Part shown: positions 1 to 64,000 of the stretch, piece by piece | Position numbering within the stretch: position 1 is the stretch's first letter | How the letters are laid out: each line of letters begins with the position of its first letter | Origin: a virus | IMG/VR virus record: IMGVR_UViG_3300009151_000061 | Location: 1 to 64,000 of that record | Reading direction: 5' to 3' (one strand) | Length of the DNA stretch: 64,000 nt | Notes under the pieces: model-generated | The model's input: only the letters and a program-made list of their open reading frames with translations | Told to the model about the DNA's origin: nothing | Database searches by the model: none | Position numbers and translations under genes: made by a program

Positions 1-453
1 AGATCTGGTGTTATATATCACGCTTATAATCTATTTCCACGCGTTATACCTACAGTTGATATTGCTCCTCTAAATGAGGACTCTACTCAGGTTCTTTTAG
101 CGAAGAAATATGAGGAAGATAAGTTTAGATTTATAGGTGGGTTCGTATTACCAAGTGATTCAAGTATTACAACATCACTTAGAAGAGTTTACTATAAAGA
201 AACAGGTGGAAACTCTGAACCCAATGATTTCAAGTTCTTGGATCAAGTTAAGATAGAAGACTGGAGATACAGGGGAGAGGACGATAAAGTAATGACTTCA
301 TTCTATACTTGTAAAAGATCTTGGGGTTCAATAACTCCTTCTGATGATATTATGGAGTTAAAATGGGTGGATATTGATGAGAAGTGGATGAAAGATAATA
401 TGGTAGAAGAACATTCAACTTTAATTGATATTTTATTCAGTTTTCTTAAATAA
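1..453 (+). CDS. C-terminal Nudix domain of a probable bifunctional NMN adenylyltransferase/Nudix protein (NadM-Nudix type), 5' truncated by window edge
   Basis: Frame 1 is open from base 1: RSGVIY...PTVDIA...LLAKK...FRFIGGFVLPSD...KETGG...IEDWRYR...SDDIMELKW. Lies directly upstream of NAMPT. The NMNAT domain is inferred to be outside the window. Confidence 0.75.
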   Translation, partial: RSGVIYHAYNLFPRVIPTVDIAPLNEDSTQVLLAKKYEEDKFRFIGGFVLPSDSSITTSLRRVYYKETGGNSEPNDFKFLDQVKIEDWRYRGEDDKVMTSFYTCKRSWGSITPSDDIMELKWVDIDEKWMKDNMVEEHSTLIDILFSFLK

Positions 454-478
454 AAAATAAAAATAAACAAAATTGTTG

Positions 479-486
479 TACCTTTG
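479..486 (+). promoter_or_regulatory. Bacteroidota-type -7 promoter element (TAnnTTTG) upstream of tRNA
   Basis: TACCTTTG 13 nt before the tRNA. Confidence 0.55.
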
Positions 487-499
487 TATAAGTAAAGAA

Positions 500-583
500 G
501 CGGGGGTGTTGTAATGGTAGCCAAGAGGGACTTAAAATCCCTTGTTCTGAAAGAACGTGTGGGTTCGAGTCCCACCCTCCGCA
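500..583 (+). tRNA. tRNA-Leu (anticodon TAA), long variable arm, CCA not encoded
   Basis: Acceptor GCGGGGG/CCTCCGC-A; anticodon arm AGGGA-CTTAAAA-TCCCT; T arm GTGGG-TTCGAGT-CCCAC. Confidence 0.95.
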
Positions 584-602
584 CAAATCAAATCATAATA
601 CT

Positions 603-2027
603 ATGAGCAATAACATTTGTACCATGAGTGATAGTTATAAAGCTACTCACTGGAAACAATATCCTAAAGGAACCACAAAAGTTTATTCTTATCTTGAGTC
701 TCGTGGTGGTAAGTTCAACAATACACTTTTCTATGGTCTTCAATATTTTATCAAAAAGTATCTTGCCGGTCAAGTAGTAACCGAAGACAAAATACAAAGA
801 GCTAAAAAATTATGGGATGCTCACCTCGGACCTGGTCTTTTCAACGAAGCTGGTTGGAGACATATCCTCACCGTACATGGTGGTAAACTCCCTATAAAAA
901 TTAAAGCTGTTCCAGAAGGACTAAACATACCAGTAAAAAATGTCTTAATGACCGTTGAGAATACTGATGACCAAGTTCCTTGGTTAACAAACTATATTGA
1001 AACCTTACTTTTACAAGTATGGTACCCGACTACCGTCTCTACTTTATCAAGAGAAATTAAGAAAGTACTCATCAAGTATCTTCAAAAGACTACTTCTTAT
1101 ACAAAAGAAGAAATAAAGGGTATAGTCAACTTTATGTTACACGACTTTGGTTATCGTGGTGTATCTTCTGTTGAAAGTGCTGGTCTTGGTGGTTCAGCTC
1201 ATATCATCAACTTTATGGGTACTGATACTGTTGCAGCTATTGAAATGGCTCAAGAGTTTTATAATACCAATAACATCTTAGCCTTCTCTATCCCAGCTTC
1301 TGAACACTCTACGATTACATCTTGGGGTGAACCTAATGAAGTAAAAGCAATGGAGAATATGTTGGATCAATATCCTACAGGTCTTGTAGCTTGTGTATCT
1401 GACTCATTTGATATCATCAAAGCTTGTGGTATGTATTGGGGTGGAGTTCTTAGAACTAAAATCCTTCAAAGGGATGGTAGACTTGTAGTTCGTCCTGACA
1501 GTGGAGACCCAGTTCAAACATTGAAACAAGTATTTAATATTCTTTGGAATCGTTTCGGTGGTACTACCAACGAAAAAGGTTTCAAGGTACTTGACCCACA
1601 CATTCGTGTAATACAAGGTGATGGGGTTAACTATGAGTCAATCATAGAAATATTGGATATGATGGTTAATGAAGGATTCTCTGTTGAGAACATTGCATTC
1701 GGTATGGGTGGAGCACTCTTACAGAAGGTAGATAGGGATACTCAGAAGTTCGCCTTCAAGTGTTCAAGTATCATAATCAATGGAGAAGAAGCTGACGTTC
1801 AGAAGAACCCTATTGAGATTGATGCTAACGGTCAGAGAGTTCAAAGTTTCAAGAAATCAAAAGCTGGTCGATTGAAACTTATGAAGGATACTGAGGGTAA
1901 CTTCTACACACAAGAACATTCCCACGACGAGGAAGGGGATTGTTTAATCACTGTATTCTTAAATGGTGACATTCTTAAAGAATGGACGTTTGAGGAAATC
2001 CGTGAAAGAGCAGAACTCGACTTCTAA
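603..2027 (+). CDS. nadV: Nicotinamide phosphoribosyltransferase (NAMPT)
   Basis: Motifs DSYKATHWKQYP, LHDFGYRG, SIPASEHS, VSDSFD, VVRPDSGDP, IQGDG, FGMGGALLQ. Confidence 0.95.
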   Translation: MSNNICTMSDSYKATHWKQYPKGTTKVYSYLESRGGKFNNTLFYGLQYFIKKYLAGQVVTEDKIQRAKKLWDAHLGPGLFNEAGWRHILTVHGGKLPIKIKAVPEGLNIPVKNVLMTVENTDDQVPWLTNYIETLLLQVWYPTTVSTLSREIKKVLIKYLQKTTSYTKEEIKGIVNFMLHDFGYRGVSSVESAGLGGSAHIINFMGTDTVAAIEMAQEFYNTNNILAFSIPASEHSTITSWGEPNEVKAMENMLDQYPTGLVACVSDSFDIIKACGMYWGGVLRTKILQRDGRLVVRPDSGDPVQTLKQVFNILWNRFGGTTNEKGFKVLDPHIRVIQGDGVNYESIIEILDMMVNEGFSVENIAFGMGGALLQKVDRDTQKFAFKCSSIIINGEEADVQKNPIEIDANGQRVQSFKKSKAGRLKLMKDTEGNFYTQEHSHDEEGDCLITVFLNGDILKEWTFEEIRERAELDF

Positions 2028-2053
2028 AAAAGAGACCTTCGGGTCTCTTTTTT
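2026..2053 (+). terminator. Intrinsic terminator
   Basis: AAAAAAGAGACC-TTCG-GGTCTCTTTTTT. Confidence 0.9.
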
Positions 2054-2091
2054 GTTTTAAAACAAATCATAGTTGAGAACATAAAAGAGAT

Positions 2092-2865
2092 ATGGCAACT
2101 AAACTATCCTTAAAATTTAATAAATCGAAGTTTTCCGATCTTGTAGATAAGTTACAAGACCTAACCTCTATTGAAGACGTTATCAAACTTAAAATACAAA
2201 AAGATACCACTCTTATCTACACAATGTTAAGTAGTGAAACACAAGTATTAGCTCTTAAAAGTTATCTAATAAATACATCAGATTATATTGAAAACTTTAA
2301 TGAAGACACCACATTTGACTTTATTATTACCTCAGCTCCAAGATTTGTAAAGAATCTAAAATTCTTTACAAGTGATAACCCAATCAAAATGGATATTATT
2401 TACAAACCTCAACCAGAAGATGAAGAAACAATGCACGTTAGATCAGCTCAGTTTACGAATGGTAAGTTGAAAATTTCGTGTGTAGGTGGTGAGGAGTATA
2501 AGATTAAGGATATTAAAAAAGAACTCTTAAATCAAAGATTAAATATCAAGAACTCTAAATGGGATTTCAAGATATCCCAATCCGATTTTAACGATGTTAA
2601 AAAACTTTGTTCTATTAATAATGAAGAAAGGATTTTAAACATATCAGTAACAGATGGTTTAGTTACTATGAATGAATCTGCTAAATGGGAGTTAGAAATA
2701 GACACAATCACTCCAATGAATACCAATCTAATCTTTGGTAAGAAATACCTATCAAATATAAATGATGGAGACTTTATTCAGTTTTATGTATTTGAAACCT
2801 TTATCTTAGTTAAAGATGATATATCAAATTTGATGCTTAGCTTTGAGACAAACTTTGATGATTAA
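2092..2865 (+). CDS. Putative DNA sliding clamp (gp45/PCNA-like)
   Basis: 257 aa with a two-domain alpha/beta pattern typical of clamps; replication-class promoter upstream; no decisive motif. Confidence 0.45.
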   Translation: MATKLSLKFNKSKFSDLVDKLQDLTSIEDVIKLKIQKDTTLIYTMLSSETQVLALKSYLINTSDYIENFNEDTTFDFIITSAPRFVKNLKFFTSDNPIKMDIIYKPQPEDEETMHVRSAQFTNGKLKISCVGGEEYKIKDIKKELLNQRLNIKNSKWDFKISQSDFNDVKKLCSINNEERILNISVTDGLVTMNESAKWELEIDTITPMNTNLIFGKKYLSNINDGDFIQFYVFETFILVKDDISNLMLSFETNFDD

Positions 2866-3608
2866 TCACTTCTTTTATTTCCTTTAGAAATATTTTCCCT
2901 CCAGAAAAGCGGTTGAAAATTAGTATAATGGTTCAATTTATATATATCTTCCTCAGTCTCAGCCCAACTGATTGGGGTTTTATGGTCTAATTGCCAATAA
3001 GTAGCATAGTTCTCCCAACACATCTCCTCCGTGAATTGCGACTCAATATAAACTTTAAACTCCTCAAAAGAGCAACCTAATATCTGTACTGTCTTTTTTG
3101 ATTTTTGTGTATATCGAGATTTAAAAGATTGTGATATTAGTGTTCTTATAGAACAAGTAAGTCTATATAAAGGATTATTTTTCTTTTTATTTCTAACATA
3201 CTCCCTGTTTAATGAATTGAAATATTCTTTCTTCTCATTCCTCTTTTTCCTTCTTCTTTCATTTACAAATTCTTTGTTATCTTTATTATAGTCACTAATT
3301 CTTTTTTTCACCCTTTCTTTATTATTCTGATACCATATTTTCTTTTTTTCACTAATATCTTTTTTATTTTGATCCCTATAGTTTCTATGGTAATCTTCAT
3401 CATATTTCTCAGAATTATATTTACTTTTATATTCTTTTATTTTTTCTAAATTTTCATCATAATAACTTCTCACCCTTTCTTTAATAATATCCTTGTTTTT
3501 TTGATAATATTTTTTTCTGTATTCTTTAATACATGATTTACATTTTTTACCTCTTTTTGGAAATTCAGATATTTCTTTCTCAACCAAGCAGAAATTACAT
3601 CTCACCAT
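2862..3608 (-). CDS. Free-standing HNH-type endonuclease (zinc-finger, Lys-rich helical repeat, HNH-like C-terminus)
   Basis: CxxC...CxxC; ILGCSFEEFK; WQLDHKTP...NHYTNFQPL...N; paralogue of 29544 and 50775. Confidence 0.8.
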   Translation of the reverse strand: MVRCNFCLVEKEISEFPKRGKKCKSCIKEYRKKYYQKNKDIIKERVRSYYDENLEKIKEYKSKYNSEKYDEDYHRNYRDQNKKDISEKKKIWYQNNKERVKKRISDYNKDNKEFVNERRRKKRNEKKEYFNSLNREYVRNKKKNNPLYRLTCSIRTLISQSFKSRYTQKSKKTVQILGCSFEEFKVYIESQFTEEMCWENYATYWQLDHKTPISWAETEEDIYKLNHYTNFQPLFWRENISKGNKRSD

Positions 3609-3714
3609 AATATTCTTTTTTATTTATATATTAAATATAATGTCTTTCGAGCAAGATTTGTCCTAAGATGTTTCAGAAATTAAATTGGATTATATAGTTT
3701 AATATATACCTTTG

Positions 3715-4578
3715 ATGAAACACCTTAAACATTTTGAAGCTGTGCATTACGGGGATAAACATTTTGGTCAACTAATCAAGGATTACTTTCCTTGGTATAA
3801 CTATACTCGTTCACTTAACAATTTACCAGAAGTAAATAAGTTAATGAATGATACATTCCGCAACTCTCTACCCGAAGATTTAATCAATTTGACTTTCCTA
3901 TGGGGAGATCAAAATAATGGATATTATCATGTAATAATGGGTAGAACTCGATCATTTTATCAAACTGATAGTTTATTGATTGATCCTCAGGAACATGAAG
4001 CTATAGTTTCACTATACTCTCACCACTCCGAAGGAGATAGTTATCATACAAGAACTGAACATGAAGTTGATGATTGGGATGATGTTGAGAAGTTGAGACT
4101 TATGCACACTCTTGGTAGAAAGACTTTAGCTGAGAAATATTGGAATGTAAAATCACAAATACTAGAGTTATTTGATTATCTTCTCTATGAAATAGAAGAC
4201 AATGACTCTAACCCAAATGATATTTATATCTCTGATTTCAAATACTTAATGGATAAAGAAGGTATATCTCCCGATTATATATCAAATCCAAGAAATGTAA
4301 CTGATGAAGATGTTTACCTTTTTGTTAAGGATTATCAAGGTAGTGAGAATTTCTTTCATTCATTAGGATCTTATTTACAAAAAAATGGTAAACTAACGGA
4401 ACGTCAAATAGACGCTTGTAGAAAAACAGTTTCACAAGATTTTGTCAAAAATAAAATGGCAAATAAAATAGGAATGGTATTTAGGTATGCTAATCCTAAC
4501 ATGCCTACTATCCTAAGACTTAAAAGTAAAGGATACTTCGTATTGGATATTGAAGGTTTAATAATCGTTTATAAATAA
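3715..4578 (+). CDS. Hypothetical protein with MKHLKHFE N-terminal tag
   Basis: ATG at 3715 after late-type motif at 3699. Confidence 0.7.
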   Translation: MKHLKHFEAVHYGDKHFGQLIKDYFPWYNYTRSLNNLPEVNKLMNDTFRNSLPEDLINLTFLWGDQNNGYYHVIMGRTRSFYQTDSLLIDPQEHEAIVSLYSHHSEGDSYHTRTEHEVDDWDDVEKLRLMHTLGRKTLAEKYWNVKSQILELFDYLLYEIEDNDSNPNDIYISDFKYLMDKEGISPDYISNPRNVTDEDVYLFVKDYQGSENFFHSLGSYLQKNGKLTERQIDACRKTVSQDFVKNKMANKIGMVFRYANPNMPTILRLKSKGYFVLDIEGLIIVYK

Positions 4579-4586
4579 AATAATAT

Positions 4587-4766
4587 ATGGAAAATGTACT
4601 TAATTTTGAGGACTTCGTAAACGAATCCTATAACAAACCAAGAAAGGGAATGAAAAGACGTTGGAGCGTCAAATATAAGAAATCTATTAACTGCTCTAAT
4701 CCAAAAGGATTTTCCCAGAAAAATTACTGTAGAAGAAAAAAGAGAGGTGGTGGGTATAAGTCTTAA
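4587..4766 (+). CDS. Small basic hypothetical protein (59 aa), absent from ORF track
   Basis: MENVLNFEDFVNES...RRWSVKYKKSINCSNPKGFSQKNYCRRKKRGGGYKS*; fills the intergenic gap exactly. Confidence 0.75.
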   Translation: MENVLNFEDFVNESYNKPRKGMKRRWSVKYKKSINCSNPKGFSQKNYCRRKKRGGGYKS

Positions 4767-4767
4767 A

Positions 4768-5496
4768 CTACTTTATGAAATCCTCAAATTTTATCACCGA
4801 TTCTTTTAACATCATATCAAACTCCTTATCAAAATCTTTTGGATCCTGTTTATATCCTGATTTAGATTCATCTAATGCATCCTCCGTCCATTGATAAGAC
4901 CAAAATAAACTATCCGGTATTTTGAACCCAAAGAAGGTTAAAACCTTCTTTTCTAGTTTAATAGCTTCCACACCATTCCAGTTATGACCAACTGATACAA
5001 CACCTACTTCTATATCTTCAATTATATTCTTCTCACCCAGAGTTGCCCATCTGTTTTCAAGCCAAGTTAATCTCTCAACCAATTTTGAATAAACAGCATT
5101 CATCTTACCCCATCTTATAGACCCAAAAAATATGACTGTGTCAGATGTTAATAACTCATTTACTACTTTATATAACTCATCATCACTATTATTAAATGAA
5201 GCCCAACACCTTAATTCACCGGTTTTATCCTTAACACTTTTCAATAAAGCTTCCTTTACACCACATCCATTACCACTCCTACCACTAACATTACCCTCAC
5301 ATTGATGAATGTTTAACTTAGATACATCTATAATAGTAACAACACTTTTACCCAACTCTTCTTGCATCTTATAAGCAAGAGCCGATGATTTAGGAATCTC
5401 ATCATGACCATCCCATCTATTTGAAGTTAAAAGAAAAAGTATTTTTTCTTTTCCTCTAAGGTGACTTATCGTTTTATCGTATTTAATTTTAGACAT
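4768..5496 (-). CDS. Flavodoxin-fold / NADPH-dependent FMN reductase family protein
   Basis: LLTSNR...KSSALA, LNIHQCEG, SDTVIFFGSIRWG, GHNWNG. Confidence 0.75.
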   Translation of the reverse strand: MSKIKYDKTISHLRGKEKILFLLTSNRWDGHDEIPKSSALAYKMQEELGKSVVTIIDVSKLNIHQCEGNVSGRSGNGCGVKEALLKSVKDKTGELRCWASFNNSDDELYKVVNELLTSDTVIFFGSIRWGKMNAVYSKLVERLTWLENRWATLGEKNIIEDIEVGVVSVGHNWNGVEAIKLEKKVLTFFGFKIPDSLFWSYQWTEDALDESKSGYKQDPKDFDKEFDMMLKESVIKFEDFIK

Positions 5497-5906
5497 TACT
5501 TAACTAATTTTTTATCTTCTAGGAACTTCATTAGACCTTCCCACTGGTCACATTTGTAATAATCAAATCTACTTCCAACAGATTGGTACTTTTGCTCACA
5601 CACATACCACCACTCATCCTTAACCTTATTAAAGAAATAAACTTTATCCGAGAAGCCTGAAGAAATGTGGTCTCCAAATCCAACTTCTATACAAGTATTA
5701 TTAAATAATAGAGAAAGATAATTTTTATCAACTATGTTATCCTCAAAAAAATAATACTCCTTATCAGTTATCTTCTCAAGACTTTCATATTCTCTAGTTA
5801 ATAAGTTTCTTCTATCTTTAGACGTTTTTTCATCATATTCATCTATACCAATCTCTTGATAAAAATCCTCTCTATTAAACGCCTCGTATAACTTTAAATA
5901 TAACAT
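5496..5906 (-). CDS. Hypothetical protein, DEWWY...YKCDQWEGL family
   Basis: Likely start MLYLKLYEAF at 5906 after late motif at 5914-5923; paralogue of 48746. Confidence 0.7.
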   Translation of the reverse strand: MLYLKLYEAFNREDFYQEIGIDEYDEKTSKDRRNLLTREYESLEKITDKEYYFFEDNIVDKNYLSLLFNNTCIEVGFGDHISSGFSDKVYFFNKVKDEWWYVCEQKYQSVGSRFDYYKCDQWEGLMKFLEDKKLVK

Positions 5907-5919
5907 ATAAGTGTATATA

Positions 5920-6687
5920 TTAAATCTCAAAATCAATCATATCACGCTTAGCAGAGTTTATACATCTCTTGGTTATACACAAATTAGATATGTCCGCAAT
6001 CTCCGAAGCCGGTATATTATTTTTGAAACCATAATAAACAGATCTTTTATGATCTATAGTTGGGTATCCATTAGATATTGGAGAATCATTAATATAACAT
6101 TTTATATACTCACCATCATAATAATCTTTACCATCCCAATTTTCATACAGTACCTTACTTGATTTTCTTGTTAGTCTTCTTACCTCATTCTTGTAAATTC
6201 TAAAAGAAATTCTATTTATCTCAGTATATCTATCCTCTGACTTCTCCACATCAACAATACTACATTTACCTACTTTACATTTCTTACAAGTATAGATACC
6301 ATCTCTCTTTTTATTTGAAATATACTTGTTAAATTGTATGTTAACTACACTCCCACAGACTTCACATATTGGATCTACCCTTACATGAGATACACTTGGT
6401 AAGTCTAAAACATTTATTTTTAGTTTGTTATTTATTATAGCATTGTACCCCAATTTTAGGTAGTGAGTTACGTTTCTATATGAAATATTTATTTCAATGG
6501 ATTCGTTTAAGAACCCCCCATCATTTTTGTTAATCTCGATCTTTGATATAAAATCATTTTCCTCTTTTCTATCTCTATCCGATCTTTTGTAGATTTTTTC
6601 AGAACTTTTACAGTTTTTGGAGCAGTATTTTTTACAAGTCCGACCAACAACCACATTATTACACTTTCTATAATTACATATTCTCAT
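5920..6687 (-). CDS. Putative HNH homing endonuclease
   Basis: N-terminal Cys cluster, CEVC...CKKC, PTIDHKRS...NLCITKRCINSAK; likely start 6687. Confidence 0.7.
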   Translation of the reverse strand: MRICNYRKCNNVVVGRTCKKYCSKNCKSSEKIYKRSDRDRKEENDFISKIEINKNDGGFLNESIEINISYRNVTHYLKLGYNAIINNKLKINVLDLPSVSHVRVDPICEVCGSVVNIQFNKYISNKKRDGIYTCKKCKVGKCSIVDVEKSEDRYTEINRISFRIYKNEVRRLTRKSSKVLYENWDGKDYYDGEYIKCYINDSPISNGYPTIDHKRSVYYGFKNNIPASEIADISNLCITKRCINSAKRDMIDFEI

Positions 6688-6729
6688 ATGGTATATATAA
6701 AAAACAAAAGCTCCTGTTTTATACCCCAC

Positions 6730-6757
6730 TAACTTTTTATCTATATTTTAGTATAAA
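6730..6757 (+). promoter_or_regulatory. AAC-N18-TATAAA promoter upstream of polymerase gene
   Basis: TAAC (6730-33), 18 nt, TATAAA (6752-57); same spacing at about 10 loci. Confidence 0.6.
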
Positions 6758-6776
6758 TAAAAAAGAAAAATATTTC

Positions 6777-8010
6777 ATGACAAGGGAACAAAAGTTAGAA
6801 AAACTTGAGTCACTAAAAAACCAAGCGAGCGAGCTGAAGAGGGAAGTAGACTACTACAATTCCTTACAGCTCGCTCTTTTTGAACCCCCTCTGATTACTC
6901 AGAGGGGGTAAATGACTAAAATTAGTATTAAATGGGAGTTACGGAGCATTCGCTACGAGTTATTTCATCCTGTTTAACAATCATGTAGCGGGAACAATTA
7001 CGGCACAAGGTCGTACACTTACACAAACTATGCACAAGGTTAATGAGGACTATTGGTATAACCAATGGCACCTTGATACCGAGTTGCACCAAAAAATGAA
7101 TCTTAAAAACGTTACTCCAATTCAACGTGGTGAGGAAGTTAGTATTTATGCTGATACCGACTCATTATTCGTATCGTTTAAACCAGCGATGGATCACTGT
7201 GAATGGAAACATGCTTATTCTACAGAGTTAGAGTTTATACATGAGTTAGACAAACAACGTTATGCTGGATACTTCAAGAAGTGTCTTGAGGAACACGCAG
7301 ATGAATATGGTGTTGATAACAAGCAGGATTTTGAGCTTGAACGTATATCAGAATCAATCATCAACATTGCTAAGAAGAAATATATTCAACATATCGTATT
7401 TGAGGACGGCATTCCATATGACCGTTTAACTTATATGTATCCTAAAGGAGTTGAACTTGTTCGATCTTCTACACCTCTTTTTGCAAGGGATAAGATTGTG
7501 GGTATTGTTAAATACTTATTTTCTAATCCGGACACGTTTAACATTAGGGAGTTATTAAAGCTAGTTAAGAACTTGAAGAAAGAATTTGATCTATGTGTAC
7601 CAGATAAGATTGACGAGATCTGTATGCAGTCTTCTGTTAATAAGTATGAAGAAAAAGTACTTCAAGATACACCGACTATAATAACGGTTCCCGGAGCTCA
7701 CTTCTCTGTTAAGTCTGCAGCTTATCATAATAACTTATTACATAAGAATAAAGCTTTACAGTCTAAGTATGAGTTTATTAAATCGGGTACAAAGATTAAG
7801 TATTATTACTGTAAGGATACTTCTATAAATGAGGTTTTTGCTTATACTCGTGGTTCTTATCCGATTGAGTTCGCGCCTCAGATAGACCTATCGACCCAGT
7901 TTGAGAAATGTATCTTATCACCTATTAACTCGATTATAGCACCACTTGGACTTCCGGAGATTACTAAAAGGTTGAGTGTTGTTATGGATATTTTTGGTAG
8001 TGGATTTTAA
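6777..8010 (+). CDS. Family B DNA polymerase, C-terminal subunit of a split (gp43B-like) enzyme, interrupted by a 40-nt insert
   Basis: 6777-6878 encodes MTREQ...YYNSLQLAL. 6919 onward, in another frame, encodes KLVLNGSYGAF...TITAQGR...YADTDS...AKKKY...KGVELVRSS. Joining them restores motif B; motif C is intact. No exonuclease domain or motif A. Confidence 0.9.
6879..6918 (+). other. 40-nt coding-gap insert with 11-bp hairpin; candidate translational bypass element
   Basis: TTTGA-ACCCCCTCTGA-TTAC-TCAGAGGGGGT-AAATGACTA; stops in all three frames (TGA 6881, TGA 6892/6913, TAA 6909). Confidence 0.8.
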
Positions 8011-8045
8011 TATAAAGCATTTAAAAATCTTAATATATACCCTTA

Positions 8046-8900
8046 ATGAAAAGATGGACGGAATTTCTTAACGAAAACTTATTTACACCGGTTAGTCAAC
8101 CGGATAGGGATTTGTTATATAGAAAGATTAACGAACTTAAAAGATGGTTGCATTTACCAGAGGGTTTAGATTTAAGAAATGTGATAGATAAGATATTCAG
8201 AGAATATGGATATGTGAATCAACTTACTCCAGAAGAGATAGAACAATTTGGTAAAGGGTTGGAATCTCTTAAGCTTACTGATATGTCTAACAGTTATATC
8301 ACTTGGAAGTTAAATCAAGCAATGCCGTATGGTATTGAGAAGTTGACTTTAGTTAGAGATGCTAATGGAGATTGGGATTTTTTAAATAAGTTAAATACTA
8401 ACTATACCGCACTCGCTGAGTTATTAACTGAATTAATAATGAGGGGTATAGAGTATAATAAAGAAAAGGGGATGGTAATCTATGAAAAGGTGATTGCTAA
8501 TCCACAAGAAGGATTGATGGGTATTAAGAAATACTTAGAAAGACTTATAGTTTTATATTTTATTGAAAGAGGTAAAGGATTGGATGATTTCCGAATGTTT
8601 ACTTTAAAGATAAAAGAACTATCAAAACTAGGTGAGGAAGCTGAGGAAACGATAGCTGAGTTACTCAGAGAGAATGGATTTGAGGTTGTTTACCAAGGTG
8701 GTAATGGAGACTTTATTGATATGATTTTTGGATGTGATATGATAGTAAAACATGAAAAGTGGGGTTATAAATCTGTTCAGGTTAAGAATAAGTTTCCTGG
8801 ATGGAAGTCATTATCCCATTATAAAGTAGACTGGCTGGGACTTGCTTATCCTAATATTGAGTTAATTGATTTTAAGACGCAACAACCGGTTCGTCTATAA
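8046..8900 (+). CDS. Hypothetical protein with C-terminal PD-(D/E)XK-like nuclease domain
   Basis: GEEAEE...GFEV...GCDMIV...SVQVK; N-terminal MKRWTEFLNE tag. Confidence 0.55.
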   Translation: MKRWTEFLNENLFTPVSQPDRDLLYRKINELKRWLHLPEGLDLRNVIDKIFREYGYVNQLTPEEIEQFGKGLESLKLTDMSNSYITWKLNQAMPYGIEKLTLVRDANGDWDFLNKLNTNYTALAELLTELIMRGIEYNKEKGMVIYEKVIANPQEGLMGIKKYLERLIVLYFIERGKGLDDFRMFTLKIKELSKLGEEAEETIAELLRENGFEVVYQGGNGDFIDMIFGCDMIVKHEKWGYKSVQVKNKFPGWKSLSHYKVDWLGLAYPNIELIDFKTQQPVRL

Positions 8901-8917
8901 ATTTTTTAACCATTTAA

Positions 8918-9160
8918 ATGATCAAAAATGACGAACTTTATCCTCTCTATATTGCTTATTTAGAGAGAAAAAATTTAAGTAAAGGAGCTCTGAGTTTATC
9001 AAAAATATCAGAGCAACTATTCTCCGAGTTTAAGGAGAAGTATATAAACTCACCTGGTTTTAGGGACAAACAAGATAAACTTTATCTAAACGTATCAAGG
9101 GATATAAAACTTGACTCTATATTAGAGGATGATTTTGATAAGTTTATGAATGATTTATGA
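8918..9160 (+). CDS. Hypothetical protein with RDIKLDSIL motif
   Basis: 80 aa ORF in operon-like run. Confidence 0.65.
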   Translation: MIKNDELYPLYIAYLERKNLSKGALSLSKISEQLFSEFKEKYINSPGFRDKQDKLYLNVSRDIKLDSILEDDFDKFMNDL

Positions 9161-9185
9161 GTTTCATAATAAAATATATACCATT

Positions 9186-9923
9186 ATGAAACATATTCTT
9201 TCTATAAATGAGTTATACAAAAGTACTTATATTAGTGCAGCTAATAAGATTAGCAAGAGTCAGGATTCAAGAAGATCCAGACTTAAAAGACATGCTGATT
9301 TAAAGGGTATTAACGAACCTATCGATAGAGAGTTCCACTATAGATTTACCTTTGATAAGGTAAAATTCCCACCTGATTTATATTACATGGTAAATCCAAA
9401 AGGATTTAACCAAGAAGAATTAAAGAAAATGGGTCCTTTTGCACCCAATCCACCTTATTTTTTCATAACTGATTTTAAATATGACAGGGATCAAGAATTT
9501 GGTGGTCATTTTGATCCAAAAGGATGGTCAGTTGTTCTAAAAGTAAATTTCAAGTCCAATTATGGTGATGTAATAGAAACAAGTTGCCGTCTTGATCTAG
9601 ATAAAGATGGTAAGACATGTCATCCTAGACTTTTTGTAAAATATGGGGATAATGATTCGAGAGGATTTTATTTTAGTAACAGAAAAGATGCTAATATGTT
9701 TAAGAAATTCCTAATTAAAGAAGTCTTACCAGAATTAGAAAGTCAAAAGATAATAGCTATAAAGAGTGAATACTTAATAAATAATTTTAGCGAAACTACT
9801 TATAAAGATAATGGAAAAGATAAACCTGTTATTAAACTAGTAAACGGGGATCCAACAAGATGTTATATACCACTTCATTATATAAATAATATATCAATAA
9901 ACGAAATATATGAAGAAGAATAA
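9186..9923 (+). CDS. Hypothetical protein (MKHILSINE tag)
   Basis: Likely start 9186 after AATATATA. Confidence 0.65.
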   Translation: MKHILSINELYKSTYISAANKISKSQDSRRSRLKRHADLKGINEPIDREFHYRFTFDKVKFPPDLYYMVNPKGFNQEELKKMGPFAPNPPYFFITDFKYDRDQEFGGHFDPKGWSVVLKVNFKSNYGDVIETSCRLDLDKDGKTCHPRLFVKYGDNDSRGFYFSNRKDANMFKKFLIKEVLPELESQKIIAIKSEYLINNFSETTYKDNGKDKPVIKLVNGDPTRCYIPLHYINNISINEIYEEE

Positions 9924-9924
9924 T

Positions 9925-10401
9925 ATGATACATATTAAAACATTTGAAAGTTATAATAGCCGATTAGATGATATATTAGATAAGATTAATAAGTCTGGTA
10001 AATCGTCCCTAACTCAATCAGAGTTAGAGTATTTAAATGCTTATTCTACTGATGATTTTGGCAAGATGGATTATATTAACAAGATAGAAGGTCAAAGAAA
10101 TTTTAACTCTTCTGATGGTTACTTTAGATTTAAGTATGAATATACAGAGGATTATGGTGATGAAGTTTTTTACTATGGTATTTTATATGTTCCTGATTTA
10201 GAGTGGCCAAATGGTAAAAGAATAACTGGAGAGCTTGAGGGATATATAGCTGTGTATCCTAGTAAGCAAATAGCTCCGGTATTTGAAAAGGATGGATATG
10301 ATGTATTAGAATTTTGTAATGGACTAGAATATGAACTAGACTCATTTTTAGAATATGTAATAGATACTATAGAAGATGAAAAAATGGGTTCTGATATTTA
10401 A
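9925..10401 (+). CDS. Hypothetical protein with DUF6576-like helical motif
   Basis: MIHIKTFES tag, then LDDILDKINKSGKSSLTQSELEYL. Confidence 0.6.
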   Translation: MIHIKTFESYNSRLDDILDKINKSGKSSLTQSELEYLNAYSTDDFGKMDYINKIEGQRNFNSSDGYFRFKYEYTEDYGDEVFYYGILYVPDLEWPNGKRITGELEGYIAVYPSKQIAPVFEKDGYDVLEFCNGLEYELDSFLEYVIDTIEDEKMGSDI

Positions 10402-10431
10402 TATATAGAAATATAAAAATAATGATTTAAT

Positions 10432-11190
10432 ATGAAAATTAATCGTTTTGATCAATTTGTAAAGAATAGAATCAATGAAGATGTTGAAGCTATTGAGACT
10501 CCAGAAGAGTTTGAAAACGAAGAAGGTATTGAACGTACTGAAGAGATGGAAGAAGAGGATGACTCTAATCTTATCGATGAAGTAGATCAAGACTTAAATG
10601 ACGATATAGAAGATAATGAGTTTGATGAAGAACCAGAAGATGATTTTGGTTCAGAAGAAACTATGGGACAAAGACCAAGAACTGTAAAGTCTTATAATGA
10701 CTTTGAGGGAGATGACGAGTTCAATGATGAAGAAGATGAATTCCCAGGTGGCGAATGGTCTGAAGATACCGAAAATAGAGAACCAGATGAGGACTATATG
10801 TTCCATGAAGGTGGTGAAGAAGAAGAAGAGGGAGAAGAAGAATCTGGCGAATATAAAGGTGAAGTTGAAATGAAAAGACTCGCTGATATTTTAGGTACAG
10901 AAGTTGTAAACAACCAAATCGAATTCGAAGGAAAGAAAATCAACTACTATTCTGAAACTGAAAAGTTCCACGTTGGTAAGAAGAAATTTGAAACACCTGA
11001 AGAAGTTATCGATTACTTAGAATCTGGTAGTGAAGGCACTCCTATGATGGGTGAAGAAACTCCAATGCCTCATGAAGAAGAGGAAGAAATGGGTAGTGGT
11101 CACGAAGAGGAAATGCGTCATGAAGAAGAGGAAATGCCAAATGATATGGCTATGGAATCTAGAAGATTTATAAGAAGAAGATTTAAATAA
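10432..11190 (+). CDS. Highly acidic low-complexity protein (possible internal head/scaffold protein)
   Basis: E/D-rich tracts, basic C-terminus RRFIRRRFK, late motif at 10398. Confidence 0.7.
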   Translation: MKINRFDQFVKNRINEDVEAIETPEEFENEEGIERTEEMEEEDDSNLIDEVDQDLNDDIEDNEFDEEPEDDFGSEETMGQRPRTVKSYNDFEGDDEFNDEEDEFPGGEWSEDTENREPDEDYMFHEGGEEEEEGEEESGEYKGEVEMKRLADILGTEVVNNQIEFEGKKINYYSETEKFHVGKKKFETPEEVIDYLESGSEGTPMMGEETPMPHEEEEEMGSGHEEEMRHEEEEMPNDMAMESRRFIRRRFK

Positions 11191-11208
11191 TTTTTGTATA
11201 TTTGTAAT

Positions 11209-11442
11209 ATGAACATTAAAAGATTTAACGAAGATATAGATGATAACGGTGGTCGTAAGGAAATGACTATAAGAGTAAAAAACTTAATAGAATACCTTAG
11301 TCAAATTGATCCCGAAACCCCTGTTTATTTAGATAAAGATGGTTGGGATTATGATGTTACAAATGCTAAAAACGAAGTGGATGTGATAGATCAAATAGGA
11401 CTATTTGGTAGATATAAAGACTATTTATACATATTTAACTAA
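11209..11442 (+). CDS. Hypothetical protein
   Basis: ATG 4 nt after TATATTTG (11197-11204); starts MNIKRFNE. Confidence 0.65.
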   Translation: MNIKRFNEDIDDNGGRKEMTIRVKNLIEYLSQIDPETPVYLDKDGWDYDVTNAKNEVDVIDQIGLFGRYKDYLYIFN

Positions 11443-11443
11443 A

Positions 11444-11962
11444 ATGAGAAACTTAATTTCATTTAATGAATCAAAAGAAACCCTACAAGGTTTCTTTTTT
11501 GATAAGTTGGACTGGAACTTTTTAGAGGAGTTTCTATCCTATGCTACCGATTTAGAAGATTCTGGTAATAAAGTATCTATTAGATGCGTTGTTAGTGGGA
11601 GTATTGGTAAATCATTTAAACATAGTAGGTATATTGTTATTTGGTCATATTCAACACAAGACCATCTCGTAAATGATATAAGACAAGAAGGAGAGTTCAA
11701 TCCCCATATTGACGAAACAAGTCTATTAAACTGGACTAAAAAGTCTTATAATGATTTTGGATTATATTATTTAATATTCACAGAGCCAAAGGGTCGTAAG
11801 GAATATCATGAGGGTGAATCCGATGAAGAATACTTATTAGCTAGAAATAAAGAAGAAAAATTAATACTTAATATTCTCAATAAGTTAAAGTCTAAATATA
11901 AAATACAACATTTACCCAAAATAACTGATGAAGAACTTATAAAAGTAAAACCTCTCATTTGA
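11444..11962 (+). CDS. Hypothetical protein (MRNLISFNES tag)
   Basis: ATG 11444 directly after upstream stop. Confidence 0.65.
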   Translation: MRNLISFNESKETLQGFFFDKLDWNFLEEFLSYATDLEDSGNKVSIRCVVSGSIGKSFKHSRYIVIWSYSTQDHLVNDIRQEGEFNPHIDETSLLNWTKKSYNDFGLYYLIFTEPKGRKEYHEGESDEEYLLARNKEEKLILNILNKLKSKYKIQHLPKITDEELIKVKPLI

Positions 11963-11972
11963 GAGGTTTTTT
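11947..11972. terminator. Bidirectional intrinsic terminator
   Basis: AAAACCTCTC-ATTT-GAGAGGTTTTTT between convergent genes. Confidence 0.8.
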
Positions 11973-11975
11973 ACT

Positions 11976-12326
11976 TTAGTCAAGTGGTGGTTCTTCATCA
12001 GTTGGTGGTTTACTAGGAGGATTTTGAGCTGGTGGATTTTGAGCTGCAGCTGCAACAATAGTTGGTGTAGAATCATCTGAGTTTTTAGATGACATAACCT
12101 TTTTTAACCCCATTAAAGAAGCACCAATCAGAACAAATGTTATAGATTGTGTTATGATGTCAATGGATTTACTAATCCACATCTTATCAATACAACCTAA
12201 AAGAAAACATAATGTACCTACCATACATATAATAATCCCAGTAAACGATGTACCTGACGTTTTTCCATTTTGGTCACTGAATAACTCAGCCCAAGAGAAT
12301 TCTCCATGATTAGAAATCTTTTCCAT
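11976..12326 (-). CDS. Two-TM membrane protein, possible holin
   Basis: FSDQNGKTSG followed by two hydrophobic helices and a Pro-rich tail; late motif at 12347. Confidence 0.5.
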   Translation of the reverse strand: MEKISNHGEFSWAELFSDQNGKTSGTSFTGIIICMVGTLCFLLGCIDKMWISKSIDIITQSITFVLIGASLMGLKKVMSSKNSDDSTPTIVAAAAQNPPAQNPPSKPPTDEEPPLD

Positions 12327-12396
12327 AAACAAAACTTATTTTTATTTATATATTAAGTATGAAAATAGAAAAAGGGAAAGAAAAATATATACTTTA

Positions 12397-12870
12397 ATGA
12401 GAGATTTAAGAATACTAAAGTCCCTACAAAAATCTAGACACGAACATTTTTTATCAGTTGATTTCGAATTTTATAAAAGATGGAAATACATTATCAAATT
12501 AATCTTATTTTTTAATAAGAAATATATTCCTTGTGAGATTTTTCGTAGAAAATATAAATACCAAAGAAACTTTGTAGTCGTTGGACTAAAATACTCTGGT
12601 AAAAATGTAAAACGCAGAACGTCCGGTTTTGCAAAAGAGTTCGTACAAAATCACGACAACCCAAAGTGTATCTATTGTGAGTCAAAACTCAATATGGAGA
12701 ACGCAACCTCAGACCACATCGTACCTATATCCTCCGGTGGAAATAATTGCCAAGTAAATATAATTGTTTGTTGTAAAGCTTGTAATAATGAAAGAGGGAA
12801 CATGGAGTTTAATGAGTATCTCAAAAGAAAGAATCCAAAATATAAAGACGTAAAATATCCATTTATATGA
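12397..12870 (+). CDS. HNH endonuclease
   Basis: CIYC...ATSDHIVPISSGG...NIIVCCKACNNERG. Confidence 0.85.
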   Translation: MRDLRILKSLQKSRHEHFLSVDFEFYKRWKYIIKLILFFNKKYIPCEIFRRKYKYQRNFVVVGLKYSGKNVKRRTSGFAKEFVQNHDNPKCIYCESKLNMENATSDHIVPISSGGNNCQVNIIVCCKACNNERGNMEFNEYLKRKNPKYKDVKYPFI

Positions 12871-13232
12871 TTTACTATGACCAAAAAATTGATAAGACAT
12901 TTGATATCATTTCATATACATTTACTAATCAGTCCCGGATTGAACTTACTGTTACCTTTCATGATTCTGACTCAAGATACTTAGATGAATGGTTTCGTGA
13001 TATTTACAACAGCGATGGATCATGGATTAAACCATCTGAATATAAAAGAGAACTGTATATAATTGATAAAATTGATATCCATCTAATAGGGTGTTTTATA
13101 ACAAACATAAGTTATAAACCTAATAGTACATGTGTTGTAAATATAAGTTCAGACTATTATAATAGTGGGATTGATTTATCCTCCGTTAGACATATACACA
13201 GAGACAAAAAAATAGACCAAATCTTAAACTGA
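12867..13232 (+). CDS. Hypothetical protein, weak tail-tube (gp19)-like pattern, with C-terminal RDKKIDQIL
   Basis: LTVTFHD...EWFRDIYN...PSEYKRE...LIGCFITNI...SDYY. Confidence 0.55.
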   Translation: MIYYDQKIDKTFDIISYTFTNQSRIELTVTFHDSDSRYLDEWFRDIYNSDGSWIKPSEYKRELYIIDKIDIHLIGCFITNISYKPNSTCVVNISSDYYNSGIDLSSVRHIHRDKKIDQILN

Positions 13233-14393
13233 TTTGGTCTTCTCTTTCCATTTTCTTTTTTCCTTTTTAGGAATCCATCTTATATCCATTATATCCTTAG
13301 TAAAGAAATCTTGTAGTCCTAGCTTCTTATACGGATTACTTACCAACTCTGATAGTTTGTTTAAATCTTTAACTTTACTGATTCTATATAGTAACCTATG
13401 TGGATCATCTGATTTTTTCTTATCAACTATGTCTTGAAATAGTTTCTTCCAAAGAAATACTGGATATCCTATTTTAAGTTTCTCCTCAGCCTTATCGAAA
13501 CCAGCTTGGTCATTATCATAGAAATATTGAAGCTCAAGATTATTAGATTCTAAGAACCTCATGTCTGTATTAACACCGACAACACCTATGCTGTTTGGAT
13601 AGAATAAGGAATCTAAATACCCTTCAAATATAGTTATTGTACTTCCAAAATCAACATTTAGAATGTTAAAATAGTAACTTAGCTTATTATAAATAACTAA
13701 CTGGTTTAAATCTATATCTGTTATTTCCTCTACGTCATGAATCCATTTGTATAAGGTTTCATAGTTATAGATTTTGAATAAACGTCGCTTCCCATCCTTT
13801 AGGTTTCTGATTTGTATCCCTAATACTTTAGAACCTCTACGGTTCAATAATATCATAATAGGTTCCCATCTATCAGCATTCATCCAGTATTTACCCTCAT
13901 ATATGTTTGTATGTAAATCAGATGTTATACCACGACCAACTAGATATTGAAAAATAGTTCCACCTTTAGTAATAGGTTTAAAGTCAGTTATAATTTGTTC
14001 ACTGTTATTGAATATCCTTTCTAAGTCATTAAAATCAATGAGTTTGTCAAACTCATGATCTAGGAAGTCATCCTCAGCATCTTTATATGATATAGTATAG
14101 TTAAGGTGGTCTATGAGTTCCATTTTCTTTCCGGGATCCATTCTTACGTTGAAATCCTTTAGTAGTTTGTCTAGATTGGTCTTTTTACCACAGTTAAAAC
14201 AAACAAAGATCATTTTATTCCACCATATATTTCCACGTTTAGCATTTCTGGTTCGGGAGCTATCACCACAGTATGGACAAGCGAACTGGACACGGTCTGT
14301 ATACTCATTGATCCTACGCTTTTCAGATTCCTTAAAATTTGAATCCAATACAGATTGGATTAATCCCTTTAAATAAACTTTGTCCATAGTCAT
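13224..14393 (-). CDS. DNA primase (T4 gp61-like)
   Basis: FACPYCGDS...CFNCG zinc ribbon; TOPRIM IFEGYLDSLF and YFYDND.AG. Confidence 0.9.
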   Translation of the reverse strand: MTMDKVYLKGLIQSVLDSNFKESEKRRINEYTDRVQFACPYCGDSSRTRNAKRGNIWWNKMIFVCFNCGKKTNLDKLLKDFNVRMDPGKKMELIDHLNYTISYKDAEDDFLDHEFDKLIDFNDLERIFNNSEQIITDFKPITKGGTIFQYLVGRGITSDLHTNIYEGKYWMNADRWEPIMILLNRRGSKVLGIQIRNLKDGKRRLFKIYNYETLYKWIHDVEEITDIDLNQLVIYNKLSYYFNILNVDFGSTITIFEGYLDSLFYPNSIGVVGVNTDMRFLESNNLELQYFYDNDQAGFDKAEEKLKIGYPVFLWKKLFQDIVDKKKSDDPHRLLYRISKVKDLNKLSELVSNPYKKLGLQDFFTKDIMDIRWIPKKEKRKWKEKTKSV

Positions 14394-14435
14394 GATATAT
14401 TTTTTGATGTTAAAGTTTTTTTTTATATTTGTGAT

Positions 14436-14741
14436 ATGGAAAAGATCAAAGCCAAGCTAATAAAAAGAAAAGATATACGAGACGATATTAAAAAATCCTT
14501 TTTACAAGCATACTCTGAAGAAGGTCATGTCAGTGTGGGATATTTCACGGAATGGCCGGAACTTGGATCGAGTTTTCGATTTCATGAGTATTCGGATGAA
14601 CTAAATGAATATTTTTCACTTGTTACAACATTCGTAGTTGAAATGGTCGACCATCGAACATTTAAAACCAAAAATAGCATCTATGAACTTCTAACAATAG
14701 TAGATGAAAGGGATGATAAAATTGATAACTTATTAAAATAA
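14436..14741 (+). CDS. Hypothetical protein with C-terminal RDDKIDNLL
   Basis: ATG 4 nt after TATATTTG (14424-14431). Confidence 0.7.
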   Translation: MEKIKAKLIKRKDIRDDIKKSFLQAYSEEGHVSVGYFTEWPELGSSFRFHEYSDELNEYFSLVTTFVVEMVDHRTFKTKNSIYELLTIVDERDDKIDNLLK

Positions 14742-14744
14742 TAT

Positions 14745-15218
14745 ATGAATAAAAAATCTTTAGAACTATTGAACATGATTCTAACATCTATTAAATCAGA
14801 TGAGAAGGTTAGACATAAGTGGAATACTAGACAAACATATATAAATGAAAACAGAGATTATATATCCGACAAAGTGGATTATTATGATATTACCTTAAAT
14901 AATAAGGAAATGATATATGTATATGAGATACGTATATCACGAGTACCTAGGATTTTCTTTGATAGATATATCACCCAAATAAACTTAACAAGTGCTACTG
15001 ATAGGTATGCTAGTGCAAACAATATGTTTTTTGACTCAAAAACAGCATTCTATACAAGAAGTATACAAAAACGTATATTCAAATTACTCTTGGATAGGGA
15101 AAAAGAATCCTTGCTTAAAAAAGAAGACGAAAAATTCGACATCTTAATCAAAGATGTCCAGAAATCAGTTAATAAGGTTAATCTAAGAGACGACAAAATA
15201 GATGAAGTTTTAAAATAA
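14745..15218 (+). CDS. Hypothetical protein with C-terminal RDDKIDEVL
   Basis: 157 aa ORF followed by terminator. Confidence 0.7.
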   Translation: MNKKSLELLNMILTSIKSDEKVRHKWNTRQTYINENRDYISDKVDYYDITLNNKEMIYVYEIRISRVPRIFFDRYITQINLTSATDRYASANNMFFDSKTAFYTRSIQKRIFKLLLDREKESLLKKEDEKFDILIKDVQKSVNKVNLRDDKIDEVLK

Positions 15219-15246
15219 AAAAGAGAGTCGAAATGACTCTCTTTTT
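15217..15246. terminator. Bidirectional intrinsic terminator
   Basis: AAAAAAGAGAGTC-GAAAT-GACTCTCTTTTT. Confidence 0.85.
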
Positions 15247-15247
15247 A

Positions 15248-15637
15248 TTATTTGAAACCTCTAAGGGTTTTTGCTAAGTTTAATCTTTTATATTTCTTAG
15301 CATCAGAACCTCCAAGTTGTACACCTGGCTTTTCTTTATCCTTATCTTTCTTTCTTAACTTAGAAAGTTCAGAGTTGATCTCAGTACTTGAGATTTTCTC
15401 ACCCTTCTTTTTCTTCATGCTTCTGCGTAAAGAACCCGGACTCTTGATAGCATCCTGAATCCACTTAGATTCAGTAACACCTTCTTCATGTCCTTCAGCT
15501 TCCCAGCACATTTTTTGAAGTTCTTCTTCGTGTATATCTTCAAGTTCATGTCTTTCCCAACCACAGTTACAAAGCTTACCAATCATTTCTTCTCTATTTG
15601 AAGATTCATATGATTCAAATGTTTTTAAGTGTTTCAT
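15248..15637 (-). CDS. Hypothetical protein (MKHLKTFES tag; basic WIQDAIKSPGSL...RLNLAKTL domain)
   Basis: 129 aa ORF. Confidence 0.7.
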   Translation of the reverse strand: MKHLKTFESYESSNREEMIGKLCNCGWERHELEDIHEEELQKMCWEAEGHEEGVTESKWIQDAIKSPGSLRRSMKKKKGEKISSTEINSELSKLRKKDKDKEKPGVQLGGSDAKKYKRLNLAKTLRGFK

Positions 15638-15639
15638 AG

Positions 15640-16728
15640 TTATTTCTTTCTTTTGTATGCAAACTCTTTATACAAGTCTTCGTCTTGCTTAGTTTGGTTC
15701 TTCATTTGATTATGATAATCATCTTTAGGAGCATCCTTGGTATTTGGGTAATGCCACTGTGTATCATTATTCCACTTTGTGAAAGGCATTACTGAACCCT
15801 CCATACCCCATGGTTGAACAGATGTCTCATTCATACCTGTACTGAATCTACTTCTTTCACCACCCGGCTTAGAACGGTCAGTTGTTTTGTAGATATTGAA
15901 CTTTGTCTCGTGTTCGAAGCTATTAGTAAGTGCGGATTTCTCTTTGAAAGACTTCTTAACATGATCAACATTCTTTGGATCGTCATCTGAGAATCCGATA
16001 GATACACTCTTAGCACCAATCTTTTCACCAAAATGGTTACACTTTTCAATGAACTTATCAAGAGCCATTTCCTTAGCAACTTCTGGATTTTCTGTAGATC
16101 CCTGACCAAATTCATTTTTGAATGAGTCAGATGAAACTCCATAGAAATCACAGTTGTCTAAATAAACTTGAATAAGAGGTGAATCAGTTAGTTTATCTTT
16201 GGCTATTCTTGAAAATTGGTCTACATCACCTGGAGAGAATAAGTAAGCATTTTTAAGACAATGACTATACAAACTGAATTTTTGATCCTCAGTTAGTATA
16301 TTATTAATAATATACTCAACCGCACTTCTTATTGTTTCTGGTTCGTGTCCTCTTGCAGTTACTATCGCAAAAATAGCACCCTCACTTAAACATTTAATAA
16401 ACGCTTCCCAAGCTGGAGCAAATCTTCCTTGATTTACAGCATCCATTGTATCTTCAAGGAATGCTTTTTTACCTCTTGGTCCAAAGTCTCTGAACTCACA
16501 AAAGGCTTCCCCCGGATCATTATTCCTTAATCTATAATTTTGCTTATCATTTCTAACAGTAGCAAACTCAGCAGTTGATACGTCAATAGGCAACCATCCA
16601 TCACCGACCTTTTGATCCATGTGAATAACTGTTGACATGTGTAGGATATTATCATCCCAGTCAAAAGCGTAATAATGTAGTTCAATGTTAGCTGACTCCT
16701 TGATGTAGTCACCAAATTTTCTAATCAT
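15640..16728 (-). CDS. HAD-superfamily protein
   Basis: Motif I YAFDWDDN, motif II IVTARGH, motif III K, motif IV GFSDDD..N; likely start MIRKFGDYIKES. Confidence 0.7.
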   Translation of the reverse strand: MIRKFGDYIKESANIELHYYAFDWDDNILHMSTVIHMDQKVGDGWLPIDVSTAEFATVRNDKQNYRLRNNDPGEAFCEFRDFGPRGKKAFLEDTMDAVNQGRFAPAWEAFIKCLSEGAIFAIVTARGHEPETIRSAVEYIINNILTEDQKFSLYSHCLKNAYLFSPGDVDQFSRIAKDKLTDSPLIQVYLDNCDFYGVSSDSFKNEFGQGSTENPEVAKEMALDKFIEKCNHFGEKIGAKSVSIGFSDDDPKNVDHVKKSFKEKSALTNSFEHETKFNIYKTTDRSKPGGERSRFSTGMNETSVQPWGMEGSVMPFTKWNNDTQWHYPNTKDAPKDDYHNQMKNQTKQDEDLYKEFAYKRKK

Positions 16729-16729
16729 A

Positions 16730-17119
16730 TTATCTTCTTGAACGTTTTGGAGCAACTTTTCTAGATTCGTTAACTCTTTTTACTTTCTTATTCTTGTTAA
16801 AATAAGCAGAGAATGATTCTAAAGTACCTTCTTCAGCTGGAGCTTCTTCTTCCTCTTCCTCTTCTTCACCCATTTCTTCCTCTTCACCTGCTTCTTCTTC
16901 ACCCATTTCTTCTTCGTCGCCTAAGTCGGTTTCTTCTTCACCAAAAGCTTCCATGTCTTCACCATCTTCTTCAGATTCGTGACCTGGGTGATCTTCACCA
17001 CCTTCTAATTCAAACTCTTCTACGACTTCGCCGTCTTTAGAAGCGCTTACTACTAGAAGACCTTCTTCTCTTTCTTCTATTGTTATCTCGTAACCGTGCA
17101 TTTCAATAGTTGTTTTCAT
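16730..17119 (-). CDS. Acidic low-complexity protein
   Basis: Poly-Glu GEEE repeats, basic tail; late motif at 17141. Confidence 0.7.
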   Translation of the reverse strand: MKTTIEMHGYEITIEEREEGLLVVSASKDGEVVEEFELEGGEDHPGHESEEDGEDMEAFGEEETDLGDEEEMGEEEAGEEEEMGEEEEEEEEAPAEEGTLESFSAYFNKNKKVKRVNESRKVAPKRSRR

Positions 17120-17214
17120 ATTTAAATACTTTTTTATTTTTATATATTAAAATCAGATTCTCATTTTTAGAACTTTTCAATGATTATTAACTAAAAAATA
17201 AAAAACTAAATTTT

Positions 17215-17871
17215 ATGCAAGATTTTAGAAAATATGCCACCAAACATAGAGGCATTAGTAGTACTTATTTTGATTCATACCAAAAGAAAGCACTAACACA
17301 ACACATATTAGAAGACGCTGGAGAAGGAATAATGGTTGATATCTTTTCTAAACTTATAGAAAGCAGAATCATATTCCTTTCAACAGAAATGGAATCTGAC
17401 GTATGTAACATTATAAAAGCTCAACTATTATATCTTGAACAGATGGATTCTGAAGAAGACATTAAGATATACATTGATAGTCCCGGTGGATCTGTTTATA
17501 GTGGATTAGGATTACTTGATACTATGGATTATGTTAAACCAGACATTGCTACAATCAATACTGGACTAGCTGCTTCAATGGGTGCTGTAATCCTTTGTTC
17601 TGGTGCTAAAGGTAAGAGAAAGTCCCTTAAAAGGTCAAGAACAATGATTCACCAGCCACTATCGGCTAGTTATGGATACTCACAAGCATCCGATATGGAG
17701 ATAGAAGCAAGAGAGGTAAACTCACTTAAAAAAGAACTTTATGAAATTATATCAGAAAGGACTAACCAAAGTTATGATAGAGTAGAGAAGGACTCTGATA
17801 GAGACTATTGGATGACTGCTGAGGAAGCGAAGGCTTATGGTATGATTGACGAGATTATAAAGAAAAAATAA
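17215..17871 (+). CDS. clpP: ATP-dependent Clp protease proteolytic subunit
   Basis: DIFSKLIESRIIFL, YIDSPGGSV, GLAASMG (Ser), MIHQP (His), DRDYWMTAEEAKAYGMID. Confidence 0.95.
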   Translation: MQDFRKYATKHRGISSTYFDSYQKKALTQHILEDAGEGIMVDIFSKLIESRIIFLSTEMESDVCNIIKAQLLYLEQMDSEEDIKIYIDSPGGSVYSGLGLLDTMDYVKPDIATINTGLAASMGAVILCSGAKGKRKSLKRSRTMIHQPLSASYGYSQASDMEIEAREVNSLKKELYEIISERTNQSYDRVEKDSDRDYWMTAEEAKAYGMIDEIIKKK

Positions 17872-17895
17872 CCACTCTAAGAGTGGTTATTTTTT
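17863..17895. terminator. Bidirectional intrinsic terminator
   Basis: AAAAAATAACCACTC-TAA-GAGTGGTTATTTTTT. Confidence 0.85.
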
Positions 17896-18388
17896 ATTGT
17901 TGTGATTTGTTATTATTTGACTTATTCTTTGGTTTCTTTCTGTTAGACTTTATATCCTTAACAGTTTCTTCAACCTTCTTAACTTCATTCTTAACTTCGT
18001 TAGTCTTAGCTTTAACCTTAGTCTCAACCTTCTTAACTTCATTCTTAACTTCGTTAGATTTGTTTTTAACCTTCTTAACTTCATTCTTAACCTTAGCTCT
18101 AACTTCCTCAACCTTAGTTTCAACTTGTTTAACTTCAGCTTTAACTTCTTCAACCTTAGTTTCAACTTGTTTAACTTCTTCTTCAACCTTAGTTTCAACG
18201 ATTTCTTCAACAGGTTTAACCTCTTCAATGATCTCTTCAACGCTATCTACGATAGAATCAATCTTATCCTCAACAACTTCAGCAAAGTCTTCAACTTTCT
18301 CTTCAATGTTTTGAGCAATTTCCTTAATTTTATTTTTTGGATTTATTTTTGATAACAACCAATTCCACATTTTTTTAAAATTTACCAT
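17894..18388 (-). CDS. V/E/K-rich helical repeat protein
   Basis: Repeats VETKVEEVK and NEVKNEVKKV; N-terminal amphipathic FKKMWNWLL. Confidence 0.7.
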   Translation of the reverse strand: MVNFKKMWNWLLSKINPKNKIKEIAQNIEEKVEDFAEVVEDKIDSIVDSVEEIIEEVKPVEEIVETKVEEEVKQVETKVEEVKAEVKQVETKVEEVRAKVKNEVKKVKNKSNEVKNEVKKVETKVKAKTNEVKNEVKKVEETVKDIKSNRKKPKNKSNNNKSQQ

Positions 18389-18475
18389 AGTTTCAATTTT
18401 TTTATATATATATATATTCTAACACATGATGTCCCTTTATAAAAACTTGGACATAGTAAAATAATATAATATGTA

Positions 18476-20116
18476 ATGAATCTACGCTATGATAAAGAAC
18501 AAGAAAAATTTGTAGTCGCTGGAGCAACCAGAATAGAATATCACCAACTAAACCTTTGGTTAACAAGACATGTCAAGGGTTATAGATTCATGCCTGCCTT
18601 TAAGATGGGGGTTTGGAATGGACAAACATCTTACTTTGATAACGGAAAAGTTAACTTAGGTCTTTGGAAGGAATGTTGGAAAGCTTGTAAGGAAATAGGG
18701 GTTACATTTAACATTGAAAATAAAGAGGACTTCCCTCTAAATAGAGAAGTTACATTAGAAGGACTAACTGAATTTTGTAAGGACTTCTACAAACAGTATA
18801 AGGTTAAAGACAGAAAAACCGGTGAGTGGATTCCATTCATGCCGTATGACTATCAGATTGAAACTGCTTTTAAAATACTTAGGAATAGATACTGTATGGC
18901 GGAAGTTGCCACTTCAGGTGGTAAATCCCTAGTTATATCTATTGTCATCTTTTACATATTAAAGAATATGAACCCAGATGCTAAATTTTTAATTATAGTT
19001 CCTTCTATTACACTAGTTACTCAGTTCTATGAAAATATTATGGAGTATAACTATGGTAATAATTATTTAGATAAATACAATAACACTGTAGAATTCAGAG
19101 ACCATCTTATTGATGCTATCCTTAATGACGACCCAAACTATAAGCCGTGTCATATCAGAATGGAAGAAATCATGTCGGATAAACCACGTAAATATACCGG
19201 ACCTTCTCAACCAAATATTTATATCGGATGTTATCAGTCATTAGAGAAATGGCCAAAGGAATTCTTCCATCAATTTCATACTGTCGCCTGTGATGAAGCA
19301 CACGGTGCAAAGGCAACCACTTTAACAACTATTCTTAAAAGAACTTTTGGACATGCTTATAACAGGTTTGGAGTTAGTGGTACATTCCCATCTGACGACA
19401 CATTAGAGATACTAACTATTCAATCTGTATTAGGGCCAAAAGTAACCCAGATTGAAGCATCTGCTTTAGTTAAGTCTGGTACGATTACTCCTATGGAAAT
19501 AAGGGCAGTTATACTAAATCATGCAACCGGTGAAATGAATGATAGGTTATCTGCTATAAGAAAGATGGGTGCCGGTGCAGAGGCTTACAGATATGAGATG
19601 GATTATATACAACAATCAGAAAAAAGATTGGAGTTTATAAAAAAGATGGTCGATAAATGTACTAGCAATACCCTGTTATTATTTAACACTATTGAATATG
19701 GTAAGAAGATCGTCAATAAACTTAGAGAAGATCTAAAGGATAAGGAATTCTATTATATTGCCGGTGAGATTAAGAATAAGGAAAGAGAAGCTATTAAGAA
19801 AGCAATGGAACGAACCGATGGTAAGGTTATTGTGCTGGTTGCATCATATGGTACACTTTCAACAGGGGTTTCCATCAACGCTATCTTTAATGTCATATTT
19901 GCAGACTCGCCTGGTAAATCCGAGGGTAAGATTATTCAATCAATTGGTAGGGCTTTAAGAAAACATGATGACAAGAAAATAGCAACTATTTTCGATATAG
20001 TAGATGTATTCGATCCAAAAGAACTAAATAATACATTATATAAGCATTTCCTAGAGCGAGAAAAATACTATAAGAATAGAAGCTATCCGTGTAAGGTTAT
20101 TAAAATGAATCTTTAG
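18476..20116 (+). CDS. uvsW: SF2 DNA helicase, T4 UvsW-like
   Basis: PYDYQ, ATSGGKS, DEAH, SGT, STGVSI, QSIGRALR. Confidence 0.9.
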   Translation: MNLRYDKEQEKFVVAGATRIEYHQLNLWLTRHVKGYRFMPAFKMGVWNGQTSYFDNGKVNLGLWKECWKACKEIGVTFNIENKEDFPLNREVTLEGLTEFCKDFYKQYKVKDRKTGEWIPFMPYDYQIETAFKILRNRYCMAEVATSGGKSLVISIVIFYILKNMNPDAKFLIIVPSITLVTQFYENIMEYNYGNNYLDKYNNTVEFRDHLIDAILNDDPNYKPCHIRMEEIMSDKPRKYTGPSQPNIYIGCYQSLEKWPKEFFHQFHTVACDEAHGAKATTLTTILKRTFGHAYNRFGVSGTFPSDDTLEILTIQSVLGPKVTQIEASALVKSGTITPMEIRAVILNHATGEMNDRLSAIRKMGAGAEAYRYEMDYIQQSEKRLEFIKKMVDKCTSNTLLLFNTIEYGKKIVNKLREDLKDKEFYYIAGEIKNKEREAIKKAMERTDGKVIVLVASYGTLSTGVSINAIFNVIFADSPGKSEGKIIQSIGRALRKHDDKKIATIFDIVDVFDPKELNNTLYKHFLEREKYYKNRSYPCKVIKMNL

Positions 20117-21591
20117 TTCTTAGTTTTTTTAACCTGATTAGGATCATATTTAATTCTAATAACAGTTGATATTAGACTAACCTTTCTACTCTTTTTATAT
20201 ACACCACCGCCTTCTCTAGACCCTTTCTCATCTGTATTACCCTCTATGGTATCAACTCTACCATCTTTAAGTGTACCTACTGATAAACCTATATGACTGA
20301 AATTAAATATTATTATATCACCTGGTAATATACTAGTAAATGGTGATTTATAAACTTCTACAAAGCTTGAGTTATTCGTCGCCCAGTTTCTAAAGTCATA
20401 AGCACCGGCTGTTTGTGGTAGCCTGAATGAGTGTGGTATTCCCTTTGACGCAACAGTTTTAAACAGATAACATATAAATGCCGCACACCAAGCAAAACCA
20501 GAACCTTTTAGGAAGGTTGATCTCTGATATAATGATTCGACTTGTGGTCCACTATTTTCGTTTGCACTATAGTGTTTTCCTTCATATGACCACTCCAGTT
20601 CCTTTACTCCAACCTGTGTATAAGCATGTTTAACCATTTCCTGAGCAAACTGGTTTGTTATTCCCGAAGAAGGTCCTACTGAAGGGTCATTATAAACTGG
20701 TGGAGTTGTTGGAACTTTAGAATCATTAGTAGGGTCGTTAGTTATATTAGCTTTATTATTTTCGTCAACTTTAGGCTTAAAGTCTTCAGAATTTGCATCA
20801 ACTGTAGATTCACTATCCGTATTAAAGTCTTTTGTAGATTTTTTGAATGTATCTCCATATTGTGGAGTATTTTGTCTATTCTGAGCATTATCACTAACTG
20901 TAGATACTTTAAAGTTATCGTTTATATAAACATTGTTTGACAAGAACTTTGGATCTCTCAATGTTTTATATTGGTTTAAACAATCAATTAACTCTGGGTT
21001 TGCAACTACAGGTGAACCTAAATTACCTAAATATGGACCATCATTTGCTCCCAATAAGTTATCAACTAATGTATCAAACCAGTTCATAAAATTAGTACCA
21101 AGTATTGCTTGTTGATCCGCATTAGCGTCCCCCAAAGACAATTTTCCTTGATTATCCTTTAGGTTTAAATCAATAGTTTCTGATTTTATGTTAATATTAT
21201 TATACTTATAGTCGATCATCAACCCATCTGTGTCATTTGAGAATATCTGTGTCTTGTGATCAAACATAAGAGATCTCATGGAAGTATATTCTGATGTTGA
21301 TAAACTATCTAACTTATCCTGTAGGTTTCTATTATAATGTTGAGCGAATATATATTCCGGTTTATATGGATTACCATCATCAAATACAACTGATAAAACC
21401 TTACCAACTTCGGGTAGTATGAACATATTACCATTAAGATCTTTCCAAGGGGTTGCCCATGGTAGGTCTTCCTTAGGTATATCTTCATACACGTTCATAA
21501 CACGTACTTTAATTCTACCTATTTTCTGTGGATCTTCGTTGTCCTCAACAACTCCAACAAATATTTGATTTTTTAATTCTTCTCTTGTCAT
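20113..21591 (-). CDS. Baseplate spike/hub (gp5-like OB fold) with C-terminal CHAP-type amidase
   Basis: GVVEDNEDPQKIGRIKVRV...LPWATP...PEVG; C-terminal AWCAAF...PGDI...SHIG...IEGNT. Confidence 0.8.
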   Translation of the reverse strand: MTREELKNQIFVGVVEDNEDPQKIGRIKVRVMNVYEDIPKEDLPWATPWKDLNGNMFILPEVGKVLSVVFDDGNPYKPEYIFAQHYNRNLQDKLDSLSTSEYTSMRSLMFDHKTQIFSNDTDGLMIDYKYNNINIKSETIDLNLKDNQGKLSLGDANADQQAILGTNFMNWFDTLVDNLLGANDGPYLGNLGSPVVANPELIDCLNQYKTLRDPKFLSNNVYINDNFKVSTVSDNAQNRQNTPQYGDTFKKSTKDFNTDSESTVDANSEDFKPKVDENNKANITNDPTNDSKVPTTPPVYNDPSVGPSSGITNQFAQEMVKHAYTQVGVKELEWSYEGKHYSANENSGPQVESLYQRSTFLKGSGFAWCAAFICYLFKTVASKGIPHSFRLPQTAGAYDFRNWATNNSSFVEVYKSPFTSILPGDIIIFNFSHIGLSVGTLKDGRVDTIEGNTDEKGSREGGGVYKKSRKVSLISTVIRIKYDPNQVKKTKN

Positions 21592-23957
21592 TATAATCTA
21601 TTGTTTAATCTAGGGTCACTTGGATTTGTAAAGAATCCTCTAACTGAGTCTCCCACAAAATTTATGAAGTCTGAATAATTACCATCATTATAATATTCAT
21701 CATAAACATTTGTTGGTGGGGATACTACCATACCAAGAGAATCACTTCCCAACGTAATTGAAATTTCACCCAATGCCTTATTTAGTAGAGCAGTAGTTGC
21801 TAGTATAGCAGCATTACCGATACCAATCACTTCCTTTAACATCTCACGCTTTAGTTTATCCCATGGTGAACCAGATACAAAAAGAGAACCACCATTTTGA
21901 TTTAATATACTATCCTCATCTGACATTGTTGTAAATGAGTCCATCAATGCCATTTCAACATTAGATCCTTGGTTTGTTCCAGTATTTACACCAAATCCAG
22001 TATCATCTTGTCCTAAGAAAGTTCCATCTTCATAGAATGCGCTTCTATCATCAACTAAAGTTGTATATGAATCCTTTAATGCGATTTCAACATTAACTCC
22101 GGATCCTGGTTGGTTTGTTCCAGTATTTACACCAAATCCGGTATCGTCTTGTCCTAAGAAAGTTCCATCTTCATAGAATGCACTTCTATCATCAACTAAG
22201 GTTGTATATGAATCCTTTAATGCGATTTCAACATTAGCTCCCGATCCTGGTTGGTTTGCACCAGCATTTACTCCGAATCCACCACCTAGAAATGTACCAT
22301 TTTCACCTTCCGATTCTGATTTTGACTTTTTATCCAAAATTCCTTGGATAGACGAAGACAACGCTATTTCAACATTAGCTCCCGATCCTGGTTGGTTTGC
22401 ACCAGCATTTACACCAAACCCACCACCTAGAAATGTACCATTTTCACCTTCCGATTCTGATTTTGACTTTTTATCCAAAATTCCTTGGATAGACGAAGAC
22501 AACGCCTTTTTAATATCATCAGCATAGTTTGATTGTTGCACTTTACTGACTTTCGATTCCTGAGTGGTTGTCTTTGTTTTATCAGCAGCTCTCAATGATT
22601 CTATAGTGTCACCCTGTGAACTGGTTCTAATAGGACCGGAAGACTGTATATTCCAAAGATCCAATGGTGTTATGTTATTACTATGCTGAATACCACCCGG
22701 TCCTATAGATGAGTTATTAGTATTTATAGATGATATTTTTCTACCTAAAGAAGAGTTGTCAATATCTATTTCAGTGTAATATTTTTCTATATTATCTGGA
22801 GATAGATCAGAATCTCTTGTTATTCTAGAAAGTGGACCCGGATCATAGAATTTAGTAAACTTCATTGTTGAGTTCTTATAGTTAAACTTTACATCATATG
22901 AATCAGCATATGCTGGTGCCGTCATATCTAATGAATCACCATGTGGTAAACCAGTAAAAAAGAACTGACACTCATACAATCTATAAGTATATTTAGATAT
23001 ATTATCAGCATACTCGTTTAATACATAACTATTATCTAATCCAGTATTTACATTTTTACCAATCTCTTTAATAACCCTATTATATTTCCTAACTTCGGTT
23101 ACCGTTATCTCAACATCAAATCTTAATAGATTCTGTGGTATTATTGACTTACCATTTATTCTTGACCACCAAAGTTGCTTATATAATGAACTTAGATATC
23201 CTATGTTCTGTGATACGTCCTCCCAAAATGTTAGAGATATAAAGTCTTTACCATAATCAACAAATGATTTTATCTCTGAACCATCCGTAGACTCGGTTAG
23301 CTTATCCAAACCAGCTATCTTCTTCAAATAATAAACTTTAACTCCGGTATTTGAATTACCATCTTGAGCTCTCTTTGGTATAAATTCAGGCGGATTATAA
23401 GATGTTCCGTCTGAGTTTGTCTTCGAAGGATTATCATTCTTTAAAAATTTAAATAACTGGCTTCTAAAAGCGTCTAAAATGGATTGCCTTGAAGCAATCT
23501 CCGAATTCCAAGCACCAAGCGTAGATATAAATTCATCTATATCACCATTAAATAGTGGTGACTCATCAACTAGTATTTTTATATCAAATCCAAGCATTGT
23601 TGGATCTTCATTATCATCTAAAGTTCTAATGAATGAACCTAAATAAGCATTAGAATCATTATTTAACTCACCTATTTTTTTCTCTGCTTTTGTCCCGTTA
23701 TATGAATCCTGAAAATCCAACAAGTGAGTAAATTGTTCCGTACCAAAGTCTTTAAACCGATCATATACTAATCTTCTGATTTCAAGAGATGTTTGAGTTG
23801 TTCCATTTGCATAACCGTGTGTATTAATAGAATGACCAATCTCAACATATCCTTCTGGATTACTTATACCCACGTAAGTACTTTTTTTATTATTCGGATC
23901 TATTATATAGTCACTTGGTGGTGTAAAACCTAATGGGGATTTTTCTTTACTTGGCAT
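21591..23957 (-). CDS. Putative tail/baseplate structural protein with internal 47-aa repeats
   Basis: Lies in the baseplate cluster; tube-like pattern LTFWED...YRLYECQF. Confidence 0.55.
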   Translation of the reverse strand: MPSKEKSPLGFTPPSDYIIDPNNKKSTYVGISNPEGYVEIGHSINTHGYANGTTQTSLEIRRLVYDRFKDFGTEQFTHLLDFQDSYNGTKAEKKIGELNNDSNAYLGSFIRTLDDNEDPTMLGFDIKILVDESPLFNGDIDEFISTLGAWNSEIASRQSILDAFRSQLFKFLKNDNPSKTNSDGTSYNPPEFIPKRAQDGNSNTGVKVYYLKKIAGLDKLTESTDGSEIKSFVDYGKDFISLTFWEDVSQNIGYLSSLYKQLWWSRINGKSIIPQNLLRFDVEITVTEVRKYNRVIKEIGKNVNTGLDNSYVLNEYADNISKYTYRLYECQFFFTGLPHGDSLDMTAPAYADSYDVKFNYKNSTMKFTKFYDPGPLSRITRDSDLSPDNIEKYYTEIDIDNSSLGRKISSINTNNSSIGPGGIQHSNNITPLDLWNIQSSGPIRTSSQGDTIESLRAADKTKTTTQESKVSKVQQSNYADDIKKALSSSIQGILDKKSKSESEGENGTFLGGGFGVNAGANQPGSGANVEIALSSSIQGILDKKSKSESEGENGTFLGGGFGVNAGANQPGSGANVEIALKDSYTTLVDDRSAFYEDGTFLGQDDTGFGVNTGTNQPGSGVNVEIALKDSYTTLVDDRSAFYEDGTFLGQDDTGFGVNTGTNQGSNVEMALMDSFTTMSDEDSILNQNGGSLFVSGSPWDKLKREMLKEVIGIGNAAILATTALLNKALGEISITLGSDSLGMVVSPPTNVYDEYYNDGNYSDFINFVGDSVRGFFTNPSDPRLNNRL
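21945..22505. repeat. Tandem 141-nt repeat, four units arranged AABB
   Basis: TTTGACTTTTTATCC at 22321 and 22462; GTTCCATCTTCATAG at 22021 and 22162. Confidence 0.9.
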
Positions 23958-23983
23958 TTTATAAGAGAGATTTTATGTATATA

Positions 23984-26900
23984 TTATTTAAAGTATTCTC
24001 TTATTTGTAACCAGTTTTTACATCTTGATTGGAATCCATTATATCCACCATTAATACCTAGACATATCATTGTGAAGTTAACAAAATTGGTGTCATTTGG
24101 ACTAAAATAGGTAGCTATATCATTAGGATTCTTCGTAGTAAAAATTCCATATTTTTTGACAGCTTTTTTACTTTGTTCTACATTTTCTGGTAGATCTTCT
24201 ATAGTTGTGCCTCCAAAGTTAAATGGTTTCTTTATATCCATTTTATCAGCATATTTATTTAGATCTCCCCTAACACTACCCTTTAACCAAAACCAAACAG
24301 ATGCATTTATAGCATTCTGTATTTGATCAGGAGTATCTGCATAACGTTGATGAACCGGATTCTCTGCTGATAACAAAGAAGTATCATTTACAAAATCTTG
24401 ATTGAAGTATTGACTAGCCTTAGAGTAGTTATTTCTACCAGTTATTTGTAACAAACCTCTACCCTTGTACTTTACCCCATCTCCGGTTTTAGTATTACCC
24501 AAATCTTTTCTTGCTTCATATTGAGAACCGGCTGATATTCCTCTCTCCGTAGTATAAAATATAAATCCACTCTCAATACTTACTTGAGATAGAAATGCTG
24601 CTATCCTTTCTTTAGATGTTATTCCATTCTTAATAAGGGCATTTTTAAGTGGTTCATACCATAACTCAACTATCTTAGGTCTAGCCTTATATAGTTCTCT
24701 AAATATATCCTTGGTTAATGGGAATTGTGTATCATCTATTGGTGTACTTGATGTAGCACCAGGTGTAGTGCTTTGTGTTGCACTAACTACTGGGTTCTCA
24801 TTAATCACACCATTATCATTTGATGTTTTTTCACCACCCGTATTTTGGGCTGGTTGATTTTGTGTTGGTTCTTTTGCTAATTCTTCTGGTGACAATTCAA
24901 GCTCCCTTTTAAGAAGTTTAACTACTTGTCTAAATGACTTACCATCATAATTATATGATATATCAACTATTAACCACTCACCAGTCAATCTATTGTTTAT
25001 CTGTGGGGCAGAAGGAGTTGATATTTGATTAGATAAGAATAGGAACACCTTTTGAAATCTATAAATATTAAAGTTTGGTGTCTTCATTACAATTTCCAGT
25101 CCTACCTTTTGAAGATCTACTATATTCCTAGTATTCTGCACGTAAGAGTAATGATAGTTTTGGTGAGTATTATCCGTATCAATTCTACCAGTATATAAAT
25201 ATTGAGTATTATCATTATAAAAGGATTCATCATTTGGAGCACCTTTTAATATGATACTCTTCTGATCTGTATCGGTAATAGAACCAACATCAAATATTAA
25301 AAATGACTTAGCCTTCTCGTCATAGTATTTCATCTTTGTCTTATATCCCTCTTTAATTGAGGTTGCGGTTGAGTTATTTAAAACCTTATAACTCTCAAAG
25401 AAGATGTTTGACTCAGCCATTGATAAGTCATTTGTTAAGAATAACTTTGATACTATTTCTGGATTAGAAGTTTTAAGAGCATCTTCAATACCAATATTTC
25501 CAATACCCAAGTCTTCCTTTATATTTCTACTTAGTTCCTTTTCAATATCTATGTAGTTCAAGTTATAGTAATAATCGATATAGAAATAAAGAAAAGATTG
25601 ATCTGACTTATATGAAGTTTCAACAATAGACTCAATGAACTCAATCGATCTTTGACCTGTATTCAACCACTTCATTGAATCGTTAGTATCATCAAAGTTA
25701 CTATTAAATCCAAGTCCAGACTCCTTACATATTGACTGTAAAGTATAAAAACTGGTTGAGTTGTATGACTTAAACGTCTTTAAGTATAAGTAGTTAACAT
25801 CTAAAACTCCACTTATAGAGTATTCAGATCCATTTATCGAAAATTTAGTAATCTTAAACTGTAGAAATATTGGTTTAACCTGTTCACTCCTTGCATTTAT
25901 AAATACTTCTATTTTAGAATCATCTAATGGAAAAGCTTTATCCTTCATAAGATTTAGTGAATCAAAGAAAATTATCTTAACAGTTGGTAGATGTTCTTGT
26001 ATAGATAGATTAAAGAATCTAATATCATTATACTCAATTTGATAAGAGTTATACCATATAAACGGTATATTACCTAACCCTTGAACAATTTCATCTTGAG
26101 CATCCTCACCACTAGGTAAAGGCATCACAATAGGATTTGGTTTTATAGTTGCTGGGAATATATTAACATTGGTTAGTATCTTACCATCTAGGTTTTTTGG
26201 TTTATTCTGATTACTATTGATGTCATTACCTGTTCTTGCTTCTCTACCTTCTTCTTGAGCTTGTTGTGGAGTTTGAGATGATGTAGCACCGGTTGGGGTA
26301 GAACTTGGTGGAATGGGTCCAGCCTCTGTACCTTCAATAAGGGTAAGTTGTTGCATCACTCTGGCATAGAATAGATCCGCATATTTTTTAGCTCCTTTAC
26401 CAGATATAGCTAATGCTACCTTTCTTATTGCATCTTTTAAATTATTATCACTTTGACTAGGATCAATATAAAGATAATCAATACCCTTTTTAGCATATGC
26501 ACCACCTGATTTGTTATGAACATAGACAGCATAGTTAGCAACTATTGAGTTAGTCTTTTGAAATAAATCATCCCACTGTGTATTCGTTGACGCACTTGCA
26601 ATTTTATCTAAATTACCACCGTATTGACTCCAATTTTTCTTAACATTTAGAATTACAGAATCATTACCGGTATACGATAGAACATAACTTATTATTGGCT
26701 TATATGCTCCCCTACCAGTTGTTTGAACAAATCCTCTTCCCCTGAATTTAAAAAAGTCAGCTTCTGTTATAAATGTATTTGGTATACCAGATGGATCAAC
26801 TGCTTTTGAACTTGGTGTTGGGGTAGCAAATCCAGTTGGGAATACTGTACCACTCCATGCGGTATTGGTTGTGTTTTTTAATATGCTACCAAAAGGTTTA

Positions 26901-27355
26901 GATCCGTGCGCTAATATATAAGTAGAGTCACTGAATAAATCTAAAGATTTTTTATTAGTATCTAAAGTATTGTATGATACCTTTGTACCTGGTATTGAAT
27001 CAAACGCATATGCTATACCTGGGTGACCAGATGATCCAATATCATTAACCCCCTCTGTTACTGGGGAGAATAACCCACCATTTTCATTCATTACAATAGA
27101 GTCTAAACAAAGAAACTCTATTAGATTAATATTATCCCTACCATATATTATTTTATAATTAGACCAAAACTTATTCCAGTTAGATGGATTTTTTAGTTTG
27201 ACTCCAGTCACCTTCCCGTTCGATACGGTAAGCCAATTATCTTTTTCAGCAATCTTGGTATTAAACCAATCAGCAAATCCTTTAGATCCAATTTTTTGGA
27301 AGAAAGCATCAATATCGGATACACTTGAGAATGTTGTTGTTCTATATTTAGGCAT
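23984..27355 (-). CDS. Baseplate hub-like protein with two GH19 (chitinase/lysozyme-like) domains
   Basis: FRGRGFVQTTGR near N-terminus; IAAFLSQVSIES...YKGRGLLQITGRNNY...INGGYNG at C-terminus; hub-like centre (LTGEWLIVDISY). Confidence 0.75.
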   Translation of the reverse strand: MPKYRTTTFSSVSDIDAFFQKIGSKGFADWFNTKIAEKDNWLTVSNGKVTGVKLKNPSNWNKFWSNYKIIYGRDNINLIEFLCLDSIVMNENGGLFSPVTEGVNDIGSSGHPGIAYAFDSIPGTKVSYNTLDTNKKSLDLFSDSTYILAHGSKPFGSILKNTTNTAWSGTVFPTGFATPTPSSKAVDPSGIPNTFITEADFFKFRGRGFVQTTGRGAYKPIISYVLSYTGNDSVILNVKKNWSQYGGNLDKIASASTNTQWDDLFQKTNSIVANYAVYVHNKSGGAYAKKGIDYLYIDPSQSDNNLKDAIRKVALAISGKGAKKYADLFYARVMQQLTLIEGTEAGPIPPSSTPTGATSSQTPQQAQEEGREARTGNDINSNQNKPKNLDGKILTNVNIFPATIKPNPIVMPLPSGEDAQDEIVQGLGNIPFIWYNSYQIEYNDIRFFNLSIQEHLPTVKIIFFDSLNLMKDKAFPLDDSKIEVFINARSEQVKPIFLQFKITKFSINGSEYSISGVLDVNYLYLKTFKSYNSTSFYTLQSICKESGLGFNSNFDDTNDSMKWLNTGQRSIEFIESIVETSYKSDQSFLYFYIDYYYNLNYIDIEKELSRNIKEDLGIGNIGIEDALKTSNPEIVSKLFLTNDLSMAESNIFFESYKVLNNSTATSIKEGYKTKMKYYDEKAKSFLIFDVGSITDTDQKSIILKGAPNDESFYNDNTQYLYTGRIDTDNTHQNYHYSYVQNTRNIVDLQKVGLEIVMKTPNFNIYRFQKVFLFLSNQISTPSAPQINNRLTGEWLIVDISYNYDGKSFRQVVKLLKRELELSPEELAKEPTQNQPAQNTGGEKTSNDNGVINENPVVSATQSTTPGATSSTPIDDTQFPLTKDIFRELYKARPKIVELWYEPLKNALIKNGITSKERIAAFLSQVSIESGFIFYTTERGISAGSQYEARKDLGNTKTGDGVKYKGRGLLQITGRNNYSKASQYFNQDFVNDTSLLSAENPVHQRYADTPDQIQNAINASVWFWLKGSVRGDLNKYADKMDIKKPFNFGGTTIEDLPENVEQSKKAVKKYGIFTTKNPNDIATYFSPNDTNFVNFTMICLGINGGYNGFQSRCKNWLQIREYFK

Positions 27356-27855
27356 TATTGTATAATCATTTGGTTTCTACTCCTATCTATTGTTATAGCT
27401 GGTTGCGGTACTTCATTAAATGTTGGTGGTAATGAGTAATTCTGGTCGACAAAATCCTGTCTATTAGGATCAATTTTATTAATCTTATTAGCATTTAATA
27501 AGGTATTTCTAGCATCAACATTCTGACTAGATTTGACTCTAAAATTATCTATATTTTGAGCATCGGTATATAATATTGTATCTCCAGCCATTATATTTAA
27601 TGGGTTATCAATGTCATTAAAACTCAGGATGAAATCTAAATATTCTGTTGTAGAATAAATACTATTTGATACCAAGTCAATTCGCATCTCGTTCTCAGGT
27701 GAAACTGTTGAGTCAATCACACTATAATTTTTCATCATTTGAAAGGTTGGTTGGAAGAGATCATATAAAGGATCATTAGTTTTCACTCCCGAAGCATCCA
27801 CACCAGCCAGTTGCTGATTACTAATGGATAATTTATCTATATCATATATTTTCAT
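27355..27855 (-). CDS. Baseplate wedge protein, gp53/LysM-like
   Basis: MRIDLVSNSIY...ILSFNDIDNPLNIMAGDTI. Confidence 0.65.
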   Translation of the reverse strand: MKIYDIDKLSISNQQLAGVDASGVKTNDPLYDLFQPTFQMMKNYSVIDSTVSPENEMRIDLVSNSIYSTTEYLDFILSFNDIDNPLNIMAGDTILYTDAQNIDNFRVKSSQNVDARNTLLNANKINKIDPNRQDFVDQNYSLPPTFNEVPQPAITIDRSRNQMIIQ

Positions 27856-27866
27856 ATCTTAAAATT

Positions 27867-29492
27867 TTATTTAGTTGATGCAGATTGATTACTACTATAC
27901 GTTCCATGTGTTTGGTAGAACTTCTCACCTGGTTGTGAATAGGTAAACCAATCTCTACCCTCAATAGGCCTCAATACATATTGACCATTTTTATCAATAT
28001 CACCGTTTTGTAAGTATTGAACTCTTGCTTTCTCAGCTGGTGGTATGTCCATTGTTTTAAATTGATAAGATCCAGTTGCTGTAATAGAATAAGTAAATTT
28101 ATCATTAGGCACCTCGACCGCAGATAGTTGATATCTTTGGTAACTTCTTCCTCTACCTGTATTCATCCTACTATATAACTCTTGAGCACCGAGAGGTCTA
28201 GCATTTGTCAGAGTGAATGATATTTTAATACTTGATGGTAAATCATTAAATGCTAATGTTTTACCCATGTTCATAGTAACCTCACTACAAATCATATCAC
28301 CACTTGTAAACATAGGCTTCTTTGGATTACCGATTGTGATATGCCAAGGTCCTGATGGAGAACCAGTTAAAGCTTGTGTTATACCCAATAACCTAATTTT
28401 ATATTTACTTATCACACTACCTATTGTTGCAGCGAATATATTCTTTATACTACCAGCTATATTATCCACCACGTCCGAAAGACTTTCCGCCTTTTCAGTC
28501 AAGTTTTTAAGTATACTAGCTCCTAATTTACCAATAGCATTGATTAAGGCTCCCACGAAGCTCACTAACGCTCTTCCTATTGCGGCTGCATCACCACTTA
28601 TTAAGTCTTTAATAATCGGTGCTGTTGTTTCTGCAAAAGCAGTATTAAAATGAAATACCGCATCTGAAGTACCGAATGTTAAGGCATTTTGTATTATATC
28701 CATATAAACAAGAGTAGGATCAACTCCATTTATAAACTTCTGTTCATATTCAACTTCAAACTTAACAGATATAGTTGCTTTTAATCCACTACCTGCTTGA
28801 TTTTTTTCAACAGTATTTCTTCTTTTAGCTTCTCTTATTAAGTTAGGATTTCCCAATGGTGAGTTTCCTATACCAAACTCAGTTAATCCAAGTTCTTGCA
28901 TCACTGCATATTGTAAACCCTCCATCATACCACCAAATGGTATTGAGTTAAACCCTTTAGCTACAGTATCTCCTAGGTTTCCCCAATTTGATTCCTGTGA
29001 ACCTTTGGTATCCTCACCTATATCATTTAGAACTTTTGTAAAAGAAGCATCTGATGAGACCCAATCCTCACCGTACTGTACAGAAAAATATTCAGAATCA
29101 CCATCTTTTATCCAACCAACAATTGTTGCCATTGGGCTAGCCATAATAGATGTTAAATCACTTGGTGCTCCACTTGCAAATCTCCTAGCCACCATTAATC
29201 TATTATTAGGATAAACACCAACGTCTTTAAGATATGCAAAATCAGCATATCTCAACTTCATAGCTGGGTAACCACTAGTATATGATATCAATGATGATAT
29301 AGAAGTGTCATTAACATCGTTATTGTGTATATCATTAGGACCACCAATTAACTGAGGAGTACCATTAGTCTCAAGTAATCTTGGATATGGGCTGAACTGA
29401 GCATTCTCAAACATTGATTGGACATTCTTACCATTAATAACTTTGTATTGTGGTATTCTACCGGCGCCTCTTGGATTTAATGGGTTTGACAT
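27867..29492 (-). CDS. Putative baseplate/tail structural protein
   Basis: First gene of the late operon; WHITIGNP...DLPSSIKISFTL. Confidence 0.5.
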   Translation of the reverse strand: MSNPLNPRGAGRIPQYKVINGKNVQSMFENAQFSPYPRLLETNGTPQLIGGPNDIHNNDVNDTSISSLISYTSGYPAMKLRYADFAYLKDVGVYPNNRLMVARRFASGAPSDLTSIMASPMATIVGWIKDGDSEYFSVQYGEDWVSSDASFTKVLNDIGEDTKGSQESNWGNLGDTVAKGFNSIPFGGMMEGLQYAVMQELGLTEFGIGNSPLGNPNLIREAKRRNTVEKNQAGSGLKATISVKFEVEYEQKFINGVDPTLVYMDIIQNALTFGTSDAVFHFNTAFAETTAPIIKDLISGDAAAIGRALVSFVGALINAIGKLGASILKNLTEKAESLSDVVDNIAGSIKNIFAATIGSVISKYKIRLLGITQALTGSPSGPWHITIGNPKKPMFTSGDMICSEVTMNMGKTLAFNDLPSSIKISFTLTNARPLGAQELYSRMNTGRGRSYQRYQLSAVEVPNDKFTYSITATGSYQFKTMDIPPAEKARVQYLQNGDIDKNGQYVLRPIEGRDWFTYSQPGEKFYQTHGTYSSNQSASTK

Positions 29493-29543
29493 GTAAAGAT
29501 TAATTTTATTTATATATTAAATAGTTAATAATCTATATTAAAA

Positions 29544-30227
29544 TTAATATTTATACATTTTTATATGTCTATTAGTATAGCTACATAATGGTTGGAGATT
29601 TGTATAATGATTTAATTTAATTATATCATCTTCTGCTTCTGCACTATCTAAAGGTATAATATGATCAACATCCCAACCATAATTTAATTCACCGCTTTTA
29701 AACTTACCATGATTTTCCCAATTCATCCATGATTCAAACTTAGATTCTAAATATAATTTGAAATCTTCAAAAGATATACCCAATATATCTTCCGTTTTAG
29801 AATTTTTAGTGTATCCATTTAATCTAAGCGAATTACCTATCATTCCACGACAAATTTGTTTTGTTTTAAATAATGGGTCTGACTTTTTCTTATTATATTG
29901 AGTTTTAGCATATTCACGATTTTTAATTGTTAATAACTCTCGGTTATTTTCTCTATATTCCTTTTGAATCAGTCTAACCTCTTCTTTATTCTCCAAATAA
30001 TATTTTGATTGATTCTCTCGTATTCTCTCTTTATTTTTAGAGTAATATTTCTTATCCGACTCAGATACAAATTCTATATTATCTATCCTATATTGTTTTT
30101 TATATTTATGAATTCTTTCCTTATTGTCAATAATATATTGTTTAGTACAAACTTTACATCTAGTTTGATTTTTATAAAAATCTTCTATTTCTTTAATTGA
30201 ATCACATATATAACATTTCTTTTCCAT
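29544..30227 (-). CDS. Free-standing HNH-type endonuclease
   Basis: CYIC..CKVC; WDVDHIIPL...NHYTNLQPLCS..NR. Confidence 0.8.
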   Translation of the reverse strand: MEKKCYICDSIKEIEDFYKNQTRCKVCTKQYIIDNKERIHKYKKQYRIDNIEFVSESDKKYYSKNKERIRENQSKYYLENKEEVRLIQKEYRENNRELLTIKNREYAKTQYNKKKSDPLFKTKQICRGMIGNSLRLNGYTKNSKTEDILGISFEDFKLYLESKFESWMNWENHGKFKSGELNYGWDVDHIIPLDSAEAEDDIIKLNHYTNLQPLCSYTNRHIKMYKY

Positions 30228-30262
30228 AATGTATATATTAAAAATTTAATAATCCCTGATTA

Positions 30263-30655
30263 TCAATAGTCTCTTATTATTTGGCTGTTGCTAAATTTGG
30301 ATAAACTGCCCAGTACATCATCTAATAAATCTGGGTCTTTGCGGAATTCGTTGTAAAAAATTAAAACATTGAAGTTATTATCTTCTCCTAATATCTTTCT
30401 AATATTTATTAGTTTCTCTATGGAGAACTCATTATCAAAATCGGGGACATAGTATATATCCTTATTCTTCTCAATTGCTTGTTGTATTTTTTGGAATATG
30501 ATTATTTTGAGATACGTTTTTTCCTTATCAAACGATATTTCTTCTTCCTCCATTATTTTTTTAATATCAATAATATATTTGTTCCTTATTCTATTTACCT
30601 TGACATACTTGTCTAGTTTTTTGCGTGTTTTAACATATACACAGAAGAAATCCAT
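30263..30655 (-). CDS. Hypothetical protein
   Basis: 130 aa ORF. Confidence 0.65.
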   Translation of the reverse strand: MDFFCVYVKTRKKLDKYVKVNRIRNKYIIDIKKIMEEEEISFDKEKTYLKIIIFQKIQQAIEKNKDIYYVPDFDNEFSIEKLINIRKILGEDNNFNVLIFYNEFRKDPDLLDDVLGSLSKFSNSQIIRDY

Positions 30656-30742
30656 AGCTCTTTTTCATTTTTTACAGAAGCCTAATGGCCTTTCCTGTAT
30701 CACAACTATATTTATCAAAAAACACAACCTTCCTCCTAATTT

Positions 30743-30782
30743 AAAATAGAATAAGACACTGAAAAGTGTCTTATTCTATTTT
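30743..30782 (-). terminator. Long hairpin / terminator after DHH gene
   Basis: AAAATAGAATAAGACACT-GAAA-AGTGTCTTATTCTATTTT. Confidence 0.7.
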
Positions 30783-32604
30783 ATTCAAAGTTTCCAATAA
30801 TCTTATTATTGTCTATATTCATTGAGAACCCTTTACCACCCTCACTTTTCTTAGGTTCAAACTTTGAATCAAACCCAGCTTTTATAAACTGATCTTTTGA
30901 TACTGGTTTAACGTCACCAGTTTTATCTTTTAAGAAATATTCAAAGTTTTCATTAGCAACATCAGCACTTAACTTAACATCACCGGTTTGATACTCAACT
31001 TCTTGACCATTTCTGATCGCGTCGATCTTAGCTTTCAATATGGTTAAGAACTCATCAGCAAATAATTTCATTACATCTGTATATTTATCGGTACCAAAGT
31101 ATCCTTTAAGTAAGTCATATCTACTTGACAAATAGTTAAGTCCTTGAATATTAGTTATTGAAGGGTGACCACCACTGTTAACTGTTATAATATCAAATAC
31201 TGGAATCTTCAATAATCCCATCATTGTTCTATCTCTATCAGTCCATTCAGAAAAAGGTTTGTCCATACAATCACGAACAATCTTAACAACCTGTCCACCT
31301 TGTGGGTCTTCTTCGTTGTTTAGATCTGGTATAGCAGTTGTTTTCATATCACCAGACTTTCTATTAGGTAACCACATTATTGATTTTGGATAGAAAGATT
31401 TTAAGTCACCAAATGTAAATCCAATTGGTTGATAAGCTTCACCGTATTTAGTTTTCATTTTAGCAACATCATCTTCACTAATTCTTTTAATATCAGAAAT
31501 AGGAACATAAAATCTTTTTAGTTTATCTTGATACTTAGCCAACATTTCTTGTGTGATAGCACCTAAATCTACCTTAGCTAGTTTCTTCTCCTTGAATGGG
31601 TTACATGAGACTTGAATAAGACCCATTGGGAAAATGGTACAAACGAATTCGGACTCAGGATTATTCTTAAATACGATATATCTATCATACGAACCTGGAT
31701 TCATTGCATAACCAATACCATATTGTTTAACAATCTTATAATCTTCATCATATTCAAGTTCTTTAGCATTTACTCTACTACCAATATACTTATCTAAGTT
31801 AGCTTTAAGATCTTCGACCGATGAAAGTTTTTTAGGAACATTATGCTTTCTTGCTGATTTATCATATTCTAAAGAAATCGCATTCTCCATATAATGTTTA
31901 ATATTCAAGAACATAGAAACTAATGACGGAGTTGAATCCATAACCAAACATTCCAAGAAGTTTTTATTATTATGTTCCCTTTTACCATCTAAACTAACAA
32001 CACTTATTCTCTTGTTTTTAAACACTAGAAGTAGTCTGTTTACAACAAACCCCATCATATATCTGTTTTTCTCACCAGATAGGTTTTTATTAACAGAGTA
32101 TATCATATTTTGAATATCTTCCGGTTTGATATCATACTTCAAGAAGTCAGCTGAGTCAACTGTTTTAACCAAGTCAATATCACTCTTCATGAATATATCC
32201 GAAGGAGATATTTCATCCGAAATAGTTTCCACGTTTGAACGACTTGGTTTAGCATATGATGAACCTGATGGTTCACCTGTTTGACCAGTGTGGTGATCGG
32301 TTGCTATGGTAAACATAGTCTTAAAGTGAGCAAAGTCCACAAGAACTGCCATTGAGTCTGGTCTTTTTTGCTTAATAGCATATTCCATACCACCATATTG
32401 TGTGATATGAGAATCAACCATCTTTAGTTTATATCTTTCAAGATAGCTTTTCATACCCAACGCTGAGCAAACTCCATCAAGATCCTGATGGAACCAGATT
32501 TCAAAATTGTTACTACCTGATTCAGCTTTGTGATCGGCGATTAGTTTTGTGATATTTCTTATACCAACCTCTTCATTTAGGAATTGATTATATTTCTTTA
32601 ACAT
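30781..32604 (-). CDS. DHH-family phosphoesterase
   Basis: FHQDLDG, VLVDF, TDHH, SGGH. Confidence 0.8.
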   Translation of the reverse strand: MLKKYNQFLNEEVGIRNITKLIADHKAESGSNNFEIWFHQDLDGVCSALGMKSYLERYKLKMVDSHITQYGGMEYAIKQKRPDSMAVLVDFAHFKTMFTIATDHHTGQTGEPSGSSYAKPSRSNVETISDEISPSDIFMKSDIDLVKTVDSADFLKYDIKPEDIQNMIYSVNKNLSGEKNRYMMGFVVNRLLLVFKNKRISVVSLDGKREHNNKNFLECLVMDSTPSLVSMFLNIKHYMENAISLEYDKSARKHNVPKKLSSVEDLKANLDKYIGSRVNAKELEYDEDYKIVKQYGIGYAMNPGSYDRYIVFKNNPESEFVCTIFPMGLIQVSCNPFKEKKLAKVDLGAITQEMLAKYQDKLKRFYVPISDIKRISEDDVAKMKTKYGEAYQPIGFTFGDLKSFYPKSIMWLPNRKSGDMKTTAIPDLNNEEDPQGGQVVKIVRDCMDKPFSEWTDRDRTMMGLLKIPVFDIITVNSGGHPSITNIQGLNYLSSRYDLLKGYFGTDKYTDVMKLFADEFLTILKAKIDAIRNGQEVEYQTGDVKLSADVANENFEYFLKDKTGDVKPVSKDQFIKAGFDSKFEPKKSEGGKGFSMNIDNNKIIGNFE

Positions 32605-32630
32605 AGTTATTTATTTATATTTTACCAATT

Positions 32631-33179
32631 TTATTCTTCGTCTTCTTCGTCAAATCCTTCTTCATCAAGGTCTTCTTCGTCTTCATTATAGTCAGAATGA
32701 ATGTCACCTTCTTCGTCAGTAAACATACCTTCACCTTCTTCATCTTCACTATCAACATTAATAGTTTCTTCGGTTACATTTTCATCAACCCATTTTTGAA
32801 GCATCTCACCCATATCAATACCCAACTCTTCTAAGTCAGCTAACATTTCATCAATATTAGCAAAATCTGCGTTTGATAAGTATGATTTTAAGTTAGGCAT
32901 TTCTTCCTGAATGAACTCAATAAACATTTGATAGTTTACCGCAATCTTATGCTCTTCACCATATTCGTCTTCAACCCAAACATCAAAGAAATCCATTTTA
33001 TCATCGACATCTAAATCGACATCTTGATCCATGTCTTGATCCATGTCATCTTCATGATCATAATCATCTGTTTCTTCATTATTAGTACCGTGTTCCCACT
33101 TAACCACTTTATATTGAGCACCAGAACCCATATCATCGTTTTCATCTTGGTACTCATTAAACTCTAAAATGTGTCTCAT
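32631..33179 (-). CDS. Acidic hypothetical protein (MRHILEFNE tag)
   Basis: D/E-rich ends. Confidence 0.7.
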   Translation of the reverse strand: MRHILEFNEYQDENDDMGSGAQYKVVKWEHGTNNEETDDYDHEDDMDQDMDQDVDLDVDDKMDFFDVWVEDEYGEEHKIAVNYQMFIEFIQEEMPNLKSYLSNADFANIDEMLADLEELGIDMGEMLQKWVDENVTEETINVDSEDEEGEGMFTDEEGDIHSDYNEDEEDLDEEGFDEEDEE

Positions 33180-33187
33180 ATATTTAT

Positions 33188-34576
33188 TTATTTTTTAAAC
33201 CCTTTTATAACACCCATATCCTTTTTTCTGTTATAAGTATCATCATCAAATGATGTATCAAAGAAGTTATCTGTATCAGTTACTATCTTTGTATCAGAAC
33301 TTATATTCCCAAAAGGACCTAGTTTACCACTACGAAATACTCCACCATACATATCAGCATTCAAATAACCATTCATAAAGAAACAATCATTTAACTCAGA
33401 AGCCTCAACACTAGTATTAAGTACTTTTGAGTTATTAATATTTGAACCATGTACTTTTGATTTAATAAGCTGTGAATCGTCTATCTCTGAATTTACAAAG
33501 TGACAGTTCTCAAATATACCATCACTAATACGACAGTTTATAAAATCATACCCTTTAATATTTTGTGTAGCTTTAATATTACCGTCTATAACCTCAATGG
33601 TTTGTGTCGTAGTTACATAGTTTATTATACAATCCTTTAAAGAATCAGTTGAATCAACCAGATTATATAGTTTTGGATATATTTTATCATAATAAGCGTT
33701 AACTACATCATAGTTATAGAACTGATCGATCTGTAATGATACAGTAGGGAAGTCAACAATAAAGTTGTCATACTTAGAGAAGTTCTTAAAATTACTGATG
33801 TTTAAGTCTAAATACTCTTCAAGCTTTTCTATATCTTGATTATTAAATGAAGCATCTATTGAATCATGTACATCAATAATAAATCTATCTAAGAAGTAAA
33901 GTATTTGACCTATATTCTTTTCGTAGTCTTTACCACCTATATAACGAAACTCTAATCTTTGAGTTTCTTTTGGATTGTTTATATGTAGAAAGTTTATACC
34001 ATAATACTTATCCTCTGGTAATCTTATGTTATTTTTGACAGAATCAATCGGGATATTATTGAAGTCATATTCCTTAAATGGTATAACCTTTTTAACTGTT
34101 TTTGCGTAAACATTATCCTTTCTTGAAGGAAAAACACGATAGATTTCATCTTCATCAACATTGAGTATAAGTTTTAACATATTCAAATCATTTAGATCCT
34201 TATCAAATTCCGGTAAGAATGATAGGTTAAAGTGAATAGAAGATTTCCCTGTTGTGTAACCATACATCTGAATAAATTTCAAGATCTTTATTAAATAAAA
34301 CTTACCTTCAAAATAAGACATAGGACCGGTTACCAACTCAACCATGTTAGCACCACCAGATAAGTCTGGTTCAATCTTAAAGTTTTCTGAATCGGGTGTA
34401 AAGTCAGAGTGATACTTCTTAAACCCCCATACCTTAACAGGTGCTAGGTACTGATTAAGGAGTTCCATAGTTTTATAATAAGACAAGTCCTTCATAAAAA
34501 ACTCAAACTCAAAACCACACCGGCTTTTCTTGAGAACGTCAGTATTATTAATGAAGGTTTCTGAATATTTTTTCAT
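33188..34576 (-). CDS. Putative amidoligase (COOH-NH2 ligase type 2) with C-terminal beta-helix repeats
   Basis: GFEFEF, EPD.S, ELVTGP, SIHFN, KYYGINF, LEFRYIGG; pentapeptide-like repeats. Confidence 0.7.
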   Translation of the reverse strand: MKKYSETFINNTDVLKKSRCGFEFEFFMKDLSYYKTMELLNQYLAPVKVWGFKKYHSDFTPDSENFKIEPDLSGGANMVELVTGPMSYFEGKFYLIKILKFIQMYGYTTGKSSIHFNLSFLPEFDKDLNDLNMLKLILNVDEDEIYRVFPSRKDNVYAKTVKKVIPFKEYDFNNIPIDSVKNNIRLPEDKYYGINFLHINNPKETQRLEFRYIGGKDYEKNIGQILYFLDRFIIDVHDSIDASFNNQDIEKLEEYLDLNISNFKNFSKYDNFIVDFPTVSLQIDQFYNYDVVNAYYDKIYPKLYNLVDSTDSLKDCIINYVTTTQTIEVIDGNIKATQNIKGYDFINCRISDGIFENCHFVNSEIDDSQLIKSKVHGSNINNSKVLNTSVEASELNDCFFMNGYLNADMYGGVFRSGKLGPFGNISSDTKIVTDTDNFFDTSFDDDTYNRKKDMGVIKGFKK

Positions 34577-34628
34577 ATTTACTATATATTAAAAAAATTC
34601 TATTGATTTTATTTCATATATTTGTAAT

Positions 34629-34985
34629 ATGAGATCATATAGTAAAATAAAAAGTTTTTTATGTCCTGTATTTAATATAGACGATGACTCTAAAAAGGAA
34701 CAAGTAAAATCTGCTATTATTAATATAATATCTGCGTCCAAACATCCAGTTAAGCTTAGTGATATATCATTTATTTTTCTTCAACAGAATATTCTATACC
34801 GGATTTATGATACTCATTTAAATGATCAAATTCATTTTGTATATGAAGGGGTTAAATCTCTTGTAAAAGAAAAAATAATTGTAGAAGACACATCTAAACA
34901 AAAATTCTTTGATGATGGTAACGTATTATATTCTTTACCAAAAGATATCAAAAGAGAAATTCTTTTAGATCAGTTACTATCTTAA
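34629..34985 (+). CDS. Hypothetical protein with C-terminal REILLDQLL
   Basis: ATG 4 nt after TATATTTG (34617-34624). Confidence 0.65.
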   Translation: MRSYSKIKSFLCPVFNIDDDSKKEQVKSAIINIISASKHPVKLSDISFIFLQQNILYRIYDTHLNDQIHFVYEGVKSLVKEKIIVEDTSKQKFFDDGNVLYSLPKDIKREILLDQLLS

Positions 34986-35386
34986 TATAAGTTATTAGAT
35001 CTAATCTTTATTTCAACCAAACTAACGTTATCTGTATTATTAAGTATATTATCGATTTTTTCATCCCTTCTACTTTGAAGTGATGGACTCAAAAGTATTT
35101 TATCTCTATCTAGTGTGAAATTTACAAATACTTGCATTGACATCAAATACCCAACTGGTATATTACTTTCTATATCCTCTGGTATTGATATACCACCCAT
35201 TATTCTATTAAAAGACGGACTATCTACTAATAGATTCCAAAAGGAGGGGGATATAACCATTTCCTCCAGTTTTATATTTTTCATCGAATACTCATTTTTG
35301 ATATAAATTATATCAGTAATGAATACCCTTAATATGTCCTGATAGCTATAGGACATTGAAGTTGATTCTAAATCGATTTCAATCAT
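34982..35386 (-). CDS. Hypothetical protein, weak HK97 capsid A-domain-like pattern, with RDEKIDNIL
   Basis: MVISPSFWNLL..SPSF...VGYLMSMQVFVNFTL. Confidence 0.55.
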   Translation of the reverse strand: MIEIDLESTSMSYSYQDILRVFITDIIYIKNEYSMKNIKLEEMVISPSFWNLLVDSPSFNRIMGGISIPEDIESNIPVGYLMSMQVFVNFTLDRDKILLSPSLQSRRDEKIDNILNNTDNVSLVEIKIRSNNLY

Positions 35387-35417
35387 TTGATTATTTGCTT
35401 GTTTTTTCGTATCTTTG
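35386..35417 (+). promoter_or_regulatory. Bacteroidota sigma-A type promoter (-33 TTTG / -7 TAnnTTTG)
   Basis: TTTG 35386-89, 20-nt spacer, TATCTTTG 35410-17. Confidence 0.65.
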
Positions 35418-35434
35418 TTAATATATATCTAAAG

Positions 35435-36343
35435 ATGAAACTAACCTCCGAAATTATATCTACAAATCTCTTACTGTTGGAAAAAGCTAAAAAAGATTTT
35501 CCATTATTAGTTAGTTATGAAAACTGTATCGACTACAGTGAGAAAGCTAAACTAAGACAGGAAATACTTGAATTTGGACTTGGACTATACCTTGAATTTA
35601 TAGACTTTGTTAAAGAAATGACTAATAAGGAACAGGAGATATTCTATCGTAGAAAGATTAAAAATCCTGAGTTCCAAGAAATCCTTTCAAAACAAGCCAA
35701 CGATGATGATGCTAAAAAGTCTTTTAAGAGCAAGGCTGCAAAATCATTTGAGAGCTTAATGAACTCTGATAAGTGGGAAGACTTTTCTGGGTATAGATCA
35801 AACTATCGTAGGAAAAGACGTAGGTGGGCAAATAACTTTTCTGGTTCAGACGCCATTGCTTCTAATTACATTATCCAAAATGAGTTGGAAATAAAAGACG
35901 AGTATTTACATAGAGTTTGTAAATGGTATCGGATGAAACTACCTCAAGTAGACCTTACAGTTCAAAATGAGATCAACAAAACCAAAGATCTAATATCTTT
36001 TATGATCTCAAAAATGAGCGACTCTGGTATTGACTTTAGAAGATTAAACTTTACTCACCTAACATCACAGTTAAGTGATGAGATAAAGAAGAAGATACTA
36101 ACTATTGATACTGATGAGAAAATAAAACTCATTGCTAATGATTTTATCCCCTCAGGATTCACACCCGGTATTTTCTATAATGTCATTGGTAAACAGTTAG
36201 CTACCGAAGAAGCTGGTGGAGGAAACATACTTATGGTAAATGTTAGAAATGATATGGATAAAAGTGTTTGGGTAAAGTATAGATATTTCGAAACAGTCTC
36301 TAATCTAAGAGATTCAGCATTAGATTTTTTATTAAATAGTTAA
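35435..36343 (+). CDS. Hypothetical protein with C-terminal RDSALDFLL
   Basis: Likely ATG 35435. Confidence 0.7.
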   Translation: MKLTSEIISTNLLLLEKAKKDFPLLVSYENCIDYSEKAKLRQEILEFGLGLYLEFIDFVKEMTNKEQEIFYRRKIKNPEFQEILSKQANDDDAKKSFKSKAAKSFESLMNSDKWEDFSGYRSNYRRKRRRWANNFSGSDAIASNYIIQNELEIKDEYLHRVCKWYRMKLPQVDLTVQNEINKTKDLISFMISKMSDSGIDFRRLNFTHLTSQLSDEIKKKILTIDTDEKIKLIANDFIPSGFTPGIFYNVIGKQLATEEAGGGNILMVNVRNDMDKSVWVKYRYFETVSNLRDSALDFLLNS

Positions 36344-36346
36344 TAT

Positions 36347-36832
36347 ATGACAAAGAACGAACAAATACAAAAAATAGTTGACCGTCTAGTTGAAGGAACA
36401 AAAGACGGTTCTGTTATATGGAAAAAAACAAATTCCATTTTTAACTCAGAAACCAAACACCAATACTCTACAACAACTGAGGATGGTAAAACAACGTTTA
36501 GATTTGATATTCATCTAAATAAAACCCTTCAAATCCAATCCGGATATAACTACATATATATGGATAATCAAGATTTAGTAGACGGAACACTCCAGATATC
36601 AGGTATCACATATACTGGTTTAGATAACTTACAAGTACTTATATACAATAATTGGATTAAAGCAACCTTACCTACTAAGAATGATGAATCAATAATATTG
36701 GATGGTATTCTTACCAATATTGGTGATAAACAATTAAGGAGAGATAGAGTCTTGGGTGAGATATTTGACGAAAAAACAGAACCAAAAGAAGAACCAAAAA
36801 AGAAATCGATCTGGCAGAGATTAGGATTATGA
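36347..36832 (+). CDS. Hypothetical protein with RRDRVLGEIF motif
   Basis: 161 aa ORF, coupled to neighbours. Confidence 0.7.
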   Translation: MTKNEQIQKIVDRLVEGTKDGSVIWKKTNSIFNSETKHQYSTTTEDGKTTFRFDIHLNKTLQIQSGYNYIYMDNQDLVDGTLQISGITYTGLDNLQVLIYNNWIKATLPTKNDESIILDGILTNIGDKQLRRDRVLGEIFDEKTEPKEEPKKKSIWQRLGL

Positions 36833-37434
36833 TAACTAAGAACGAAATAATAAAAGCATCTGGACTGCATCCAACTAGAGTAATAAATATTTACATTTTT
36901 GGATCCAGAGTATATGGTACTTCCGGTAGAGATTCTGATTGGGATATACTTATTGTTGCAAAAACTCCGAACCCCGAAGTTGAGCTAAAAACTGATAAGT
37001 TCAATATCCACATATTGAGTCCTGACCGTTTTCAGTCTAGTTTAGACTCTCATAATATTCGGAGTATAGAATGTATCATGGCACCTGAATGGGCTAAAAT
37101 TCAAGAGTTAAAACAGTTTAACTTTGAATTAAAGTTACCAAGTTTAAGACATTCTATTTCACATATAAGTAATAACAGTTGGGTAAAGTGTAAGAAGAAG
37201 TTACAACAGGATGATTACTATATTGGTATTAAATCAATATGGCATTCACTTAGAATACCTATGTTTGGTTCTCAAATAGCTCGTTGGGGAGAAATAAGGG
37301 ACTGGGATTGTGCAAATGATTTATGGGAAGAACTTAAATCCAAAAAATGGACTTGGCAAGAACTTGATGAAAGGTTCCGAAAGTCACACAATGAGATCTT
37401 ATCTGGGTTTAGAATTTTTGCGTCAAAACACTAA
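36829..37434 (+). CDS. Pol-beta superfamily nucleotidyltransferase
   Basis: IFGSRVYG...SDWDIL. Confidence 0.85.
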   Translation: MITKNEIIKASGLHPTRVINIYIFGSRVYGTSGRDSDWDILIVAKTPNPEVELKTDKFNIHILSPDRFQSSLDSHNIRSIECIMAPEWAKIQELKQFNFELKLPSLRHSISHISNNSWVKCKKKLQQDDYYIGIKSIWHSLRIPMFGSQIARWGEIRDWDCANDLWEELKSKKWTWQELDERFRKSHNEILSGFRIFASKH

Positions 37435-38201
37435 CTAATGGTTAACATTTTAGTTAATCCGTTTTCAATGAATAAGTACTCAACGGAAACAGTTTTACCT
37501 TCACTATAAATTTTACTAACAGTTGGTTTACTGTCTATCTTAATATTGTTGTTTATGACTACTGTTATCGAATCATAGTTAGCAAAGTAAATGATAGAAT
37601 CATTCTCATCCTCGTTTAGATAAACATTTATCTCACCTAACTTACCTTCTTTTCTAATCAAAGACTTTGAATTGTTTTCAAATTCAGTAAACCATTCAGA
37701 TTCTTTGATTATATCAAATATAAATGCCGGAACTATCATCCAACTACAATCATGTCCAAAATCTAAAATAGATTTAACTAGATTATCATCTGTATTTTTG
37801 TTGAAAATCTTTTTTAGTAAATTTTGTCTAAAAAATTTAAATGTACTCTTGACTATCTTTTTTGAAGACTTTAGTTCGGATATAAATGTTCTATTCACTG
37901 CTATGGAAGCACATTCACATATACATTTATTAGTAAATATTGTATTATTCTTAGGAACATCAGATATAACTAAATGATTATTAGAGCTCTTCTGAGTCTT
38001 AACGATAAGTCTATGTGGTTTTAACTTATAATCTATTCTTTCAGTTATTTCCCTAACAATATGACCTTCTTTCACAGTATTGGTTGTTTCTATACTACCT
38101 ACTGATTCTTCAACATATATTGTTTCTACTAACTGATTAACAACAGTTATTTTAGAAATCTTATTGATTATATTTTCTTCTTGATCTGTCTTAGTCAGCA
38201 T
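37431..38201 (-). CDS. Hypothetical protein, weak major-capsid-like pattern
   Basis: WMIVPAFIFDII..SEWF...EGKLGEINVYLN. Confidence 0.5.
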   Translation of the reverse strand: MLTKTDQEENIINKISKITVVNQLVETIYVEESVGSIETTNTVKEGHIVREITERIDYKLKPHRLIVKTQKSSNNHLVISDVPKNNTIFTNKCICECASIAVNRTFISELKSSKKIVKSTFKFFRQNLLKKIFNKNTDDNLVKSILDFGHDCSWMIVPAFIFDIIKESEWFTEFENNSKSLIRKEGKLGEINVYLNEDENDSIIYFANYDSITVVINNNIKIDSKPTVSKIYSEGKTVSVEYLFIENGLTKMLTIS

Positions 38202-38793
38202 TATTGAAACCTAAGTCTTTAGCTCTTTGTAAAAACTTCTCTGATATTTGAGAAAGTTTATTCGAGTAGTTTAAATATCTGCCGTCATTTTGCATTTGAT
38301 TCGCAACTAATCCTCTTAGATTAGCTTCATTTGGATCTTTAACTCTTAAAGTATATGTTTCTAATAAATCAATAAACCTTTCATCTTCACTATATGTCTC
38401 AAGAAAAGACTTAATCTTTTTAACCTGTGGTAAATGTTCTTGTAAAAGTTTTGGCCTTTTAGACTTCTCAACAATCTCATCTATTCTTTTATCAATGCTT
38501 CTCCAATCATTACTTTCAGATTTTAGAGATTCTAATGTTTGGATTTGTTCATCTGATTTCTTACCATCCATTAAATCAAGAAGAGCCTCAACAAACATTT
38601 CCTTACCAGCAATACCAATTGAGCTATTCAATAACTCAGCTCTTGCCGAACCATATGATCTAATAGATAATAGATTATCCATAAGTTTTAATATACCAAC
38701 CTTTAATTCATTAATCTCTTGTTGTTGCTTAGAGATTTCAATCTTTGGCTCTTCATTAACCTTTTGTCCTGTTATACTACTAAATTTTTTCAT
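38191..38793 (-). CDS. Hypothetical protein
   Basis: 200 aa ORF; late motif at 38817. Confidence 0.7.
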   Translation of the reverse strand: MKKFSSITGQKVNEEPKIEISKQQQEINELKVGILKLMDNLLSIRSYGSARAELLNSSIGIAGKEMFVEALLDLMDGKKSDEQIQTLESLKSESNDWRSIDKRIDEIVEKSKRPKLLQEHLPQVKKIKSFLETYSEDERFIDLLETYTLRVKDPNEANLRGLVANQMQNDGRYLNYSNKLSQISEKFLQRAKDLGFNNAD

Positions 38794-38824
38794 TTATTTA
38801 TAGTTGTTATTTGTACTATATATT

Positions 38825-38857
38825 AAAAAAGAAACTCCATATTTTCATATGGAGTTT
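38825..38857 (-). terminator. Intrinsic terminator after Hc1-like gene
   Basis: AAACTCCATAT-TTTC-ATATGGAGTTT with T-tract on minus strand. Confidence 0.7.
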
Positions 38858-38864
38858 TATTTAC

Positions 38865-39095
38865 CTAAAGGTTTGCTTTATAATCTTGAACATCATCTCT
38901 GACTTCCTCAGCGGTTCTTCTAAGAAGTTGCATAAACTTTCTAACTCTTACACCAGCTGTTTTATTACCCTTAATGAAAAACTTTTCGAAATCATCTTTT
39001 AACCTCACTTTCTTACCATCAATATCGATCTCTTCGGTTAATATCTTCAATAACTCGTCATATTTATCGAGATATTCATACATTTCATTATTCAT
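38865..39095 (-). CDS. Histone H1-like (Hc1 family) small protein
   Basis: DFEKF..KGNKTAGVRVRKFMQ.L...A.EVR..VQ. Confidence 0.75.
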   Translation of the reverse strand: MNNEMYEYLDKYDELLKILTEEIDIDGKKVRLKDDFEKFFIKGNKTAGVRVRKFMQLLRRTAEEVRDDVQDYKANL

Positions 39096-39192
39096 ATACT
39101 ATTTTATTTTTTAGTATATATAGAATTTTTAAATTTTCCTCGCTTTAAATTTTAATCAACTTACCTTTTTAATTATCTCTTCATAAACCAGA

Positions 39193-39807
39193 TTAGTCAT
39201 CCATGAATCGATTCCGAAAATCTTCTGGTCTATTACAAAGATGTACAAATATTGCATCCTCGATTGGATAGATCTTATCTATACAATTAAGAACATATGG
39301 ATCATGTATCCTCACATAATTATTATATATTGGAACAATATACTCCGCCATAACTTTCTGTTCATATGGGAACATTTTCCACTTTACATCATCACACATA
39401 TTCCATATACCATCCTCAATTTTAACACCTTCTTTACTAACAAACTTAACCCCAGTATTAACCTTATAATCCCATGGCTTTTCATGGAAAAGATGATATA
39501 GTATATTTGGATCTGATAAATCAATTACCAACTCTATTCTAATATCAAATCTATTTACCCAAACATCAGTATCAATCCAGACAAACCATTTAGCATCTGG
39601 ATATTCTATCTCTGCTCTTTTTAGTATAACACATCTGTTATAATGTAGATGATGTATTTCCTTTTTTACTGGAGGTGTTTCATCATAGTATAACTTATAA
39701 CCATTCAAATCACAATAATCTTCAAGTGATTTTTTAGTATGTTTAGCAAATTTCTTATCTAATGGATAGTGACCACTTACTAATATAATATCCGATCCGT
39801 TTATCAT
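39193..39807 (-). CDS. Glycosyltransferase, GT34/GT-A-like
   Basis: YC..NGY, WFVWIDTD, VNTGV, YEQ, FVHL. Confidence 0.7.
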   Translation of the reverse strand: MINGSDIILVSGHYPLDKKFAKHTKKSLEDYCDLNGYKLYYDETPPVKKEIHHLHYNRCVILKRAEIEYPDAKWFVWIDTDVWVNRFDIRIELVIDLSDPNILYHLFHEKPWDYKVNTGVKFVSKEGVKIEDGIWNMCDDVKWKMFPYEQKVMAEYIVPIYNNYVRIHDPYVLNCIDKIYPIEDAIFVHLCNRPEDFRNRFMDD

Positions 39808-40895
39808 TCGACATTAAAGTGTTTTCTTAACGTTTCTAATGTATTTTCCTTTGACTTATTAAAATATTTAGTTGAAGTCCCCCTTAATATACCAAGAGAT
39901 GAAAATAACCTAAATAAATCCTGTACGTCCCTTGGTAATAAAATTACCCCATTCATTTTACATAAATCTATTATTGACTTAATAGATGGTAATCTATCAT
40001 TTATTTTAGTCTCCTCAGTGAAAATAACATTAACAACAGAGTTACAATAGAACCACTTTTGATAAGCTGGGTTAGAGTCAATCTTTTCTTTTATTTCAAT
40101 ATAAGAACGATACTTATAATACTCATTGAAATAAACCCCAAAAAGTATAGTTAGTTCAACTAGAGTTGATATTATAACAAAGAAGAATGAGTTATTCTTA
40201 TTCTCATCTTTCTTATCTTCTCCTTCTTTTTTCAACCCTTCTTCATAAGTCTTAATACTAGATACCAACTCTTCTTTATATAACTTGATCTTTGAATCAT
40301 CCTCTTTGGATTGATCATCTAAATCTTTCATCAACTTCTCCTGTTGCTTAGTTACTTTAGACTCAACTATAGAAGATTGTAATTTTGTTTGCATCTCAAT
40401 GAGTCCATTCTTATGAGTTTCTACTAAAGCAATCTTTTTATTTGTTTCCGATGTAAGTGAGTCCTCATATCTTTTTGTATCTGTTTTAATCTCGGTGTCT
40501 ATTTGTTTAGATTTAGAAGAGAACTCTTGAGCACCTTTGATTGATGAATAAAAAGAAATAGAAACTATGATAAGACTGGTTATCATCAAAGGCATTACAT
40601 CTTTATGATTAAAACTTTTATGTTTGATTTGTTGAAGTGAGAACTTATCAAATATTTCCCTTTTTAATAACTCCAATCCACCTAATAGTATTACCGAAGC
40701 AATACTAACTAGTATAGGATTGTTTGTAATAGCTCCAGATAATATCTTAGATATTAAAAAATATGCTAAAAATATAGAAGCAATATGTCCGAATATAGAC
40801 AAGAAGAACATAACAGTATTAATGTTCTTAAAGCTTTTGCTAAAGTCTTGCTCTTGTACTGATTCCTGTAATTTTTGAAAATCACTTAGTTTCAT
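39804..40895 (-). CDS. Multi-TM membrane protein with coiled coil
   Basis: Three N-terminal TM segments, coiled coil, fourth TM. Confidence 0.7.
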   Translation of the reverse strand: MKLSDFQKLQESVQEQDFSKSFKNINTVMFFLSIFGHIASIFLAYFLISKILSGAITNNPILVSIASVILLGGLELLKREIFDKFSLQQIKHKSFNHKDVMPLMITSLIIVSISFYSSIKGAQEFSSKSKQIDTEIKTDTKRYEDSLTSETNKKIALVETHKNGLIEMQTKLQSSIVESKVTKQQEKLMKDLDDQSKEDDSKIKLYKEELVSSIKTYEEGLKKEGEDKKDENKNNSFFFVIISTLVELTILFGVYFNEYYKYRSYIEIKEKIDSNPAYQKWFYCNSVVNVIFTEETKINDRLPSIKSIIDLCKMNGVILLPRDVQDLFRLFSSLGILRGTSTKYFNKSKENTLETLRKHFNVE

Positions 40896-41214
40896 CTTGT
40901 GTAATTATTTTTCCAGTCCATCTTTCCTTCCAAGAAAGTTTTCTGTTTTTCAACTGACCAATCTGATTTTCCAAATCAGCTTTTTTCGATAAGATATTAT
41001 CAACTTCTTTTCTTTTTAATTCCTCGATTTCCTTTATCCTTTCAGACTTGGAAAGAATATCAGATTTAAGAAGTTCATTCCTACCGGATATCGTGCGGCA
41101 ATAGTTTCTAAATTGAAACAATAGGAACCTATATTCATCCGGATTTAGACCTTCGTTAAAATCAGAGGTCATTAAATAATTAAGTATTTCTTCAGTTGAT
41201 AGATTATTCATCAT
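40882..41214 (-). CDS. Hypothetical coiled-coil protein
   Basis: 110 aa ORF. Confidence 0.65.
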   Translation of the reverse strand: MMNNLSTEEILNYLMTSDFNEGLNPDEYRFLLFQFRNYCRTISGRNELLKSDILSKSERIKEIEELKRKEVDNILSKKADLENQIGQLKNRKLSWKERWTGKIITQDETK

Positions 41215-41230
41215 TAGGGTATATATATTT

Positions 41231-42316
41231 TTATTTAAATCCTATATCAGATATTGGAATTAACCTGCTTCTTTTCTTAATAACATCAACAACTTTAGTC
41301 GGTGTCTTGATCTTATTCTTACTTCCCAATGTCTTAGCAAGTTCAGAAGCCTTGGATTTATCAAGAGCATCAACCTCTATTATATCAATAAGATTATTAC
41401 ACTCAAATAGATTATGATCTACTAGGCTAACATTGTCCACGTTTAATATGGTTATTATGTTTAGATCAAAACTATCAGACTGAACACCATCTACCAACTG
41501 TAATAAGTTATTAGTGAATATATTAGACTTGGTATACAACTCACTAAAGTAGATTTCAGAATCATCAATAACTATAACCGAGTTCTTATATCTCTTAATA
41601 AAACTTCTGAACTCTGGGTTATTAACTGTTACTTCTATCATAGAAGATGGTATAAAAATAACTACCTTATCCAACATAGAAGCAATCCAGTTTACAAGTA
41701 CGGTTTTGCCGGTTCCTCTTTCACCCCATATAATACTCAAACCTTTCGGAGTTTTCTTTATTGACTTAACTAACTTCTCGGCTTGTTTCATAACATCATC
41801 ATTGAAATAGTTTTCAATGTTATCATAGTCTGCCTTTAGTAGATCTATTGAATCTATCTCCAATCCTGTTTGTGATATAGTTACTGTATTAATCCTAGTA
41901 AGATTTTCTTGACTTAGTTCTATTTCAACCTCCTCAAGTTCCCCAACTAACTCTTCTACACCCTCAACACCAGAATTTGAATAGTAAATAGCGACCTCAC
42001 CGATTATTGCTTCCTCGGTTAGTTTATCGTATTGAATCCATGATACATAAATATCTTCAGTATATTTAACCAACACTTTTTCATTGACCATGTAGTCCGT
42101 ACCAGTAGGAACTACTTCGGTAAATATACCAGTGTAGTCTTCTAACTTAGGTGAGAATAACTCTAGAAATTTAGATGTCTCATAGTTATTAAACAAAGAC
42201 ATTTTATTTGGACGTGAACCGAATATTTTCCAAACATAAAGGTAATCATTAACATTATTATCATCACGACTTATGTTAATATTGGGTTGTTCGACTTTTG
42301 TATTTTTTTGAGACAT
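41231..42316 (-). CDS. AAA+ ATPase
   Basis: Walker A GERGTGKT, Walker B VIVIDDSE, LLQLVDG. Confidence 0.8.
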   Translation of the reverse strand: MSQKNTKVEQPNINISRDDNNVNDYLYVWKIFGSRPNKMSLFNNYETSKFLELFSPKLEDYTGIFTEVVPTGTDYMVNEKVLVKYTEDIYVSWIQYDKLTEEAIIGEVAIYYSNSGVEGVEELVGELEEVEIELSQENLTRINTVTISQTGLEIDSIDLLKADYDNIENYFNDDVMKQAEKLVKSIKKTPKGLSIIWGERGTGKTVLVNWIASMLDKVVIFIPSSMIEVTVNNPEFRSFIKRYKNSVIVIDDSEIYFSELYTKSNIFTNNLLQLVDGVQSDSFDLNIITILNVDNVSLVDHNLFECNNLIDIIEVDALDKSKASELAKTLGSKNKIKTPTKVVDVIKKRSRLIPISDIGFK

Positions 42317-42528
42317 TATAAATTTATTTTTAATTTTTATATATATGTTAAATATAAATGTTTGAGATATGAATAAAGATGTAGAAACTATATTATGTTA
42401 TAATATTTATATAGCTTCCGCTAATTGTGATAAACATAGGAGTTTAGCAAGAAATCTGTTTACATGGAGAATTAAAAAAGCGTTGAATAAGAAAAAGTCT
42501 CATCCAACGCGTTTTAAATTTTGGAAGC

Positions 42529-42753
42529 TTATATTTGGGGGCCGTTAACAACAGGCATACCCAAAGTCGGACCACCAAATCCCGGTAATGGTAGTGGAGT
42601 AACCGGTGAGTTAAATAACCCTTTTTGTTTTTCTTGTTCAATCAACTTCATCAAAAATTCTTCCTGAATCTTTTGAGCTTTCTTTTTTTGAATATTAGAT
42701 TGTTCGTTTCTTTTAGCAATCTTCTTACGATGTTCTTTGGCTTTCTTACCCAT
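42529..42753 (-). CDS. Small basic hypothetical protein
   Basis: MGKKAKEHRKKIAKRN...; imperfect hairpin downstream at 42474-42516. Confidence 0.65.
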   Translation of the reverse strand: MGKKAKEHRKKIAKRNEQSNIQKKKAQKIQEEFLMKLIEQEKQKGLFNSPVTPLPLPGFGGPTLGMPVVNGPQI

Positions 42754-42787
42754 ATTAGTTAGATTTTTTTATTATATATCATTTTTA

Positions 42788-45700
42788 TTAAAAGTCGAAT
42801 ATAAACTGGAAATTCTTATTCTCTTCCATCCATTTTTGTAACTCATCCCGATTTAAATCTCTTATATCTCTACCATCACTTGTCTTTATCTCATAGATAA
42901 AATTACTTGGTTGTATATTTGGATTAAAACTTTGAGTACCAGACGAAAAATAGTTACCATTTAACAAGTTCATAATATCCAATGGACTCAAATCATCATT
43001 TGTTTCCTTAGTTAGTTTAATATGAGGTGGTGGATTAATAATACCACCTATTCCAAAAAGAGCCCACATAAAGTCAACTATACCATTAAATATTCCCTCA
43101 AATATACCAAGTATACCATTTAACTGTAATAAAGGAATCATCTTTGGAATAGAAGAGTTTGGAAAAATCATACTTTTTATTTGATCTAAGTTGTAAGTAG
43201 GTAAATTTGTCCAAGGAAGTTTTGATATTTGATTCATATCAAAGCTACTTTTTGAATTTGCTTTAGCTCCCGGTATCCACTCTAATAAATACTTCTGTAT
43301 ATCAAAATTAATACCAGACAACCCAAACAAACTGGTTGGAACCGTTGGGTTGAAAAAGTCAGACATCCACTTAAACGAAACAAAGTCAACTATCTTAGAT
43401 GGTAACTCAAAAGGATTTGTCAATCCTTTGAAAAAATCCATAATATATTGGACTATACCTAAAACTAACTTCAATGGTAAAGTAACCATACTCAAAACAA
43501 AATTCAGTATAGGTTGTATTCCAGCTAATGCTAATCCTTCTAAAGATTTTGCTAATAACTTTTTTAGTTCTGATATTTTATCCTTAATAAACTGGTTATT
43601 GGGATCAGACTTCTGAGCATCATTTAACGCATCAATCGCACTTGGGTAATCCCCTTGATCTTCATATTCACCAGCCTTAACCAATAATCCCCTCACATAA
43701 TCAGTAACATAAATATAAGTGTAGTCGACTCCAGGTATGTAAACACCAGTTGAATATTGTATAGATATATCTTCTGAATAAACATTAGACCCAGCTTGGG
43801 TAGTGAACGTATTACTTGATAAGTTTGAACTATAAGATGTACTATTTGCTAACACACTTAGTTTCATTTGTTGGTTAATAATGTCATGACTTATTCCTAA
43901 AATTTCAGCCAATGTCTTATCCGTACTAGGCACCGAACCACCAAGTATAGGTAGAAATGGTATTTGTGGGGTATTAGTCAGTAAACTACTTAACTGAACC
44001 TTTAGTCCGAATTTTAACCCAGGCAATTTTATTAAATCACCAAATAACTTAACACTTGATACCCCATCCAATATAAACTTAGCAACTCCAGCGTCTGTTA
44101 TATAAACATAATTTTTTAGACTAGAATTTTTTACATAAGATTTCATCTCCTTAACATCACTTGGAGTGGGATTTGTCTTAGACTTCGACCCAACCTTTTT
44201 TAAGTCATTAATGAAGTCTTTAGAAAAGAATCCAAAGTGAGATAATCCAACACCAGTCCCAAACTTATCGGTTATTATATCTAGAATAAATGTTGAAGGG
44301 TTCTTTATTAAATCTAATAATAAATCGATAGCTGGGAATAATTTAGTAAAAATCTGAATCATCAATGATATAAACGGTTTAATAGCTTTGATTGCATCTT
44401 TTATATGGTAGTTACCACCACCACCTATAGATCCCTCTGCTTGGTCTATTATACTAGATATTGGATTTTTATTCTTAGATGATAATACCCCCTCAACTAT
44501 ATAATATGTCTCAGTATCATCTTCACTAGTCATATATCGGTATATTTGTTCAATATCCTGATTAGCGTCAACGGTTTGGTTATTAGAATCAACCCCTTGC
44601 ATCGGAGTACCGTAATAACCCTTAGAATAAAGTGTGTCAATCTGTAGTTGTTTGTTGGTTATTTGATTACGATCAATAATTTTACCAAACGGATTGGTTG
44701 AGTCCTTAACTCTTATTTCAGTTGGTGGTATAACTACTCTATTCTGCGATATACTCAAATCAGTTAATTTAATACTTACTATATTTTGTTGAATATCACT
44801 TGGAAGTAAAGAAACTAAATCATTAGCATAAACCTGGACATAGTCAAATTTTAGATTGTTAAAGAACAAAACTTTCCCATTTGGGAACGTTAAGAAATTT
44901 GGATTGTAATAAATGTCAACACTAAACACCCCATTTGAATAAACCCCTCTTTGTAAAGTATATACACCATTATTATTTGTTAAGACATAAGTATAATAGT
45001 TATCTACAAATGAATAACCAGATTTAAATTCGTCCGGTATTTTATAATATCTCATCTCCAGTAAGTAAGACTGTTTTAGATCAATATTATCCCAAGATAT
45101 TTCCTTTACAGTTCCAGTTGTTGGTATATTTAAATTATTACCACTTAATGAATAATAAAAGTAATCATTATTAGATAGTGATATAGTCAAATTATTCTTA
45201 ATAAATCTTACTATTGTAGTTGATACTTCATGGCCGGATATATCTGTATACTTAATATCAGTTGAAGAATCACATTTAATAAACTTCATATCATACTCAG
45301 AATCAGGATCAATCCAAATAGAACCGGAAGGCCCACTTATTTGTTTAGCCTCATAGGCATAGTTTATATTATAATACTGAGACGGAACATAACCCAACCC
45401 ATTTGTATTACTATTGTTTGATATAGGCAGGAAACCATATTTTATTATATTATCAATATGACTTTGTAACATAGTAATTCCTTTCATTGAAGGCACACCA
45501 GAATTCGGTGTCTCAGATTGAGTACCAACTGTAGTCAACATAGTTGATAGCTGTGTAAGAGCAGAATCCTTTTGAGACTGTGTAAGACCTTGTTTATCCA
45601 TTTTTTTACTAGCATCATCTAAAAAGTATTGTAAGTAGTAATTACGAGCAACCTCATTATTTGTTGTTATCTGATTATAGTTACCATACCACTTTCCACT

Positions 45701-46603
45701 ATTGTATAACCAAGGAAGCTTTGACTTAATCTGATCCTCAGTTAATGGGGTAAATTGACTAGATGAAGTACCAACTGTATAAACCGCAAATACAACATTA
45801 TCTGGTTTACCGTCATCATCTGTTGGTATGGATTGTGTAGCATTAGAATCAGGTAGAGTTATTGAATCATCTTTAATATATCTATACTCATATTTATAAT
45901 CAACCCCCTCTTCATACTGACCTGTTGAGTAAACTATAGACTGTGTTATAGATGTATATCCTTGTGGTAAGTAATCATATGTAGTAACATCTGATTGACT
46001 TGATTGGGACAGACCTGTATTAGAGTTAGAAGTTGTAGTAGTATCTGATTTTCTTATATTGGATAGACTATTTAATTTACCTAAAGAATTACTGAAACTA
46101 TTAGTACCTCCATATCCAAGAGCGGCTGGATTTCCAATCGGCTTAGCAGATGAACCACCAAATGCTAAAACCCTTGCGATTATATCTTCAATAAGGACGA
46201 AATTGTTTAAAACTATTTTAGCTACCTCTATGTAAGGTTTCTGTGTCTCAAATATAGAAGTAATAAGAGCTTTCTCCAAGGATTTAAGACCACCTAGATT
46301 ACCACTACTAACCCCCATTGATATATCACCTGGGGGTACTTGTATTCTACCGTCTTTAAGGTATTGTTCATGTGGTCTATTAAGAGTGGTTCCAGTGGCT
46401 TTTGTAAATGTTTTTAACTGGTTAACATTATTCATTTTACCGATGTTTTTCATTAACATCTTTTTCTGAATACCATCAGCAATACCAATATCACCTTGGG
46501 CGAATTTAATTAAATACTGGATATCTGTAACAAGTAGAACTGGTTTAGGAGAAGGTTCTCGTGAATCACGAGGGTAATTTACAAGGGTAAAATTTATAGC
46601 CAT
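42788..46603 (-). CDS. Large putative virion structural protein (1271 aa)
   Basis: S/T/N-rich; internal repeat YSTG.Y..GVDY.Y.Y; amphipathic helices. Confidence 0.6.
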   Translation of the reverse strand: MAINFTLVNYPRDSREPSPKPVLLVTDIQYLIKFAQGDIGIADGIQKKMLMKNIGKMNNVNQLKTFTKATGTTLNRPHEQYLKDGRIQVPPGDISMGVSSGNLGGLKSLEKALITSIFETQKPYIEVAKIVLNNFVLIEDIIARVLAFGGSSAKPIGNPAALGYGGTNSFSNSLGKLNSLSNIRKSDTTTTSNSNTGLSQSSQSDVTTYDYLPQGYTSITQSIVYSTGQYEEGVDYKYEYRYIKDDSITLPDSNATQSIPTDDDGKPDNVVFAVYTVGTSSSQFTPLTEDQIKSKLPWLYNSGKWYGNYNQITTNNEVARNYYLQYFLDDASKKMDKQGLTQSQKDSALTQLSTMLTTVGTQSETPNSGVPSMKGITMLQSHIDNIIKYGFLPISNNSNTNGLGYVPSQYYNINYAYEAKQISGPSGSIWIDPDSEYDMKFIKCDSSTDIKYTDISGHEVSTTIVRFIKNNLTISLSNNDYFYYSLSGNNLNIPTTGTVKEISWDNIDLKQSYLLEMRYYKIPDEFKSGYSFVDNYYTYVLTNNNGVYTLQRGVYSNGVFSVDIYYNPNFLTFPNGKVLFFNNLKFDYVQVYANDLVSLLPSDIQQNIVSIKLTDLSISQNRVVIPPTEIRVKDSTNPFGKIIDRNQITNKQLQIDTLYSKGYYGTPMQGVDSNNQTVDANQDIEQIYRYMTSEDDTETYYIVEGVLSSKNKNPISSIIDQAEGSIGGGGNYHIKDAIKAIKPFISLMIQIFTKLFPAIDLLLDLIKNPSTFILDIITDKFGTGVGLSHFGFFSKDFINDLKKVGSKSKTNPTPSDVKEMKSYVKNSSLKNYVYITDAGVAKFILDGVSSVKLFGDLIKLPGLKFGLKVQLSSLLTNTPQIPFLPILGGSVPSTDKTLAEILGISHDIINQQMKLSVLANSTSYSSNLSSNTFTTQAGSNVYSEDISIQYSTGVYIPGVDYTYIYVTDYVRGLLVKAGEYEDQGDYPSAIDALNDAQKSDPNNQFIKDKISELKKLLAKSLEGLALAGIQPILNFVLSMVTLPLKLVLGIVQYIMDFFKGLTNPFELPSKIVDFVSFKWMSDFFNPTVPTSLFGLSGINFDIQKYLLEWIPGAKANSKSSFDMNQISKLPWTNLPTYNLDQIKSMIFPNSSIPKMIPLLQLNGILGIFEGIFNGIVDFMWALFGIGGIINPPPHIKLTKETNDDLSPLDIMNLLNGNYFSSGTQSFNPNIQPSNFIYEIKTSDGRDIRDLNRDELQKWMEENKNFQFIFDF

Positions 46604-46627
46604 ACGTTATATATTATGGTATAATAA

Positions 46628-46939
46628 CTACGTCCTTTGGTTGTATATAGATACTGGTTTATTAACATTTATACCATGCTGCCAAGTACCTAATTTTAAT
46701 GAGTTTTTATTATTGAATCTACCTCTAAGTTGTCCGGTTTGTAAATCAGTTAAATAAACATGGAATTGGTCTGCGTATTCATCATCACTATTAGGATTTG
46801 TGAAATATTGTTCATCTGCCTCAAAGTCATCAACCGAAGATATAATACCAAATCCCCATCCACGACCTTTAAGATCTTTGATAATACGTTCATAGTCGTA
46901 TTTATCTTCCATCATTTCATTAAACCTCATTATTCTCAT
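46628..46939 (-). CDS. Hypothetical protein (MRIMRFNE tag)
   Basis: 103 aa ORF. Confidence 0.7.
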   Translation of the reverse strand: MRIMRFNEMMEDKYDYERIIKDLKGRGWGFGIISSVDDFEADEQYFTNPNSDDEYADQFHVYLTDLQTGQLRGRFNNKNSLKLGTWQHGINVNKPVSIYNQRT

Positions 46940-46941
46940 AT

Positions 46942-47277
46942 TTATTCTACTTTGTAGCCATGACCCCCATTTATATAATAAAGTCTTGTAGCATTATAAG
47001 CTTTTCTGTTTTCAAGTATTTCTCTCATAAATTCAAGAGCATTTAAAAAGTCTGGATTTTCATCAGCTGTATGAAAGTTTCTAATACCAGATTCATCAAT
47101 CATCGGTTCAAAGTTCTTATTAAACTCCCTATTTATCTCATTTATATAGAAGTTAGCTGCTTTCTCTTTAGTTGAGAAAACTCTAGTAGATTCTATATCA
47201 CCATCATAATAGACTATATTAACAATCCAAACCTCATTAAGATTAGAAGCTTCCTCAAATAGTTTAATCCTCTTCAT
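46942..47277 (-). CDS. Hypothetical protein (MKRIKLFEE tag)
   Basis: 111 aa ORF. Confidence 0.7.
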   Translation of the reverse strand: MKRIKLFEEASNLNEVWIVNIVYYDGDIESTRVFSTKEKAANFYINEINREFNKNFEPMIDESGIRNFHTADENPDFLNALEFMREILENRKAYNATRLYYINGGHGYKVE

Positions 47278-48697
47278 TAGGCATTGTAGTCATTTTATCT
47301 GAAACTATTTGGCTGAAGTTATCAACTGGTTCAAAATGATACTTAGCTGATAACTTACCAGACATTTCACCACCACTAAACCTAACTGATACAAAACAGT
47401 TAATCAATGGTTTTTTATCTAGATCAAGTCTTATTTTAATAGTAAAGTCATTGTTTTCTTCTTCCTCTTCATCAACCACCATCTTAACATGGTAATCAAA
47501 TAAAGTATCTATATCTTCAAAGTGATCTCTAAAGAACTTCCTTGGAGGTATTTGGTTAAACGAGTTACCTTTATCTCCTAAATAGAATACAGGTCTTTCT
47601 AAACAACCCATCTTTTCAACAATGGTTTTTATAAGTTTCATCTTAACATTACCAGTACCCATTTTAAATCCGTCATCTAATTTCTGGATGTCGTCAATCG
47701 AGTTAGCTGATAATGATTCAGTTAATAAATGTTCTAATATCTTAGAGTTTAAGATAAAGATTTTCTTTTCCATCCATTCATTATAAACTCTATCAGTATC
47801 TAAGAAACAAGAATCTTTATGTTTCCATATCTCCGACATTAAATCAGAAAACTTTAAAATGTTTTTATCAAACTCTTTAATATGTTCTCCTAATGTTTTA
47901 TATCTTGGATCTCTATGTTTTAGTTCATAATACTCAAAATAACCAAGAGAATCCATTCTATTTGGTTCAATGAACTTTTCAATGTGTAGTTTAATGTTTC
48001 TATTAGCATTCTCATATATTATTTTAACCCAGTCTTGAGTTAGTTTATCCCACTTCTTAATGTAATCCTCATTATACATCTTTTCAGTATCATTACCGAT
48101 TAAATCATCAGCAAATTTATTGAAAGAAGCTGATTTAGAACTACTTAATCCTTTATTTAAAAATAAACTAAACTGTCTACCATCTTTTAATTCTATTACT
48201 ATATCTTCATTATGATCTTTATCACGATTAGGACCAATCCAATAAATACTTCTGATTAGATCCTCTGTTAGTTTTTGATCCGGTAATATTTTATCAATAA
48301 TATTACGAGCAGTTATTCTAGCATTAATAAGTGTATTCCAATCATCTTCTATATTAAACTTAACATCATTGAATACAGCATTGATCTTAGCTGACTCGTC
48401 ATCTGATATACACTTATCATCTTGGAAGATTCCTAAGTGTAATCTGTTTTTAGCCATTAATAGATTTTTAAGATCTGTTGTAAATACTTGAGAGTTCTCT
48501 GAATATCTAGCCTTTAGTCCTCTATCAAGAACATTGTCTAAAAACTCATTATTGATTAGTACCATACATGTACAGATTTCTGATACAAGATTTTTAGGCT
48601 TATATGTAGATTTAGATTCTGGCTCAGGTTGGGCTTGAACTTGCATTATATTATTTTGAGCTTCTAAAAATAAGTGGTATTTTCTGATGACTTTCAT
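47264..48697 (-). CDS. Hypothetical protein (MKVIRKYHLFLE tag)
   Basis: 477 aa ORF. Confidence 0.75.
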   Translation of the reverse strand: MKVIRKYHLFLEAQNNIMQVQAQPEPESKSTYKPKNLVSEICTCMVLINNEFLDNVLDRGLKARYSENSQVFTTDLKNLLMAKNRLHLGIFQDDKCISDDESAKINAVFNDVKFNIEDDWNTLINARITARNIIDKILPDQKLTEDLIRSIYWIGPNRDKDHNEDIVIELKDGRQFSLFLNKGLSSSKSASFNKFADDLIGNDTEKMYNEDYIKKWDKLTQDWVKIIYENANRNIKLHIEKFIEPNRMDSLGYFEYYELKHRDPRYKTLGEHIKEFDKNILKFSDLMSEIWKHKDSCFLDTDRVYNEWMEKKIFILNSKILEHLLTESLSANSIDDIQKLDDGFKMGTGNVKMKLIKTIVEKMGCLERPVFYLGDKGNSFNQIPPRKFFRDHFEDIDTLFDYHVKMVVDEEEEENNDFTIKIRLDLDKKPLINCFVSVRFSGGEMSGKLSAKYHFEPVDNFSQIVSDKMTTMPNEED

Positions 48698-48712
48698 TAT
48701 TGTTTAAAACAA

Positions 48713-48732
48713 TTTTAATATATATATTAAAA
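48713..48732. promoter_or_regulatory. Palindromic bidirectional late-type promoter
   Basis: TTTTAATATATATATTAAAA between divergent genes. Confidence 0.65.
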
Positions 48733-48745
48733 TCAAATCATCATT

Positions 48746-49189
48746 TTGTTGAAACATTTAAAAACATTCGAATCCGCTCCAAGAAAACGAGAACTAACTA
48801 CTGGACTAACTGAAAACGAATACTATCAGAAGATTTCCGAATTTGCTTATGAAAAAGTAAAACATGAAGTTTGGAAACCCTTGATAAAATCCAGTATTCT
48901 AAGTCCCAAATCAGATGATGAAGTAGATGAATCTATTTCAAATCCTTTTACCCAACACGAACTAGAATATCTTGATAAAATAGGTAAGATAGAAATAACA
49001 CCCCATAGAACTATTATTGTAAGGATGATATATGATTGGGGATTTATTTATATGATGAAACAACCAGATGATTGGTTCTATATCAAAATAAACTATAAAG
49101 ATAACTATAGCTTCTTAGTTGATAAATTTTGGAAGTGTGACCAGTTTGATGGACTTAAACATCTATTAAAAAACATAAGTATTAAATAA
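48746..49189 (+). CDS. Hypothetical protein, DDWFY...WKCDQFDGL family
   Basis: TTG start, LKHLKTFES tag. Confidence 0.7.
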   Translation: MLKHLKTFESAPRKRELTTGLTENEYYQKISEFAYEKVKHEVWKPLIKSSILSPKSDDEVDESISNPFTQHELEYLDKIGKIEITPHRTIIVRMIYDWGFIYMMKQPDDWFYIKINYKDNYSFLVDKFWKCDQFDGLKHLLKNISIK

Positions 49190-49199
49190 TATATACATA

Positions 49200-49832
49200 A
49201 TGAAACATCTTAAATCATATCTTAAATACTTAGAATCTATTAAATTTGATCTAGCAATCGTTAATGTTGATATCAATGAATCATTAGGCATATACTATGA
49301 GAATATACTTAAATCTATTGGTGCTGAAGAAATAGATATGTTCGATACATTTAAACTACCTAAAGATGATTTCGAAAAGAAACTAAACCTAGATATACTT
49401 ACCGCTAATCCAGAGTTTATTAACTCACTAGCAAGTATTGGTCTAAAGAAGTCTAACCTAATGAATACGGAGGATTTCGAGACATTTGTTAATAAACCAT
49501 CAAGATTTATGTTAATCTATCGTGTTGAAGCAAATGAACTAGAAAACCCTAACTATATTCTATTCCAATCATTTAATCAAACATTAAATAAGTGGGAAGA
49601 TTGTAAGTTATTTAAGGTAAATGGAGATATTAAATCTTTTTATGATAAGTTATCTTCAAGAGTTATTGAGGTAGAAGATGGTGATAATAAGTATATTTAT
49701 AATACATCTAATGGTAATGAGTGGACACTTCAAAATCCGGATAAAGCAAATGATATCTTCAAGAAGTATTTTAGAAAAGATGAATTTGAAAAGCTTATTA
49801 ATGATAATAAAGTAAAGATTAATATTATATAA
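49200..49832 (+). CDS. Hypothetical protein (MKHLKSYLKYLES tag)
   Basis: 210 aa ORF. Confidence 0.75.
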   Translation: MKHLKSYLKYLESIKFDLAIVNVDINESLGIYYENILKSIGAEEIDMFDTFKLPKDDFEKKLNLDILTANPEFINSLASIGLKKSNLMNTEDFETFVNKPSRFMLIYRVEANELENPNYILFQSFNQTLNKWEDCKLFKVNGDIKSFYDKLSSRVIEVEDGDNKYIYNTSNGNEWTLQNPDKANDIFKKYFRKDEFEKLINDNKVKINII

Positions 49833-50380
49833 TGAAACACATAAGGAGGTTTAATGAATCAAAATCATTTTCATTAGAGGATGACTTGTATGTATTCTTT
49901 GATATCGATCCAGATGTTAAAGAGGAGACCAATGATTTACATTTTTTAATATTTGATAACCGTGAAGTAGAAAGAGTTAAAGATGATAAATTTAATCCTG
50001 AGGATCTTAATAAATATTTAAGTTCCTCTCGATTTAAAAACTTTGAATTTTTGTTTGATCTAACAGATGACGGTAGAATAGTAATTCTATTGGTTACCAA
50101 AATATTTGTATCTCAACATCAAAACTTATTACTTAGAAACCTTAAAGAAGAAGATCATCCATTAAAAATTCAATTTGATGAATATCGCTCTGTATCTGGT
50201 ATGTCTGAAATTTATAACGACGCTAAAATCTATAAAGGATTACCGAGTCATTGTTCTCTAGTCAAAGGATTAAACTATGATAAATCTTATGAGTTTTGGA
50301 ATCATGAAACAATGGATGATCCTATGTATATAGATACTAAAACCGAGTTACAATATGTGATATTTAAATCATCTATTTAA
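49832..50380 (+). CDS. Hypothetical protein (MKHIRRFNES tag)
   Basis: 182 aa ORF. Confidence 0.7.
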   Translation: MKHIRRFNESKSFSLEDDLYVFFDIDPDVKEETNDLHFLIFDNREVERVKDDKFNPEDLNKYLSSSRFKNFEFLFDLTDDGRIVILLVTKIFVSQHQNLLLRNLKEEDHPLKIQFDEYRSVSGMSEIYNDAKIYKGLPSHCSLVKGLNYDKSYEFWNHETMDDPMYIDTKTELQYVIFKSSI

Positions 50381-50550
50381 GTATCTGTTTCTTTACTATT
50401 TACATAATCAAATAGTAACTTTTCTATAAGTTTTGATCTTTTATACCCTTTTTTAGTAGATATATCATCTACTTTTTTTAGTAAATTTTCATTTATGTTA
50501 ATAGTCAATGAAGGCTTTTTCTCTTCTATAGATTTTCTATTTCTACCCAT
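50377..50550 (-). CDS. Ribbon-helix-helix (CopG/Arc-like) protein, absent from ORF track
   Basis: MGRNRKSIEEKKPSLTININENLLKKVDDISTKKGIKRSKLIEKLLFDYV (57 aa). Confidence 0.8.
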   Translation of the reverse strand: MGRNRKSIEEKKPSLTININENLLKKVDDISTKKGYKRSKLIEKLLFDYVNSKETDT

Positions 50551-50625
50551 ATCTATTATATATTAATTCATTATAAAAGTTATAAAACTATGTCGAGGGA
50601 CATAGTTTTATTTTATATATATACT

Positions 50626-50778
50626 ATGAAAAAGAAAAAGAAAATATCTGTTTCAATAAACAGATTTCTATTAGAAAAAATAGAAAAACTAACTACGAAT
50701 AAAAGTAGACTAATAGAACAAATCCTATTAGACTATCTAAATAAATCGGGAATAAAAACAGATGATATTATACTATGA
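50626..50778 (+). CDS. Ribbon-helix-helix protein
   Basis: KKISVSINRFLLEKIEKLTTNKSRLIEQILLDYL; ATGA overlap with the HNH gene. Confidence 0.75.
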   Translation: MKKKKKISVSINRFLLEKIEKLTTNKSRLIEQILLDYLNKSGIKTDDIIL

Positions 50779-51446
50779 TATACAAAACTTGTAAAGTATG
50801 TAAAATAAACAAAGATATAAATGACTTTACCAAATGTAAAGAGTGTAGAGATGGATATACAAATCAATGTAAGAAATGTATATATGATAAACTAAGATCT
50901 CGAATAGAAAGTGATAGAGAAAAATTTAACAAAAAAGCTAGAAATTGGAGGCAAAATCCAGCAGCTAAGGGTAAAATATCCAAATATAACAAATCATATG
51001 GTGAAAAAAATAAGGATTTGAATAAAATTAGAAGAAAAAAATATACAGAAGAAAATAGAGATAAAATTAGAGAATACAATAATCAATATACAAAGGAACG
51101 TATGTTGAATGACCCTATTTTTAAATTAAAAAAGACCATAAGATCTAGAATTAAAGAAGTGTTTGATAGTAAACAATATACAAAAAAATCAAAAACACAT
51201 GAAATACTCGGATGTTCATATGATGAACTAATGGTCTATTTAGAATCCAAATTTGAACCATGGATGACTTGGGAAAATAAAGGGTTGTATAATGGAGAAC
51301 TAAATTATGGATGGGATATAGATCATATAATACCTTTATCTTCAGCTAAAACTGAAGAAGATATTATCAAATTAAATCATTATACTAATCTACAACCACT
51401 ATGTAGTAAAATTAATAGAGATATTAAAAAAGATAGAATTACCTGA
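50775..51446 (+). CDS. Free-standing HNH-type endonuclease
   Basis: CKVC..CKKC; WDIDHIIPL...NHYTNLQPLCS..NR. Confidence 0.8.
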   Translation: MIYKTCKVCKINKDINDFTKCKECRDGYTNQCKKCIYDKLRSRIESDREKFNKKARNWRQNPAAKGKISKYNKSYGEKNKDLNKIRRKKYTEENRDKIREYNNQYTKERMLNDPIFKLKKTIRSRIKEVFDSKQYTKKSKTHEILGCSYDELMVYLESKFEPWMTWENKGLYNGELNYGWDIDHIIPLSSAKTEEDIIKLNHYTNLQPLCSKINRDIKKDRIT

Positions 51447-52071
51447 GTATCTGTCTCTTTATATAATGTAAAATGATAATCTCCTTTTCATTGATATTAT
51501 TACATTTAGCCCAGTTAAAAACATATGTATTCTCAAGGAATTGAGACTTGGTTTTTATAGTAGAGATTTCATCCTTTATTAGATTAGTTTCCTCTTCACT
51601 TATATCATATGGTATTCCTAACTTATCACATATCGTTAGTATTGGTAATAGACTATCATTATCATATGCCTTAGTTGCTTCCATATAAAGTTCTTTCAAA
51701 TAGAAGTCATTTACCTTATCAGGATGAGTTGATTTAACTATATTTCTATATAAACTTTTAAGTTTTGGATCTTTAGGAACCGTCACTATTTCATAGTCTT
51801 CCATATTTGGTTTATATGAAATAGGTTCAGCTGTCTCGACCAATGTCTCGACTATTGGATCGTTATTAGTTGGGATACTAACTTCAGACACTTTTGTCTT
51901 CTCATCAAAAAGGTTTTTTAACTCTGGATGTCCTTCTAAGAATATATTAACGTCTCTTATAAACTCGGCGTCGGCTCCGACAAGAAGCTCTGACTTATAA
52001 TCATAATCAGATTTAACAAAATCTAACTCTTTAATTAAACGGTGTATTTCTAGTTTGCGAATATGTTCCAC
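51439..52071 (-). CDS. J-domain (DnaJ-like) protein
   Basis: LKSLYRNIVKSTHPDK...ATKAY; GTG start. Confidence 0.7.
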   Translation of the reverse strand: MEHIRKLEIHRLIKELDFVKSDYDYKSELLVGADAEFIRDVNIFLEGHPELKNLFDEKTKVSEVSIPTNNDPIVETLVETAEPISYKPNMEDYEIVTVPKDPKLKSLYRNIVKSTHPDKVNDFYLKELYMEATKAYDNDSLLPILTICDKLGIPYDISEEETNLIKDEISTIKTKSQFLENTYVFNWAKCNNINEKEIIILHYIKRQILR

Positions 52072-52126
52072 TTACATATATATCATAAAGTATCCTTTTT
52101 GATTAAAAAAATTTAATATATACTTT

Positions 52127-52687
52127 ATGAAAAATTTTACAATAGAAGAATTAGTAGAGTTAAGAACTAAGATGATCCTTGAGAAAAAGGATACTACAAG
52201 TATCAACTTACTTATTGAATCTAAAGAAATGGAGTATTCTCAATATATTAAAGAAGACGGTGCTACTGGTGGTCCTTCTGGATCTGTTAATGCTGCATCA
52301 GTTGGATATGGTGGTGGTGGAGTTGCTTATGCTAATGCTGCTACTGGTGGTATGGGTGCTATAACAGCTGCTCAACCAGCTAACACGGCTGGTGTTACTA
52401 CAGAACCGGGTTATACATCAGGTGGTGGGAAAACTGGCTCTGGTGATATAGGAGTTCCTTATAATGCTGGCGGAACTAAAGTATTTCAAAAAGTACCAGC
52501 TGATAATAGAACCGGTGCTTCTACTAATAGGAGAAGAAAGAATAAAATATTAGCTGGACTTAAAAGTGTATTTGCTAAAAGACAAGACTTCACTGCTAGT
52601 CAGGGCAAAAGAACTTCACCAAAAGTTATGAACTTTGGAGACTTTCAAAAAGATAAAATAAATACCGTAACAAAAGTAGATCAATAA
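52127..52687 (+). CDS. Gly/Ala-rich hypothetical protein
   Basis: Late motif at 52113; IKE followed by low-complexity G/A/T tract. Confidence 0.7.
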   Translation: MKNFTIEELVELRTKMILEKKDTTSINLLIESKEMEYSQYIKEDGATGGPSGSVNAASVGYGGGGVAYANAATGGMGAITAAQPANTAGVTTEPGYTSGGGKTGSGDIGVPYNAGGTKVFQKVPADNRTGASTNRRRKNKILAGLKSVFAKRQDFTASQGKRTSPKVMNFGDFQKDKINTVTKVDQ

Positions 52688-52688
52688 T

Positions 52689-53138
52689 ATGAAACACATT
52701 AAGAGATTTAACACATTAAATGAGGCGTCTTCAACACCCCCACCAATAGATCCAAGAATCAGAAGGGAAAAGCAAGACACCGAAGTTAGAAATAAACAAA
52801 TGGTTACTAGAGAGTGGCTTGAGAATCATCCCTTTGATGGTGTTGAAAGCATAAGTGCTAACTCACACTTTGTGACTATTAATTTTGATAGAGGTTATAT
52901 TAGCATATCTAATCTAAAAGAAAACTTCTATAACCCAAGTGGTGCCAAATCATATAAGATGAAGGAAAAAGAATCTGTATCTTCTAATCTAACATCGGAT
53001 AAATGGAGAGAATTGATTAGTAAAAAAGATGAGTTCCTCTCATGGGTAGATAAGTTACTTATCTTCTGTGATATGGATAGACAAGCAATGAGACAACTAT
53101 TAGTATTAATGTCTGAAAAAGAAAGAAATAATTGGTAA
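52689..53138 (+). CDS. Hypothetical protein (MKHIKRFNTLNE tag)
   Basis: 149 aa ORF. Confidence 0.7.
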   Translation: MKHIKRFNTLNEASSTPPPIDPRIRREKQDTEVRNKQMVTREWLENHPFDGVESISANSHFVTINFDRGYISISNLKENFYNPSGAKSYKMKEKESVSSNLTSDKWRELISKKDEFLSWVDKLLIFCDMDRQAMRQLLVLMSEKERNNW

Positions 53139-53139
53139 G

Positions 53140-53556
53140 TTATTCAAATAACTTACCAATTTTTTTGTCCCTATCCGTTTGAGTTATTATACCTTTAATA
53201 ATTGGAGTCTTTTCCAATTCAATAATAGTATGATATATTCTAAAATATCCTGGTTGGTGTTCCAACACATATGGGATTTTTAATAAGTCAAAATCAGGAT
53301 GTTCTAATATACAATATTCTTTTATAGCTTCCATTCTAGCATCTTCCCAACTCATATCGTTATCAAGATTCCCAATTAACTTACCGATTATTGGAGTAAG
53401 GTGTTCCATATTAATTATATTTATAGTATTCCCCTTGAGATTCCAACTGGTAAATACCATTTTTATTTCTTTAAGCGGGTAAGTGTTGTTAGGATCTTTA
53501 ATCGACCATTCACCGGGTCCGATAGTTCCCGCATTTGCTTTGTATATTGGTTCCAT
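53140..53556 (-). CDS. Hypothetical protein with C-terminal RDKKIGKLF
   Basis: 138 aa ORF. Confidence 0.65.
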   Translation of the reverse strand: MEPIYKANAGTIGPGEWSIKDPNNTYPLKEIKMVFTSWNLKGNTINIINMEHLTPIIGKLIGNLDNDMSWEDARMEAIKEYCILEHPDFDLLKIPYVLEHQPGYFRIYHTIIELEKTPIIKGIITQTDRDKKIGKLFE

Positions 53557-53560
53557 ATCA

Positions 53561-53593
53561 TTTATAAACTTATAATAATATTTTGTTTATAAT
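53561..53593. promoter_or_regulatory. Two interdigitated divergent AAAC-N18-TATAA promoters
   Basis: + strand AAAC 53566 / TATAAT 53588; - strand AAAC 53588-85 / TATAAA 53566-61. Confidence 0.6.
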
Positions 53594-53610
53594 AATAAAA
53601 ATATTTTAAT

Positions 53611-54144
53611 ATGCCAAATACCAAAAAGGAGAAGATGATTATCCTAGGTGCTAGTGGTAGTGGTAAGGATTTTCTACTTCGTGAGTTAGTTAAAAAAAGT
53701 CTTAGATACTCACCAAAATTCACCACACGACCTAGAAGATCTCTAGAAAGAGAAGGCATTGATTATAATTATATTAACAACGATAAGTTCCTAACGATGA
53801 AAGATAAGGGAGAAGTTAAAGTTTATCAAAGCTTTCCAATCGGAAATGAGATATGGTACTATGGTATAACTAAAGAGAACTTCAATGATAATCAAGTATT
53901 CATAATGACTCCACATGAGTTATCACAATTGTCTGAAATTGATAGAGCTGGTATATTCATAGTTTATTTAGATATACCAGAAGATGTCAGAAGAAAAAGA
54001 ATATCTAACCGTAGTGATAATAACGACTCGGTTGAACGCCGAATAAGAGCAGATGAATTAGACTTCGAGGGATTTAATACTTATGACTTAAAGATAACTG
54101 ATCCGGAATTTGATGCAGATTCTCTTTATGAGTTAATGGATTAA
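53611..54144 (+). CDS. gmk: Guanylate kinase
   Basis: GASGSGKD, TTRPRR..EREGIDYNY, WYYG. Confidence 0.85.
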   Translation: MPNTKKEKMIILGASGSGKDFLLRELVKKSLRYSPKFTTRPRRSLEREGIDYNYINNDKFLTMKDKGEVKVYQSFPIGNEIWYYGITKENFNDNQVFIMTPHELSQLSEIDRAGIFIVYLDIPEDVRRKRISNRSDNNDSVERRIRADELDFEGFNTYDLKITDPEFDADSLYELMD

Positions 54145-54145
54145 T

Positions 54146-55207
54146 CTATAATGATTTTTTATACTCACTTTCCCATATAGAAACTATATTATATCCTTTA
54201 TTGATAAGGTTTTTTTCCTTATTAAGAGTTTTCTTATATAGATACCCAAATGTTGAATTGGTGAGGGGATTTATATTATTTGGATTGTAAATATTTGGAT
54301 TACCATGCCAAAAATCACCATTGAACTCATAAATTGTATTTGTTAATGGATCATATCCATCAACAATATATTTACCTATTTTATATTGTCTATGCTCATT
54401 TTTGATACTTAATGAGTCTAACCATTCTGTCTCTAATTTAGAAATCGATATTTCAGATCCACAAGATTTACATCCGAATCCACGTATATGATCATTTGCT
54501 ATTTGTTTAAATATACCATGTTTGGGACAAATTATTTCAAGTTTTAATTTAGATGATTCATATTTTGTTATTGAGTAGTCATATTTATTATTATGTACCA
54601 TATTAGAATAATCAATAAATTCAATTGTTGATCGCTTTCTATTTTTTAATGAACATTTAAAACATCCAAACCCTCTCAAATGTTGACTAGCGGTTTGTTC
54701 AAACAATCCATGTTCTTTGCATATTATTTTAATCTTTGAATGAGATCCTTTATATATTGATTGAGAGTAATCATACTTATTTTTATGTTTATTTTTGCAA
54801 ATTTCGATGAAGTTATCTGTTGTTATTTTTTTACACAAAGGGCAACCTTGTCCTCTTAAATGGTTTTTTGGTGATTTCTCAAACACTCCATGTTTTTCAC
54901 ATATAATTTTAACCTTATTGTGTGTAGTGGAATAACATACCATTGAGTAATCATATTTATTATTGTGTATTGTATTAGATGATTCAACAAATTTTAAAAC
55001 AGATGTTCTTCTATTATCATTTTTGCATTTTTTGCAAGAGTTTCCAATTAAATGTGAACCAACTCTCTGTTTAAAAATTCCATGAGTTGGACATATTATA
55101 CACACAATTGAATCATTATTTGTAAAATATACAAGAGAATAATCATACTTATTATTATGGATATCATTTGACCTTTCGATAAATTCTGATAATACTATTT
55201 TTTTCAT
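54146..55207 (-). CDS. Putative homing endonuclease: repeated DUF723-like Zn modules plus Vsr/PD-(D/E)XK domain
   Basis: Four HxNKYDYS...IICxxHG.F.Q...H..G.GC repeats; VDGY...YEFNGDFWHG; likely start 55207. Confidence 0.8.
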   Translation of the reverse strand: MKKIVLSEFIERSNDIHNNKYDYSLVYFTNNDSIVCIICPTHGIFKQRVGSHLIGNSCKKCKNDNRRTSVLKFVESSNTIHNNKYDYSMVCYSTTHNKVKIICEKHGVFEKSPKNHLRGQGCPLCKKITTDNFIEICKNKHKNKYDYSQSIYKGSHSKIKIICKEHGLFEQTASQHLRGFGCFKCSLKNRKRSTIEFIDYSNMVHNNKYDYSITKYESSKLKLEIICPKHGIFKQIANDHIRGFGCKSCGSEISISKLETEWLDSLSIKNEHRQYKIGKYIVDGYDPLTNTIYEFNGDFWHGNPNIYNPNNINPLTNSTFGYLYKKTLNKEKNLINKGYNIVSIWESEYKKSL

Positions 55208-55253
55208 ATTGTATATATTAAAATCCAACCCATTACTTTGTCCATTATAATTT

Positions 55254-55985
55254 TTATGGTTCTGTAAAAATTTTATTACCATCTGTGAACTTTAATCCCT
55301 TTAACTGTCCATTAATGGAGTTACAAATATGCTCACTGTTACTAATAGTATTTTCTAATATTGAAAGCATTATATTCAATATAGAATATATTTTTAATAA
55401 ATTCTTTTCAGAAGTATAAAACTGACTATCACAAACACCACTTATTAAATCTATTGTAAGTGATATTATATCATTATTCTTTATCTTCATCTTCTCAATA
55501 ACTATCTTAGGTATTCCACTATTTTCCATTTCCCTTTCATAGTCGTAGATAGTATCATTAATAAGAGTTAATAATGAGTTCCAAAGAGTAGGATCATCCA
55601 TAGTCTCAAACTTTTTATCATCAACATATTTCTTAATATTTTCTTTGTGCTTTTTTAGATAAATAGATAAGTATTTTCTAAACACAACAGTTCTATACTC
55701 AGTTGAAAACTGAATAGTTGGGACTCTTGAATACATCCAAAAGTCAATATACTTAAAGATTTCATGGTTTAATATATCGGATTCTGTTATAGTTCTAATA
55801 TTAACAGTCTCCGTTTTTTTCTTCATTACTTTATCAAGAAAACGATCACTTATTTTAGTCATAAAACTATTGAACCATGTGGACTTAGTTAACATAAGGA
55901 CAAGAGTATAAACTACACCAGCTAGTATAGTAACCATCACACTTTGACCCAAATGTTTTTCAAAATATTGAAATATATCTTTCAT
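55254..55985 (-). CDS. Hypothetical protein with N-terminal TM helix
   Basis: VMVTILAGVVYTLVLML. Confidence 0.7.
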   Translation of the reverse strand: MKDIFQYFEKHLGQSVMVTILAGVVYTLVLMLTKSTWFNSFMTKISDRFLDKVMKKKTETVNIRTITESDILNHEIFKYIDFWMYSRVPTIQFSTEYRTVVFRKYLSIYLKKHKENIKKYVDDKKFETMDDPTLWNSLLTLINDTIYDYEREMENSGIPKIVIEKMKIKNNDIISLTIDLISGVCDSQFYTSEKNLLKIYSILNIMLSILENTISNSEHICNSINGQLKGLKFTDGNKIFTEP

Positions 55986-56067
55986 ATTAATATATATTAA
56001 AATTGTAGACCAATTTTAATTAAGAGCTTAGAATTTTAATATATATTCAAGAAACATAATATATCAC

Positions 56068-57789
56068 ATGAATTTAACCGAGTTAAGTTTTAGTAAAGTA
56101 AAAACACAAATAGAATCATTTCTACAACAGGAGTATTCCAAGTCGGGAATACTGTATTCTAATGCTAGTCCATATGGACAGATACTATCTGTCGTTGAAA
56201 ACTTATATCAATTATCTTTTCTTTATCTAAAGAATAGTATTAAGCAATATGACTTGTCTAACTACAACTCACTTAACTCCAGAATAATCAGAAACGCTGC
56301 CATATTCGCTGGACATATTCCGGGTAGGAATATAAGCGCAACCGGAACGTTAAAGTTTACGCTAAAAACATCAGCTGATCCTTCAACTGATATACCCGGC
56401 TCAAGACTAACATTAATAAATCATCAAACTCTAAAAAATAAAACCAATGGTTTATTCTATTCAATAAATTTAGGAACAGATAAACAATCTTATAAGATAT
56501 CAACCAATTCAGTATTCTATGTGAATATTATTCAAGGTCAGTGGGAGATAACAACATTTACAGGCACGGGACAAGAAAATCAGACATATCAAATATCATT
56601 AAGAGGTAATCAAAAAGATGTAGAACAATTTAACTATTTAGTTCTTGTAAATGGTCAATATTGGACTGTTAAAAAGGGTATATATGATATGTTACCTGAC
56701 GAACAAGCTTGTGTTATTAGAACAGGATTTGACGGTGGCATTGATGTTATATTTGGTAACTCTGGTTTTGGAGCTATCCCACCAATTGGATCGGTTATTA
56801 AAGTAAACTATTTGGTAAGCGATGGTTCTGTTGGATCTATATTTAGAAGGACATTAAATGACTGGACTTTTGTAGACCCAGCAACTGATGGATTTGGTAA
56901 TACCATAGATTTATCTAAATACTTTGATGTATCCATCTATACTGATATTAACTTTGGTGCTGATAAGGAAACAACCACTTTTACCAAGAATGTTTTACCA
57001 ATAGTAAGTACCAATTTTGTACTAGGACTTCCTCAACAATATGCTTATGCGATTAAAAGACTAGGAGTATTCTCTTATGTAAATGCTTATGAATCATATG
57101 GTACTGTTTATATAGTTGCTGCACCAAATGTATTGCTATTCAAGAATGCTAACTCTGATTACTTCACAATAGATATTAGAGCTTTTGAACTTGATTCATA
57201 TGAAATATCTAAAATAGACTTGTATTTAAGAACTGGTGGTAATATTTTATTATCACAGAGATATCAAATAAGCTCACCTACCTTATCTTATTATGTAATG
57301 AATGTATTTGTTATAACTTACTCCGATGCTCAAATGGACTCGGTTAATGCTCAAATACAAGAAGTCGTGTCTAACTACTTTTTGAATTTTACTAGATTGG
57401 ATAGAGTACCTAAAAGTGACCTAGTACAGTTAATATCACAGATAAATGAGATATACTCAGTTGATGTATCTTTTATCAGTAAGAAGAATGAAGACTACCA
57501 CATTAGGAATATAACAGCTGATACAAATAGATATAACCAATATACTTCAAAAGCTGCTTTGAAACTGGTAAGACCTAACCCAACATATAACAAGAGTGAA
57601 TCATTGGGATTAGATCCAATACTAGGAGATATTATTTTTAAACCAAGTGAGATACCTGTTATTAGAGGTGGTTGGTCAGATAGAAATGGTATATACTATT
57701 CAGATCATATAGATGATTCTGGACTAAAGTCACTTAATATAATAAATAAGGGAACTATTGACGCTAATAATAGACCACAAATACAATAA
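56068..57789 (+). CDS. Baseplate wedge subunit (T4 gp6-like)
   Basis: TELSFSKVK..IE.FL, A.FAGH.P.R.ISA, VIFGNSGFGAIPP.G..I.VNYLVSDG..G. Confidence 0.8.
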   Translation: MNLTELSFSKVKTQIESFLQQEYSKSGILYSNASPYGQILSVVENLYQLSFLYLKNSIKQYDLSNYNSLNSRIIRNAAIFAGHIPGRNISATGTLKFTLKTSADPSTDIPGSRLTLINHQTLKNKTNGLFYSINLGTDKQSYKISTNSVFYVNIIQGQWEITTFTGTGQENQTYQISLRGNQKDVEQFNYLVLVNGQYWTVKKGIYDMLPDEQACVIRTGFDGGIDVIFGNSGFGAIPPIGSVIKVNYLVSDGSVGSIFRRTLNDWTFVDPATDGFGNTIDLSKYFDVSIYTDINFGADKETTTFTKNVLPIVSTNFVLGLPQQYAYAIKRLGVFSYVNAYESYGTVYIVAAPNVLLFKNANSDYFTIDIRAFELDSYEISKIDLYLRTGGNILLSQRYQISSPTLSYYVMNVFVITYSDAQMDSVNAQIQEVVSNYFLNFTRLDRVPKSDLVQLISQINEIYSVDVSFISKKNEDYHIRNITADTNRYNQYTSKAALKLVRPNPTYNKSESLGLDPILGDIIFKPSEIPVIRGGWSDRNGIYYSDHIDDSGLKSLNIINKGTIDANNRPQIQ

Positions 57790-57795
57790 TAAAAT

Positions 57796-58050
57796 ATGTA
57801 CTACGAAGAACAATCACTACCAGAGTTACACACTCTGAAACATAGATGGGATGATGATAAGAACTATGTTGATTATGAAAATAAAATACTTAATAATACT
57901 TTATCTCCGTTTATTTTCTCAAGTGATCTAATGAATAGTTTTTTACAGAAGTTACAGAGACCGGTATCTATACTTTTTGATAACTTTAACATCATTAAGA
58001 ACTTTAAAAACTATAATGTAGATAAATACTATTATAAACATAAGCATTAA
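57796..58050 (+). CDS. Hypothetical protein following gp6-like gene
   Basis: 84 aa ORF. Confidence 0.65.
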   Translation: MYYEEQSLPELHTLKHRWDDDKNYVDYENKILNNTLSPFIFSSDLMNSFLQKLQRPVSILFDNFNIIKNFKNYNVDKYYYKHKH

Positions 58051-58121
58051 TTTAAAAAAAGATAAAAAACCAGATTGATTCTTTAATATATAAGTATATT
58101 AAGATAAAAGATAAAAAACCT

Positions 58122-58742
58122 ATGATTAAAAAGTTTTCAGAAATGAGTGGACCTAACCCAGGTAAAGAGTCAACTAAGAAGCCAGCTTCTAGTCCAGTTC
58201 AACCTGATGTAGACTCAGATAGACCTATGAACCCCAACCTTCCTTATAACAAGGAAAAGGTTGAGAAGCCTATGTCTACAAAGTATATGATGCCGAATGC
58301 TGATACTGATCCACAAGAACCGTTTAGTGATATTAAGGTTGCTAAAAAAGATGATACTAATGAAAATGTAAAATTCTATGGTAAAGTTGCTAAACTTCCT
58401 AAGGGAACAAAAGCTTCTAAAGGATATAATTTCTTAGAGAATGTAAAGGTATCTAAATCTTCTATCTGGTATTTAATGGTTGAGAAACAAGACAACGAAC
58501 TTCAAATGGTTAAGTATAATCATAAGAAAGGTGTTAACCTTAGTGAGTTTGTAACTGATTTGAAAACATATTATATATCTAAGTATAAGAGCAATCCAAA
58601 GGTTTGTAAAATGATCGAAGCAATCGAGGTTGATGGTAACGATAAATACTCTTGGATTAAAAATATTCCACTGGTTGAAGTTGAAGGAAAGAAAATGATT
58701 TCTAAAATCACCGAAGACTTAATAAAACTTTTAAGTAAATAA
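58122..58742 (+). CDS. Hypothetical protein (MIKKFSE tag)
   Basis: Late motif at 58083. Confidence 0.75.
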   Translation: MIKKFSEMSGPNPGKESTKKPASSPVQPDVDSDRPMNPNLPYNKEKVEKPMSTKYMMPNADTDPQEPFSDIKVAKKDDTNENVKFYGKVAKLPKGTKASKGYNFLENVKVSKSSIWYLMVEKQDNELQMVKYNHKKGVNLSEFVTDLKTYYISKYKSNPKVCKMIEAIEVDGNDKYSWIKNIPLVEVEGKKMISKITEDLIKLLSK

Positions 58743-58984
58743 TGAAACATTTAAGAAAGATAAATGAAAATAGAGAAGATATAGTAAATTCATCTTTTCA
58801 CTTCCTAATCCACTCTGGTGGACACAAATTGTGGCAAGATAAATTCAACAAAGGAATCGAATTTTTAAAATCTCTTAATCTTACAGATGAACAATATAAG
58901 GAGTTGGGAAAATTATGGGAAACCTACGAAGATTTTGTAATAGAAAGGGAAGACACTAAGGACGCATACAATGAAGAATATTAA
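58742..58984 (+). CDS. Hypothetical protein (MKHLRKINE tag)
   Basis: 80 aa ORF. Confidence 0.7.
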   Translation: MKHLRKINENREDIVNSSFHFLIHSGGHKLWQDKFNKGIEFLKSLNLTDEQYKELGKLWETYEDFVIEREDTKDAYNEEY

Positions 58985-59012
58985 AAAGACTCAGATTACT
59001 CTGAGTCTTTTT
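58983..59012. terminator. Bidirectional intrinsic terminator
   Basis: AAAAAGACTCAGA-TTAC-TCTGAGTCTTTTT. Confidence 0.85.
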
Positions 59013-59328
59013 CATTTAATAAATCATTTAACTTTTCTTCTCTTTCCCTTGATGTAGAATAATACTCTATACGAATCTGTGTTATCCTACCCATTCTTTT
59101 ATTATCTGGAATCGGTATAGTACTTGGGAATGTTATTTTTAAGACTTGTGTTGGTACATTATAATGAAATCCACACATATACTCCCAATCATCCTCAATA
59201 ATAGCATATACTGATGATATACTATTTGCATCTATATTAATGACGCTCTTGACTCCATGTGAGTATATCCCAGAGTATGGACTCCAAGTAAGATAATCAT
59301 AATCAATATAGTCTTTATATAGTTTCAT
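58996..59328 (-). CDS. Hypothetical protein with REEKLNDLL
   Basis: 110 aa ORF. Confidence 0.65.
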   Translation of the reverse strand: MKLYKDYIDYDYLTWSPYSGIYSHGVKSVINIDANSISSVYAIIEDDWEYMCGFHYNVPTQVLKITFPSTIPIPDNKRMGRITQIRIEYYSTSREREEKLNDLLNEKDSE

Positions 59329-59587
59329 TTAATATATCATCTATTTTCTCATCTCGTAAGTCGTTTAGATTAATAAAGTGTTCATTAAAAGTATCTAAAC
59401 TGTAAGGTCCTAGATAAACTGGGTTAGTAAGCGAATACTTATTAAATATCCTATCTTCAATAAAATACCCTTCCTCCTCATTTCGTATATCACTTACTGC
59501 GCTCAGCAAATGATAATGATAATCATCACCTAAATTAAAAACTCTAAGACCTCCTGCAGTTAAATCCTTCTTACATCTTACTTTCAT
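59315..59587 (-). CDS. Hypothetical protein with RDEKIDDIL
   Basis: 90 aa ORF. Confidence 0.65.
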   Translation of the reverse strand: MKVRCKKDLTAGGLRVFNLGDDYHYHLLSAVSDIRNEEEGYFIEDRIFNKYSLTNPVYLGPYSLDTFNEHFINLNDLRDEKIDDILNETI

Positions 59588-60141
59588 CCAATAACTTTTA
59601 ATATATGATCTACCCGATCTTCGAGTTTTATTAGACTCATATCGTTATGGGTTATATTCTCCAGTTCTAAATAAGATTTAATCCATCTATCAATTTTAAC
59701 AATTTCTTCTTTGTTTTGATATCTAATACCATCTTCAGTGTCAGTATCGATTGACGGAACATAAAAAATGTAGTCGATAAAGTTAATATGCTTTAGAATT
59801 TCTTTTTGTATATGATTAATTGAGGCTATATCTTTATTTGAGAGTTTACTAGGGTATAGAGATCTATAGTAGAAATAATTCAAAATAGAGCTAGAGTCAC
59901 ATATAATATAATCTTTATTTTCCAAAAACATCTTCTCTCTATTTAATTGTTTATAAAATATAACTAATTGATCAATTGGCTCATTTGGTATTCCATACTC
60001 TGCGATATAGTCAGTAGATACCTCGGAAATAAACATAGAATTTTTGCCCATTTTTTTCAGCCTAGTATGAACTTCAGCAGCAAGAGTTGATTTACCAGAC
60101 GCCGGCGGTCCAAATATTTGAATTAATTTTCCTTTCTTCAT
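59584..60141 (-). CDS. P-loop kinase, NadR/AAA_28-like
   Basis: GPPASGKST, ISE...Y, IICDS, DGIRYQ. Confidence 0.7.
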   Translation of the reverse strand: MKKGKLIQIFGPPASGKSTLAAEVHTRLKKMGKNSMFISEVSTDYIAEYGIPNEPIDQLVIFYKQLNREKMFLENKDYIICDSSSILNYFYYRSLYPSKLSNKDIASINHIQKEILKHINFIDYIFYVPSIDTDTEDGIRYQNKEEIVKIDRWIKSYLELENITHNDMSLIKLEDRVDHILKVIG

Positions 60142-60184
60142 TTATTTTATAAAATAAAATATGGGTAAAGTTTATATATAGATA

Positions 60185-61102
60185 ATGGGAATATCTAATA
60201 AATATAATAAAGACGAATTTGTAAGGAGAGCTAATTTAGTTCATAATAATAAATACGACTATTCTTTATCTGATTATAAAAATAGCCGAGATAAAATTGA
60301 TATTTTATGTCCTAAACACGGTATATTTAGACAAATGCCATATAATCATTTACAAGGAAAGGGATGTAACTACTGTTCTATGAATCAAAAAAATACTATT
60401 AATGATTTTATAGATAAGTCGAATAAAAAACATAATAGTAAGTATAACTACCCCGATAAAAATTACATAAATAGCGTAACCCAAATATCCATAGAATGTC
60501 CTAATCATGGAGTTTTTAGACAAACTCCCGGAAATCATTTAAGAGGAGTGGGATGCCCAAAATGCAGTGGGAACAGAAAATTAACAACCGATGAATTTAT
60601 AGATAAAGCTAATAAAAAACATAACTTCTTATATAAGTACCCCAACTTAAACTATAAAAACTATGATAGTGAAATAGATATAGAGTGTCCCAAACATGGA
60701 ATATTTAAACAGATAGTCAGAAATCACTTGACTGGAAGAGGATGTCAAAAATGTAGAAATTCTAAAGGTGAGTTAAAAATATCAGAAATTTTAAGCAAAA
60801 ATAATATAAAATACAAAAAAGAATATACATTCAATGATTTAAGACACAAAGATTTATTAAAATTTGACTTTGCTATTTTAGATGATAAAGAACTAATAAA
60901 ATATCTAATAGAATTTAACGGACAACAACATTATGACTTTAAGAAAAAGTTCCATAAGGATTATGATAATTTTATTATAAATAAACATAGAGACAACCTA
61001 AAGATAGACTACTGTAGAAGGAATGGATATAAGTTATATATAATAAGATATGATGATAATATCGAAGATATTATGAATAATATATTGAATGACAATATGT
61101 AA
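60185..61102 (+). CDS. Putative homing endonuclease: DUF723-like repeats plus Vsr/DUF559-like domain
   Basis: Three CPxHG.F.Q...HL.G.GC repeats; SKGE..I, FDF, IEFNGQQHY, RD..K..YC. Confidence 0.8.
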   Translation: MGISNKYNKDEFVRRANLVHNNKYDYSLSDYKNSRDKIDILCPKHGIFRQMPYNHLQGKGCNYCSMNQKNTINDFIDKSNKKHNSKYNYPDKNYINSVTQISIECPNHGVFRQTPGNHLRGVGCPKCSGNRKLTTDEFIDKANKKHNFLYKYPNLNYKNYDSEIDIECPKHGIFKQIVRNHLTGRGCQKCRNSKGELKISEILSKNNIKYKKEYTFNDLRHKDLLKFDFAILDDKELIKYLIEFNGQQHYDFKKKFHKDYDNFIINKHRDNLKIDYCRRNGYKLYIIRYDDNIEDIMNNILNDNM

Positions 61103-61125
61103 AAAAGAGGGTTAAAACCCTCTTT
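61101..61125. terminator. Intrinsic terminator between convergent genes
   Basis: AAAAAAGAGGGTT-AA-AACCCTCTTT. Confidence 0.7.
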
Positions 61126-61127
61126 GA

Positions 61128-62282
61128 TTACATAAAGAACTGTGAGTTTGAATTTATCTTCATAAGATCTTCCGGTGTGAAATACTGTGGAGACTTCTTC
61201 ATTACTTCTTGAAGCTCCTTATAGTTTGCACCTGCTTCTTCTTTCCTACCAGTGTAGAAACAAGCTGCTGCATGTACCTCAAGGAATCTCCATACATAAA
61301 GTGATTCATCAACGAATAACAAACGACCAGGATAAGGGTTCTTACCATGGAATAACCCTTTAGCTGACTTAGTATAAAGGTAAGCCATATGCCATTCACC
61401 TACACTTAGATAGTAATCTATGATTGCTTTAATAGGTTCCGCTCTAAGTGGATCCATTGCATAAGCTTTAAGTAGTTCTTGGTGAGTTTCATTCCAAGGA
61501 AATTCAAGAGCTCTCATAATAGTACCTATACGGAACTGAGAATAGAATCTCTCCTCTTCATAACCATCCATACGATTAACCCTTTCACGGTAGTACTTCA
61601 TACTTCTACGAAGTCTTTCCTCATTCTCAGATCTGTTATCTGGAATAGAAGCTGAGTCATGATAAGACTGTGCTGTATAGAATACCCAACGAGCATTTCG
61701 ATCTTTGTTATCGATATAATCTTCAAGAATAGCCGAGTGCTTCTTATACTTATCCGCAATATTCCCTTTCCAAGAACCACCATCCATTTGTACTTTAACA
61801 GATATACCTTCCATCAAACCAGAAGTAATATTCTGTTGATCACATACAATGAACTCATGGACGCACCCATACCACCTGTATGGTAGTTCAGTTCTCCAAC
61901 ATTCGTTACGAGTGTATTTCATATTACCAATAAAGGTATTGAACATGTAAAGATCTTTATCAAGTTTATTCTTATTAAACGAAGGTTCAACTTGTAACAT
62001 TTCATCAGCATCTAACCAAAAAGCATACTCTGATTTATCTTTAATCATTTCCATCGCATAGTTTCTACTATTTTCAAAATTATCAAATGGTCGCTCATAT
62101 ACAAATGTTGGAATATTGTTATCAACCCCCCATTTTCTTATAATGTCCTGTGTACCATCTGTTGATCCAGTATCAACTATAACTACACAATCAACAATTT
62201 GCTTTATAGTATTAAGCATTCTTTCTATTACATGAGCTTCATCTTTAACTATTTGTGATAATCCTAATTTATATTTTTTCAT
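61128..62282 (-). CDS. Glycosyltransferase family 2 with TPR repeats
   Basis: IVKDEAHVIERML, VDTGSTDGT, WLDADE, VHE, FYTAQSY, P.RAEP. Confidence 0.85.
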   Translation of the reverse strand: MKKYKLGLSQIVKDEAHVIERMLNTIKQIVDCVVIVDTGSTDGTQDIIRKWGVDNNIPTFVYERPFDNFENSRNYAMEMIKDKSEYAFWLDADEMLQVEPSFNKNKLDKDLYMFNTFIGNMKYTRNECWRTELPYRWYGCVHEFIVCDQQNITSGLMEGISVKVQMDGGSWKGNIADKYKKHSAILEDYIDNKDRNARWVFYTAQSYHDSASIPDNRSENEERLRRSMKYYRERVNRMDGYEEERFYSQFRIGTIMRALEFPWNETHQELLKAYAMDPLRAEPIKAIIDYYLSVGEWHMAYLYTKSAKGLFHGKNPYPGRLLFVDESLYVWRFLEVHAAACFYTGRKEEAGANYKELQEVMKKSPQYFTPEDLMKINSNSQFFM

Positions 62283-62362
62283 TATACTATTTTATTTTAG
62301 ATTTATAGATAAAAATGAGTTTTTTGTTTTAATATATAATGTAATAAAAAGTAATAAAATGT

Positions 62363-63127
62363 ATGGTAATATATAAAGCCACTTTTCCTAATAATAAAGT
62401 GTACATCGGTAAAACTAAAAACTTCAAGAGCAGAAAATATCAACATATATGGAACAGTAAGAGAAATGTTAATAAACATTTGATTATGTATAAAGCCATA
62501 AGAAAATATGGCGAAGAAAATATAAAATGGGAAATATTATGTGAGTGTGATAATTTTGAGGATATGAAAGAAAAAGAAATTTTCTTTATTAAATTATACA
62601 ATTCGACATCACATAAATTTGGATATAATATGGTTTGTGGAGATAAAGAGGATTATAATAAAAGAGAAAATTTTAATAAAGAATACCAATTAGATATAAT
62701 TAAAAGAAAGCTAATATCTAACGGACATGATCCATCGAAATACATAGAAATAACAGATGAACTATCACTTGAGATATTAAATGATTATGGTAAAATTGGA
62801 ATAAGAGGATTGGCAAATAAATATAAAATATCAAGACAAAGACTAACTAGATTTATTAAATCAAAAGACATTGAAATAATTAAAGATATGGCTACAATTA
62901 CAAATTCAATTAAGATAGATGATAGTTTTATTAAAACTGTAATTCAAAAGTGGCAAAATGGTAAAACAATTAAAGATATATCAAGTGAAGAAGGACAAAC
63001 AATACAAACAATAAGTCGAATATTACACGATTCTAACATAAGAAAATCAAAAAGATTTAAAAATGGAAAAAGATATGACGGGAGACAACCGAAAAAAAGC
63101 AAACCTAACAATACGATTGGACACTAA
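62363..63127 (+). CDS. GIY-YIG homing endonuclease with C-terminal HTH repeats
   Basis: VIY...KVYIGKT...R...H, AIRKYG, E...I, GYN. Confidence 0.85.
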   Translation: MVIYKATFPNNKVYIGKTKNFKSRKYQHIWNSKRNVNKHLIMYKAIRKYGEENIKWEILCECDNFEDMKEKEIFFIKLYNSTSHKFGYNMVCGDKEDYNKRENFNKEYQLDIIKRKLISNGHDPSKYIEITDELSLEILNDYGKIGIRGLANKYKISRQRLTRFIKSKDIEIIKDMATITNSIKIDDSFIKTVIQKWQNGKTIKDISSEEGQTIQTISRILHDSNIRKSKRFKNGKRYDGRQPKKSKPNNTIGH

Positions 63128-63245
63128 TCTATTAGAAAGATATAAGTCTCTATGTGAGAAAAATGGATTCGATATGTCCAAAAGGTTAAGAAAATTTATA
63201 GAAATGGAAATTAAATCCGAGACTGGTCAAGGCTTTAAGTTTTAA
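63075..63245 (+). CDS. Ribbon-helix-helix protein
   Basis: LTIRLDTNLLERYKSLCEKNGFDMSKRLRKFIE. Confidence 0.75.
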   Translation: MTGDNRKKANLTIRLDTNLLERYKSLCEKNGFDMSKRLRKFIEMEIKSETGQGFKF

Positions 63246-63250
63246 GTTTA

Positions 63251-63625
63251 TCAGATACTAAAGAAATCTCCATTACTATCATATTTTGATATTTTCTTTT
63301 GATATTTACCATAACTCTCCATAATTTTTTTAATCCGGTCAAGTTCATCAGTCGATGTATTTTTCATTCTAGAGGAATTTGATAATGTTATTATTGTTGT
63401 GTAGAAAACTACGTCGCCCTCGGTTACAAAACTGATTTTTTTTGATTTTACTTCATAATCTTTACCATCAACTCCAATAATAGTTCCATTGGACGGAGCT
63501 TGGATAGGACTTTCAGTATCTATATCTTCCATAGAAGATAGAATAGAGTTCAACTTACTATCCCTCATTTCACTCTTATTAGTTTCATCAAACCTAAACT
63601 GCAATCTGTATATTACTTTTTTCAT
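63251..63625 (-). CDS. Hypothetical protein with internal RDSKLNSIL
   Basis: 124 aa ORF. Confidence 0.65.
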   Translation of the reverse strand: MKKVIYRLQFRFDETNKSEMRDSKLNSILSSMEDIDTESPIQAPSNGTIIGVDGKDYEVKSKKISFVTEGDVVFYTTIITLSNSSRMKNTSTDELDRIKKIMESYGKYQKKISKYDSNGDFFSI

Positions 63626-63627
63626 AG

Positions 63628-63999
63628 TTATCTTTTATGAGAATGTAACTTTGATATAATCAAGTTACAATCTTTTATATGTTTTGTATCTGGTGAAAGT
63701 TCTATCAAGTCTAACTTACCTTGAATAATACTTTCAAGTGTTGCTACTTTATACTTACCAACTTCTATATACGGAGTTTTATCACCGTCCTGAGCGACAA
63801 TATCTATTTCATGTTTAAACATAAATCTATCAGGACCACCATATCCATCAGACCCCATATTAACTCCAGTCTTTATATCAACCATTATTCTACTTGTAGA
63901 ATATTTGAAGTTAGATATGTTATTTTTACCACAAAATTTTAAGAAGGTTTCTCTATCTAAAATATAATCCCAATCTTTTGGAGTTCTACCAAGCAGAGG
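63628..63999 (-). CDS. Nucleotidyltransferase-like protein, 5' truncated by window edge
   Basis: Frame stays open upstream of the tracked ATG: PLLGRTPKDWDYIL...EIDI...K....KH..D. Confidence 0.6.
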   Translation of the reverse strand, partial: PLLGRTPKDWDYILDRETFLKFCGKNNISNFKYSTSRIMVDIKTGVNMGSDGYGGPDRFMFKHEIDIVAQDGDKTPYIEVGKYKVATLESIIQGKLDLIELSPDTKHIKDCNLIISKLHSHKR

Positions 64000-64000
64000 T

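Follow-up and report, generated by a model that had tools for sequence, protein, structure and literature searches.

A hairpin-containing coding gap in motif B of a freshwater phage DNA polymerase gene, a candidate site of programmed ribosomal bypass

The interrupted polymerase gene

The window analysed here is a 64,000-nt stretch of a 72-kb contig (positions 1 to 64,000 of IMG/VR record IMGVR_UViG_3300009151_000061). The host of the element is a large uncultured freshwater phage, and the interrupted gene is a DNA polymerase, with the interruption inside the essential motif B. The features of the locus are given in Table 1.

Table 1. Features of the polymerase locus in the window
Feature	Position	Strand	Basis or remarks
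Free-standing HNH-like endonuclease gene (putative), 269 aa	5920..6729	-	Divergent, start 48 nt upstream of the polymerase start; phrog_5104, 7.2e-15
First coding segment of the polymerase C-terminal-half gene	6777..6878	+	34 codons, MTREQK...YYNSLQLAL; colinear with the N-termini of the uninterrupted L001 and L002 ORFs
Presumed take-off codon CTT (Leu)	6876..6878	+	Last codon in common with uninterrupted homologues; CTT/CTC in 11/11 distinct A1 inserts
40-nt coding gap, stops in three frames	6879..6918	+	Missing in L001, L002 and 18 IMG/VR relatives
RNA hairpin, 11 bp, loop TTAC, C-rich 5' arm and G-rich 3' arm	6884..6909	+	Fold, and covariation over 25 distinct hairpins
TAA ending the unhopped 44-codon product	6909..6911	+	Sequence, ORF list
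Presumed landing codon CTA (Leu), 7 nt past the G-run	6916..6918	+	First CUN triplet 3' of the hairpin; CTA in 11/11 distinct A1 inserts
Resumed polymerase frame, KLVLNGSYG (motif B)...YADTDS (motif C)...thumb	6919..8010	+	Stop 8008-8010; Pfam and phrog matches, dN/dS

The ORF that begins at ATG 6777 has 44 codons, reading ...YYNSLQLAL up to CTT 6876-78 and then FEPPLITQRG before the TAA at 6909-11. The +1 frame from CTA 6916 reads LKLVLNGSYGAF...ITAQGR...YADTDS and runs to 8010, and this downstream frame matches Pfam DNA_pol_B (1e-14) and phrog_1918 (4.5e-48). Between the two there are stops in every frame (TGA 6881 in frame +2, TGA 6892 and TGA 6913 in frame +1, and TAA 6909 in frame 0) so that no single frameshift can join them. 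Excising 40 nt rebuilds QLALKLVLNGSYG, precisely the sequence present in the uninterrupted 474-aa ORFs of two huge phages in GenBank (L001 and L002). The initial annotation had described the two frames, the hairpin, the stops in three frames and the rebuilding of motif B by removal of 40 nt, and all of these hold on rechecking the sequence. The resumed frame in the window contains no ATG, GTG or TTG upstream of 7030, and motif B sits between the gap and this first possible start.

The gene encodes the C-terminal half of a family-B DNA polymerase that is split in two. The N-terminal half is absent from the 72-kb contig, which CheckV estimates to be 26% complete, and is a single ORF in all four near-complete relatives. 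In one of the relatives, G001 (98% complete), the gapped gene is the sole copy of the C-terminal half and there is one ORF for the N-terminal exonuclease half approximately 130 kb away.

The gap is real DNA and recurs in relatives

The initial annotation had proposed mapping raw reads across the insert. All 24 runs listed by a run search are of DNA, and contigs of these were compared with the window. In run X1, which is probably the source sample, one contig of 1767 nt covers 6500-7500 and matches it with 0 differences. A different study supplied run X2, in which two contigs, 6676-6904 and 6881-7065, also with 0 differences, cover both halves of the insert between them. Short-read assemblies can break at hairpins, and both X2 contigs end within the hairpin, as might be expected if the insert were an assembly or sequencing artefact or the contig a chimera. 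Against this, the same sequence is present in contigs of two runs from different studies, and another 30 IMG/VR contigs, as well as loose ends of runs X3 and X7, hold homologous but different gaps. The chance of an artefact is negligible and the 40-nt insert is real DNA.

Alleles that lack the insert, which had also been suggested as a comparison, were found in L001 and L002 and in IMG/VR. Among 52 IMG/VR relatives, 30 have gaps of 36-48 nt and 18 are gap-less; the other rows were left unclassified, two because they are 5'-truncated (L011 and L037) and two because the motif was not located by the patterns used (L048 and L053). The gaps fall into five site classes (A1, A2, B, C and D) within approximately 40 nt of motif B, inside the sequence that is rebuilt by the excision. 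For the hairpin and codon counts identical gaps were collapsed, which left 25 distinct gaps.

In all 11 distinct inserts at A1, the site of the gap in the window, CTT or CTC precedes the gap and CTA is the first CUN triplet past the hairpin. Over classes A1, A2, B and C together, the take-off and landing triplets are synonymous and have equal first two bases in 18/18 distinct gaps (Leu, CUU/CUC to CUA; Ala, GCU to GCU/GCA; Val, GUU to GUA/GUU; and Ser, UCU to UCA), and in every case the landing triplet is the first matching triplet 3' of the hairpin. Class D, in which the gap lies after NGSY, differs: five of its seven distinct gaps have no Tyr-matching triplet before the resume codon, and the remaining two have only UAA (TAT/TAA, with the first two bases alike).

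The spacing is fixed on one side of the hairpin and loose on the other. The C-run begins 5-7 nt past the take-off codon in 25/25 distinct gaps (6 nt in the window) and the stem reaches that codon in L038 only, whereas the length of the 3' spacer ranges between 5 and 14 nt. In 21/25 a stop lies within 0-1 codons of take-off. In the window TTT GAA follow the take-off codon and the zero frame stays open across the hairpin for another 10 codons, up to TAA 6909; L004, L016 and L017 resemble the window in having no stop directly past take-off. The G-run ends 5-9 nt ahead of the landing codon in 23/25 gaps (7 nt in the window). Shine-Dalgarno motifs are not enriched in the contig (1-2 of 72 ORF starts per motif, which is the background level), and because its genes show no Shine-Dalgarno use it is doubtful that the G-run acts as a mini Shine-Dalgarno sequence.

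The downstream ORFs of the gap-bearing relatives are intact and 350-455 aa long, except at three loci with shorter frames (L009, L022 and L041), of which L009 has a second break, at motif C. Past the gap, dN/dS is 0.03-0.11 in nine pairs of gap-bearing alleles versus 0.08-0.09 in two gap-less pairs; selection on the resumed frame is strongly purifying. The initial annotation had stated that decay of the downstream gene together with an intact copy elsewhere would count against a decoded gap; what was found is a conserved frame and, in G001, no second copy. Given these dN/dS values, the position of motif B before 7030 and the single copy in G001, decoding of the gene must extend across the gap.

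The gap contains a covarying RNA hairpin

The window hairpin can be drawn with 11 bp and a 4-nt loop or with 10 bp and a 6-nt loop, has a folding energy of -20.7 kcal/mol and exceeds all others in the 72-kb contig in the G+C content of its stem. The 101-nt fold around the insert has a z-score of -4.78 relative to shuffled sequences. A covarying hairpin of 9-12 bp is present in 25/25 distinct gaps. Its first three pairs are always C-G with the C on the 5' side, while the inner positions show 4-6 pair types each and 17 G-U wobbles over the 25 hairpins; nine of the 25 have GNRA or UUCG loops. In the alignment 96.5% of cells are paired, compared with 71.3% in shuffles, and there are compensatory changes at 8 of 11 pairs. 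The covariation score is 0.623, compared with 0.14 for shuffles and 0.115 or less when the partners are slid. This pattern of substitution indicates that the hairpin works at the level of sense-strand RNA.

We searched for further copies with two covariance models, R1, which captures 5 bp, and R2, which was built from seven hairpins of the same geometry. In 55 sources (the window and 54 loci) the models found the motif-B gap only, save for two weak hits in the window, at 27040-27075 (a 4-bp chance match) and 46303-46344. In five large relatives, R2 found beyond motif B just intergenic terminators with an A-run, a hairpin and a T-run. A search of the window for the hairpin pattern with up to three mismatches gave 6885-6908 alone. 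The pattern and covariance searches place the element in motif B only, and we rejected the idea that it is dispersed. A terminator was also rejected: there is no terminator-like site within 6500-7200, and the T-run before the hairpin and the A-rich run after it are the reverse of the arrangement in the contig's bidirectional terminators.

The gap is linked to a putative endonuclease gene

The ORF divergent from the polymerase gene has homologues among which DUF7487 repeats were found in 12 of 15 aligned. No match was obtained for the window ORF in Pfam even at E <= 10, for the family profile among PDB sequences, or for the structural model in Foldseek at E <= 0.001. For the C-terminal domain of the AlphaFold model (residues 162-269), the top VIA-align matches are HNH nucleases with moderate Z-scores of 4.3-6.0 (5h0o, 6.0; 4h9d, 5.9), and a C-terminal block, D226-H227...N249...N258, is invariant in 14 homologues. 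These structural matches and this motif suggest that the product is an HNH endonuclease.

HNH-like homologues are present at the same place in 21/30 gap-bearing relatives and in 0/20 gap-less ones. With L012, where a GIY-YIG gene takes the place of the HNH-like gene, a divergent gene of one of the two types lies just upstream in 22/30 gap-bearing versus 0/20 gap-less loci. A protein tree of 50 rows, restricted to rows of 200 aa or more, requires a minimum of 19 changes of gap state. L029 and L036, with flanks that are 91-94% identical, differ by an 858-nt endonuclease segment and a 39-nt gap. Pairs that differ in gap state also lose identity on the 5' side of the gap. L017 (class D) and L018 (class A2) share 99% identity in the 600 nt downstream and 73% in the 93 nt upstream; the upstream and downstream values are 76% versus 93% for L029/L038 and 66% versus 83% for L005/L006. 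In blastn comparisons of L017/L018, L026/L030 and L054/L039 homology resumes at the 3' end of the gap or a few bases past it. The gap thus behaves as part of a mobile cassette linked to the endonuclease gene. The cassette would consist of the divergent endonuclease gene, the first 34 polymerase codons and the gap. By analogy with MobA and gene 60 of T4, the gap would interrupt the target of the endonuclease in motif-B DNA and so protect the carrier.

How the gap may be decoded

We consider that the gap is probably a programmed ribosomal bypass like that of gene 60, forming part of a homing-endonuclease cassette, and put the probability of this at about 0.65. With CUU 6876-78 in the P site, the hairpin, 6 nt downstream, would stand at the mRNA entrance and block translocation. 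Peptidyl-tRNA-Leu would then unpair from CUU, the ribosome would slide across the hairpin and the A-rich 3' spacer, and the same tRNA would re-pair with CUA 6916-18, the first CUN triplet past the hairpin. Decoding would restart at AAA 6919 to give a single polypeptide with an intact motif B, QLAL-KLVLNGSYG, and a junction peptide EVDYYNSLQLALK followed by LVLNGSYGAF.... What the sequences show is a real, conserved, covarying and mobile gap that is linked to an endonuclease gene and followed by a frame under selection; the hop itself, the identity of the tRNA and the role in immunity are inferred.

Bypass is favoured by the codon pairs at A1 and at three other site classes and by the covariation of the hairpin as sense-strand RNA. 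The hop of tRNA-Leu from CUU to CUA that the initial annotation proposed is thereby supported by comparative data, and its caveat also stands, that the window codons are only synonymous and that no stop directly follows take-off. The fixed distance to the C-run, the variable 3' spacer, the early stops and the synonymous take-off and landing triplets appear to be signatures of translation. Some features count against bypass. The window has no stop after take-off, the hairpin excludes the take-off codon, unlike that of gene 60, and no dedicated nascent-peptide extension is evident, since the 34 N-terminal codons are ordinary polymerase sequence common to gap-less alleles. Simple re-pairing in the P site does not explain all members of the family because of the codon mismatch in class D. 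It is conceivable that the flanking triplets match because insertion left a short target-site duplication. We also considered the codon immediately preceding the stop (Phe, Ala, Val or Arg) as the take-off site and rejected it, as inspection showed no in-frame landing match.

If the ribosome does not cross the gap, the segment might be removed from the RNA as a micro-intron of 36-48 nt, with the ends joined by enzymes of the phage or the host. In favour of this are the covariation of the hairpin as RNA and the fact that excision needs no matching codons, which suits the five of seven class D gaps that lack them; in the window several 40-nt cut registers would yield the same protein. We nevertheless think excision unlikely. 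The distance on the 5' side is fixed and the 3' boundary is variable (5-14 nt plus 3 nt from the hairpin), which fits a scanning ribosome better than a measuring nuclease, and excision leaves unexplained both the stops within 0-1 codons of the junction and the synonymous flanking triplets at A1, A2, B and C. We know of no bacterial or phage system that removes a 40-nt segment of this kind. The core of a group I or II intron cannot fit in 40 nt, and group I, group II and bulge-helix-bulge introns were rejected: the element is a single 26-nt hairpin within the 40 nt, and no Rfam family matches at E <= 1 within 5800-8100.

It is less likely still that the two parts are never joined, and that a peptide of 34-44 aa and a downstream product are made separately, by re-initiation, by a start at ATG 6912 with a +1 slip or by a start at ATG 7030, or that the allele is dead. 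The polymerase is already split into distant genes, and a start at ATG 6912 followed by a slip on AAAA could yield MTK-LVLNG. However, ATG 6912 is present in only 4/11 distinct A1 inserts, for which reason the restart and slip suggested in the initial annotation were rejected, and the resumed frame offers no start codon before 7030, upstream of which the motif B codons are conserved. Neither the low dN/dS nor the presence of the gapped gene as the only copy in a 98%-complete relative is expected of separate products or a dead allele, and 30/52 relatives retain gaps, with downstream ORFs that are intact at all but the three loci with shorter frames.

Comparison with known bypass systems

The bypass cassette of T4 gene 60 is situated at the edge of the MobA HNH element and gives protection from nicking by MobA (Manning and Atkins, bioRxiv 10.1101/2022.08.31.505936, which cites Bonocora et al. 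2011 for this system). The same preprint gives the mini Shine-Dalgarno of the gene 60 type as GAG, GGG, GGA or AGG, 5-7 nt 5' of the landing codon. Compared feature by feature with that account, the motif-B gaps share several properties with gene 60. In each system an essential replication gene is split, and its downstream half has a short untranslatable gap after approximately 30-45 codons; a stable stem-loop, with loops of the UUCG or GNRA type, stands at the start of this gap. Usual in both are a stop right past take-off, take-off and landing codons that are synonymous, A/U-rich sequence in the 3' part and a G-rich triplet located 5-9 nt ahead of landing. Both systems also have a linked free-standing HNH gene (HNH-like here) of approximately 270 aa, a gap at the edge of a mobile block and genomes that keep the gap after loss of the endonuclease. 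The differences are as follows. The host gene here is a family-B polymerase, at motif B, whereas in T4 it is a topoisomerase, with the MobA element in the large-subunit gene. There are five positions and five take-off amino acids here and one position, give or take a codon, there. Our hairpins begin 5-7 nt past the take-off codon, which in gene 60 lies within the hairpin, and here no N-terminal extension or nascent-peptide signal borne by the element is evident. Finally, the HNH-like gene here is divergent, on the opposite strand (with GIY-YIG in L012), and class D is without matched codons.

A second phage example is the terminase of Streptomyces phage phiHau3, in which a very short bypass is triggered by a rare UUA and a junction peptide made in E. 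coli confirmed the hop (PMC10732093). It resembles the present case in that the gene belongs to a phage, requires a hop and has a stem-loop close to it. In contrast, the phiHau3 hop is very short and has a rare-codon trigger, and the available sections of PMC10732093 describe no homing-endonuclease cassette.

Searches of the full-text literature, which covered main texts, turned up no paper on a bypass gap either in the DNA polymerase of any phage or in huge or jumbo phages.

Outside phages, mitochondrial 'byp' elements were reportedly found in Magnusiomyces capitatus (Lang et al., in 2014), dispersed over many genes of one genome. Like the gaps described here, byps are G+C-rich hairpins of short length that interrupt A+T-rich coding sequence at numerous positions; their take-off and landing triplets match, and take-off is followed by a stop or by a codon that cannot be decoded. 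The element described here differs in being confined to motif B of the polymerase, as judged by the covariance search of five large relatives. We know of no report of byps alongside endonuclease genes.

To our knowledge, efficient long-range bypass has been demonstrated at the bench essentially only for T4 gene 60, whose natural relatives are all in one topoisomerase site. We regard as evenly balanced the broader proposal that the motif-B gaps form a second, independently evolved family of ribosome hopping. Its members would be a minimal, portable cassette of 36-48 nt (a T-rich lead, a hairpin clamped by C5/G5 and an A-rich tail) at five or more motif positions, using at least four and perhaps five take-off tRNAs (Leu, Ala, Val, Ser and Tyr), with no dedicated nascent-peptide signal and, at one site, no cognate landing codon, and serving the homing endonucleases of huge phages as an immunity insert within their own target. 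If true, this second family would provide dozens of natural variants with several codons, different take-off tRNAs and a much simpler signal, amounting to a natural mutational series for the needs of take-off, sliding and landing. Combining a homing endonuclease with a bypass gap that confers immunity would then be a recurring evolutionary solution and not an oddity of T4. Additionally, gene callers truncate such polymerases (in the window the ORF is called from 7030), so the annotation of this replication gene in huge phages is systematically wrong at the motif-B site.

The interrupted polymerase gene

The window covers the opening 64 kb of an IMG/VR viral contig of 72,423 nt (26% complete by CheckV) whose closest named relatives in blastn are 'uncultured phage' genomes of 634-642 kb. 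The ORF from 6777, for the polymerase C-terminal half, begins MTREQK...EVDYYNSLQLAL, crosses a hairpin past the codon CTT and ends at TAA 6909. The +1 frame from CTA reads LKLVLNGSYGAF...ITAQGR...YADTDS and is open to 8010. This resumed frame matches Pfam DNA_pol_B (1e-14) and phrog_1918 (4.5e-48), a 'DNA polymerase' profile of 382 positions. Position 43 of the profile pairs with the K of KLVLNG, the second residue of the resumed frame, so there is room for about 40 residues upstream. The first ATG, GTG or TTG of the downstream frame is at 7030, past motif B. The initial annotation claimed that stops in all three frames exclude a simple frameshift, and the sequence bears this out: every frame has a stop within the 40 nt between CTT and AAA 6919, so the two parts are not joinable by any single frameshift.

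The insert has sequence support. In run X1, which is probably from the source sample, a contig covers 6500-7500 with 0 differences. Run X2 belongs to a different study, and two of its contigs cover 6676-6904 and 6881-7065, likewise with 0 differences. Further variants of such inserts are found in loose ends of runs X3 and X7. Uninterrupted alleles, which the initial annotation proposed to seek in related phages, also exist. In two GenBank huge phages (L001 and L002) the gene is a single 474-aa ORF, ...YYNA(L/M)QLALKLVLNGSYG..., without the gap.

Coordinates of features in the window and in related loci
Locus	Feature	Position	Strand	Match
Window	Open-ended ORF	1-453		
Window	tRNA-Leu(UAA)	500-584		
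Window	474-aa ORF	603-2027		
Window	257-aa ORF	2092-2865		
Window	Second nuclease-like gene	2862-3608	minus	phrog_1035 'endonuclease VII' (5e-15)
Window	269-aa ORF directly upstream of polymerase gene	5920-6729	opposite to polymerase gene	
Window	CTT, putative take-off codon	6876-6878		
Window	CTA, putative landing codon	6916-6918		
Window	Bidirectional terminator	58983-59012		
L009	Polymerase gene with second break	1061-4191		
L017	IF-3 homologue	2272-2790		Pfam IF3_N + IF3_C
L034	IF-3 homologue	2533-2835		Pfam IF3_C only
L036	IF-3 homologue	2419-2850		Pfam IF3_N + IF3_C
L038	IF-3 homologue	2419-2850		Pfam IF3_N + IF3_C
L039	IF-3 homologue	2327-2866		Pfam IF3_N + IF3_C

A family of gaps at motif B

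A peptide-seeded scan of IMG/VR gathered 52 loci, of which 30 have a gap within the same ~40-nt stretch, 18 are gap-less and four are unclassifiable (L011 and L037 because of truncation, L048 and L053 because the motif was not found in them). The gap follows QLAL in 13 loci and the window (class A1), QLA in six (A2), KLV in two (B), NGS in one (C) and NGSY in eight (D). Identical gaps were collapsed for geometry counts, leaving 25 distinct gaps of 36-48 nt. The hairpin C-run starts 5-7 nt past the last shared codon in all 25 (6 nt in 19); the G-run and the landing triplet are a variable 5-14 nt apart. There is a zero-frame stop 0-1 codons past the last shared codon in 21 of the 25, the exceptions being the window, L004, L016 and L017.

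The pairing pattern indicates that the gap hairpin is an RNA-level feature. Among the 25 distinct hairpins, the three outer pairs are C-G throughout, the 5' arm supplying the C, and pairs 6-11 show four to six pair types. The 17 G-U wobbles would read as C-A mismatches on the opposite strand. Nine have a GNRA or UUCG loop. Energies range from -16.4 to -33.7 kcal/mol (window, -20.7). In the model-fitted alignment, which leans towards structure as it was fitted to structure and includes some reverse-strand rows of near-palindromes, paired cells make up 96.5% (71.3% in shuffles), compensatory change occurs at 8 of 11 pairs and the covariation score is 0.623 (0.14 in shuffles, at most 0.115 with slid partners). 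An independent pair count on the 25 hairpins agrees with the covariation result.

The gapped gene appears to be in use

For pairs with estimable dS, gap-bearing allele pairs among them, dN/dS downstream of the gaps is 0.029-0.109, with synonymous sites saturated in two window pairs; two gap-less pairs give 0.082 and 0.094. In three gap-bearing loci (L009, L022 and L041) the downstream frame halts after ~187 aa; elsewhere the downstream ORF is intact, at 350-455 aa. In G001, a relative of 464 kb and 98% completeness, the class D gapped gene is the sole match to the polymerase C-terminal half; an intact copy elsewhere, a possibility raised in the initial annotation, was not found in this genome. 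The exonuclease domain is in one 501-aa ORF ~130 kb away, and one such ORF is present in four of four near-complete relatives. In this clade, therefore, the two halves of the polymerase have separate, distant genes, and the gapped one is not a decayed spare.

In L009 the same gene is broken again, differently, just past motif C: an ORF ends ...YADTDS then CFSETLV..., a free-standing 369-aa ORF follows, and the next ORF has ...ILVHN then SLFVSFKP. The arrangement suggests a split intein that has an endonuclease gene of its own, as in the 'fractured gene' layout of PMC2677866. L022 and L041 probably share this type of break. L050 and L051 also have a shorter frame, but these are gap-less outgroup rows.

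Codon pairing and the case for ribosomal bypass

In all 18 distinct gaps of classes A1, A2, B and C, the triplet before the gap and the one ahead of the resume codon encode the same amino acid and agree in their first two bases: CUU or CUC with CUA (11 gaps), GCU with GCU or GCA (four), GUU with GUA or GUU (two) and UCU with UCA (one). The landing triplet is the earliest such triplet past the hairpin in all 18. Take-off codons mostly end in U and landing codons often in A, which would fit a single tRNA with wobble U. The only tRNA gene in the window is that for tRNA-Leu(UAA); it lies between an open-ended ORF and a 474-aa ORF. From the general geometry of the ribosome, a hairpin 5-7 nt past the take-off codon would be at the mRNA entrance when that codon is in the P site.

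The polymerase half has to be produced, and this requires skipping of the gap; we favour ribosomal bypass (probability about 0.65). Excision of the gap from the RNA is unlikely, because the stops, the paired codons and a spacing fixed on the 5' side but variable on the 3' side all count against it. It is less likely still that the two parts give separate products or that the allele is dead, the latter being at odds with the apparent lack of decay and with the sole C-terminal-half match in G001. An artefact can practically be dismissed, as contigs of runs X1 and X2 from different studies carry the identical sequence.

The features of the gap parallel those of the cassette in gene 60, the phage T4 bypass gene, for which the preprint of Manning and Atkins (bioRxiv 10.1101/2022.08.31.505936) lists paired codons, a stop or hungry codon, a stable stem-loop, an A/U-rich 3' part and, 5-7 nt ahead of the landing site, a G-rich triplet. 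Some features do not fit bypass. In class D the resume codon is GGA, and in none of the seven distinct gaps does a Tyr triplet precede it; UAA (two gaps), AAC (two), GAC, CAA and AGC are found instead. No stop follows take-off in the window and three relatives, the hairpin begins after the take-off codon and excludes it, and the gapped gene has no special N-terminal extension. On the whole contig, Shine-Dalgarno motifs precede the 72 ORF starts at no more than background frequency, so an anti-SD role of the G-run is doubtful; this also suggests that the host initiates SD-independently.

Mobility of the gap and the adjoining endonuclease gene

In a tree built from the part of the protein beyond all gap sites (50 rows, two unclassified rows not counted), the gap state changes at least 19 times, and presence versus absence at least 11 times. 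Near-identical polymerases have different gap sites in L017 (D) and L018 (A2), L012 (A1) and L013 (C), and L005 (A1) and L006 (D). Identity in L017/L018 is 73% over 93 nt upstream of the gap and 99% over 600 nt downstream; the values are 76% and 93% for L029/L038 and 66% and 83% for L005/L006. Upstream of the gap the window resembles L004 and L015 more closely than it does downstream. In L017/L018, L026/L030 and L054/L039, blastn homology restarts at the 3' end of the gap or a few bases past it.

Of 30 gap-bearing loci, 21 have a homologue of the 269-aa ORF at the corresponding position, against 0 of 20 gap-less loci, and L012 has a GIY-YIG/NUMOD3 gene there instead. No nuclease family was found in the immediately upstream ORFs of 13 gap-less loci, which match IF-3, a Dam-type methylase and a terminase-like domain. 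L029 (class D) equals its gap-less partner L036 plus an 858-nt endonuclease segment and a 39-nt gap, with flanks 91-94% identical; L038 has the gap without the endonuclease. In the upstream ORF family, DUF7487 repeats occur in 12 of 15 aligned ORFs and a D-H...N...N block is invariant, and the best matches of the modelled C-terminal domain of the window member are HNH nucleases at moderate Z (6.0, 5.9, 5.0 and 4.9). Among T4-like phages it has distant homologues that are free-standing genes; one, located between the genes for tail sheath and tube, carries an HNH endonuclease annotation.

Taken together, the endonuclease gene, the first 34 codons and the gap behave as a homing cassette with the gap as its 3' edge. 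This layout agrees with the account of Manning and Atkins (bioRxiv 10.1101/2022.08.31.505936), where the gene 60 gap shields the carrier of the HNH homing endonuclease MobA from nicking. If each gap disrupts the same endonuclease target, persistence at five positions within ~40 nt would be expected. Bonocora et al. reportedly gave the same account of MobA and the gene 60 gap, as cited by Manning and Atkins. The polymerase element would work like the gene 60 cassette but lies outside that family, as it is in a different gene and at several sites, its hairpin is placed differently, no nascent-peptide module is evident and its endonuclease gene is divergent. No description of it was found in a full-text literature search, and the word 'polymerase' is absent from the text of that preprint.

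There is ~3.9 kb between the 257-aa ORF of the window and the polymerase gene. Relatives without the endonuclease gene have a 257-262-aa ORF 0.1-1 kb upstream of the polymerase gene. The 2862-6729 block also contains a second nuclease-like gene and four further ORFs without a family match, and the spot seems to have been invaded repeatedly. A homologue of translation initiation factor IF-3 is immediately upstream of the C-terminal-half gene in both gap-bearing and gap-less relatives; none was found at the corresponding place of the window.

Finally, intergenic bidirectional terminators (A-run, hairpin, T-run) close in sequence to the gap hairpin are present in the window, L058 and L060. That of the window shares the loop ATTACT with the gap hairpin, and the stem in relatives is CCCTCTGA-loop-TCAGAGGG. 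The gap hairpin may be descended from such terminators.
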